Of a stretch of 33,582 nt of DNA, positions 1 through 33,582 are shown piece after piece. Source of the DNA: Candidatus Sigynarchaeum calidifontis (GTDB lineage: Archaea; Asgardarchaeota; Lokiarchaeia; Sigyniarchaeales; Sigyniarchaeaceae). The stretch covers positions 1-33,582 of the forward strand of contig JAUQYZ020000266.1 in NCBI GenBank assembly GCA_030587475.2, in the 5' to 3' direction. A program made the translations under genes and the position numbers. The stretch's first letter is position 1. Every line of letters begins with the position of its first letter. A model generated the notes under the pieces. That model was not told the DNA's origin. It saw only the letters and a list, made by a program, of their open reading frames with translations, and searched no databases.

Positions 1-608
1 GACGGCACGGAGGGTTCGGTCGCCCGCGTGCGGGTCGCGGACGAGTCCGGTTCCGCATACGTCGTGTTCTGGGCGGATCAAATGGACGAATATAACAGCT
101 TGAGCACTGGCGACGTGTACCAGTTCGAGAACTTGGCCGTGAAGAGGAATTCATTCGGTAACAGCGCCACGATCGAGTTCCACGCGAACCGGACCTCGAA
201 AATCACCAACTCCACGAGGAAGATCGATGCAATCAATGATCAACCGGCTTCAAACGCAACCTCGGATACGCCGGTTCCTGCCGTGGAGACGACGATTGCC
301 GGCGCAAGTGAGAACATGATCTCTTGCACCATCACAGCGAAGGTGCAAGAGAAGCTGCCACCCAGGACATTCACGAGGAAAGACGGCACGGAGGGTTCGG
401 TCGCCCGCGTGCGTGTCGTGGACGAAACTGGTTCCGCTTTCATCGTGTTCTGGGCGGATCACATGGGCGATTACAATAGCCTGAGCGCGGGCGACGTGTA
501 CCAGTTCGAGAACCTGGCCGTGAAGAGGAATTCATTCGGCAACAGCACCACGATCGAGTTCCACGCGAGCCGGACGACGAAAATAACCAAATCGAGCAAG
601 AAAATCGA
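1..608 (+). repeat. Intragenic tandem duplication of an OB-fold unit (copies 1-227 and 382-608, period 381 nt)
   Basis: Manual alignment gives about 29 mismatches over 227 nt (about 87% identity); the first 32 nt are identical. Confidence 0.9.
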
Positions 609-1518
609 GATCTTGGTTCAGAAGCTCAAGATAGGGAACATCGTCGAGACACAACTCCCGATCAGTTTCGAGGGGCGAGTGAAAGCCATCGACGAGGAAC
701 GGCAGATCACCTTGAAGGATGGCACGCAAACCCGGAACATCAAATTCATGGTCGCTGATGACACCGGTTCAATTACCATGATCGCGTGGCGGGATGCCGT
801 AGATGAAATAAAGAAGTTCAAGCCCGGTGATCCTATCAAGATCGAGAACGTGACGGCGGCGAATAATCGTTTTACTAATCAAATAGAAGCCAAGCTAGGC
901 AGGGAAACAAAAATCATAAAACCATTGGCGTCAGCAGTGCCAGCGATAGAAACGGTGTCCGCTGAACAAGCATTTACACGGCTATCAAGCAAGATCCCGA
1001 CGGGTCCTGTTCCCCGTTTATCACTCGACCGTGTCGAGGACAACATGTTTGGCGAGGTCGTTGCCCGGGTAATCAACGTATCGAGATACATCAATCACTA
1101 CATGGCATGCCCCAAGTGCAAGAAAAAGGTCACTCTTCAAGATGACGTCTATACTTGCGTCAACGATGGTCGACAACCCAAGGCCTCTCCCCGGCTCATC
1201 GCCAAACTCACCATCGATGATGGTGCCGGAAAAATTAACGTCACGATGATCGGCGATAGCGTCACCAGGTTTTTTGGCATTTCCGAGCAAGAGAAAGTGA
1301 AAATCGCGAAAATGGAGAACGAAGGATCGAAGAGCGAAAAGGACGAGATCCTCGCGAAAGTGAATAACCGGGTTCTCTTGAAAACGTACTTGTTTCGCGG
1401 GCGAGTAAAATATAATGATTTTCAGAAGGAATACGAGATCATCGCTGACAGTGCTACCGAGGTCGATTTAAACAATGAGACAGCCACTATCATCAAGGAA
1501 ATAGAATCGGCATCATGA
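1..1518 (+). CDS. rpa: Replication protein A (multi-OB-fold ssDNA-binding protein with C-terminal zinc-ribbon OB fold), 5' truncated by the window
   Basis: Frame is open from base 1 (DGTEGSVARVR). Repeated OB-fold signatures (RKDGTEG..V.DETG..VFW; VADDTGSITMIAW; IDDGAGKINVT) and Y-x-A-CPKCKKKV..YTCVND zinc ribbon as in the RPA1 C-terminal domain. Confidence 0.9.
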   Translation, partial: DGTEGSVARVRVADESGSAYVVFWADQMDEYNSLSTGDVYQFENLAVKRNSFGNSATIEFHANRTSKITNSTRKIDAINDQPASNATSDTPVPAVETTIAGASENMISCTITAKVQEKLPPRTFTRKDGTEGSVARVRVVDETGSAFIVFWADHMGDYNSLSAGDVYQFENLAVKRNSFGNSTTIEFHASRTTKITKSSKKIEILVQKLKIGNIVETQLPISFEGRVKAIDEERQITLKDGTQTRNIKFMVADDTGSITMIAWRDAVDEIKKFKPGDPIKIENVTAANNRFTNQIEAKLGRETKIIKPLASAVPAIETVSAEQAFTRLSSKIPTGPVPRLSLDRVEDNMFGEVVARVINVSRYINHYMACPKCKKKVTLQDDVYTCVNDGRQPKASPRLIAKLTIDDGAGKINVTMIGDSVTRFFGISEQEKVKIAKMENEGSKSEKDEILAKVNNRVLLKTYLFRGRVKYNDFQKEYEIIADSATEVDLNNETATIIKEIESAS

Positions 1519-1671
1519 TCCTTTTGAAAAAACGTTTCGAACGCGTTGTATGCCTCGCGTGAGAACTCATTTTTCCTTTCCGTTATTTACGAGGAGTATT
1601 CTTGTGCCCACGCATCCCTTCGAGAGAGAATATCCCCCGCACGATCGTGGTGCCTTATTCACCAAGCACGA

Positions 1672-3312
1672 TCAAATGTGCATCGAGACATAAGGACCAT
1701 CCGGTGCAAATCCGAGATTGTAGAAATATTGCCGTACGCCGATTCCCGATATCACGAGCAGTTTTTCCGATGAAAAATCGGACCTTGCGACCTCCTCTGC
1801 CACTTGCAAGAGTTTTTTACCTAGTCCCCGGTGCTGGGCTTGCATTTTTTTCGCTACCTTGTCCACGGGCACGACCTCCCCGACGACGCGCAACTCGCGT
1901 ATGATCGAGGATGGCATCCCTTGCATCTCGGGACGGTGGCAGCTGTGCGATGGTTTCCGCAACCTGACATAACCGAAGATATTCGCGGTCTCGGGGTGGC
2001 GCGCGGAAATGAAACACTCGGAACCGCCGGACGCCGCATAAAATTCTTTTTTAATGATGAGTTCGTCAATATCGGGGATGGATTCGTCCATTAGATGATC
2101 TCGGGAAAAGCCATATTCATTGCATCGAATGCAATTGCATTTCAATCCTTTCTTGTCCATTTTTTCCCAGATCAACTCGCGCAAATTGCTGTTCTTAACC
2201 CCTTCGAGGATAAGATCCGCGGGGATGTCGCGCTGCACCCGTTGGATGCGAGTCCAGCTCGGTAGCCGGGCTTTCACGCCGGCAAGCAATTCGATGAGGT
2301 CATCCGTGGAATAAGGCGTGTACTTTCCCTCTCGCCACCATGTTTCCAGCGTGGTTCCGTTCACGACGAGGCACGGGTATATCTTCAAGTAATCGGGGCG
2401 GTATCCATCGCTGGAAAAGATCTCGTCGAACATGGCCTTGTCCCTATCGATGCTGGATCCGGGCATGTTTGGCATCACATGGAAGCAAACCTTGAAGCCC
2501 GCATCCTTGGCGACCTGGATGGCTTTCTTGGTGGTCGTCACGTCATGGCCGCGGCCGACGAGGTTATAAACGTCATCATAAGTGGTCTGCACGCCGATCT
2601 CCACTCGCGTGCCACCATAATCGAGCATTGCATCCACGTGTTTTTCCATGCAGAAATCCGGGCGTGTTTCAAACGTGATACCGATGATGCGACGATGACT
2701 CGTTTCCGCGAGCTTTTTTGCCTCTTCTAAACTCGCGGTTTCGGTACCCAAAACGCCATCTATGCAGCCCTTGAGGAAATATACTTGATAATCTTTCGGA
2801 GTGGACAAGAACGTTCCGCCCATGATGATGAGCTCGATCTTGTCGCAAACATGGCCTATCGACTCCAGGTCATTCACCCTGGCGGCGACTTGCTTGAACG
2901 GGTCGTATCCGTACATCAGCGAGCGCAGCGCCGCCGGTTCCCTCCCCGTGTAGCTTTGCGCAACGGGGTTATCGGGCTGGGATTCACGGCCAGGGCAGTA
3001 CAAGCACTTACCAGGGCATGGCAAGGGCTTGGTCATCGCCGCGATGATCGAAACGCCGGACATCGTGCGTTTCGACCGGCGCTTGAGCACGGGGAGAAAC
3101 GGCTCCCGGCATTCTTCTGGCATAACGGCCAAGATCGCGGCATTCGTCGGGATGTGGTTCAACCGGAACTGCTTCGCGTGCTTGACCTTGATCTTGTTGA
3201 GCTGGTTCCTTGAAACCGGACTTGCTGCAAGTAACTCGTCGACGATTGCCTGCAAGGCAGCCTTGAGCCTTTCACTGTTATCTCCCATCACAAACCAGCT
3301 GCTTGCTGTCAT
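1672..3312 (-). CDS. elp3: Elp3 tRNA uridine(34) acetyltransferase (radical SAM + GNAT)
   Basis: CPGKCLYCP, QSYTGREP, MGGTF, ETRPD, LKIYP, RVQRDIP, IRELRV, QHRGLG, ISGIGVRQY motifs. Start at 3312 (ATGA overlap with the pyrK stop) or 3288; the ORF-track extension to 3414 lies inside pyrK. Confidence 0.95.
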   Translation of the reverse strand: MTASSWFVMGDNSERLKAALQAIVDELLAASPVSRNQLNKIKVKHAKQFRLNHIPTNAAILAVMPEECREPFLPVLKRRSKRTMSGVSIIAAMTKPLPCPGKCLYCPGRESQPDNPVAQSYTGREPAALRSLMYGYDPFKQVAARVNDLESIGHVCDKIELIIMGGTFLSTPKDYQVYFLKGCIDGVLGTETASLEEAKKLAETSHRRIIGITFETRPDFCMEKHVDAMLDYGGTRVEIGVQTTYDDVYNLVGRGHDVTTTKKAIQVAKDAGFKVCFHVMPNMPGSSIDRDKAMFDEIFSSDGYRPDYLKIYPCLVVNGTTLETWWREGKYTPYSTDDLIELLAGVKARLPSWTRIQRVQRDIPADLILEGVKNSNLRELIWEKMDKKGLKCNCIRCNEYGFSRDHLMDESIPDIDELIIKKEFYAASGGSECFISARHPETANIFGYVRLRKPSHSCHRPEMQGMPSSIIRELRVVGEVVPVDKVAKKMQAQHRGLGKKLLQVAEEVARSDFSSEKLLVISGIGVRQYFYNLGFAPDGPYVSMHI

Positions 3313-4184
3313 TTCTTGAAGCGGACCTTTTTGCCCGTGAAATCCCTCGTGTAATTCCCGAATTCGGTTAATGTGCCCAGCTGGTCGGTCGAAAACACGG
3401 GGCCATCCTTGCACACGAGGAAACCGCTAGGATCCATGGCACAAAGCCCGCACAAGCCATTTCCACATCGCATCATGCGTTCCAATGATGCCTCCAGCTC
3501 GATCCCGTGTTTCTTGCAGGCCATGAACACCTGGTACATCATCAACTCGGGACCACAAGTGTACACGCGTTCCAACTTTGCATGTTGTTTTTCAAGAAGA
3601 TTCACGAGCAATTCATGGCCGAAACACTTTTCACCACAAGTTCCATCATCTGTAGACGTGAAATATGTCTTACCCGTGATAAAATGTTTCTTGAAATAGG
3701 CATGATAGAGTAAATCGCCTTCTGTCCGCGCGGCATTGATCACGATGATGTTTTTATCGGATTTCGCGAGTTCCGAGATGACCGGCTTCACGGCGGCCAT
3801 TCCTACTCCACCGCCGATGATGCAGATGTCGTTGCTATTGGTCTCCGTGTTGAACCCGTTGCCATACGGGCCGCGAACACCGATCAGATCGCCTGCGTTT
3901 TTCGCGCAGAGGGCCTTCGTCGCATCGCCAACTGCAGCGACGGAGATTTCATAAATGCCATTTTCGTTATCGATCGAGGACACGCTCATAGGTATTTCAT
4001 CGACACCTGGAACCCAGATCATGAAGAATTGGCCGGGGGTTGGCTGCACGCCGGGAACGGCGAATTTCAAGGTGAAAATCCTCGTGGTCTCGGCAATTTT
4101 TTCTAGGATCTTCACAGGGACGGGTTTATTGATCAAGGATTGCTTGGCTGCCGTCAAATTCACCCGCTCAATGTGCTTTTCCAA
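3309..4184 (-). CDS. pyrK: Dihydroorotate dehydrogenase electron transfer subunit
   Basis: PGQFFMIW..DEIPMS, RGPYGNGF, GGGVG, CGPELM and 2Fe-2S motif MRCGNGLCGLC..VCKDGPVF; overlaps pyrD. Confidence 0.93.
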   Translation of the reverse strand: MEKHIERVNLTAAKQSLINKPVPVKILEKIAETTRIFTLKFAVPGVQPTPGQFFMIWVPGVDEIPMSVSSIDNENGIYEISVAAVGDATKALCAKNAGDLIGVRGPYGNGFNTETNSNDICIIGGGVGMAAVKPVISELAKSDKNIIVINAARTEGDLLYHAYFKKHFITGKTYFTSTDDGTCGEKCFGHELLVNLLEKQHAKLERVYTCGPELMMYQVFMACKKHGIELEASLERMMRCGNGLCGLCAMDPSGFLVCKDGPVFSTDQLGTLTEFGNYTRDFTGKKVRFKK

Positions 4185-5070
4185 TTATATCGGCCAATTT
4201 TTGTATGGAATGTCGTTTCATGTATTCCAGGAAGTCATGTTTCATGTTCTCGACGATTCCAAGTCCATTAAGAAATGCGGTCCCGACTTGAACGGCTCTC
4301 GCACCGGCTAACATGAATTCAATCACGTCATGGCCCGTAAAGACGCCGCCGCAACCGATGATCGGGACACGAACGCTTTCAAAGAGATCGTAGACTGCTT
4401 TTATGGCCATTGGCTTTATGGCCTTCCCGGAAACGCCACCCGATTTGTTGGCGAGAATAGGCTTCCCGATGTCGATGTCGATCACCATCCCGCGAACCGT
4501 GTTGATCGCCACGAGTGCATCCGCGCCAGCTTTCTCGGCCGCACGGCCGATGTCCACGATGCTGGTAACGTTCGGGTTCAATTTCACGAAAACCGGGATC
4601 TTCACGGCTGCTTTTACGTTGGCAACCACGCTCGCGGTAAGGTACGGATCCGCGCCGATGCTGGAGACCTTCGCATGCGGGCACGAAATGTTGAGCTCGA
4701 CAGCATCAGCGCCGGCTTGTTCCACCTTTCGAGCCATCATCGCGTATTGATCCTCGGTTTCACCGAAGATGCTCACGATAAACGGCACGCTCTCATGGTC
4801 AATCTCTGGTATTTCCTTGATGAATTCATCGATTCCTGGATTTGCAAGGCCTACTGCATTCAAGCACGTGCCCGGCTCGATTTCTATCACGGAGGGATTG
4901 AGATAACCTGCCCGGGGCTCTGGTCCGATAGACTTCGACGTGATTCCCCCGATGCCGGCTTCTTCAACTAGCCGGTTGAGGGTTGATGCGGTCACGCCAA
5001 GTACCCCGGAAGCCAGGATGATCGGGTTTGAGAAATGTAACCCGCAGAATTCTACTTCGATCGAGGGCAT
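4168..5070 (-). CDS. pyrD: Dihydroorotate dehydrogenase class 1B catalytic subunit
   Basis: NPIILASG, NAVGLANPG, ELNISCPH (catalytic Cys), VKLNPN, AINT, GGVSG, GARAVQVGTA. Start 5070 or 5118. Confidence 0.95.
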   Translation of the reverse strand: MPSIEVEFCGLHFSNPIILASGVLGVTASTLNRLVEEAGIGGITSKSIGPEPRAGYLNPSVIEIEPGTCLNAVGLANPGIDEFIKEIPEIDHESVPFIVSIFGETEDQYAMMARKVEQAGADAVELNISCPHAKVSSIGADPYLTASVVANVKAAVKIPVFVKLNPNVTSIVDIGRAAEKAGADALVAINTVRGMVIDIDIGKPILANKSGGVSGKAIKPMAIKAVYDLFESVRVPIIGCGGVFTGHDVIEFMLAGARAVQVGTAFLNGLGIVENMKHDFLEYMKRHSIQKLADIIGKAH

Positions 5071-5240
5071 CGAGCTATTCTTGGAAACACGATTCCTTGA
5101 ATGTTTTGAATATACCATGTTTCAAGTGAAACTGAAAATTTTTGCCCGTAGCCTCGACACGCCTTCATTCTCTCTTGCATGATTATTTATCTTTCGTAAA
5201 CTTTTCGAGAAGGAGAAAAAAGGAATATAATAACAAGCTT

Positions 5241-6527
5241 TCAGCCTTTACGTCCTTTTCCTTTCTTTACCATTACAACGGTTACAATAACGAGACCTGC
5301 TGCCAGCCCTCCTATGAGGATCCATTGAATCAAATCGAAAGGGTCTCCGGTGCTTCCAAGCGGGGCCGGAAATTCAAGCCGGAACATGAAAAACGCCCCC
5401 GTTTCCGATAATGCAACGATGGACTTGCCGGTATCGGAAATTGCACAGTCATTGAACCGTTTTGCTAAAGGGCCTGTGAAATTCAAGAAAACATGTCCTG
5501 ATGTCCCGTTGACGATGTAAAAATTACCCTTCGTGCCCCCGAATATCGCGATCTTGCCATCCAAGGATAAATCGCAGCTATCCCCGTACGCGCTCGTCTG
5601 GATTTCCCATAGCGTCGCGTTGCTATTTCGAGCGAACATGGCCGCGCCGAAAGATAAATACCATGCCGTGAGGAAAATCCTGTTCCCATCCGCTGAAATT
5701 GCCACGTCTATGCAATAATGACAAGCCCTTTTCCATAAAACCGTTCCTGTCCTCGCGTCGAGAACAGCTGCGCTTACATCAGGGCCATTTTCTAAGCACC
5801 CCGCCACGATGGTCGAACCATCCTTGCTGATTGCTATCCTTGTTACAGAATGCGCCAAGATAACGGGAGATGTCCATTTTGGATTTGACGAGATGTTATC
5901 GAAGCATGCAATTGATCCGTTACTGAATCCCACAGCAATCACCGATCCATCACCCGAAATGCAGATGGATTGTGGACTACTGATGATCTTTTGCCATACT
6001 AACCCGCCGTCATGATGGAACAGGGTCACCTCGCCTTGCGTGGCAAAAGCAATAAACTCTCCATTGCTCGAGACTTTCACACCTACGCCAAATCCTGTCG
6101 ACGACGAATAATTCCATAGCGCCGTTGCAGAAGCATTCCCGAAGCATTGTAGTATGCCATTCGGCCGGTTTTCCAGGACCGCCATGATATGGCCGTCGTC
6201 TGAAACCGATGGATATAAATAACCATACACAAATGGACCTGCTGAATGGTTCCATGTCGGGGTCATGGCGCCAACAGGAACGGCCGGAATTTTCCAAAGG
6301 GTTGTCCAATGGATCGCGTTGGTGGAACCAAATTTCGTCGTTAATGCGACATCCCCGTTTCCGGAAATCGCGATGTCGTTTGAATCCGAAACGTAACCGA
6401 TATTCCCTTCACCGATGTAATGAATCACGATAGAATCGGCCGAAGCAGATTGGATTAATCCCATTCCGAGAATAAAACCTAAGGATACAATACAAACCGT
6501 CATTGATCTTATTTTCTTCATGTTCAT
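5241..6527 (-). CDS. Secreted, C-terminally membrane-anchored beta-propeller protein (PQQ/WD-like repeats)
   Basis: Signal peptide (MKKIRS..hydrophobic..SASA), repeated ISxDG..W blades, C-terminal TM helix followed by KKGKGRKG. Start 6527 or 6521. Confidence 0.8.
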   Translation of the reverse strand: MNMKKIRSMTVCIVSLGFILGMGLIQSASADSIVIHYIGEGNIGYVSDSNDIAISGNGDVALTTKFGSTNAIHWTTLWKIPAVPVGAMTPTWNHSAGPFVYGYLYPSVSDDGHIMAVLENRPNGILQCFGNASATALWNYSSSTGFGVGVKVSSNGEFIAFATQGEVTLFHHDGGLVWQKIISSPQSICISGDGSVIAVGFSNGSIACFDNISSNPKWTSPVILAHSVTRIAISKDGSTIVAGCLENGPDVSAAVLDARTGTVLWKRACHYCIDVAISADGNRIFLTAWYLSFGAAMFARNSNATLWEIQTSAYGDSCDLSLDGKIAIFGGTKGNFYIVNGTSGHVFLNFTGPLAKRFNDCAISDTGKSIVALSETGAFFMFRLEFPAPLGSTGDPFDLIQWILIGGLAAGLVIVTVVMVKKGKGRKG

Positions 6528-6761
6528 CACCCTCAGCTCGTTGGATGAGAGTTTCATTCTAATATGGTGGAAATTGAATATATATCTGATTCCAAGGAAG
6601 AAGGTATACTCCCTCCAACATCAATAAGATAAGATTTGTAATCCGGATTGTTGGGCGAGCAACATGAGGGATCGGGAATTGCCTAGATGTTTTGTTTAAG
6701 GCAAAAATATTTGTTGGTGAATCCGGTATCTCCTTCCAGTACTAGATCGATTAGAAGGGAC

Positions 6762-7880
6762 ATGATCCAACAGATCATCTCGGCCATGCAGCGCACGGGC
6801 TGGATAATCATCGATTTCTCCGGCAACGATGCCACGATTCGGATAGTGGGCAACAAGGACGTGGAACAAGTTCTCGAGATCGATGTAAGTGCCAAGTGTT
6901 TCGACTTGATCGCGAAAAATAAAGATATGACCCTTATCATCAAGTATATCGACAACATCGACAATTTTAGCAAAGAAAAATCGGAGGAGTTACTTAACAT
7001 AGCTCACATTTTCAACTCCGTGCCGCTCATCATCGGGGAAAGAAACAGGAACGGCAATCTCGAGAACAATATCTTGTATAACCGGTATCAAATCAACGCG
7101 CTCAATTTCACCACATTTGCGAGCGTCCTAGAGAAGAAGGAGTTTCCTCGCGTCTACAGCCAGCGAGGCGGGTATTTCGTGCAGATAAAAACCAAGGAGT
7201 TCAAGGAACTGCGACAATCCCGAAATTTATCGCTCGCGGACATTGCAAAGAAACTTAAACTCACGCCGAAAGCAGTATATGAATATGAATCGAATAACAT
7301 GAAGACCCGGCTCGCTCATTTCGAGGAAATGGCCCGGATCTTCAAGTTTAGCCAGCAAGAGTTCTTGCGCCAGTTTTCGGAGACGATAGACATCTTCGTG
7401 AAGCTCTACAAGTCCAATTACGAGACGATTCGGGATCTAGTGGGTTTCCAGCAAGAGATCGATCACCGGTTGACCGAGCTCGGGTTCATCACGTACTGGT
7501 TCAACAAGGCACCGATCGACATGTCGTTCGAGGATGCCACGAGCGACCGGGTCATTAATCAAAGCCTCGAGAAGGAGAAACCGCTTGCTGAGTCGAGGAA
7601 CATATTCATCTCGGAGATCTCATCGGTCAAAGAGGCAGGGGCCAGCGACCTCGCGCGAACGATCAAGAACACGGAGAAGAAGCTGGAAAAACACGTGGCC
7701 TTCTTGAAGGAATTTGGCAAGGTATTGGAGACCAAGTGTAACATGGTTGTATTACTCGATGATCAGTTGTTCCAGGATTTGAAACACGTGCACGGCATCC
7801 CCATCATCCATGAACACGAGATACCGTCGAACGCGGAAAAATTGAAAAAGATCATTCTCGATCGAAAGCATACCAGTTGA
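6762..7880 (+). CDS. Archaeal HTH transcriptional regulator, COG1395-like (restriction-endonuclease-like N domain + Cro/C1 HTH)
   Basis: CFDLIAK..LIIK...NID, PLIIGER, VYSQRGGYFVQI, then HTH LRQSRNLSLADIAKKLKLTPKAVYEYE. ATG 6762 follows AGAAGGGA. Confidence 0.8.
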   Translation: MIQQIISAMQRTGWIIIDFSGNDATIRIVGNKDVEQVLEIDVSAKCFDLIAKNKDMTLIIKYIDNIDNFSKEKSEELLNIAHIFNSVPLIIGERNRNGNLENNILYNRYQINALNFTTFASVLEKKEFPRVYSQRGGYFVQIKTKEFKELRQSRNLSLADIAKKLKLTPKAVYEYESNNMKTRLAHFEEMARIFKFSQQEFLRQFSETIDIFVKLYKSNYETIRDLVGFQQEIDHRLTELGFITYWFNKAPIDMSFEDATSDRVINQSLEKEKPLAESRNIFISEISSVKEAGASDLARTIKNTEKKLEKHVAFLKEFGKVLETKCNMVVLLDDQLFQDLKHVHGIPIIHEHEIPSNAEKLKKIILDRKHTS

Positions 7881-8570
7881 GTGCACGTGGAACTGATAGT
7901 GGGCGGTGCTGACGAGGCAGGACGCGGGCCGGTACTCGGCCCGATGGTCGTCTGTGCCGCGTGTTTCCGCGAGGCTGATATACCCAACCTACACGACCAA
8001 GGAGTGACAGATTCGAAGCAGCTTAGCCCGAAGCGGCGGGAGGAACTCTATGAGATCATCACGCGCGCGGCGCTCTGCTATGAACTCGTGGTGCTCTCGC
8101 CCGTGGAAATCAACGAGGGCATGGCGAGCGGAGAGAACTTGAACGATATCGAGGTGGCCGCGTTTGCAAGGGCCATCAATGCCGTGATCCGTCGAGGCCC
8201 CATCCCTGGCAAGATGTGGATCGACGCGGCGGACGTGAAGCCCGAGCGCTTTGGCGAGCGTGTACAAGGCCTGCTCTCGACGCGCGTGGTGGTCAACGCC
8301 AGTCACAAGGCTGATGCCACGGTCACGGCGGTCGGGGCAGCATCGATCCTCGCGAAGGTGACGCGCGACCGGCTCATCCACGAGCTTTCCAAGCAATACG
8401 GAGACATCGGGTCCGGATATCCGTCCGATCCCAAGACCCGTGCATTCTTGAAAAGCTATTACCAGGATCACGGGAAATTCCCACCAATCGTCAGGACGGA
8501 ATGGGAAACGCTGAAGCAGCTCGAGAAAGAGATGGGCATCCTCCCGAAGGGGCAAACGAGGCTGTTCTGA
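7881..8570 (+). CDS. rnhB: Ribonuclease HII
   Basis: GADEAGRGPVLGPMVV, DSKQL, IDA, HKAD, AASILAKVTRD, GSGYPSDP. Confidence 0.97.
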   Translation: MHVELIVGGADEAGRGPVLGPMVVCAACFREADIPNLHDQGVTDSKQLSPKRREELYEIITRAALCYELVVLSPVEINEGMASGENLNDIEVAAFARAINAVIRRGPIPGKMWIDAADVKPERFGERVQGLLSTRVVVNASHKADATVTAVGAASILAKVTRDRLIHELSKQYGDIGSGYPSDPKTRAFLKSYYQDHGKFPPIVRTEWETLKQLEKEMGILPKGQTRLF

Positions 8571-8574
8571 TCCA

Positions 8575-9279
8575 TCATTCCATCTTGCCCGCGATCATCA
8601 CGTGGTCATCGCTGAACGGGGCGATGTCGCGCAAGTCAACGACGTTGCACCCGGCCTTCGTCAGGATCGCCTTCTCCTTCTGGAAGATGATCTCCGGCTC
8701 GATGGTCACGTCGATCGAGCGAGACTTGATGGCAATGTAGAAGGATCCACCTGGCTTGAGATATGTCTGGATGTTGTCGACGAGCAACTTGGATTGCTCG
8801 GGTTGTGCCACGTCCTGGTAGATGAGATCGACTTGCTCCGGAATCAAGGATCGGTACTGTGCCGGCTTCGTCGCGTCGGCAAATATCGGTATGACGTTTT
8901 CCCGGTTCGAGAGTCTCTGCACGAGCTCCCGCAAGCTGCGAGCCGAAAACTCGATCGCGTAGATCCGGCCCGATTTCCCGACGATATCAGACAAGTGGGA
9001 GACCGTCGTGCCGCTCGCGGCGCCGAGGTACAAGATGGACATGCCCTCCTTCAAGTAGTACTCCTTCCCATTTTTGCGGAAATACGCGCATAACTTGCTC
9101 CGGTTCGGGTTCCACTCGCGGTACTCCTCTTGTCCTACCTTGAACAGCCGCTCGCCGTACACGTCCGTGCCTGGAACCTGGTTTTTCGTCCCGATGATCT
9201 CGTTCCCATCCACGGTGATCGTGTAGATGCCCTCGAACTTGCCATGGGCTTTGACGGAATACGAGTCGCTTCTCGACAT
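8575..9279 (-). CDS. flpA: Fibrillarin-like rRNA/tRNA 2'-O-methyltransferase
   Basis: VYGE, YREWNPNRSKL, LYLGAASGTTVSHLSD, YQDVAQP, IKSRSIDVT. Confidence 0.97.
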   Translation of the reverse strand: MSRSDSYSVKAHGKFEGIYTITVDGNEIIGTKNQVPGTDVYGERLFKVGQEEYREWNPNRSKLCAYFRKNGKEYYLKEGMSILYLGAASGTTVSHLSDIVGKSGRIYAIEFSARSLRELVQRLSNRENVIPIFADATKPAQYRSLIPEQVDLIYQDVAQPEQSKLLVDNIQTYLKPGGSFYIAIKSRSIDVTIEPEIIFQKEKAILTKAGCNVVDLRDIAPFSDDHVMIAGKME

Positions 9280-9285
9280 CGACGA

Positions 9286-10818
9286 TCACTCCTTTCCTTG
9301 TCCACGCTTTCCCTTGGGTGGATACTTTCCCCCGGTCCTTCCCCCGCTGCCCTGGTTGAATGACTTGTTTCCGGGACCTGTCGGCTTGTATGGTCGTGGC
9401 CCTCCACCACCCTTTCCCTTTGATGACCATTGGTGGTCGGCGCGGGCGCCGCTTTTCTTGGAGGGCAGTGAGCTTGAACTGCCTTGTCGTTGCTTGAATT
9501 TACCAGGCCTTCGATCGCGCTGCGGCTCGCCTGACCGTGGCTTTCGCTGCCACTGTTCGGTTCGGGCAGATGGGGGGCGCTCCTTCACTTGTGCCGGCTT
9601 GTCAGGATATTTTCTCTGGATTTCCGCGAGCTTGCTGCGGACATCCGCGAGAAGCTCGTCACCGATGTATCGCTTGCTGATTTGATCGACCCGCGCGGCG
9701 ATCGAGATTTTACCAGCGAGCAAACGTGCGATCTTGCCTCGCTGCCAAAATGGGGCGGACCGGACCTCTTTTGCTTGGAAAAGAATCCCATGCTTTGGTG
9801 GCTCGCTATTCGTTTTGATCGAACGAAACAGCGCTTTCTCCGCGCCGAGGACCTGGATCGTCGAGCTTGGCTTCTTTGCCAGTGCTTCGAGCCCGCCCGC
9901 GAGGCAAATCAGCCTGGCGCCGAGTATCGGGCCAACGACGGCCGATAAATTTGGACAAGTTTGTTCCATCAATGATTCGACGTAATTCTCTATTTTTATG
10001 CGTGTCTTGTATAGATCGAGCACGCTGCTGGCAAATGCTTGCACGGTCTTGATATCAAAGGGTGAGAAATCACCACCCATGGATTCCTTGGCACGCTTGA
10101 CCATGATCTCCACTGTCTTGTCTTGCACGGGGCGCAGTGCCTTTATCCGGTCAGGAGAGAATTCTTCCCGCGTGCCAATGTTCGTGATGATTTCGAGGAA
10201 AAACTCGTGATCCGCGACGAGCTGGTCGGTTAACTCGGGGAAATGGTAGCCATACCATTCGCGGATGCGTTCAGAAAATATATTCGTGCTCTTGTTGATA
10301 TCATCGATGGAATTCACGGCTTGCATGATGAGCCGGTCGTTTTGTTCCGAGACGGACTTGATCTGCAGCTTCGTGAGTTCCACGTTGACCGCGCGGTTGA
10401 ATGCATAAAACTCGCCAGCGTTCCACGCGCTCCCCACCTTCTCGAGAAACGACACGATATCTTGCCGGAAGGCGACGCCCGCCCTCGTCGATTTCGCAAG
10501 GAAGAGGCGCCCCGGGACTTTCCCGTCGAGCAGGTTATAGAGAAACTCGTCTTCTACCTCGAGGACGTCCCTGCCAGGCGCTGCCTTCATGTAATCCGCT
10601 ATCTTGACGATGATCTCATCGAGCTCGGTATGGGGTGTCGCCAATTTCAAGGCAAGCATCACGTGTGCGACCGTTTCGGCATCACGCTTCAACTCGTGGC
10701 GGACTACTACATTCCCTTGCTCGTCCGTCGCGGCGACGCCGCACGCGGTGCAAATAAGGGAGAGACCCACGTTTACCAACCATCTGCTTGTTCTGTTTCC
10801 ACTATAAAGGAATGTCAC
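9286..10818 (-). CDS. nop5: Box C/D sRNP protein Nop5 (Nop56/58) with long basic/Gly-rich C-terminal tail
   Basis: ERIREWYGYHFPEL, CPNLSAVVG..LGARLI, PSSTIQVLGAEKALF, PPKHG, RGKIARLLAGK..IAARVD. True start may be GTG 10770. Confidence 0.95.
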   Translation of the reverse strand: MTFLYSGNRTSRWLVNVGLSLICTACGVAATDEQGNVVVRHELKRDAETVAHVMLALKLATPHTELDEIIVKIADYMKAAPGRDVLEVEDEFLYNLLDGKVPGRLFLAKSTRAGVAFRQDIVSFLEKVGSAWNAGEFYAFNRAVNVELTKLQIKSVSEQNDRLIMQAVNSIDDINKSTNIFSERIREWYGYHFPELTDQLVADHEFFLEIITNIGTREEFSPDRIKALRPVQDKTVEIMVKRAKESMGGDFSPFDIKTVQAFASSVLDLYKTRIKIENYVESLMEQTCPNLSAVVGPILGARLICLAGGLEALAKKPSSTIQVLGAEKALFRSIKTNSEPPKHGILFQAKEVRSAPFWQRGKIARLLAGKISIAARVDQISKRYIGDELLADVRSKLAEIQRKYPDKPAQVKERPPSARTEQWQRKPRSGEPQRDRRPGKFKQRQGSSSSLPSKKSGARADHQWSSKGKGGGGPRPYKPTGPGNKSFNQGSGGRTGGKYPPKGKRGQGKE

Positions 10819-10849
10819 TTATATTAACTATGTTTTCGAATGGTGTATC

Positions 10850-11929
10850 ATGCCGAAAGATTGCGTGGGTATCGTCTATTCCCCAAAATACCTGGATCAC
10901 CAGACAGGCTCGCACGTGGAATCGCCGGAACGCCTCGTCGCGACCATGGATCTCATCAAGAGCGAAAAGCTGCTCGAATCGCCCAAGTTCAGGTTGATCG
11001 AGCCGAGGACAGCCACGATCGAAGAGATCAAGATGATACACGACGCGAGCATGATCGAGTACGCCCGCAAGCAGTCGCTCGAGGCGAAAGGCGGCTCTCT
11101 GAAGCTGCTCGATGGTGGCGATACCGTCGTGAGCGAGCGATCTTTCGAAGTAGCCTTGCTCGCGGCCGGCGGGGCGATAACAGCAGCCGATGCCGTCTTG
11201 AGCGGCGAGGTATCGAGCGCTTTCGCCCTGGTTAGACCGCCTGGCCACCATGCGAACGCCAGCCGTTCATCTGGCTTTTGCATCTTCAACAACATGGCCA
11301 TCCTGGCGGAGTATCTCATCAAGCAAAAAGGATTCAAGAGGGTCGGGATCTTCGACATCGACCTGCACCATGGGAACGGCACGTCGGAGATCTTCTACGA
11401 TCGCAACGACGTGCTCTTCTTTAGCAGCCATCAAGATCCCCGAACGCAATATCCCGGCACGGGCTTCGCCTCGGACATCGGTGAAGGGCCGGGCAAGGGC
11501 TACAACATCAACGCCCCCCTCGCCCCCGGCGCGGGCGATGACGTGGTCCAGCTCATCTTCTCGCAGGTCATCAAGCCAGTCTTCGAGCAATACAAGCCCC
11601 AAATCCTGCTCGGTTCGTTCGGCGGCGACGCGCATTATTCGGATCCGCTGTCCGGCTTGTCCTTCACGACGCAAGGATACGGGCATTACGTCGAGGGCTT
11701 CAAGAAGATAGCCGACAAGTGCTGCGATGGAAAGATGGTCATCCTGCTGGAAGGCGGGTATCGTGTCAAGGTGCTGGCACAGAGCATCGTGAACATCTTG
11801 AACGTGCTCGCGGGGCAAGAAATGCCATTCGTGGAAGGCGAGCACGAATCCGGGGAAAGCATCATGGATTACCATATAAACTTGGCCAAGAAGCTGCAAG
11901 AGCACTTGAAACCGTATTGGACGTTTTAA
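10850..11929 (+). CDS. Zn-dependent histone deacetylase family protein (HDAC/AcuC/AphA)
   Basis: HVESPERL, RPPGHHA, SGFCIFNN, DIDLHHGNGT, DAHYSDPL, LEGGY all intact. Confidence 0.95.
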   Translation: MPKDCVGIVYSPKYLDHQTGSHVESPERLVATMDLIKSEKLLESPKFRLIEPRTATIEEIKMIHDASMIEYARKQSLEAKGGSLKLLDGGDTVVSERSFEVALLAAGGAITAADAVLSGEVSSAFALVRPPGHHANASRSSGFCIFNNMAILAEYLIKQKGFKRVGIFDIDLHHGNGTSEIFYDRNDVLFFSSHQDPRTQYPGTGFASDIGEGPGKGYNINAPLAPGAGDDVVQLIFSQVIKPVFEQYKPQILLGSFGGDAHYSDPLSGLSFTTQGYGHYVEGFKKIADKCCDGKMVILLEGGYRVKVLAQSIVNILNVLAGQEMPFVEGEHESGESIMDYHINLAKKLQEHLKPYWTF

Positions 11930-11947
11930 CGCATTTACAACGTGCGG

Positions 11948-13336
11948 TTAGAAGAGATCGACGAGCTTGCTCAGCAGCTTGAGCACCTCCTCTCCTTTCT
12001 CCGTGAGCTTGTAGATCGTGCGGCCTTGTTCATCTTTCGACGTCACGAAACTCTTTTCCTCCATTTGCTTCAAGTGATGGTACACGCTCTGCTTGGTGCA
12101 TTGAACCTCCTTGGAAATGGACGCGTGAATCTTGTACCCGTGCAAACCCGCTTCTCCAGCGTGCTTCAATTGATCCAGGATCTTCAGCCGGAGGTTCATC
12201 TTCGTCCGGACGAACAAGTCCGAGTTGGTCACCCTGCTGATCAAGGCGTCGATGACGTTCGGCGCTTTCAAGCCGGTTCCGGTGAGGATCACGACGCGCT
12301 TCAGGCCCGATTCCCGGTTTTCTCGCTTTTTCAGCGCTGCAAACGCGGCGGCCGTGGCCGGTTCGACAAAAAGGCCTTCTACACGTGCAAGCGTGGAGAT
12401 CGCGCTCGTGATCTCGCCTTCCGTGATCTCCATCTTTTCCCCGCCCGATTCCTTGATGGCGTTTTCCATCAGGTCCCGCTGCGAATGTTTCGATTCCATC
12501 AAGGGCGAGATCCGCGGGCCTTCGGTCGAAAGGCTTGCCCCGATCATTTTCGGCACCGAAGGTATGACCCCGCTCGCGTGGAGATCATCGAATCCTTGCC
12601 ATAGCGAAAACAACGTGCCGCCATTGCCGATAGAAATGTACACCTCGTCCGGGACGACCCCGTCCGCCACGATCTCGTGCGATATCGTGGTTTGCGCCAG
12701 CATCGACAAGGGGTTGAATTCGGCGGTCGCCTGGTAACCCCCCTCCGCCAGCTGGTGCTTGAGGCAGTCGTCCATGCTATCGTTCATCGACGGATACGAA
12801 TCGAACAACAAGCCACCGTACGTCTTCACCTGCGACTTTTTTCCGATGTCGATGTTCCTGTCGCTGAAGATCCTCGCGACGAGACCTGCCCTGGCTGCAT
12901 AAGCAGAAACGGACGCGCCCATGTTCCCCGTGCTGGCACAGAACACCTCCTTGCAATGTAAAATCTTCGCATGGGTGACGAGCAACGATGCGGCTCGATC
13001 CCTGTAGGATCGTGTTGGATTCTGGGACTCGTCCTTAAAATAAACGAGGCTCCCAGACCCAGTTCGGTTCTCGGTGGACTCGACCAGCCTCGTGTTGCCC
13101 TCGCCCATGCTGACGCGTTCCTGGAAAAAAGTGGCTGGAAGCACCCGCTTCAAGCTGTCCCAGAACTGCTGCTTTTCCGCGATGCCAGTATCCCACGACG
13201 ACGTGCCCGGACCTGGCACGCGCCGGATAAAGAGGTTCTTGTCACATGTCGGGCACCTGAACAGGGCGTCCGGCGAGTCGATCCGCTCGCCAGGGAGGAC
13301 GTGGCCATCCCAGCATCGCAACTCGAGTTTCTCCAT
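11948..13336 (-). CDS. Threonine-synthase-like fold-type II PLP-domain protein lacking the Schiff-base Lys, fused to a C-terminal PadR/ArsR-like winged HTH; predicted transcription factor
   Basis: N-terminal Zn ribbon (CWDGH..CPTC), SMGEGNT, NPTRSYRDR (canonical NPTGSFKDR), ASTGNMG, IGNGGT, VEPATA, LTGTGLK; last ~83 aa LRLKILDQL..LHGYKI..TKQSVYHHLKQMEEKSFV..YKLTEKG. Confidence 0.85.
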   Translation of the reverse strand: MEKLELRCWDGHVLPGERIDSPDALFRCPTCDKNLFIRRVPGPGTSSWDTGIAEKQQFWDSLKRVLPATFFQERVSMGEGNTRLVESTENRTGSGSLVYFKDESQNPTRSYRDRAASLLVTHAKILHCKEVFCASTGNMGASVSAYAARAGLVARIFSDRNIDIGKKSQVKTYGGLLFDSYPSMNDSMDDCLKHQLAEGGYQATAEFNPLSMLAQTTISHEIVADGVVPDEVYISIGNGGTLFSLWQGFDDLHASGVIPSVPKMIGASLSTEGPRISPLMESKHSQRDLMENAIKESGGEKMEITEGEITSAISTLARVEGLFVEPATAAAFAALKKRENRESGLKRVVILTGTGLKAPNVIDALISRVTNSDLFVRTKMNLRLKILDQLKHAGEAGLHGYKIHASISKEVQCTKQSVYHHLKQMEEKSFVTSKDEQGRTIYKLTEKGEEVLKLLSKLVDLF

Positions 13337-13391
13337 CTATATCCGCCGTTGATCGTGGCAAGAGGGATTTTTCAGCCCTTGCAAACACGTT

Positions 13392-14117
13392 TTAATAGAT
13401 AAACAAGACTTGTGCCTTTTGCACGGCGTGGTACACGGGTATGGCGACGATGATGCCCACCAGCGACTGTACCACGTTCCACGGCAGGCTCGCGGCGGCC
13501 CCAGCAGCCAACAACACGAACGCGTCGTAGACAAAATACCCGCCGAACATGACCACGCCACCCGCGAGCAGCGATAGAACCATGTAATATATCGGGATCT
13601 TGCCGCGCAAGATGGACACGAAAACGACGACGATGAAAAAGGAGCCGATGACGATCCAGAGGATCGTGGCACCCGGGTCGTAATTGACCCCGATGATGAT
13701 GACCGCCGCGGCGATCAAGAAACCGCTCATGAGCACGCGCATCGTGGTCTTCCCGCTGCGCAGCTTGTCCTCGGTGATGCTCGATTTGAAGTGCTTGAAC
13801 AGTGTCCCGGCGATGAATCCCTCGACGAACTTGAGGACGAGGGTCGCGGGGATGTATTGCGGGGCCAGGATGATATCGCCGAGCATGGCGCCGATGCTTC
13901 CTGCCACCCCGGCCAACAAGGCTCCCAGGGGAACCCTGGTCCCGCGTGCAGTGATGGGGCCCAATAACAGCGCGGCAAGGTATATCACCGCCTCGCCAAG
14001 ATTGAAATAACCGGCTGGAAGCGGTGGTGCAAGAACGACCGTGGCGACCGTGGTCAAGGCCGTGAAAGTGGCGGCGAATGCGATCCACAAGGTCACCTTT
14101 TTTGGATTTTCTGGCAC
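13392..14117 (-). CDS. ECF transporter substrate-specific S component
   Basis: TALTTVAT..P..GYFNLGEAVIYLAALLLGP, GSIGAMLGDII..YIPATLVLKFVEGFIAG, SLPWNVVQSLVG; highly hydrophobic. GTG start. Confidence 0.88.
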   Translation of the reverse strand: MPENPKKVTLWIAFAATFTALTTVATVVLAPPLPAGYFNLGEAVIYLAALLLGPITARGTRVPLGALLAGVAGSIGAMLGDIILAPQYIPATLVLKFVEGFIAGTLFKHFKSSITEDKLRSGKTTMRVLMSGFLIAAAVIIIGVNYDPGATILWIVIGSFFIVVVFVSILRGKIPIYYMVLSLLAGGVVMFGGYFVYDAFVLLAAGAAASLPWNVVQSLVGIIVAIPVYHAVQKAQVLFIY

Positions 14118-14135
14118 GTCGAATCACATCGAGCA

Positions 14136-14177
14136 CTAGTCAACTCTCCGTTGACTAGTCAAAAACAAATTGACTAG
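14136..14177. promoter_or_regulatory. Two interlocked palindromic operators CTAGTCAA-N7-TTGACTAG (14136-14158 and 14155-14177)
   Basis: ctagtcaa-ctctccg-ttgactag and ctagtcaa-aaacaaa-ttgactag: identical arms and spacer length, different spacer sequence. They lie between the TATA box and the ECF start codon. Confidence 0.85.
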
Positions 14178-14181
14178 AGCC

Positions 14182-14190
14182 CTTATAAAG
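14182..14190. promoter_or_regulatory. TATA box, possibly bidirectional (ECF operon and divergent UroD-family gene)
   Basis: CTTATAAAG reads TTTATAA on the minus strand and TTATAAA on the plus strand; it is the only TATA-like element in the 105-bp divergent gap. Confidence 0.6.
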
Positions 14191-14222
14191 CTTCCCGCTG
14201 CCGGTCTGCCAAGGTACAACAC

Positions 14223-15335
14223 ATGAAAGCTCACGAGCGCATCTGGAAGGCATTGTGCCACGAGGAACCCGACCGGGTTCCCACGTTCACCCAATCCATC
14301 GAGGACCCGTTCGTCCGGCGGTTTGACGAGCAAGTCGGCATCGAAGACGAGGCGGGGCTGTTCCCCGACATGACCATGGACATGATCCTGGCCCGTCAGC
14401 TTGGTTTCGATTCCAAGTGGATCCACTTGCAAGGGGCCTCGCCGCCCGCGAGGGATTACCCGGCGGAGTTACCACCCCTGCCCGAGGACCAGTGGGCGGG
14501 CAAGTCAGGCCAGATCCACGTGCGCAGCAAGGATGGCTCGAAATCGTGGTATTATGACGGGGCACTCAAGACCCCCGAACTGGTAAAGGCATGGATCCCG
14601 TACGTGAAAGATTTCAACATACCCGATGCCAATTATTACAGGCACATCAAGAAAACGTGGGACGTGGGCTGTGCCAAGGACATCGTCCCGATCCCCACGG
14701 CCGGCGCCCCGACCATGGCCACGTGGGCATCCATCGGCATGCGCAGGTTCTCGTACATGACGCGCAAGCATCCCGAGCTCGTCCACGGGCTCATCAACGC
14801 GTGGTGCGACGTGACCATCGAGGAGCACAAGTGCATTTTCGAGGCTGGTATCCCGTACGTGTTCATCTGCGACGACCACGCGCAGAAAGAGCGGCTCATG
14901 ATGAGCCCGGCGGACTGGGAGCGGTTCGTGGAGCCTGTCTACAAGCGGCTCGCCAACAACGCCCACAAGCACGGCGCCAAGTTCCTCGTCCACACCGACG
15001 GGAACTTGAACGAGTCGTTCCCCGGCATGTACCGCGCTGGCGTCGACGCCGCGGAACCGCTCGAGTACGAGGCCGGCATGCGACTGAAACCGCTCAAGGA
15101 GAAGTTCGGCGACAAGATCACGCTGATCGGGAACGTGCCCTCGTCGGAAGCACTGTGCCTGGGCTCGGTCGAGTTCACGGTCGAGATCACGAAGCAATGC
15201 ATCAAGGACGCCGCGGCGGGTGGCGGGTTGATCCTCGCCCCGGGTGCCAACATCCTCGCCACGGCCAAGATCGAGAATGTCAAGGCGCTCATCGAGACCA
15301 ATAAAAAGTACGGGACGTATCCCATAAAAATTTAA
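14223..15335 (+). CDS. Uroporphyrinogen decarboxylase / MtaA-CmuA methyltransferase superfamily protein
   Basis: ERIWKALCHEEPDRVP, ICDDHAQK..MMSP..W, VHTDGN, PLEYEAGM..LKEKFGDKITLIGNV, GGGLILAPG. Confidence 0.85.
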   Translation: MKAHERIWKALCHEEPDRVPTFTQSIEDPFVRRFDEQVGIEDEAGLFPDMTMDMILARQLGFDSKWIHLQGASPPARDYPAELPPLPEDQWAGKSGQIHVRSKDGSKSWYYDGALKTPELVKAWIPYVKDFNIPDANYYRHIKKTWDVGCAKDIVPIPTAGAPTMATWASIGMRRFSYMTRKHPELVHGLINAWCDVTIEEHKCIFEAGIPYVFICDDHAQKERLMMSPADWERFVEPVYKRLANNAHKHGAKFLVHTDGNLNESFPGMYRAGVDAAEPLEYEAGMRLKPLKEKFGDKITLIGNVPSSEALCLGSVEFTVEITKQCIKDAAAGGGLILAPGANILATAKIENVKALIETNKKYGTYPIKI

Positions 15336-15363
15336 GATGAAATGCAAGAAATAATCGGTTTTC

Positions 15364-16509
15364 CTACACGTTCAAGGGGTATTTACCCCATTTCTTCACG
15401 GCTTCTATCATTGCCAAGCCGTTCTCGAACTTGCACGCGTCCGTGAGGTCCGTGCACGGGCTCACGATGTATCCACCGCCGTGCCCCGCATCGCGGATCA
15501 TCTGCTTGACCGCGGCTTCCACGTCGGCCGGCGTGCCGAAGGGGAGCAGCCGGGAGCAATCGACGTTGCCGATGAGCGTGAGCTTGTCGCCAAAGGTTTC
15601 CTTAAGATGCTTGAGGTCCATGCCCGCGCCGGGTTCCAGGCTCTCCACGCCGTCGAAGCCAGCTTCGATGAGGCCTGGGAACAAGGGCTCGGTGAAGCCA
15701 TCCGAATGGAAGAAGACCTTCTTGTCCTTGCTCACCTTGTGGATTTCGCCGACGATTTGCTTGTAGAGCGGGATGATGAGTTCACGGTGCGCCTTCGGGG
15801 AGATGTACGTGCTGCCCTTGTACGCTTGGTCGTCGGCCAGGCTGTAAACGTCGTAATCCAGCTTCGCCATGACCTTGGCGCTCTCGATCGCGTGTTTCGC
15901 GTAGGCCTCGTGGATCCGCTTGAGCTTTTGGGGTTTCTTGATGAGCAACCTTGAGTATAGTTCCGGCGTCATGCCCTCGAAGACGCCCTCGAACACGCCT
16001 CCGCCGGCGCCGCCCACCGGCACGAAGCGCCCGTCGCCGACGGTTTGCTTGATGTGTTCGTTCATGTTCTTGATGACGTCGTCGGAAGGAGGCTTGTATT
16101 CGATGTCGAACCAGTAGTGCTCGTACCACTCGTCGACCGCCTCCTCGGTCGTCAAGTACGGGCCGATGTACCAGCTATAGGGATGACCATTCATGGTCGT
16201 GGTCTTGTGCAAACGGCCAGTCAAGTCGATGGACACGCCCGGTTCCTTGATGGACGGCAGTGGGTATTCGTTAAGACGATTAACAGTGGGCGATGCGCCG
16301 AGTCCCGCGGCGCCCCACGACATGTCGAAGCCCATTCTCTTGTAAAGGGTAAAGTCTTTTCCCAGGAAAATCACGTCCAGATCATCCTCGTCAGCCCACG
16401 ATTTTTCCATCCGATCGTAGAACACGGGCATGATCGACTGGACAAAAATCGGCACCCGGTCGGGCTCCTCGTGATCGAACGCCGCGAGGACGCGTTCTCT
16501 GCTGTTCAT
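15364..16509 (-). CDS. Second UroD/MtaA superfamily protein, convergent paralog
   Basis: MNSRERVLAAFDHEEPDRVP, LADDQAYK..ISP, FHSDG, LEPGAGMD..LKETFGDKLTLIGNVD, GGGYIVSP. Confidence 0.87.
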   Translation of the reverse strand: MNSRERVLAAFDHEEPDRVPIFVQSIMPVFYDRMEKSWADEDDLDVIFLGKDFTLYKRMGFDMSWGAAGLGASPTVNRLNEYPLPSIKEPGVSIDLTGRLHKTTTMNGHPYSWYIGPYLTTEEAVDEWYEHYWFDIEYKPPSDDVIKNMNEHIKQTVGDGRFVPVGGAGGGVFEGVFEGMTPELYSRLLIKKPQKLKRIHEAYAKHAIESAKVMAKLDYDVYSLADDQAYKGSTYISPKAHRELIIPLYKQIVGEIHKVSKDKKVFFHSDGFTEPLFPGLIEAGFDGVESLEPGAGMDLKHLKETFGDKLTLIGNVDCSRLLPFGTPADVEAAVKQMIRDAGHGGGYIVSPCTDLTDACKFENGLAMIEAVKKWGKYPLNV

Positions 16510-16564
16510 GATGTACCCTCGATCGGTCGCAATCAATAAAAACGGCATCGAAAGAGAATTGAAT

Positions 16565-16891
16565 ATGCCTCAAGCAAAATTCATCGTGGTCGTGAGCACG
16601 GTACCGAACGAGGACGTCGGGAAAAAAATCGCGTCCACCTTGCTTGCAAAAAAACTCGTCCCGTGCGTGAACATCATACCGAACGTGCGTTCGATCTATA
16701 CATGGAAGGGAGAAGTCCACGACGAGCCCGAGCTTGTCATGATCATGAAGACGCGCGCCTCGCTGTTCGAGAGCCTGCGGGACGAGATCAAGGCCAACCA
16801 CCCGTACGAGGTGCCCGAGATCATCGCCGTGCCGGTTCTCAACGGGTACCCGCCCTACCTGGACTGGATCCGGGAAAACACGATCGACTAG
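16565..16891 (+). CDS. cutA: Divalent-cation tolerance protein CutA
   Basis: LVPCVNII..SIYTWKG..E..MIMKT, HPYEVPEII, YLDWI. Confidence 0.95.
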   Translation: MPQAKFIVVVSTVPNEDVGKKIASTLLAKKLVPCVNIIPNVRSIYTWKGEVHDEPELVMIMKTRASLFESLRDEIKANHPYEVPEIIAVPVLNGYPPYLDWIRENTID

Positions 16892-16955
16892 GATGAGCAT
16901 GGTGTTCCGACGCCGAATGCACACGTGCCATGAGCAAGTCTCCCCATGACCTACC

Positions 16956-17996
16956 ATGCTCGTGAAGATTTCTCGCGACAGCGGTATCCCACCCTTCGGT
17001 CTCGATTTTATCGGCATCATCGACCGGGGCACGAACCTCGTCGAGGTGCGGCCGACGACCTTGTGCAACTTGCGCTGTGCGTATTGTTATGCAAGTGCAG
17101 GCAGCCAGGAGAACCAGTTCATCGTCGACGCGAGTTATCTCGTCGAGGCGTTCGGGCAAGTCGCGCGGTTCAAGAACATAAGGGACATCGAGGCACACGT
17201 CGACCCGTACGGCGAGGCGCTCCTCTACGAGGACCTGCCCGCGCTCGTCAAGGGCTTGAAAGCGGTACCTGGCGTGCGCCTCGCGAGCATGCAGAGCAAC
17301 GGGACGCTGCTCACGCCGGAACGCGTCGACGAGTTACGTGCAGCTGGGCTCGACCAGATCAACATCACCCTCAACACGATGGACCCCAACCAGGCACGAA
17401 AACTCTCGTGTCGGGATGAGTATGACCTCGACGCGCTGCTCCGCACTCTCCGGCTCGTCCCGGAACGCGGCATGGACCTCGTCATCACGCCCGTCTGGTT
17501 CTTCGGCGTGAACGACGCCGAGATCGAGCGGATCATCGAGTTCTACAAGGAGCTGAAAGCCGCGCACCCGGCACCCACGGCCATCCGGATGGGCATCCAG
17601 AACTACCTGGTCTACAAGACCGGGCGGAAACTCGGCAAGGTGAAGGAGCGGGAATTTAATTACTTTTACACGCGGCTGCGGGCACTAGAAAAAAAGCACG
17701 GGACGAAACTCGTGCTCAACGCCGGTGATTTCGGCATCCATGCGGCGCCCACGTACCCGAGCGACCTCGTCGCGGCGATCCGCCAGGGTGGCGGAAAAAA
17801 GGGATCGATCGAGGTCGAGATCGTGGCGCCGGCCAGGACCGGGAAGGAATTCATCGGATCGGCGCTCGGGTGGGGCGTGAAGGTGCTCGACTTCTCGGGC
17901 GCGGCCATCGACCCCGCTAGGCGGTCGCGCATCGAGATCCCGGCCGATCGATTCGAGATCACGCAGTATTTTCTCGTTACTGCAACCTTGAAATGA
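16956..17996 (+). CDS. Archaeal radical SAM protein (COG2100-like)
   Basis: GIPPFG..IGIIDRGTNLVEVRPTTLCNLRCAYC, EAHVDPYGE, SMQSNG, GIQNYL.YKTGR. Confidence 0.85.
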   Translation: MLVKISRDSGIPPFGLDFIGIIDRGTNLVEVRPTTLCNLRCAYCYASAGSQENQFIVDASYLVEAFGQVARFKNIRDIEAHVDPYGEALLYEDLPALVKGLKAVPGVRLASMQSNGTLLTPERVDELRAAGLDQINITLNTMDPNQARKLSCRDEYDLDALLRTLRLVPERGMDLVITPVWFFGVNDAEIERIIEFYKELKAAHPAPTAIRMGIQNYLVYKTGRKLGKVKEREFNYFYTRLRALEKKHGTKLVLNAGDFGIHAAPTYPSDLVAAIRQGGGKKGSIEVEIVAPARTGKEFIGSALGWGVKVLDFSGAAIDPARRSRIEIPADRFEITQYFLVTATLK

Positions 17997-18052
17997 TGGT
18001 ATGGCTTCTGCCACGAAACCTTTAAAGTAACGAAAAAAAGGGAATGTTCCAT

Positions 18053-18532
18053 TCATTTACGGCTTGGGGTATCCCATGGCTTGAGGAGTAGCAGCGCGAG
18101 CACCGAGTTCACGGCGGCCGCGGCCACGCCCGTGTAAAAGCCGCCTTCTGGCCACCATTCATAATTGCTATATTCGACGCCGAAGTTGGCGAGGCCGGCC
18201 ACGAGCACGCCGATCGTCGCGTAGGCGAGGACCAGCAAGAGCAACGTGAGATCTTGCCTGAACAAGCGGTTCGGGAGCAACTCGTTCAGCGCGAGGAGCG
18301 CCTGGATGCCCAAAAGCACGGCCCCGATGGTGATGGCGGCGACCGAGAAGCTCGAGTTGTACTCGCAACCCAGGCAGGCATAGCGGTACCCCGCCCCGTA
18401 CCCGTACAAGTACAAGCCGGCAAAATCTGTACCGAGCAAGATACCAAGCCCGACGCCCGACAACACCAGGATGACCAAGGCGAACCATTGTGTTTTTCCG
18501 AAAGACATGGATCGAAGCACCTCTATAGACAT
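18053..18532 (-). CDS. Small four-TM membrane protein with a CxxC-containing loop
   Basis: Four hydrophobic segments in the C-terminal ~150-160 aa of the 330-aa ORF. Plausible starts 18532 or 18508; the upstream part does not look coding. Confidence 0.7.
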   Translation of the reverse strand: MSIEVLRSMSFGKTQWFALVILVLSGVGLGILLGTDFAGLYLYGYGAGYRYACLGCEYNSSFSVAAITIGAVLLGIQALLALNELLPNRLFRQDLTLLLLVLAYATIGVLVAGLANFGVEYSNYEWWPEGGFYTGVAAAAVNSVLALLLLKPWDTPSRK

Positions 18533-19194
18533 GTATACTCGATCCCCCCGCATATAAAATTGAGCACGAAAACAAATTGCCGATCGAGCCACTCGCGAGG
18601 TGCCGATGGCCAGCGGATAGCGCTGGACGGGCTCATGATTGGAACGGCCGGGGAATGCGAGGCCGATCAAGCCGGGAATTACGGGGAGCGGGTTGGATTG
18701 CGGCCAGCTGGCGTGGCGAGGGCCGAGGCGAGGTCGGATGATGCCACGAACATCGTGGAATCGAAGCATCGCGGTGCAAGTCGAGGCTTGTATCCGGGGG
18801 CGCAAGGCTGGTGCATCGCTATTATTTGGCCGAAAACGAGCTAGCAAAGGATATTTTGCGCGACCGTGTTGAGATCGTGAAACCGGGGCGAAAGGGGTGG
18901 TATTCGCTGCGATGCGGATGGGGGTCGAGAGGGGGTGCGATCGATAACCGGGCATCGATCGTGTCGATTGATCCCCGTACTCGGTGATTTGATTCGGATC
19001 GAACTCGAGGGGGGGTGACCCGATTGATACCGTGTTGATAGGCATGTGGCGGGTTGATAAAGGTTTATTGTCGGGTTATGGCTTCTCCGCCACATCGATG
19101 GGTGATGCGGTGGCGCGCGAGGATCGAGGGATCGCGCGGGGATGGCGCGGGAGGGTGATCGATCTTGCACGAATTTGAAGATCGGAGCACAAGA

Positions 19195-19202
19195 TTTAAA
19201 TA
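19195..19202 (+). promoter_or_regulatory. TATA box of histone gene 1
   Basis: TTTAAATA about 108 nt upstream of the ATG; the same octamer is at a similar distance from histone gene 2. Confidence 0.6.
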
Positions 19203-19309
19203 TGCGAGGAGGGAAAGATATACTCAGAAGTGATGGCCGGATCCGGCAAGGAATTCAGCCGGGTACGGACGGCTTCGACAAAAACAAATCCACACGCGGA
19301 TGATACAAA

Positions 19310-19525
19310 ATGGCAAAGAAGAAAGCTTTGGCTTGGAGCCCGGTTCGTGATCTCATGAAGTCGGTTGGTGCCCAGATCGTCGCTCGCGATGCGGTTGACC
19401 TGCTCATCTCGTTCCTCGAGGACAAGGCAAAGGAAGTTACTTCCAACGCTCTCAAGCTGACCCGCCACAGCAAGCGCACCAAGCTCACCCGGGACGACAT
19501 CGACCTCGTGCTCAAGATGAAATAA
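19310..19525 (+). CDS. Archaeal histone (histone-fold, 71 aa), copy 1
   Basis: LAWSPVRDLMKSVGAQIVARDAV..L..A..AL.LTRHSKRTKLTRDDI: three-helix histone-fold pattern with the H..R......D motif. Confidence 0.92.
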   Translation: MAKKKALAWSPVRDLMKSVGAQIVARDAVDLLISFLEDKAKEVTSNALKLTRHSKRTKLTRDDIDLVLKMK

Positions 19526-19557
19526 GCGCTTCGAGACGTGGATCGATTTCGGGTTCA

Positions 19558-19617
19558 TGTTTTACAAGTTCTTTATTGTTTCTCCTTTTTTCTTTCACCA
19601 TTTTCATTGTTATTTTA
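19558..19617 (+). terminator. Oligo-T tract, probable archaeal intrinsic terminator after histone 1
   Basis: Several T runs (e.g. ccttttttcttt) shortly after the stop codon. Confidence 0.5.
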
Positions 19618-19923
19618 AGCCTTGAGAAACTTGGACATCAAAGTCCGATTCCTCCAGACCAAGGCTTGTCGTGGATTGACAACCAAGTGGACGATAACGA
19701 TACGATGCCCTGCGAAAGCTGCACGTGCTGGCGGAATGCCTGGCAAAGTTCGAGGAAGACGGCACGATCTCCATCCACCCGCGCCTCGCCAAGCTGCTCA
19801 TGGAAACCTCCATCGAGTCGATCTCGAGCCCCGCCAAGCCCGTAGAAGATGGCTGGTCTCCTTTTTGACCATATTCAACAAGCCAGAGCATTGGTTTAAA
19901 ACCCGTCCGTGCGTGGATCGCGC

Positions 19924-21657
19924 ATGCTCGCCGGCTTCTGCAAGGTGGTCATCACGCCACCGCTCGGCCAGGTGGCTTTTGCGGGGTACAACGGCCGTAA
20001 ACACCTTCCCCGTGGCGTGCTCGTCGACGATGAAGGTAACCGGCACGAGATCTACGCGAGGGCCTTGGTTTTAGATCCCGACGGAAACGAGGATCCCGGA
20101 AAGGTAGCTTGCATCGTGAGTTCCGATTTATTCATGATACGCAACTACTGGGTCGAGCAAGTCAGGGCGCTTGCCGAGAAACTCACTGGTGGACATGTAC
20201 CCGGGAAAAACATCTGCATCCACGCGACCCACTCGCACCAGGCGCCCGACTCGCTCGGCATTTATTACCCGGGGCACGATTTCGATGGCAGCTACCTCGA
20301 CGAGGCATGGCTCGGCCACCTCGCAAGGCAGGTCGCCGGGGCGATCTTCGGGGCGTGGAAAGCCCGCCGCCCCGCGCTCCTGTCAACCGGCGAGGGAATG
20401 CTGGAAGGCCACACGATCAACCGGCGGGACATGGGCTTATTCGACACGTCGTCGCCGCCCAACCCGCGAACGATCGACCCCCAGGTGCCCGTCATCATCG
20501 TTCACGACCTGGACGGGACGCCCAGGGTCGTGATCACCGCATTCGCGACCCACCCGACCTTTCTATCGACCTTCGAGGAATGGTCGGGGGAACACGTGCC
20601 GTTCCTCGAGCAAGAGGCCAAGCGCGCGTTCGGGCAGCAAGTCGAGCTCATGTACTTCACGGGACAAGCGGGAGACATCATTCCCGGCCACGATCCCGAG
20701 GAACGCACGCAGATCGTGCTGAACCCGAAGGGGTGGGACTTGAAGCCATACCAAGTGCCATTGCACGTCGACAAGCGAGAGGGGAAGCTCATCATCTCGC
20801 AACTGGACACCTTGGCTCGCCGGATCGACGTGACAAGGGAGGCGATCTCGAACGGCCTCCGCACCGAGCTCGATGTCGACTCGCGCATCGTGGACGACGC
20901 GCTGGAGATCGACGTCCGGCCGGACGGGAATCCCGTCATCCGTGATGTATTCGCCACGGTCTCCCGCCTTGCACACGCGAGGCGATCGATGGCGTTAGTT
21001 TCCAGGTTTGCAAAGGACTTCGTCGGTGAAATGGCGCGCGTGCGAAAAAAGATGATTCCAGGGGTAGTGAACGACATCCGTATCGACCGGGAATCCATCG
21101 ATATCGAGATCGACGATGTAGACATGGCGGAGCAATATAGCGTGCTTGTAGCCAAGTCTTCGCCCGAGAAAGGCGATGACGGGAAGGTCCGGGTCAAATC
21201 CGAGGTTCAAGGGATCTTGATCGGCCGGACGTACATCATGTGCCTCCCCTCCGAGCCGATCAACGAGATCGGCATGCGGCTCAAGAAACTCGTGCAAGAG
21301 CAAGCGGGGACGGCCATCGACCATGTCTTCTTGTTCCAGATGTGCAACGATGGCTTCGGCTACGTCGTCACGCCCTTCGAGCACGAGGCTGGCGGCTACG
21401 AGGTGTCGATCTTCTGCTTCGGCAAGCGCAACGGGTTCATCATCGAGGCGGCGTCGCTCCGGCTGGCATCGCGCATGCTCGGCAAGAGCATCGAATGGAA
21501 GGACGTGCCCTTGCCGGATTTTCAACAGGCCCCGTGGCCCGATGCACGCCAAAAGGCCAGGGACGAATGGATCAATCTCAAACAATCGGCCCAAAAGACG
21601 AGTCCGAAGACCCGGAAGGCGTCGAAACCTTCACGATCTTCTGGTGCTCCACGGTAA
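19924..21657 (+). CDS. Neutral/alkaline ceramidase-like metallo-amidohydrolase family protein
   Basis: ITPP..FAGY, IYARALVL, IHATHSHQAP, NRR..IDP, FATHPT, GQAGDI, LPSEP..EIG, CND.FGY....GGYE. Confidence 0.75.
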   Translation: MLAGFCKVVITPPLGQVAFAGYNGRKHLPRGVLVDDEGNRHEIYARALVLDPDGNEDPGKVACIVSSDLFMIRNYWVEQVRALAEKLTGGHVPGKNICIHATHSHQAPDSLGIYYPGHDFDGSYLDEAWLGHLARQVAGAIFGAWKARRPALLSTGEGMLEGHTINRRDMGLFDTSSPPNPRTIDPQVPVIIVHDLDGTPRVVITAFATHPTFLSTFEEWSGEHVPFLEQEAKRAFGQQVELMYFTGQAGDIIPGHDPEERTQIVLNPKGWDLKPYQVPLHVDKREGKLIISQLDTLARRIDVTREAISNGLRTELDVDSRIVDDALEIDVRPDGNPVIRDVFATVSRLAHARRSMALVSRFAKDFVGEMARVRKKMIPGVVNDIRIDRESIDIEIDDVDMAEQYSVLVAKSSPEKGDDGKVRVKSEVQGILIGRTYIMCLPSEPINEIGMRLKKLVQEQAGTAIDHVFLFQMCNDGFGYVVTPFEHEAGGYEVSIFCFGKRNGFIIEAASLRLASRMLGKSIEWKDVPLPDFQQAPWPDARQKARDEWINLKQSAQKTSPKTRKASKPSRSSGAPR

Positions 21658-21835
21658 TGCCTGCCTCCTTGAAAAAAATTGCGAAAATGGGCGAGTCTGG
21701 AATCGAGGGGCACCTGCCACGATCAAGCCCTCGGTGGTCGCGAGCGCCTCCTGCGGGCATGCTCGCTTGCTGGCTTGCCCCTTCGTTTTCATGTCAAGAA
21801 CATCACGTCGTGGTTCTTCATGGAGGCCCTATCCT

Positions 21836-22657
21836 TTAAAACGTCTTGATGACCCTCAACGCGGCCTCCAGCGCGTCGAAGCTGATGGACGGGTGGAATG
21901 ATTCGAAGCTAATGCATCCCGCGTATCCCATGTCGCGAAAGGCGGCGACGGCGGATCGCACGAAGGCCGAATCGGCTCGCGTGAAGTCGAGGGAGCGAAC
22001 GTGATCTGCGACGTGCACGTGCATCGTGATGGCCGCGTGATCACGTATGGTCTTGATCATATCTGGTTCCTCGTTATGCATGTGGAAGATGTCGAGAAGC
22101 AGGCCGAAATCTTTCTGGCCGTGCATGAACGTCCCGACGTCCATGCCGAGTGCCTTGGAAAACAAGGCCACGGCCTTGTCCGCGGTCTTCACGATCGTGT
22201 TATCGCCCGAAAAGAGCGGTTCGAGCATCAACCGGACGCCGGCGTCCTTCGCGTGCTTCGCGAGTGCCTTGAGCGAGGCCGTGGCGGCGCGTTCCAGGGC
22301 GGGTGGGGCGGTCTTCTGCAAGATCTCGGCCGTCGTGATGAAGCACGCGTGCGTCAGTTTCACGCCAAGCTCAGCCGCGGCATCGATGCAGTAGTTCACG
22401 TAGTCCACGGCCTTGCGCCGGGCTTTCTCGTCCGGGTCCATCAAGCTCCGTGCCGGGTTGATGCAGGCCGTGACCTCGGCGACGGGGAGCTTTTTTGCAT
22501 AGCTCGCGAGGGTATCCTTGGCAGCAGCGAGCGGGTAGATGTCCGGTTCCCCGGGGAAGTCCACCGCATCGAACCCGGCAGCGGCAAGCTTGTCCAGGAT
22601 CTCTCCAAGGGGCTTTCCGATGATGTTCGCGTTCGTTATCGTGGTCGAGAAGCGCAT
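21836..22657 (-). CDS. Sugar phosphate isomerase/epimerase (AP endonuclease 2 TIM barrel)
   Basis: GFDAVD, LMLEP, LLDIFHM..E, HVHVAD..R, GY.G.ISFE metal-binding motifs. Confidence 0.88.
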   Translation of the reverse strand: MRFSTTITNANIIGKPLGEILDKLAAAGFDAVDFPGEPDIYPLAAAKDTLASYAKKLPVAEVTACINPARSLMDPDEKARRKAVDYVNYCIDAAAELGVKLTHACFITTAEILQKTAPPALERAATASLKALAKHAKDAGVRLMLEPLFSGDNTIVKTADKAVALFSKALGMDVGTFMHGQKDFGLLLDIFHMHNEEPDMIKTIRDHAAITMHVHVADHVRSLDFTRADSAFVRSAVAAFRDMGYAGCISFESFHPSISFDALEAALRVIKTF

Positions 22658-22782
22658 GCAAGGCACCTCTTTTTCACCGGAGGCACGGTCTGCCTTTAAG
22701 GTTTCAGTTCTCGCCAGGCATCGAATGAAGGTCTATTAAGGCCGGAACCGGATGTTGACACGAGACCGACATTCTCGGGCGC

Positions 22783-24234
22783 GTGAGGGGATTATTCATC
22801 ACCGAAAAGAAAACCCCGGCAAAGGACGAAGCCAAGCGAACGAAATTGGAGACGATGGGATCGAAAAAGGCCAGGATCCAGGCCGAGCAAGAAGCGGCGG
22901 AAAAAGAAAAGAAGAGAGAGAGGGAAGAGCTTTTTGCCATGAAAAGGGGAGAGATCATGGCAAATTTAAAGCGACAAGAAGAAAGCGCGTCGCTCGTCCA
23001 TTCCAACTACATATTTTCCGATAGTACCCTCGTTGGTCATTTTGGACCGGTCATGGCATGCAAGTTTTCGCCAGACCGCTCGACCATCCTCTCCGGATCG
23101 AAGGATGGGTCTTTAATGCTTTGGGATGCCAAGTCAGGGAACGAGATACGAGCCATGAAAGGCCACGATTTCAAGGTCAATGCTTGTGCATTCTCTCCCG
23201 ATGGGACCCTCGCGGTGTCCGGGTCAGACGACTATTCATTGATCGTCTGGGACGTGGGAACAGGAAAACCGCTCCGAGCACTAGCCGGCCATGCCGATGC
23301 CGTGACCGGGTGCGCGTTTTCGCCGGATGGCTCCAGGGTCATTTCATCCTCGATAGACGGGTTTATCTCGATCTGGAACGCCCGGAAGGGCGGCCTCGTG
23401 CGGAGCTCGAAATATCTCTCGCCCATTATGGCATGCACTTGTTCCTCGGACGGCACGCGCATCGTTGCCATGACGGTCGACAAGAAGGTAAGAATAATAG
23501 AGACCGAAAAGCTGAAGGAACTTCTATCCTTCACCGGCCACCTTGAACACGGGTGGAATTGCGCGTTTTCACCAGACGGGAAAACGATCTTGACGACCGG
23601 CTTGGACAAGTACTTGAAACTGTGGGATGCGGCCTCCGGGAAGCTCATGCGAACCTTCACGGGCCATCAATCCGGGATCCTTTCATGCGATTTCTCCCCG
23701 GACGGGAAATGGATCGTCTCCGGCGCAATGGATAACACGTTGGGATTGTGGGACGTGGAAACAGGACAAAAATGGCGCACGCTCGTCGGACATTTTGGCT
23801 CGGTCAATGCTTGTGCCTTCTCGCCGGACGGGACGAGGGTTGTCTCGGCGTCGGAGGACTGGACGGTGAAGGTCTGGGATGTCACGAAGAAGCCGGTGCA
23901 ACCGGGTTCCCCCCGACCGACGCCGGTACCACGACCGGCCATGCAACCCGAGACGGCGCCCGTGCCGGCGGAATCGGTCACGAGAGAGAAACTCGTGAAG
24001 GCGTTCAAGGTGTCCACCCGCATCAAGATCCAGATGCTACAAACCTATCTCCGAATGGACGACGAGTCCTTCACGGACAAGTTGTTCGATTGGGCTGCCG
24101 AGTTCGGGTTTAAAATCGACGGCGACACCATCGTCATCGGAACTGCCGACATCGACGGGTTCGTGGCCCGGCTCGATGAATATTTCGCGGAATGGGACAA
24201 GAAGGTCAAGAAAAAGATAGGCAAGGCCAAGTGA
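22783..24234 (+). CDS. WD40-repeat protein with N-terminal coiled coil, Pro-rich linker and C-terminal small domain
   Basis: Seven repeats of GH...V..CAFSPDG....SGS.D..L..WD; charged N-terminal helix. Start GTG 22783 or ATG 22855. Confidence 0.92.
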   Translation: MRGLFITEKKTPAKDEAKRTKLETMGSKKARIQAEQEAAEKEKKREREELFAMKRGEIMANLKRQEESASLVHSNYIFSDSTLVGHFGPVMACKFSPDRSTILSGSKDGSLMLWDAKSGNEIRAMKGHDFKVNACAFSPDGTLAVSGSDDYSLIVWDVGTGKPLRALAGHADAVTGCAFSPDGSRVISSSIDGFISIWNARKGGLVRSSKYLSPIMACTCSSDGTRIVAMTVDKKVRIIETEKLKELLSFTGHLEHGWNCAFSPDGKTILTTGLDKYLKLWDAASGKLMRTFTGHQSGILSCDFSPDGKWIVSGAMDNTLGLWDVETGQKWRTLVGHFGSVNACAFSPDGTRVVSASEDWTVKVWDVTKKPVQPGSPRPTPVPRPAMQPETAPVPAESVTREKLVKAFKVSTRIKIQMLQTYLRMDDESFTDKLFDWAAEFGFKIDGDTIVIGTADIDGFVARLDEYFAEWDKKVKKKIGKAK

Positions 24235-24274
24235 AAACATCGACACTAGCGTGGATATTGTCGCTTGCTTTCAT

Positions 24275-24757
24275 TCATTTCACGAGCTCTTTTACCCATT
24301 CATGATACAACTTCAATTCCGCCTCGGGTATGGGAATGATGACCTTGAAGTCATCCTTTTCGAGCTTCTTGTCGATGCTGTATAGAATTCTCGTGTCAAA
24401 TTCGCGGGCGATGTTGATCACGTAGCCGTCCCAGCTTTCCAGCTTGTTGATGCTCGAAATTGTCAATGCATTCTTGGCTTCTTCTCTCGTGATCGTTTCA
24501 TAGAATGCCGGGGAATCGACAGCGAGGGTCTTTTCCAAGGCAAGAACTGCATCATGTCTCGTCACTTTCAAGTATCGTGTAAGGATGTGGTATGCACCAA
24601 GGAATGCCGTGACCGGGAGGAGTGCACGGACCTTCCCCACCAGGACTTTTTGTAGGAACGCGACCGCCGACGCCTTCGCGGGATTGTTGCAATGAGCAAT
24701 CACGACCGGACCTACGTCGATCACGCCTTCAATCGATTCCCAATTTTTTCTTGACAT
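24275..24757 (-). CDS. vapC: PIN-domain VapC-type toxin
   Basis: GVIDVG, ESWDGY, LYSIDKKL acidic PIN motifs; overlaps the upstream antitoxin gene. Confidence 0.8.
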   Translation of the reverse strand: MSRKNWESIEGVIDVGPVVIAHCNNPAKASAVAFLQKVLVGKVRALLPVTAFLGAYHILTRYLKVTRHDAVLALEKTLAVDSPAFYETITREEAKNALTISSINKLESWDGYVINIAREFDTRILYSIDKKLEKDDFKVIIPIPEAELKLYHEWVKELVK

Positions 24758-25016
24758 AATCACGATCCATCCATTTTTCAGAGTCCGTGTCATCGGGTTC
24801 CTCTTGCACGACACCAGCTTCTATCTTCATGTCCATCAATTGCTGCTTCCAAGACATGACTTGGCGCTCCAAGTTCGTGTTCGATTTGCGCAAGATCAAC
24901 TCGTTTCCGAGGATCGTCAATTCAAGTTCCGAGTTGGGTTCCAAATGCAATTTTCCCCGGATCTCCACGGGTATCAAAATACGTCCTTGCGAATCAATCG
25001 TGACATTAATCACCAT
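24729..25016 (-). CDS. AbrB/MazE/SpoVT-family antitoxin (VapB)
   Basis: VTIDSQGRILIPVEIRGKLHL..SELEL..LILRK swapped hairpin plus acidic tail. Confidence 0.88.
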   Translation of the reverse strand: MVINVTIDSQGRILIPVEIRGKLHLEPNSELELTILGNELILRKSNTNLERQVMSWKQQLMDMKIEAGVVQEEPDDTDSEKWMDRDYVKKKLGID

Positions 25017-25209
25017 GATTTTCACCACATGGTGATCCTCCTGGCACGAAGTTAAAAAGTCATTGGTTGCCACGCATTCGCCATCCGGGCGGGCGTTGAT
25101 CGCTACGGCGTGTTTCCCAGCAGCAAGGCCATGGATCCTGCAGTCGCTGCACGGTCATGTACCTCGGCTGAAATGTCATCTGATTTGCTCGTGCATGGGC
25201 CAGATGCCT

Positions 25210-26331
25210 TCATATGCGTGTCGTGCGGTACGCGCCGACCGTCTTGGCGAGCAGCTCGACCTCCTCTGGATGGGCGTACAACGCGCAAGGCGCGCCTTCG
25301 ACTTCCAGCAAGTGCCCGGCCGCACGGATCCGCTTGAAGAGATCGCCCTGCAGCCCCTCGCGCAAGGTGGAACGCTTCAGGTTGTGCGTCGCGATGTCCG
25401 ACACGGGGCAAGGGGTCAAATCGCCGCTCGGGGTGACGTGCACGAAGCCCCTGCCAGCCGACATGCAGCCACCCATCAGCTCCTCGTCGCCGGGGGAGTG
25501 GACCAGGATGAGGCTCTTCGTTCGACGGTATTCGAGGATTCTCTCCCTGAAGGCCGCGCGCTGCTGTTTAGAAAGCATGAGCGGGTGCCCCGGGGCGGGC
25601 GGGATGAATTCCATGAAAAACGCGAGCCGGATGCCGCCATCGACGAGCACGTCGATGGGCCCGGGATCCATCCAATAGGTGCAGTTGTCCGTGGTGATGG
25701 TGACCGAGATGCCCGTCAAGATCCCCGCCTTGTTCAAGCGGTGGAGCGTGTCCAGCACCTTTTCATGCACCCCGGGGCCGCGACGGCTGTTGGTCATGGA
25801 CGCGTCGCCCTCGATGCTCACGACGACCGCGACGTTCGACAAGCGACGCATCTGCTCGTAATGAACGTCACGGATGGCGGTTCCATTGCTGAAGATGACG
25901 AAAAACAGCCGCGGGAATGCCTTGCACAAGTCCAACAATCCATCGAGCATGAAGGGCTCGCCGCCGGCCATGATGATTCCCCAGACGCCGAGTTCCTGGG
26001 CTTCCGCGAGCACCGATCGCCAGCCATCGAGCCCCATCTGCTCGTCACGTGAGCGGGGGTCGAGCGTCCCGACTATGCGCGCGTAGCAGCCCGCGCAATG
26101 GAGGTTGCACGCGTTCGTCACGCTGAGGATCAAGAAGGGCGGGACCACGAGCCCGGTAGTTTCCAGGTTCGTCCGTTGCAGCTCCTCTGACCTGGTGAAC
26201 GCGTGCAAGAGCCTGGGTGCCGCGAAAAGGTAACGTGGGTGGCGTAGCAACCACGGGATGACGATCCGGGGCATGTTCCGGTCGATTTCCCTGAGCACAC
26301 CGATTAAAGACCGGCTTCTTTCGTGGTTCAT
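25210..26331 (-). CDS. Radical SAM protein with SPASM/twitch domain
   Basis: VTNACNLHCAGCY, AGGEPF, FSNGT, VSIEG, GCMSAGRGFVHVTPSGDLTPCP. Confidence 0.9.
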   Translation of the reverse strand: MNHERSRSLIGVLREIDRNMPRIVIPWLLRHPRYLFAAPRLLHAFTRSEELQRTNLETTGLVVPPFLILSVTNACNLHCAGCYARIVGTLDPRSRDEQMGLDGWRSVLAEAQELGVWGIIMAGGEPFMLDGLLDLCKAFPRLFFVIFSNGTAIRDVHYEQMRRLSNVAVVVSIEGDASMTNSRRGPGVHEKVLDTLHRLNKAGILTGISVTITTDNCTYWMDPGPIDVLVDGGIRLAFFMEFIPPAPGHPLMLSKQQRAAFRERILEYRRTKSLILVHSPGDEELMGGCMSAGRGFVHVTPSGDLTPCPVSDIATHNLKRSTLREGLQGDLFKRIRAAGHLLEVEGAPCALYAHPEEVELLAKTVGAYRTTRI

Positions 26332-26457
26332 GATATGGCGGAGTAGCGGTGCTGGTTAGAATCTTGAAGAGCCCGGTTGTTGTAATACATTTCCCATGAT
26401 GATTGGACTGAACGTGAATTGCTTATTCGGAGGCACGACGTAGATTGAAAAGGACTC

Positions 26458-28731
26458 ATGATGCAACGGTCGAATCAACCTTTTATGAAGCGCTCGCCGA
26501 TGGCGGCCAGCGCCTTGATTCTCTTGATCGTCAGTACTGTGTTCATGACAGCTTGCATTATCCCGTTTGAATTTCTCAAGACGTATCCGTGGCGCATGAA
26601 GGCCGCACCCTTGATGACACGATGGGCAGCGGACGTGGATCCGGCACATGCACTGCCCGAATACCCGAGGCCACAGATGGTCAGGGAAAATTGGTTGAAC
26701 TTGAACGGGTTGTGGGATTTCGCGACTGTAGGTTATGCCCCGCCATTCCACTATCCGTACAAGATCCTCGTTCCATTCCCCATGGAATCCGCGTTATCCG
26801 GCATGATGAGCCATTCGGAACGCGTTTGGTATCGCCGGACCTTCACGGTCCCGCCGTCATGGGCAGGGGATAACGTGATTCTCCATTTCGGCGCCGTGGA
26901 TTGGCAATCTGAGGTGTTCATCAATGGCGTTTCTGCCGGCATCCATCGTGGCGGTTACGATCCATTCGAATTCGACATCACCACGTACTTGCGATCTGGC
27001 GGCGACAACGAGATCGTGGTCGGGGTATACGACCCAACAGATATGGGGTACCAGCCGAGGGGAAAGCAAAGCCTCTGGCCGTCCGGGACGTTTTACACAT
27101 CGGTGACCGGCATCTGGCAGAACGTGTGGCTCGAACCCGTTAACGAAACGCGAATCATCGATGTCAAGCTCGTGCCGGACATCGATAACGAGTGCCTTAA
27201 CATCACCGCCTTCATTTCCGGCACGGGTGCTTCGGCGGCGACCGTGCACGCGACGGCGGGGAACGGTACCGCGATTGTTGGCGTTGGATCCGGCAGCGCG
27301 AATGCCACGTTCACGGTGCCCGTGCCGGCGCCGCGGCTCTGGTCCCCCTCGTCGCCGTTCCTGTACGATCTCAACATCTCCGTGAGAAACCTCGAGGGAG
27401 ACACGGTCGACGCGATCACGAGCTATATCGGCATGCGGAAGGTCTCCATCGGTGTCCGCGACGGATACCACAAGATCCTCTTGAACGACAACTTCACGTT
27501 CCAGATCGGCCCCCTCGATCAAGGTTATTGGCCTGACGGCGTGTACACGGCCCCGACCGACGAGGCCCTCCGCTGGGACATCGAGGCCATGAAGTCGCTC
27601 GGTTTCAACATGGCTCGCAAGCACATGAAGGTCGAGCCCGACCGCTGGTACTACTGGTGTGACAAGTTAGGCCTCCTCGTCTGGCAAGACATGCCATGCG
27701 GCTCGAACACGGGCACCGAGGGGCACGCGGTATTCGAGCACGAGTTACAGCGAATGATCGAGTGCCGCAGGAACCATCCATCGATCATCACGTGGGTCGT
27801 GTTCAACGAGGGATGGGGCCAATACGACACGGTTCGCATCACGAGCTGGGTAAAGCAATTCGACCCGTCTCGCCTTGTCTCGTGCGCTAGTGGATGGACC
27901 GATTACGAGGTCGGCGACGTGAAGGACTTGCACCAATACCCCTTTCCCACTTGCCCGGTCAGCAGCAATCGCGCCGTGGTCAACGGCGAGTTCGGTGGCA
28001 TCGGCATGCACATCGAGGGGCATGCTTGGACGAACGAATCGTGGGCATACATCGGCGCCGCCAATAAGACGCAATATCACCAGTTATACGGCGCGCTTCT
28101 TTCACAGATCGAGTACCTCGCGGAGCATGCCGGCATGAGCGCGGCCGTCTACACCCAGATAACCGACATCGAGCAAGAACAGAACGGCATCGTGACGTAC
28201 GACCGGGCAGTGTTCAAGCCGGACGTGGCGAACATCTCCGCCGCGAACCAGTTCTCGATCGAACCCGTCGTGTACCGAACCGTCGTGAACACGTCACAGG
28301 TGGAAGGCCAATCCTGGAAATACACCACGTCAACGCCGGCAGCCGGCTGGCAAGACCAAGGGTTCGATGATTCGGGCTGGTCGAGTGGAACAGGCGGTTT
28401 TGGCACGTGGGGCACGCTTGGCTCGGTCGTCCGCACGAAATGGGACACCGCCGACATCTGGATGCGAAAAACATTCAATCCGGGATCGTTGAACGCGACC
28501 GAGATCGATAACCTCGTGTTCCGGGTGCAGCACGACGACGGCGTGGAGATCTACATCAACGGGGTCTTGGCATTTTCCGCAACCGGGTACATCACCATGT
28601 ACAAGAACTTCGACTTCAACGCTGCCGGGAAGGCTGCCATCGTGCCAGATGCCGAGAACGTGATAGCGGTTCACTGCCACCAGGAATGGGGCGGGCAGTC
28701 GATCGATGTTGGCATCAATGTCCGCACTTGA
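26458..28731 (+). CDS. Secreted/membrane-anchored glycoside hydrolase family 2 with C-terminal galactose-binding-like domain
   Basis: EYPRPQM.RENWLNLNGLW, LHFGAVDW, GIWQNVWLE, LDQGYWPDG, HPSIITWVVFNEGWG (acid/base), NGEFGG (nucleophile); N-terminal hydrophobic segment. Confidence 0.92.
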   Translation: MMQRSNQPFMKRSPMAASALILLIVSTVFMTACIIPFEFLKTYPWRMKAAPLMTRWAADVDPAHALPEYPRPQMVRENWLNLNGLWDFATVGYAPPFHYPYKILVPFPMESALSGMMSHSERVWYRRTFTVPPSWAGDNVILHFGAVDWQSEVFINGVSAGIHRGGYDPFEFDITTYLRSGGDNEIVVGVYDPTDMGYQPRGKQSLWPSGTFYTSVTGIWQNVWLEPVNETRIIDVKLVPDIDNECLNITAFISGTGASAATVHATAGNGTAIVGVGSGSANATFTVPVPAPRLWSPSSPFLYDLNISVRNLEGDTVDAITSYIGMRKVSIGVRDGYHKILLNDNFTFQIGPLDQGYWPDGVYTAPTDEALRWDIEAMKSLGFNMARKHMKVEPDRWYYWCDKLGLLVWQDMPCGSNTGTEGHAVFEHELQRMIECRRNHPSIITWVVFNEGWGQYDTVRITSWVKQFDPSRLVSCASGWTDYEVGDVKDLHQYPFPTCPVSSNRAVVNGEFGGIGMHIEGHAWTNESWAYIGAANKTQYHQLYGALLSQIEYLAEHAGMSAAVYTQITDIEQEQNGIVTYDRAVFKPDVANISAANQFSIEPVVYRTVVNTSQVEGQSWKYTTSTPAAGWQDQGFDDSGWSSGTGGFGTWGTLGSVVRTKWDTADIWMRKTFNPGSLNATEIDNLVFRVQHDDGVEIYINGVLAFSATGYITMYKNFDFNAAGKAAIVPDAENVIAVHCHQEWGGQSIDVGINVRT

Positions 28732-28875
28732 TTTTTCTCTTTTAATCACTGGACGAACCCTTGGGTGTTAGTGGATATCTGACGGTGTCGCTGGGGATCA
28801 AAAGGAAAAAAAGGATAGAGATTAGACAGAACCCGATGTTACTTTGGTAATCGTTACGAGATCGTGCTACCTTGC

Positions 28876-29091
28876 TTATTTCATCTTGAGCACGAGGTCG
28901 ATGTCGTCCCGGGTGAGCTTGGTGCGCTTGCTGTGGCGGGTCAACTTGAGCGCCGTGCTTGTAACTTCCTTTGCCTTGTCCTCGAGGAACGAGATGAGCA
29001 GGTCAACCGCATCCCGCGCAACGATCTGGGCGCCAACCGACTTCATGAGATCACGAACCGGAGACCAGGCCAATGCCTTCTTCTTTGCCAT
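28876..29091 (-). CDS. Archaeal histone (71 aa), copy 2
   Basis: 70/71 aa identical to 19310..19525 (N46T). Confidence 0.92.
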   Translation of the reverse strand: MAKKKALAWSPVRDLMKSVGAQIVARDAVDLLISFLEDKAKEVTSTALKLTRHSKRTKLTRDDIDLVLKMK

Positions 29092-29208
29092 ATTTTATCA
29101 TCCGCGTGTGGAATTTTTGAATTCTATTTTCGTCGAAGCCTGGTGGGAATTTCCCGTAGAGACAACGCATCCAACCAAGTCTTCTTAGGTGATTCATCCA
29201 CACATGGC

Positions 29209-29216
29209 TATTTAAA
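29209..29216 (-). promoter_or_regulatory. TATA box of histone gene 2
   Basis: TTTAAATA on the minus strand about 118 nt upstream of the ATG. Confidence 0.6.
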
Positions 29217-29908
29217 TGTTTTGTTTGATGGGGGTAAAATCCTAGCTGCCACCCGCGATCCTCGCGCCCGCGTGATCGATCCTCATGCCATCTGCCGACA
29301 AATTATCCATGCTTAAAGTGGCAAGACGCGCCCCGACCCGCGGCCTGGCGGGTTCCCGGCACATTTCGACCACCGCGATCTTGCCGACCCGCGGATCGAT
29401 CCCGCGCCGATCCCCGGCCCTCGCGCTACCCCCCATCCCCGCATGGATGGGTATCCCACGAACCAGCGCTGGCTCCAGGCCCTGGTCGATGGCAGCGATC
29501 GACAAGCCCCGCCGATCGATCCGCCCGCGGGCGCGCGCCAGCTCGCGCCTCGTCCAGCCACGGGGGAGCCAACCGCGTCGTGCGAAGCGGGTGCTGAAAA
29601 CAACGCCGCCGCGCAGCGGCAAGTCGAATCCCCGAAAACCGGTTCGTGTCGATCGGGCATGTATCGGGGGAAGATCCCTTGCACATGTCCCGGCGAGCAC
29701 CGGCGCGCGATCGGTAGGCACGAGGTGGCCGGCCCGAAACGCGGCATTCTGGTTTCCCGGCACCACAGATTCACGATCGGCGGCCGGTTCTCCACGAACG
29801 AGAAAGACACCGCAAAGGCGTGGAAATTCAAGGGACGACTGGCATCTTGGCGAAGCAATTCTGCATCTATCATGCATATAAGCCGTGAACGCCCTCGAGC
29901 AACCACCC

Positions 29909-31144
29909 ATGATACTCACGGGCATCGACAAGGTGCACGTGGTCGACCGCGTCCACGGTGACCCCCTCGCCGAGCGGCGCCTCCAACGCTTCATCGACGC
30001 ATTGAAACCACGCGAGGTCATCGACATCGATGATGACGGGCTGGAGCGCCTCGTGCGCGATAGCGGGGGCACGCGTGGCCACGAGCTCCGTACCGGGTCC
30101 TACCACCGGCGAGGCCCGCCTGCCATCATCTTCAACACCTTCCGCCACGACGATGCCGACCTTGCCAAGGCCCGGAAAGCCCACCCGGCCCTCGACACGT
30201 CCATGCTTCTCGGCCAGGGTGCGGTCACGACCCGCGCCAAGCTCAACCTCCACGGCCCCGACTGGTGCGCGTGCCAGGCTGGCGTGGAATTCCATTCCCT
30301 CTACGGTTGCCTCCACGCGTGCGACTACTGCCACGTCGAGAATTACTTGAACGTCATGCTCGATCTCGAATGGCTGGCCCGCGTCTTCGAACGAGCCGTC
30401 GCGGAGAACCCCGGCCAGCAGCTCTACAAGTACGACAACCATTCCGACACGATCTGCCTCGAGCCCGAGTACGGCGCGTCCGAACTCTTCGTCAGCCTCT
30501 TCGCGCGCCTGCCCGGCAAGTACTTGCTACTCTACACGAAGAGCGACAACGTCGACCACCTGCTCGGCCTCGATCACCGCGGGCACACGATCGTGAACTG
30601 GAGCCTGTCACCACGCACCCAGAGCACCCGCATCGAGAAGGGAACCCCGCCAGTCGCCCGTCGCATCAAGGCAATGGCGAAATGCCAGGCCGCGGGCTAC
30701 CGGGTACGCGCCCGGTTTTCGCCCATCATCCCCGTCGCTGGCTGGCGCGAGGAATATGCCGCGATGGTCGACAAGCTCTACGCCAGCGCCGAACCCGACG
30801 TGATCACGCTCGATGTCGTCGGCTTCATGAGCCCGACGCAGATGAAGGCAGCGCTGGACACGAACCTGTTCGATGATCGGGCGCGGGCGCTGCTCGATGG
30901 TCAAGAACGGCTGGACAGGCCCAGGTGGGGCAAGCACGTGTTCCCGCACGCGTACCGCAAGGAGCTCTACGAGTTCGTGATCGGCGAGATACGGCGGCAC
31001 CGCCCCGGGCAGGTCGTTTCCATATGCAACGAGACCTTCGAGATGTGGGAGGACATGGCGCCGCTGCTCGTTGCCAACGGCGACCCGGAGCGCTTCACGT
31101 GCTGCTGCGGCCCGAACTCGGTGCCAGGCGTTCACTTGCTCTGA
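29909..31144 (+). CDS. Spore photoproduct lyase (SplB)-like radical SAM protein
   Basis: GCLHACDYC, LYTKSDNVD.LL.LDH.G.T...WSL, IEKGT....RI.A......GY, FSPIIP..GW.EEY. Start 29909 or 29885. Confidence 0.82.
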   Translation: MILTGIDKVHVVDRVHGDPLAERRLQRFIDALKPREVIDIDDDGLERLVRDSGGTRGHELRTGSYHRRGPPAIIFNTFRHDDADLAKARKAHPALDTSMLLGQGAVTTRAKLNLHGPDWCACQAGVEFHSLYGCLHACDYCHVENYLNVMLDLEWLARVFERAVAENPGQQLYKYDNHSDTICLEPEYGASELFVSLFARLPGKYLLLYTKSDNVDHLLGLDHRGHTIVNWSLSPRTQSTRIEKGTPPVARRIKAMAKCQAAGYRVRARFSPIIPVAGWREEYAAMVDKLYASAEPDVITLDVVGFMSPTQMKAALDTNLFDDRARALLDGQERLDRPRWGKHVFPHAYRKELYEFVIGEIRRHRPGQVVSICNETFEMWEDMAPLLVANGDPERFTCCCGPNSVPGVHLL

Positions 31145-31549
31145 AGGAAATGCTCGAAGCCCTCGCGAACCACAATAGCTTCGACTCAAACTCAAAGCTG
31201 AACCGTTAGCTAATCGCCAATTCGGTCATAGGAACGTCGTTAAGTGAGACGCTAGTACCTTTTTAAGAGGGAAAATCGCTCCTGTTTGAATTGATCGCGT
31301 TTAAAAGTGTCCATGAAAGACATATGGATCACGGGCGAGGCCACGCTCCGCGCACGTGACCATTTCTTTCACTGGCTCGTGAGACAACGCCTTGAGATCG
31401 ATGCATCTTGTAGTAAAAAACGGCGTTCATGCGCAAAGGAATCGTCATCGCTGGTGCTCGGTCAACGTAGGGGCAATCATCACGCCGCGACTTGGACAAT
31501 TCTCAAGACTTTAACTGCATTGCGTCAGGATCGTTCGCGCTTGGATGAG

Positions 31550-31810
31550 TCACATCTTTAAAAACCGCTTCACGTCGTGTTCCTTGATCTGGTCATCGCT
31601 GGTGAACATGTCCTTAGGCTTCAAGATCGCGTCCCCTTTTTTTAGGGCAGGCACGCTACAAATGCCGAACAAGAGTGCCTCGGTCTCCAAGTTGCTATCT
31701 TTATCGATGACGACCTTGGAAAATTGAATACCAAGATTGTCAAGGAAATCTGTCAATTTAGGGCAGTGGTGGCACGTGCTCGTCGTGTACAAGAGGACGG
31801 TGTCGGTCAT
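31550..31810 (-). CDS. Glutaredoxin/NrdH-like redoxin
   Basis: LYTTSTCHHCP and SVPAL (cis-Pro) motifs. Confidence 0.88.
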   Translation of the reverse strand: MTDTVLLYTTSTCHHCPKLTDFLDNLGIQFSKVVIDKDSNLETEALLFGICSVPALKKGDAILKPKDMFTSDDQIKEHDVKRFLKM

Positions 31811-31972
31811 GCGGTTTCAACTCGTCGACAGTAAGAGAACTTGCCTGGAATAGGGATCAGCCATTTATCAAGGAGGGGAAGGGAGAGAATTTCTGAAAAT
31901 CGAGTCCTAATTCCTCGCCCCGGCCGCCATGTTATCGAATGCCGGAAACAGGATTACGGGCATGTACCGGTT

Positions 31973-32983
31973 TCATAGCCAGCCGTGATCCTTGTACCAT
32001 TTGGCTGCGTCTTGTAACATCGACTCGAACGAGATCTGGGGCCGCCAGCCGAGCAATTTTTTCGCTTTTTCAGAACTCACGTTCCAGCCAGGCGCGCTTC
32101 CCTCGATCATCTTTGATTTATTGAGGAATGGCGTCTTGCCCGTGATCTTGCCGAAGAATTCCATGAGGTTGGCAAAAAAAATGGCAGATCTCGGCGACAT
32201 CACCAGCGTCCGCAGCGGTTTTTGCCGATTAAAGACTTTCTTGGCCAGGATGTCTTGTGCCACGCCCCAATCGACCGGATCTTCCATGCCGAAGAAAAAA
32301 ACCTGCCCGATGGCCTCCGGGCGCGTCGCCGCGAGGTACACGCCCTCGCAAAGGTCGCGAACGTCGATGAAACTGTAGAGCTTTTCCTCCCTGGTCACGA
32401 TCAGCTTTATCCCGGCCTTCACCGACTTGAACAGGTCAAAGCTCGGCACGTCTCCCCCGCCGAATACCATCGCCGGGCGGACGATCGTGATCGGCAGCTT
32501 GTCCATGTAGGGCTTGATCGCTCGTTCCATCTTCCATTTCGACGTGCCATAAAGATCCCCTTCGAGAGGGCGTGGCTCGTCGTCTTCTTGTACCGGGCGG
32601 CCCGGCGGGGATGGCCCGGCCGCGGCCATGGAGGAGAACATGACGAGTCGCTGGAGCCGCGGGTTGACATCGAGCAACGCCTCGCAAACGTTCTTGTACC
32701 CGTCCACGTTGACGTGGTCGAAATCTTCTTGTTTGAACCCCTTGAGCACGCCTGCCGTGTTGAAAACGACATCCATGCCTGCAAAAATCTTTTTCAACGA
32801 GTCGATATCCGTCACGTCGCCGTATTCCAGAGCGATCCCATCGAGTCCCGGGTTTATATCCTTGAGCAAGGATAAATCGCTGGTTTTTCGAACCATTGCA
32901 TGTACTTCGAGGCCTTTATTTATCAAGCATTTACAGAGATACGACCCAATGAACCCGTTCGCGCCGGTTACTACTGCCTTCAT
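31973..32983 (-). CDS. NAD-dependent epimerase/dehydratase (extended SDR)
   Basis: VTGANGFIGS, SSMAA, YGTSK (YxxxK), IVRP..VFG, IDVRD. Confidence 0.92.
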   Translation of the reverse strand: MKAVVTGANGFIGSYLCKCLINKGLEVHAMVRKTSDLSLLKDINPGLDGIALEYGDVTDIDSLKKIFAGMDVVFNTAGVLKGFKQEDFDHVNVDGYKNVCEALLDVNPRLQRLVMFSSMAAAGPSPPGRPVQEDDEPRPLEGDLYGTSKWKMERAIKPYMDKLPITIVRPAMVFGGGDVPSFDLFKSVKAGIKLIVTREEKLYSFIDVRDLCEGVYLAATRPEAIGQVFFFGMEDPVDWGVAQDILAKKVFNRQKPLRTLVMSPRSAIFFANLMEFFGKITGKTPFLNKSKMIEGSAPGWNVSSEKAKKLLGWRPQISFESMLQDAAKWYKDHGWL

Positions 32984-33084
32984 GGATAATCCCTGGATGT
33001 TGATCGCTGATCCACCACTCGCGCGGAGGGTTCTTAATCGTGCACCGTACTCATTACCTCATCCATCAACCGAGTGAGCATGCC

Positions 33085-33369
33085 ATGTCAAATACCGGAA
33101 AGGTTCGTGCCTCGCACATCCTCGTGGAAAAACAGAGCCAAGCACTCGATATCTTGAAAAAAATCGAAGCTGGTGATGATTTCAAGAAACTTGCCCTCCA
33201 GTTTTCGACTTGTCCTTCGCGGAAAAAGGGCGGGGATCTCGGCTTCTTCGGCCGCGGCCAGATGGTCAAGGAATTCGAGACCGCAGCCTACGCGTTGAAG
33301 GTCGGCGAAATGACGAAGGCGCCCGTCAAGACGAAGTTTGGTTATCACATCATCTTGCGGACGGGCTAG
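33085..33369 (+). CDS. ppiC: Parvulin-type peptidyl-prolyl cis-trans isomerase
   Basis: [46 protein letters not shown]. Confidence 0.95.
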
Positions 33370-33417
33370 GCCATCGAGACACCATTTTCTTTTTTACAAT
33401 TCGAGGGGCTGCCCCAG

Positions 33418-33582
33418 ATGCCGGTTGAAACCCCGGAACTCGTTTTTTTTTCCCCCGTGCTTTCCGAGAACATGTTGGAGACTTGTGGTAAGTGCAACGC
33501 GTGCCGGCACGCGTGCCCCGTCCACGCGATCTCTGTTGATACGACCGGCGCGACGGTCGACCGCGAGGCATGCGCGCGGAAC
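33418..33582 (+). CDS. 4Fe-4S ferredoxin-domain protein, 3' truncated (not in ORF track)
   Basis: Manual translation MPVETPELVFFSPVLSENMLETCGKCNACRHACPVHAISVDTTGATVDREACARN contains CxxCxxCxxxCP; GAGGGG upstream of the ATG. Confidence 0.85.
   Translation, partial: MPVETPELVFFSPVLSENMLETCGKCNACRHACPVHAISVDTTGATVDREACARN

Follow-up and report, generated by a model that had tools for sequence, protein, structure and literature searches.

What function should be assigned to a protein that is labelled threonine synthase, ends in a winged helix, and is encoded behind a membrane-protein gene preceded by two palindromes? The question is raised by an operon of the Asgard archaeon Candidatus Sigynarchaeum calidifontis, located on the minus strand (14189–11948) of the 33,582-nt stretch of DNA that was analyzed (GCA_030587475.2 JAUQYZ020000266.1:1-33582; hereafter the window). 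Protein comparison placed the source close to Candidatus Sigynarchaeum, 85% identity being reached by the nearest named protein. Because the catalytic lysine has been lost, a DNA-binding domain has been gained, and the palindrome is met again in many archaea ahead of genes for the uptake or synthesis of vitamin B6, the gene very probably encodes a regulator of B6 genes, of a type undescribed for Archaea.

The elements follow one another on the minus strand in the order TATA box, two overlapping spaced palindromes, Shine-Dalgarno-like element, 241-aa membrane protein, and 462-aa protein. The TATA-like box of the operon, TTTATAA, was located at 14183–14189, with purine-rich BRE-like bases just 5′ of it (approximately 14190–14197). 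Putative operator 1, the TATA-proximal palindrome with 8-bp arms and a 7-bp spacer, spans 14155–14177, and putative operator 2, the same palindrome, lies within the 5′ leader at 14136–14158; both were identified from the sequence and by motif scan, and neither is assigned to a strand. A Shine-Dalgarno-like element, inferred at 14122–14127, stands 5 nt ahead of the GTG start of the ECF S component gene (13392–14117; PF07155, Pfam E 1.5e-16). After a gap of exactly 55 nt comes the regulator gene (11948–13336), whose product combines an N-terminal Cys-bearing ribbon, a ThrC-like fold-type II domain, and a PadR-type winged helix. This co-oriented arrangement of TATA box, tandem palindrome, S gene, and ThrC-like fusion had been reported in a preliminary description of the locus; every part was found in its place, and the arrangement was confirmed as real. 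A sigma-70 promoter scan found none, the sigma-70 model not being applicable here.

The large domain of the 462-aa protein (residues 75–351, 12284–13114; PALP PF00291, E 5e-48) grouped with threonine synthases in both sequence and structure searches (model pLDDT 85.7), and the top Foldseek matches were all ThrC (E 1e-23, 30% identity). Compared with ThrC of the Thermus/Aquifex/Bacillus type (PDB 2ZSJ, 6NMX, 1UIM), the fold, the PLP-pocket motifs, and the predicted dimer interface are the same, whereas the catalytic lysine and the substrate-phosphate arginine are replaced and a winged helix is added. The Schiff-base lysine of PTGSFKDR aligns to Arg112 (codon at 13001–13003), which is not a sequencing error, since arginine occupies this position in all 18 of the closest relatives. 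In a library of representatives at 50% identity, the lysine was lost from 76 of 78 HTH-fused proteins (present in 2) and retained in 56 of 70 unfused representatives. Among 150 non-redundant fusions, the position held Arg (44%), Leu, Ile, Val, or Lys (4%); the 100% lysine of the ThrC comparison column is a product of selection.

The cofactor-cradling residues, namely N138, the G237–G239 phosphate loop, E325–P326, T352, and the GLK motif (T352-G-x-G-L-K), were conserved across the 150 fusions. The substrate of ThrC is held by the STGN-loop threonine and by the arginine in the segment NSVNPYR; across the fusions these two residues vary or are lost. In the Sigynarchaeum protein, T136 of the substrate-carboxylate loop was kept, and the conserved arginine of NSVNPYR was replaced (S211). 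The residue pattern is that of a binding pocket kept without catalysis, ligand binding and loss of activity being inferences. Judged by its catalytic residue, the protein would not be a threonine synthase, although the absence of activity is likewise inferred.

The winged helix-turn-helix occupies residues 390–453 (11978–12169; Pfam PadR, E 4e-8). Its GY pair and the segment (A/S)VY(Q/H)HL are conserved in the family, and the recognition helix carries an invariant tyrosine. Domain hits in Pfam were limited to the PALP and wHTH families, with no GntR and no riboflavin-kinase or ThiN sensor domain.

The description of the protein as a dead PLP enzyme held for Arg112 of this protein but not for every family member. 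One Lokiarchaeia clade carries lysine at position 112 and was nested among arginine-bearing relatives (support 95), which suggests that lysine returned there secondarily and that PLP is still bound in the pocket. The tree was a quick one, with deep branches weakly resolved and the Sigynarchaeum clade on a long branch. As a separate observation, a second pseudoenzyme of this fold is encoded in the same genome (L215:1801-3069; G000 C32), a 422-aa ThrC-like protein that lacks a winged helix and has isoleucine where the PLP lysine would stand.

In modelling of the homodimer, a score of 0.76 was obtained against 0.00 for the best control, the runs agreed in at least 68% of contacts, and pLDDT was at least 84. 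Among solved pairs, 20 of 30 attain the mark applied to this score, as does 1 of 23 single chains. The model thus predicts pairing through the PALP domains, and its pass is probably owed to likeness to solved ThrC dimers.

Databases name the relatives of the regulator threonine synthase. The protein missed the ThrC equivalog cut-offs (NF004170, 195 vs. 421; TIGR00260, 94 vs. 167), and NCBIfam NF004170/PRK05638 spans both domains, so that it models the Thermococcales branch of the fusion under the name threonine synthase. A widespread mis-annotation is corrected here. The names given in these sources would favour a working threonine synthase with an incidental DNA-binding tail, with the palindrome serving some other factor or the divergent UroD/MtaA-like gene. 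The TATA box, which reads as TATA on the plus strand too (14183–14191), points the same way: the divergent gene, whose start at 14223 is 33 nt away, may also be served by it. This explanation is scarcely credible, since the Schiff-base lysine is missing, a canonical lysine-bearing ThrC is encoded elsewhere in the genome (locus L008), and the operator tracks the S gene whatever gene lies upstream and depends on the presence of the regulator in the genome. As to the divergent side itself, two convergent UroD/MtaA-like genes were observed at 14223–16548, the first sharing the bidirectional box with the S operon, and UroD/MtaA-like genes flank the S-regulator operon in most relatives.

The palindrome is CTAGTCAA-N7-TTGACTAG, present in two copies (14177–14155 and 14158–14136) that share 4 bp and give a 19-bp period. 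Perfect copies numbered two in the 4.99-Mb assembly, both at this locus. With a lineage weight matrix built from related loci, the two sites scored 30.0 and 28.6, and the next site in the genome scored 15.6; the genome motif scan gave no further regulon members above background. When the 105-nt intergenic region was shuffled 20,000 times, a palindrome with arms of at least 8 arose in 0.9% of cases. The tandem site was kept ahead of the orthologous operon in eight related loci, and an AT-rich TATA-like box lay 0–6 nt ahead of the operator in seven. One strong site per genome was found in the five Bathyarchaeia and five Lokiarchaeia genomes scanned.

The form of the operator was lineage-specific. 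It reads TAGTATAG-N6-CTATACTA in Bathyarchaeia, TATAAG-N6-CTTATA in Lokiarchaeia family f2, TATACAAG-N6-CTTGTATA in Odin/Heimdall-type genomes, and TTTCAAG-N6-CTTGAAA in Thermococcus. In the Sigynarchaeum-lineage clade it is TAG(T/G)CAA-N7-TTG(A/C)CTA, with 7-bp half-sites and a 7-bp spacer; this operator is 1 bp shorter than that of the family and nearly always tandem with a 19-bp period. Extra motif matches in genome G210 were rejected as regulon members, being ArsR-type operators beside an ArsR gene (L157:1015-1040 and 1500-1540); such operators mimic the Lokiarchaeia form and are a source of false positives in motif scans. A second fusion branch (loci L196–L212), with Ile or Leu at the lysine position, was observed with a variant operator of GG-N6-CC core before S or pdxS, and some genomes hold both branches of the fusion.

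The PALP-wHTH fusion is widespread, occurring in Asgard archaea, Bathyarchaeia, Desulfurococcales, Thermococcales, and others. In one genome scan, in which the query was a lone Thermococcus protein, all matches were bacterial ThrC. The proposed check on the linkage of orthologs to ECF S genes came out in favour: among 69 non-redundant loci with both flanks, 43 adjoin an S gene, 8 pdxS/pdxT (identified by NCBIfam above cut-off), and 1 an AIR-synthase-family gene, which leaves 17 without any such neighbour. Gene order varied, with S before the regulator at the Sigynarchaeum locus, the regulator before S in Bathyarchaeia, convergent genes in Lokiarchaeia family f2, and divergent genes in Thorarchaeia-type loci; S-regulator gaps in relatives ranged from −4 to 81 nt.

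As gene order varies, the palindrome stays with the promoter of S (or pdxS) and not with that of the regulator. Where S lies downstream of the regulator, none of 77 regulator-upstream regions scored; only this count is informative, the scoring of 73 of 77 S promoters being circular because they were training data. At locus L138 of the Sigynarchaeum-lineage clade, where the regulator leads the operon, the tandem operator precedes the regulator; tandem duplicated S genes were also seen behind the regulator there (L138:7382-9104). The operator of the S gene was retained whether the gene upstream was pelota, a co-oriented UroD gene, or an LRR gene. The autoregulation proposed earlier agrees with the operator that precedes the S-regulator operon here, but it is lineage-specific, as in Bathyarchaeia the operator follows the regulator and precedes S.

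Conservation of the motif upstream of orthologous operons was confirmed, and the motif also precedes pdxS. For this comparison, pdxS promoters were scored with a weight matrix trained solely on 138 S-gene promoters. Where the genome carries the fused regulator, a site was found ahead of pdxS in 17 of 24 promoters (shuffle p ≤ 0.02), and three more bore weaker, visibly palindromic sites. Among the four negative promoters, one case has a site before an S-pdxS-pdxT operon (score 19.6) and another has pdxS behind the regulator. In genomes without a detected fusion, no site preceded pdxS in any of 23 promoters (best score 2.3, lowest p 0.11). The genomes are kin and the counts overstate independence; the pdxS link occurs in about seven lineages.

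Sites in trans were present in the Jordarchaeia-type family f11 and in Thermococcus, where one genome has the same palindrome before pdxS and before the S gene, with the regulator elsewhere. Several site-bearing pdxS genes lie far from the regulator gene, which points to a factor able to diffuse. Bathyarchaeon L023 falls within a group of S-linked relatives (quick tree, support 99), and there the order regulator-operator-pdxS-pdxT replaces the regulator-operator-S of sister taxa, with the operator unchanged. In family f2, pdxS was confined to genus g3 (4/4 genomes), where the regulator is missing (0/4); the 64 remaining genomes had no pdxS. For the Sigynarchaeum clade, the B6 link rests on homology and on the S gene, because no pdxS-bearing genome of the lineage is available.

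The same kind of test bears on whether the sensor might instead respond to O-phosphohomoserine or threonine, as a regulator of threonine/homoserine metabolism, with the S component serving to take up an amino acid. In favour of this, the sensor is paralogous to ThrC, and in about ten Bathyarchaeia loci canonical thrC, often together with homoserine dehydrogenase, is the divergent neighbour. At none of the ten loci with a neighbouring canonical thrC, however, was an operator found ahead of thrC (best score −3.8), while the S promoters there scored 21–29; this genome's own thrC also had no site. With the operator sitting at pdxS and the NSVNPYR arginine replaced (S211), a threonine signal is very unlikely, and the amino-acid phosphate once suggested as an alternative ligand has lost its support.

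A B6 signal was also supported by the closest solved relative of the S component. A profile of 15 archaeal S-component sequences gave a single significant match in the PDB, 4HZU chain S (E 9.7e-23); the S protein searched as a single sequence gave no match, only the family profile doing so. Chain S of 4HZU is HmpT/PdxU2 of Lactobacillus brevis, a protein found by mass spectrometry to yield pyridoxamine (PMC4860826). Both proteins belong to PF07155, and four of six HmpT pocket residues (E41, Y120, N140, Q143) align to identical residues of the S component (E42, Y194, N214, Q217). H84 and Q87 align to K96 and E99, and the archaeal protein further differs in two extra predicted helices and a 12-residue insertion. 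From these comparisons the S component is predicted to be a B6 vitamer importer of the HmpT/PdxU2 type, substrate binding and transport being inferred. The B6-sensing system first proposed for this locus thus draws support from the operator before pdxS and from this match, with ligand and DNA binding inferred.

Import of another vitamin precursor, such as hydroxymethylpyrimidine or riboflavin, with the regulator of this lineage re-tuned to it, appears quite improbable. In its favour, PF07155 is named riboflavin S component in Pfam, HmpT was originally assigned to hydroxymethylpyrimidine (PMC4860826), and the Sigynarchaeum clade lies on a long branch with its own operator, two pocket residues differing from HmpT. 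Yet K96/E99 are invariant in the whole archaeal S family, including members sharing a regulon with pdxS; PdxU and PdxU2 are both PF07155 (PMC9997740), and the PLP pocket is conserved in the Sigynarchaeum regulator.

Under the B6 reading, supply would depend on an ECF A-A′-T module, which is encoded on another contig of this genome. pdxS was absent from this genome (89% complete) and from three family members (63–81% complete). No recognisable PdxK gene was found in this genome, the PdxK/ThiD search giving only partial PfkB-type matches, and the step from imported vitamer to PLP is therefore unexplained here.

A gene of the AIR-synthase family (PurM fold) was considered as a B6 kinase and is no more than a weak lead, unsupported outside Bathyarchaeia. 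At about 50 loci of Bathyarchaeia it comes next after S (or pdxT), and at a few it is transcribed divergently from the regulator (L131:9225-10232; L023:8904-9911; L185:352-1377). Thirty Asgard AIR-synthase-family loci had no S gene, pdx gene, or operator; the gene had unrelated neighbours in three plasmid records and was present in prototrophs and auxotrophs alike. In the Sigynarchaeum genome, an AIR-synthase-family gene was also observed behind the gene for a second S component of PF07155 (L360:3271-5062; G000 C62), without an operator of the B6-regulator family. This pair recalls CblT-CblS, a pairing of importer and kinase.

The preferred reading, given a probability of roughly 85%, is repression by a dimer that responds to a phosphorylated B6 vitamer and switches off uptake of the vitamin, as here, or its synthesis, as in other archaea; the ligand, the binding to DNA, and the direction of control are inferences, with no binding, transport, or expression data behind them. 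Two subunits would pair through the threonine-synthase-type interface, so that each palindrome meets a pair of winged helices, and the tandem site could accommodate two dimers. The phosphorylated vitamer is expected to sit non-covalently in the pocket, because arginine cannot form an aldimine while the glycine phosphate cup is intact; PLP is the most likely candidate, at about even odds, followed by PMP or PNP, for which the expectation is lower. With B6 plentiful, the liganded protein, having the B6 phosphate as co-repressor, would bind just past the TATA box and block transcription of the S gene and the regulator. Initiation would be the step blocked, since operator 1 starts 5 nt beyond the TATA box and extends over the expected transcription start. 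With B6 scarce, the regulator would release the DNA, and the S component would dock on the shared ECF A-A′-T module and import pyridoxamine, pyridoxal, or pyridoxine. The regulator, inferred to be co-transcribed with S, would thereby limit itself. In this genome, the regulon is inferred to comprise the S-regulator operon alone, the same family controlling pdxS-pdxT in other archaea.

The mixed modes of the MocR factors that run bacterial PdxR regulons leave room for the same regulator and operator working by opposite logic or on another signal, through binding of DNA when unliganded, activation, or sensing of an amino acid-PLP adduct. RbkR has been proposed to activate in its unliganded form (PMC5397151), and T136 of the substrate-carboxylate loop is kept in the regulator. 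This possibility is nevertheless held to be improbable: the operator lies downstream of or overlaps the TATA box in every lineage examined, which is the position of an archaeal repressor, and ligand-free repression would close uptake when the vitamin is scarce.

Repression by the liganded dimer, as preferred here, can be set beside known systems. B6 regulation is known in Bacteria through MocR/PdxR, and MocR, which joins an N-terminal GntR wHTH to a fold-type I aminotransferase-like domain, was reported absent from Archaea (PMC5320631). The two designs are alike in using a PLP-enzyme fold as a sensor fused to a winged helix (PMC5320631), and both have pdxST and pdxU-type transporter genes in the regulon, the operator having been found before such genes here. 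In contrast, the archaeal regulator has a fold-type II (ThrC) sensor, a C-terminal PadR-type wHTH, and no Schiff-base lysine, so that MocR membership fails on both domains; it is an independent invention.

ThiR consists of an HTH and ThiN, RbkR of an HTH and riboflavin kinase, and ECF S components import vitamins. The regulator resembles RbkR (PMC5397151) and ThiR in fusing a winged helix to a sensor derived from a cofactor-binding enzyme, and in having lineage-variable palindromic operators before synthesis and ECF S genes of one vitamin; it differs in vitamin, sensor domain, and domain order (HTH C-terminal). The analogy drawn in the preliminary description stands for design but not for mechanism, because RbkR is a still-active kinase and a proposed activator in unliganded form (PMC5397151). 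The regulator is a new family within a known kind of regulator.

No description of a PALP-wHTH B6 regulator was found in the full-text literature; an earlier mention in computational work remains possible, since the scope excluded subscription journals and curated databases of regulons. It is considered likely that the family serves TACK, Asgard, and Thermococcales archaea as a general B6 regulator, detecting a B6 phosphate with no Schiff base formed, and that it is the first case of a transcription factor derived from a fold-type II PLP enzyme. Operator spacing and the lysine position (Arg, hydrophobic, or Lys regained) would then be lineage-tuned, and the operator would identify unannotated archaeal B6 importers and mark most Asgard as B6 auxotrophs. 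B6 transporters are poorly known (PMC9997740), and a candidate archaeal B6 regulator is supplied here together with its operator and its importer. The proposal is directly testable, because Thermococcus carries the regulator plus operator-bearing pdxS and S genes. As pdxS was found in only 44 of the 301 Asgard genomes searched, uptake through the S component may matter for culturing.

Other genes of the window were also noted. Downstream of the regulator, at 6687–11929, lies a block conserved throughout the lineage, with an HTH/PD-(D/E)XK gene and genes for RNase HII, fibrillarin, Nop5 with a long low-complexity basic tail, and a histone-deacetylase-family protein. Two beta-propeller proteins, one PQQ-like (5241–6557) and one with strong multi-repeat WD40 character (22783–24234), are typical eukaryote-like proteins of Asgard archaea.

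Follow-up and report, generated by a model that had tools for sequence, protein, structure and literature searches.

The window analysed here, a stretch of 33,582 nucleotides, belongs to contig JAUQYZ020000266.1 of Candidatus Sigynarchaeum calidifontis, and carries on its minus strand, from 11948 to 13336, a gene for a putative regulator of 462 aa. The gene is defined by its open reading frame and translation, together with Pfam matches and an AF2 model of the product. The protein has three parts: a zinc-ribbon-like N-terminus of the CHCC type, a threonine-synthase (ThrC)-like domain without its lysine, and a C-terminal winged helix-turn-helix (wHTH) of the PadR type. The N-terminal element occupies 13244 to 13315 (minus strand) and consists of C8, H12, C28 and C31. 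The three cysteines are invariant or nearly so both in a broad alignment of homologs (A1) and in an alignment of the clade to which the protein belongs (the Arg clade, A2), and H12 is the consensus residue in A2. The central domain, residues 75-351 (12284 to 13114, minus strand), has the fold of type II pyridoxal phosphate (PLP) enzymes and matches PF00291 (PALP) over exactly those residues with E=5e-48. A phmmer search of the PDB aligns it with the solved ThrC structures 2d1f, 2zsj and 6cgq at E~1e-35 and 28-30% identity, and Foldseek superimposes the core of the model on the ThrC structures 1uin, 6nmx and 2zsj with a TM score of about 0.80. The wHTH, residues 390-453 (11978 to 12169, minus strand), scores 33.6 bits against PF03551 (PadR; cut-off 27) and has no match to GntR; in the model, helices at 400-407 and 415-427 are followed by wing strands at 431-436 and 439-444.

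The model, which was built with 69 relatives, is confident (pLDDT 90.7, pTM 0.82). A homodimer is predicted, with its interface in the ThrC-like domain and a score of 0.77 (best control 0.00), a result that may mirror likeness to solved ThrC dimers and not binding as such. The mark used to call a homodimer was passed by 20 of 30 proteins whose solved structures are pairs of one chain and by 1 of 23 whose structures are single chains, and in the homodimer runs contact agreement was at least 44% and partner pLDDT at least 83.

A sequence-only reading of this DNA had claimed that the Schiff-base lysine of the PLP fold is replaced by arginine, and the alignments bear this out. Residues 106-114 read NPTRSYRDR (12995 to 13021, minus strand) where ThrC has NPTGSFKDR, and in the phmmer alignments R112 lies opposite the lysine of that motif in 2d1f, 2zsj and 6cgq. 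Its codon is AGG, at 13001 to 13003 (read 13003-13001 on the minus strand). The other motifs named in that reading are all present, namely ASTGNMG at 134-140, GNGGT at 237-241, EP at 325-326 and LTGTGLK at 351-357. AGG differs from AAG by a single base, and the reading had therefore added the caveat of a sequencing error or a private mutation; were the true codon AAG, the domain would be an ordinary lysine-bearing enzyme. This caveat falls, because the orthologous loci encode the same arginine by AGG, AGA and CGT. The last of these needs more than one change from any lysine codon and, taken with the conservation of the residue, dismisses a private error. Arginine occupies the site in all 36 fused homologs of close or intermediate distance whose sequences reach it, in each of 57 representatives of the subclade described below, in all 58 members of the Arg group and at every one of 80 species loci, a set found with a search pattern biased to Arg-type proteins. 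All fused homologs from Asgard archaea, Bathyarchaeia and Geothermarchaeales that cover the site, retrieved by a word-indexed search at 33-85% identity, share S-[YF]-R-D-R, and a scan whose patterns included NPT[NRK]SYRDR finds relatives encoded in 135 species genomes. In addition, a protein search finds the identical 462-aa protein on four contigs. A sequencing error at R112 is thus effectively refuted, and a hidden lysine codon is barely conceivable.

To place this substitution in its family, 267 homologs pooled from two protein searches were aligned, and a tree was calculated with the lysine column masked and with bacterial-type ThrC as the root. The wHTH-fused proteins, 112 plus three fragments, make up a single clade of 115 tips with a FastTree support of 0.946. 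Midpoint rooting had instead rendered the fused group paraphyletic, an artefact of one unrelated 602-aa protein that disappears with ThrC rooting. All 148 unfused homologs, which have no C-terminal extension, keep the lysine, compared with 3 of the 115 fused tips. Loss of the lysine therefore does track with fusion to the wHTH, a connection that the sequence-only reading had raised while allowing that fused homologs might generally keep the residue. At least 12 residue types are found at the position within the fused clade: Arg at 57 tips, one of Ile, Leu, Val and Met at 45, Lys at 3, and other residues at the remaining 10. These are distributed over two subclades. Subclade A (48 tips, support 0.973) consists of the 45 tips with Ile, Leu, Val or Met, two with Thr and one with Asn, and subclade B (67 tips) holds the 57 with Arg and a few with Ser, Tyr, Thr, His, Phe or Ala. 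Also nested inside subclade B are all three tips with Lys, of which two are full-length proteins and the third is a fragment. The window protein sits within an all-Arg clade of 19 tips with support 1.0. This distribution indicates that lysine loss is a trait of the whole ThrC-wHTH fusion family, within which one subclade has settled on arginine and conserved it. On this tree lysine loss and the fusion have a single common origin, and the correlation between them counts as one maintained event and not as many independent ones. Since the sister subclade is hydrophobic at this position, a positive charge at residue 112 is not needed by the family overall.

In fold-type II PLP enzymes the lysine forms the internal aldimine with the cofactor, and arginine can neither form this aldimine nor replace lysine in transaldimination. 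Nearly all of the positions conserved in ThrC, though not every one, persist across the fused clade: K101, E103, N106-P107-T108, S110, D113-R114, G137-N138, K166, Q169, E221, G237, G239, E325-P326 and T352 through G355-L356-K357. Alignments show the loop that binds the cofactor phosphate, GNGGT (residues 237-241; 12614 to 12628, minus strand), to be kept; of its glycines, G239 does not vary anywhere in the fused family, and G237 does not vary within the Arg clade. The substrate side is another matter. The arginine of the ThrC motif NPxR, which in Thermus thermophilus structures binds the phosphate of O-phosphohomoserine, is represented here by S211, by S, V, T or A in the Arg clade and by L, F or I in the sister clade. 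The Arg clade also has invariant residues particular to it, D163, T204, E206 and S244. The earlier claim that the rest of the PLP pocket is kept is thus correct for the cofactor-binding motifs but not for the substrate side. Overall, the pocket has preserved its cofactor side and remodelled its substrate side.

A pocket of this kind can hold a cofactor without the lysine, judging by the title of one of the structures retrieved by Foldseek. The matches include two fold-type II enzymes in which a lysine had been mutated to alanine, 3vsc and 3x44. The first is O-phosphoserine sulfhydrylase K127A which, by its title, contains the external Schiff base of pyridoxal with the substrate, meaning that its lysine-less pocket holds PLP; the title of the second, a K43A mutant, names a bound substrate. 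Both are engineered enzyme mutants, whereas lysine loss in the present family is natural, ancient and maintained.

The protein resembles ThrC in its fold, in the type of its N-terminal zinc ribbon and in most of the conserved motifs, and it could conceivably still be a catalyst, either a threonine synthase or another PLP enzyme, that works in the absence of the usual lysine and has merely acquired the wHTH as an extra. The majority of ThrC-conserved residues are indeed kept, relatives are labelled 'threonine synthase' in the source annotations, and the best NCBIfam match is a model of that name (PRK05638, NF004170), whose profile already includes the wHTH, with positions 45-440 of its 442 aligned. 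Nevertheless, the score against this model is 194.9 where the cut-off is 421, that against TIGR00260 is 93.8 where it is 167.1, and the remaining NCBIfam ThrC models likewise score below their cut-offs, so that the protein falls short of every curated ThrC threshold, in the two cases given by far. It also differs from ThrC in having Arg for the Schiff-base lysine, Ser for the substrate-phosphate arginine and an extra DNA-binding domain. An internal aldimine is impossible with arginine, and a position that admits a dozen or more residue types across the family is not what a catalyst would be expected to show. Furthermore, a genuine and ordinary ThrC with an intact NPTGSFKDR motif is encoded elsewhere in the same genome, on contig C132. 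Three criteria, the lysine, the cut-offs and the NPxR arginine, indicate that the 462-aa protein is not a threonine synthase, and we consider any remaining catalytic role highly improbable.

If the domain is not an enzyme, it may have become a ligand-free dimerisation scaffold for the PadR domain. The predicted dimer interface does run through the ThrC-like domain, and many residues are tolerated at the lysine position family-wide. Against this, the phosphate loop, G137-N138, E325-P326 and T352 to K357 are invariant or nearly so among proteins of 26-86% identity, and not all of them are at the interface. The Arg clade also has invariant residues of its own in the region of the pocket, and a pure scaffold would have no use for any of these. 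A scaffold without a ligand thus seems improbable.

Directly upstream of the regulator gene, also on the minus strand, is a gene for the S-component of an ECF transporter (13392 to 14117), its likely target and operon partner. The product matches PF07155 with 61.3 bits (cut-off 26.7). It has no NCBIfam match, a sequence search of the PDB gives only chance matches (E>0.3), and its neighbours in the Atlas are all PF07155 proteins in generic clusters. PdxU and PdxU2/HmpT, which make up two of the three vitamin B6 transporters listed for prokaryotes, belong to PF07155; transporters for this vitamin have been called a major gap in prokaryotes (PMC9997740). The pairing of the two genes is widespread. 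In 80 species loci, found with alignment A2 and therefore biased to Arg-type proteins, an S-component gene is directly adjacent to the regulator gene on the same strand in 73; in three the same slot is taken by pdxS-pdxT, and in four by neither. The S-component likewise adjoins the regulator in loci L001, L002, L004-L007 and L014-L016. Lokiarchaeia relatives keep the pair within the wider synteny seen here, which includes genes for an HDAC-like protein, Nop5, fibrillarin and RNase HII. The pair has the reversed gene order in Bathyarchaeia and is divergent in Thorarchaeota, and in further lineages it occurs together with genes for EcfA and EcfT; the EcfT of the Sigynarchaeum genome itself is on another contig. 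A relative of the Val type is divergently transcribed from pdxS-pdxT (L017, L018). We also considered whether the type of residue at position 112 is linked to the type of target gene, and rejected this, as both Arg-type and hydrophobic-type proteins adjoin S-components and pdxST.

The gene kinds that surround this family are those of a known vitamin B6 regulon. In Bacteria, pdxST, pdxK and pdxU make up the regulons of PdxR, and the MocR regulators to which PdxR belongs are reported to be absent from Archaea (PMC5320631). In the Sigynarchaeum genome, a metagenome-assembled genome that is 89% complete, no pdxS, pdxJ or pdxK was found. A match to SNO (pdxT-like) proved to be HisH, and matches to Phos_pyr_kin (pdxK-like) proved to be a ribokinase and a tagatose-kinase-like protein. 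Five other genomes that bear the pair, two of them complete, were searched for PdxS and PdxJ, and neither was found.

This context does not point to vitamin B6 alone. The protein could be a sensor-regulator for a different ligand brought in by the S-component, such as hydroxymethylpyrimidine (HMP), riboflavin, threonine or O-phosphohomoserine. PF07155 is named after riboflavin S-components and holds these as well as other S-components, HmpT was first predicted to be a transporter of HMP, a thiamine precursor, and the sensor domain derives from an amino-acid enzyme. In Bathyarchaeia an AIRS gene resembling ThiL and HypE is located 3' of the pair and a ThiF-like gene is often located upstream, which could point to thiamine. 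However, the AIRS protein scores 102.6 where the ThiL cut-off is 184. The presence of pdxS-pdxT in the S-component slot of 3 of the 80 loci, and its divergent arrangement with a relative in L017 and L018, speak against another ligand, as does the lack of a detected PLP synthase in the pair-bearing genomes (bearing in mind the 89% completeness of the genome studied here). The pocket itself argues in the same direction, its PLP motifs being conserved and its O-phosphohomoserine phosphate site lost. For these reasons we regard a ligand other than vitamin B6 as unlikely, if less so than a mere scaffold.

The region upstream of the putative operon contains a candidate operator at 14136 to 14177, made up of two overlapping palindromes of the form 8-N7-8 (CTAGTCAA-N7-TTGACTAGTCAA-N7-TTGACTAG). 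A TATA-box-like sequence, TTTATAA, lies 5 bp upstream of it (14183 to 14189, minus strand) and is a putative promoter element; the operator is thereby placed between this box (14189-14183) and the GTG start codon of the S-component gene at 14117. When TAGTCAA-N7-TTGACTA is searched with at most one mismatch, these two overlapping sites are the only ones in the 5.0-Mb assembly, and a control search of the same assembly with the reversed pattern gives 0 matches. The same double-palindrome layout precedes the S-component gene of a 60%-identical ortholog (L001), again after a TATA-like box of its own and with different spacers. At the Bathyarchaeia loci, other conserved palindromes precede the S-component gene.

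Taking these observations together, we propose that the 462-aa protein is a repressor that senses vitamin B6, probably PLP, by non-covalent binding, and that it is analogous to bacterial PdxR yet unrelated to it. We put the probability of this reading at roughly 0.65. The protein would be a one-component transcription factor rather than an enzyme, with the ThrC-derived PLP-fold domain as its sensor. The cofactor would be held by Y111 as a stacking aromatic residue and by G137-N138, GNGGT, E325-P326 and T352 through K357. Because no internal aldimine can form without the lysine, a vitamer could be bound only non-covalently; a B6 vitamer, most likely PLP, would then come and go reversibly, and occupancy of the site would track the free vitamer pool. 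The dimer of ThrC-like domains would set two PadR wHTH domains onto the double palindrome at 14136-14177, and the vitamer-loaded protein would block the S-component gene, a candidate B6 importer, along with its own gene downstream. In relatives, an equivalent design would control the PLP synthase encoded by pdxS-pdxT. The sequence-only reading had already suggested a non-covalent sensor, and such a sensor fits the kept PLP motifs, the gene context and the titles of 3vsc and 3x44; the identity of the ligand, its non-covalent binding, the binding of DNA and the direction of regulation (repression) are all inferred.

A broader and more doubtful extension can be added. It is possible, though we would not favor it as a whole, that the B6 regulators so far missing from Archaea are the ThrC-PadR proteins of the Arg type and that these read free PLP, with R112, D163, T204, E206 and S244 replacing the aldimine link, and that the adjacent PF07155 S-component is the archaeal B6 importer. 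Under the same tentative scheme, the AIRS gene of Bathyarchaeia may mark a non-orthologous salvage kinase, and the Arg and hydrophobic subclades may represent two solutions to the same problem or two vitamer specificities.

Among known systems, the closest parallel in design is offered by PdxR and the other MocR proteins, such as GabR and TauR, in which a sensor derived from a PLP enzyme is likewise joined to a winged helix. The architecture is nevertheless different. In MocR proteins a GntR-type wHTH at the N-terminus precedes an aminotransferase-like domain of fold type I (PMC5320631), whereas in the regulator described here the wHTH is of the PadR type and C-terminal, and the ThrC domain, of fold type II, is without its lysine. 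The regulator is an analogue of PdxR by convergence and not a homologue. Its likeness to the PadR family (PF03551) extends to a wHTH above the cut-off, a predicted dimer and a candidate inverted-repeat operator that overlaps the promoter of its own operon. However, classical PadR proteins are about 100-200 aa long with a C-terminal helical dimerisation domain, and here the wHTH is a C-terminal appendage of a 370-aa sensor of enzymatic descent. A third comparison is with archaeal ThiR, in which an inactivated ThiN enzyme domain is combined with a wHTH and controls genes for thiamine synthesis and uptake. ThiR is thus an archaeal vitamin regulator built from a disabled enzyme domain and a wHTH, as is proposed for the present protein, but the sensor fold, the vitamin and the wHTH family differ.

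A literature search found no published description of a ThrC-wHTH regulator or of an archaeal regulator of vitamin B6. New here are the census of residues at the lysine position, the two-subclade structure of the fused family, the codon evidence for selection on the arginine, the 73/3/4 neighborhood count and the candidate operator that is unique in its genome. If our reading is correct, the annotation of these proteins would need correction, as labels such as 'threonine synthase' or PLP-dependent enzyme distort reconstructions of threonine synthesis and of B6 dependence. The family would also show how, in nature, losing the Schiff-base lysine can turn a PLP-fold domain into a sensor that binds its cofactor reversibly. 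Finally, the gene pair would supply the B6-auxotrophic archaea of the Asgard group and the Bathyarchaeia with candidates for both a regulator and an importer.

The intergenic region upstream of the S-component gene (PF07155), the candidate B6 importer of the window, is flanked by two URO-D family paralogs resembling MtaA/CmuA methyltransferases (14223-15335, forward strand, and 15364-16548, reverse strand). The first is transcribed divergently from the S-component gene, such that the two genes share the intergenic region and the candidate operator within it. URO-D genes likewise flank the regulator/S-component pair at locus L004. In the orthologous locus L001 the S-component and regulator genes overlap by 4 bp, whereas in the window they are separated by a 55-bp spacer (13337-13391) containing an imperfect stem-loop, GCAAGGG and CCCTCTTGC separated by 9 nt, that lacks a T-run. 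Downstream of the regulator, 6687-11929 is conserved Lokiarchaeia synteny, with genes for an HDAC-like deacetylase (10850-11929), Nop5 (9286-10818), fibrillarin (8575-9279), RNase HII (7881-8570) and an HTH_3 protein (6687-7880) in identical order in L001 and L004.

Among Bathyarchaeia, the regulator and S-component (or pdxS-pdxT) pair is followed by an AIRS/AIRS_C family gene, as at L005:8225-9232, and 63 of the 80 Bathyarchaeia loci (L027-L103) have a gene of this family at the equivalent position. The protein scores below the ThiL, HypE and SelD cut-offs (102.6 versus 184; 117.2 versus 251.6), and its gene could reflect mere synteny, a link to thiamine or a non-orthologous vitamer kinase. 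In L028 (DATHCJ010000024.1), a Bathyarchaeia-like Arg-type regulator is followed by pdxS-pdxT in a record titled "Candidatus Limnocylindrales bacterium"; the bacterial title points to either a binning error or a transfer to a bacterial host. A Thorarchaeota locus carries, in addition to a divergent Ile-type ThrC-PadR gene, a separate PadR-domain gene (317 aa, L014:3361-4314) adjoining the S-component gene.

The Sigynarchaeum genome itself encodes another Lys-less ThrC paralog on a different contig (L010:1489-2757), in which the motif reads NPTGSYIDR, with Ile in place of Lys. This 422-aa protein consists of a PALP domain only, with no wHTH, and immediately upstream there is a small gene of the ribbon-helix-helix (CopG) type, together with a HAD-like fragment. 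The paralog and the CopG-type gene may represent a sensor-plus-DNA-binder design in split form.

No pyridoxal kinase is recognisable in this genome (89% complete). Its sole Phos_pyr_kin matches (L019:979-1932 and L020:1408-2409) were rejected: one is a ribokinase that passes its cut-off with 346.9 bits, and the other is tagatose-kinase-like. If B6 enters unphosphorylated, the salvage kinase is not among the recognised genes.

Lys is present again in three tips inside the Arg subclade of the homolog tree (P0122, P0134 and P0196; motifs NPTNSFKDR and NPTSSFKDR). P0196 is a fragment; the other two, P0122 and P0134, are fused proteins of full length, and both are still missing the NPxR Arg. These Lys tips may have reverted from Arg in a single step, and they would make natural controls for the non-covalent model.
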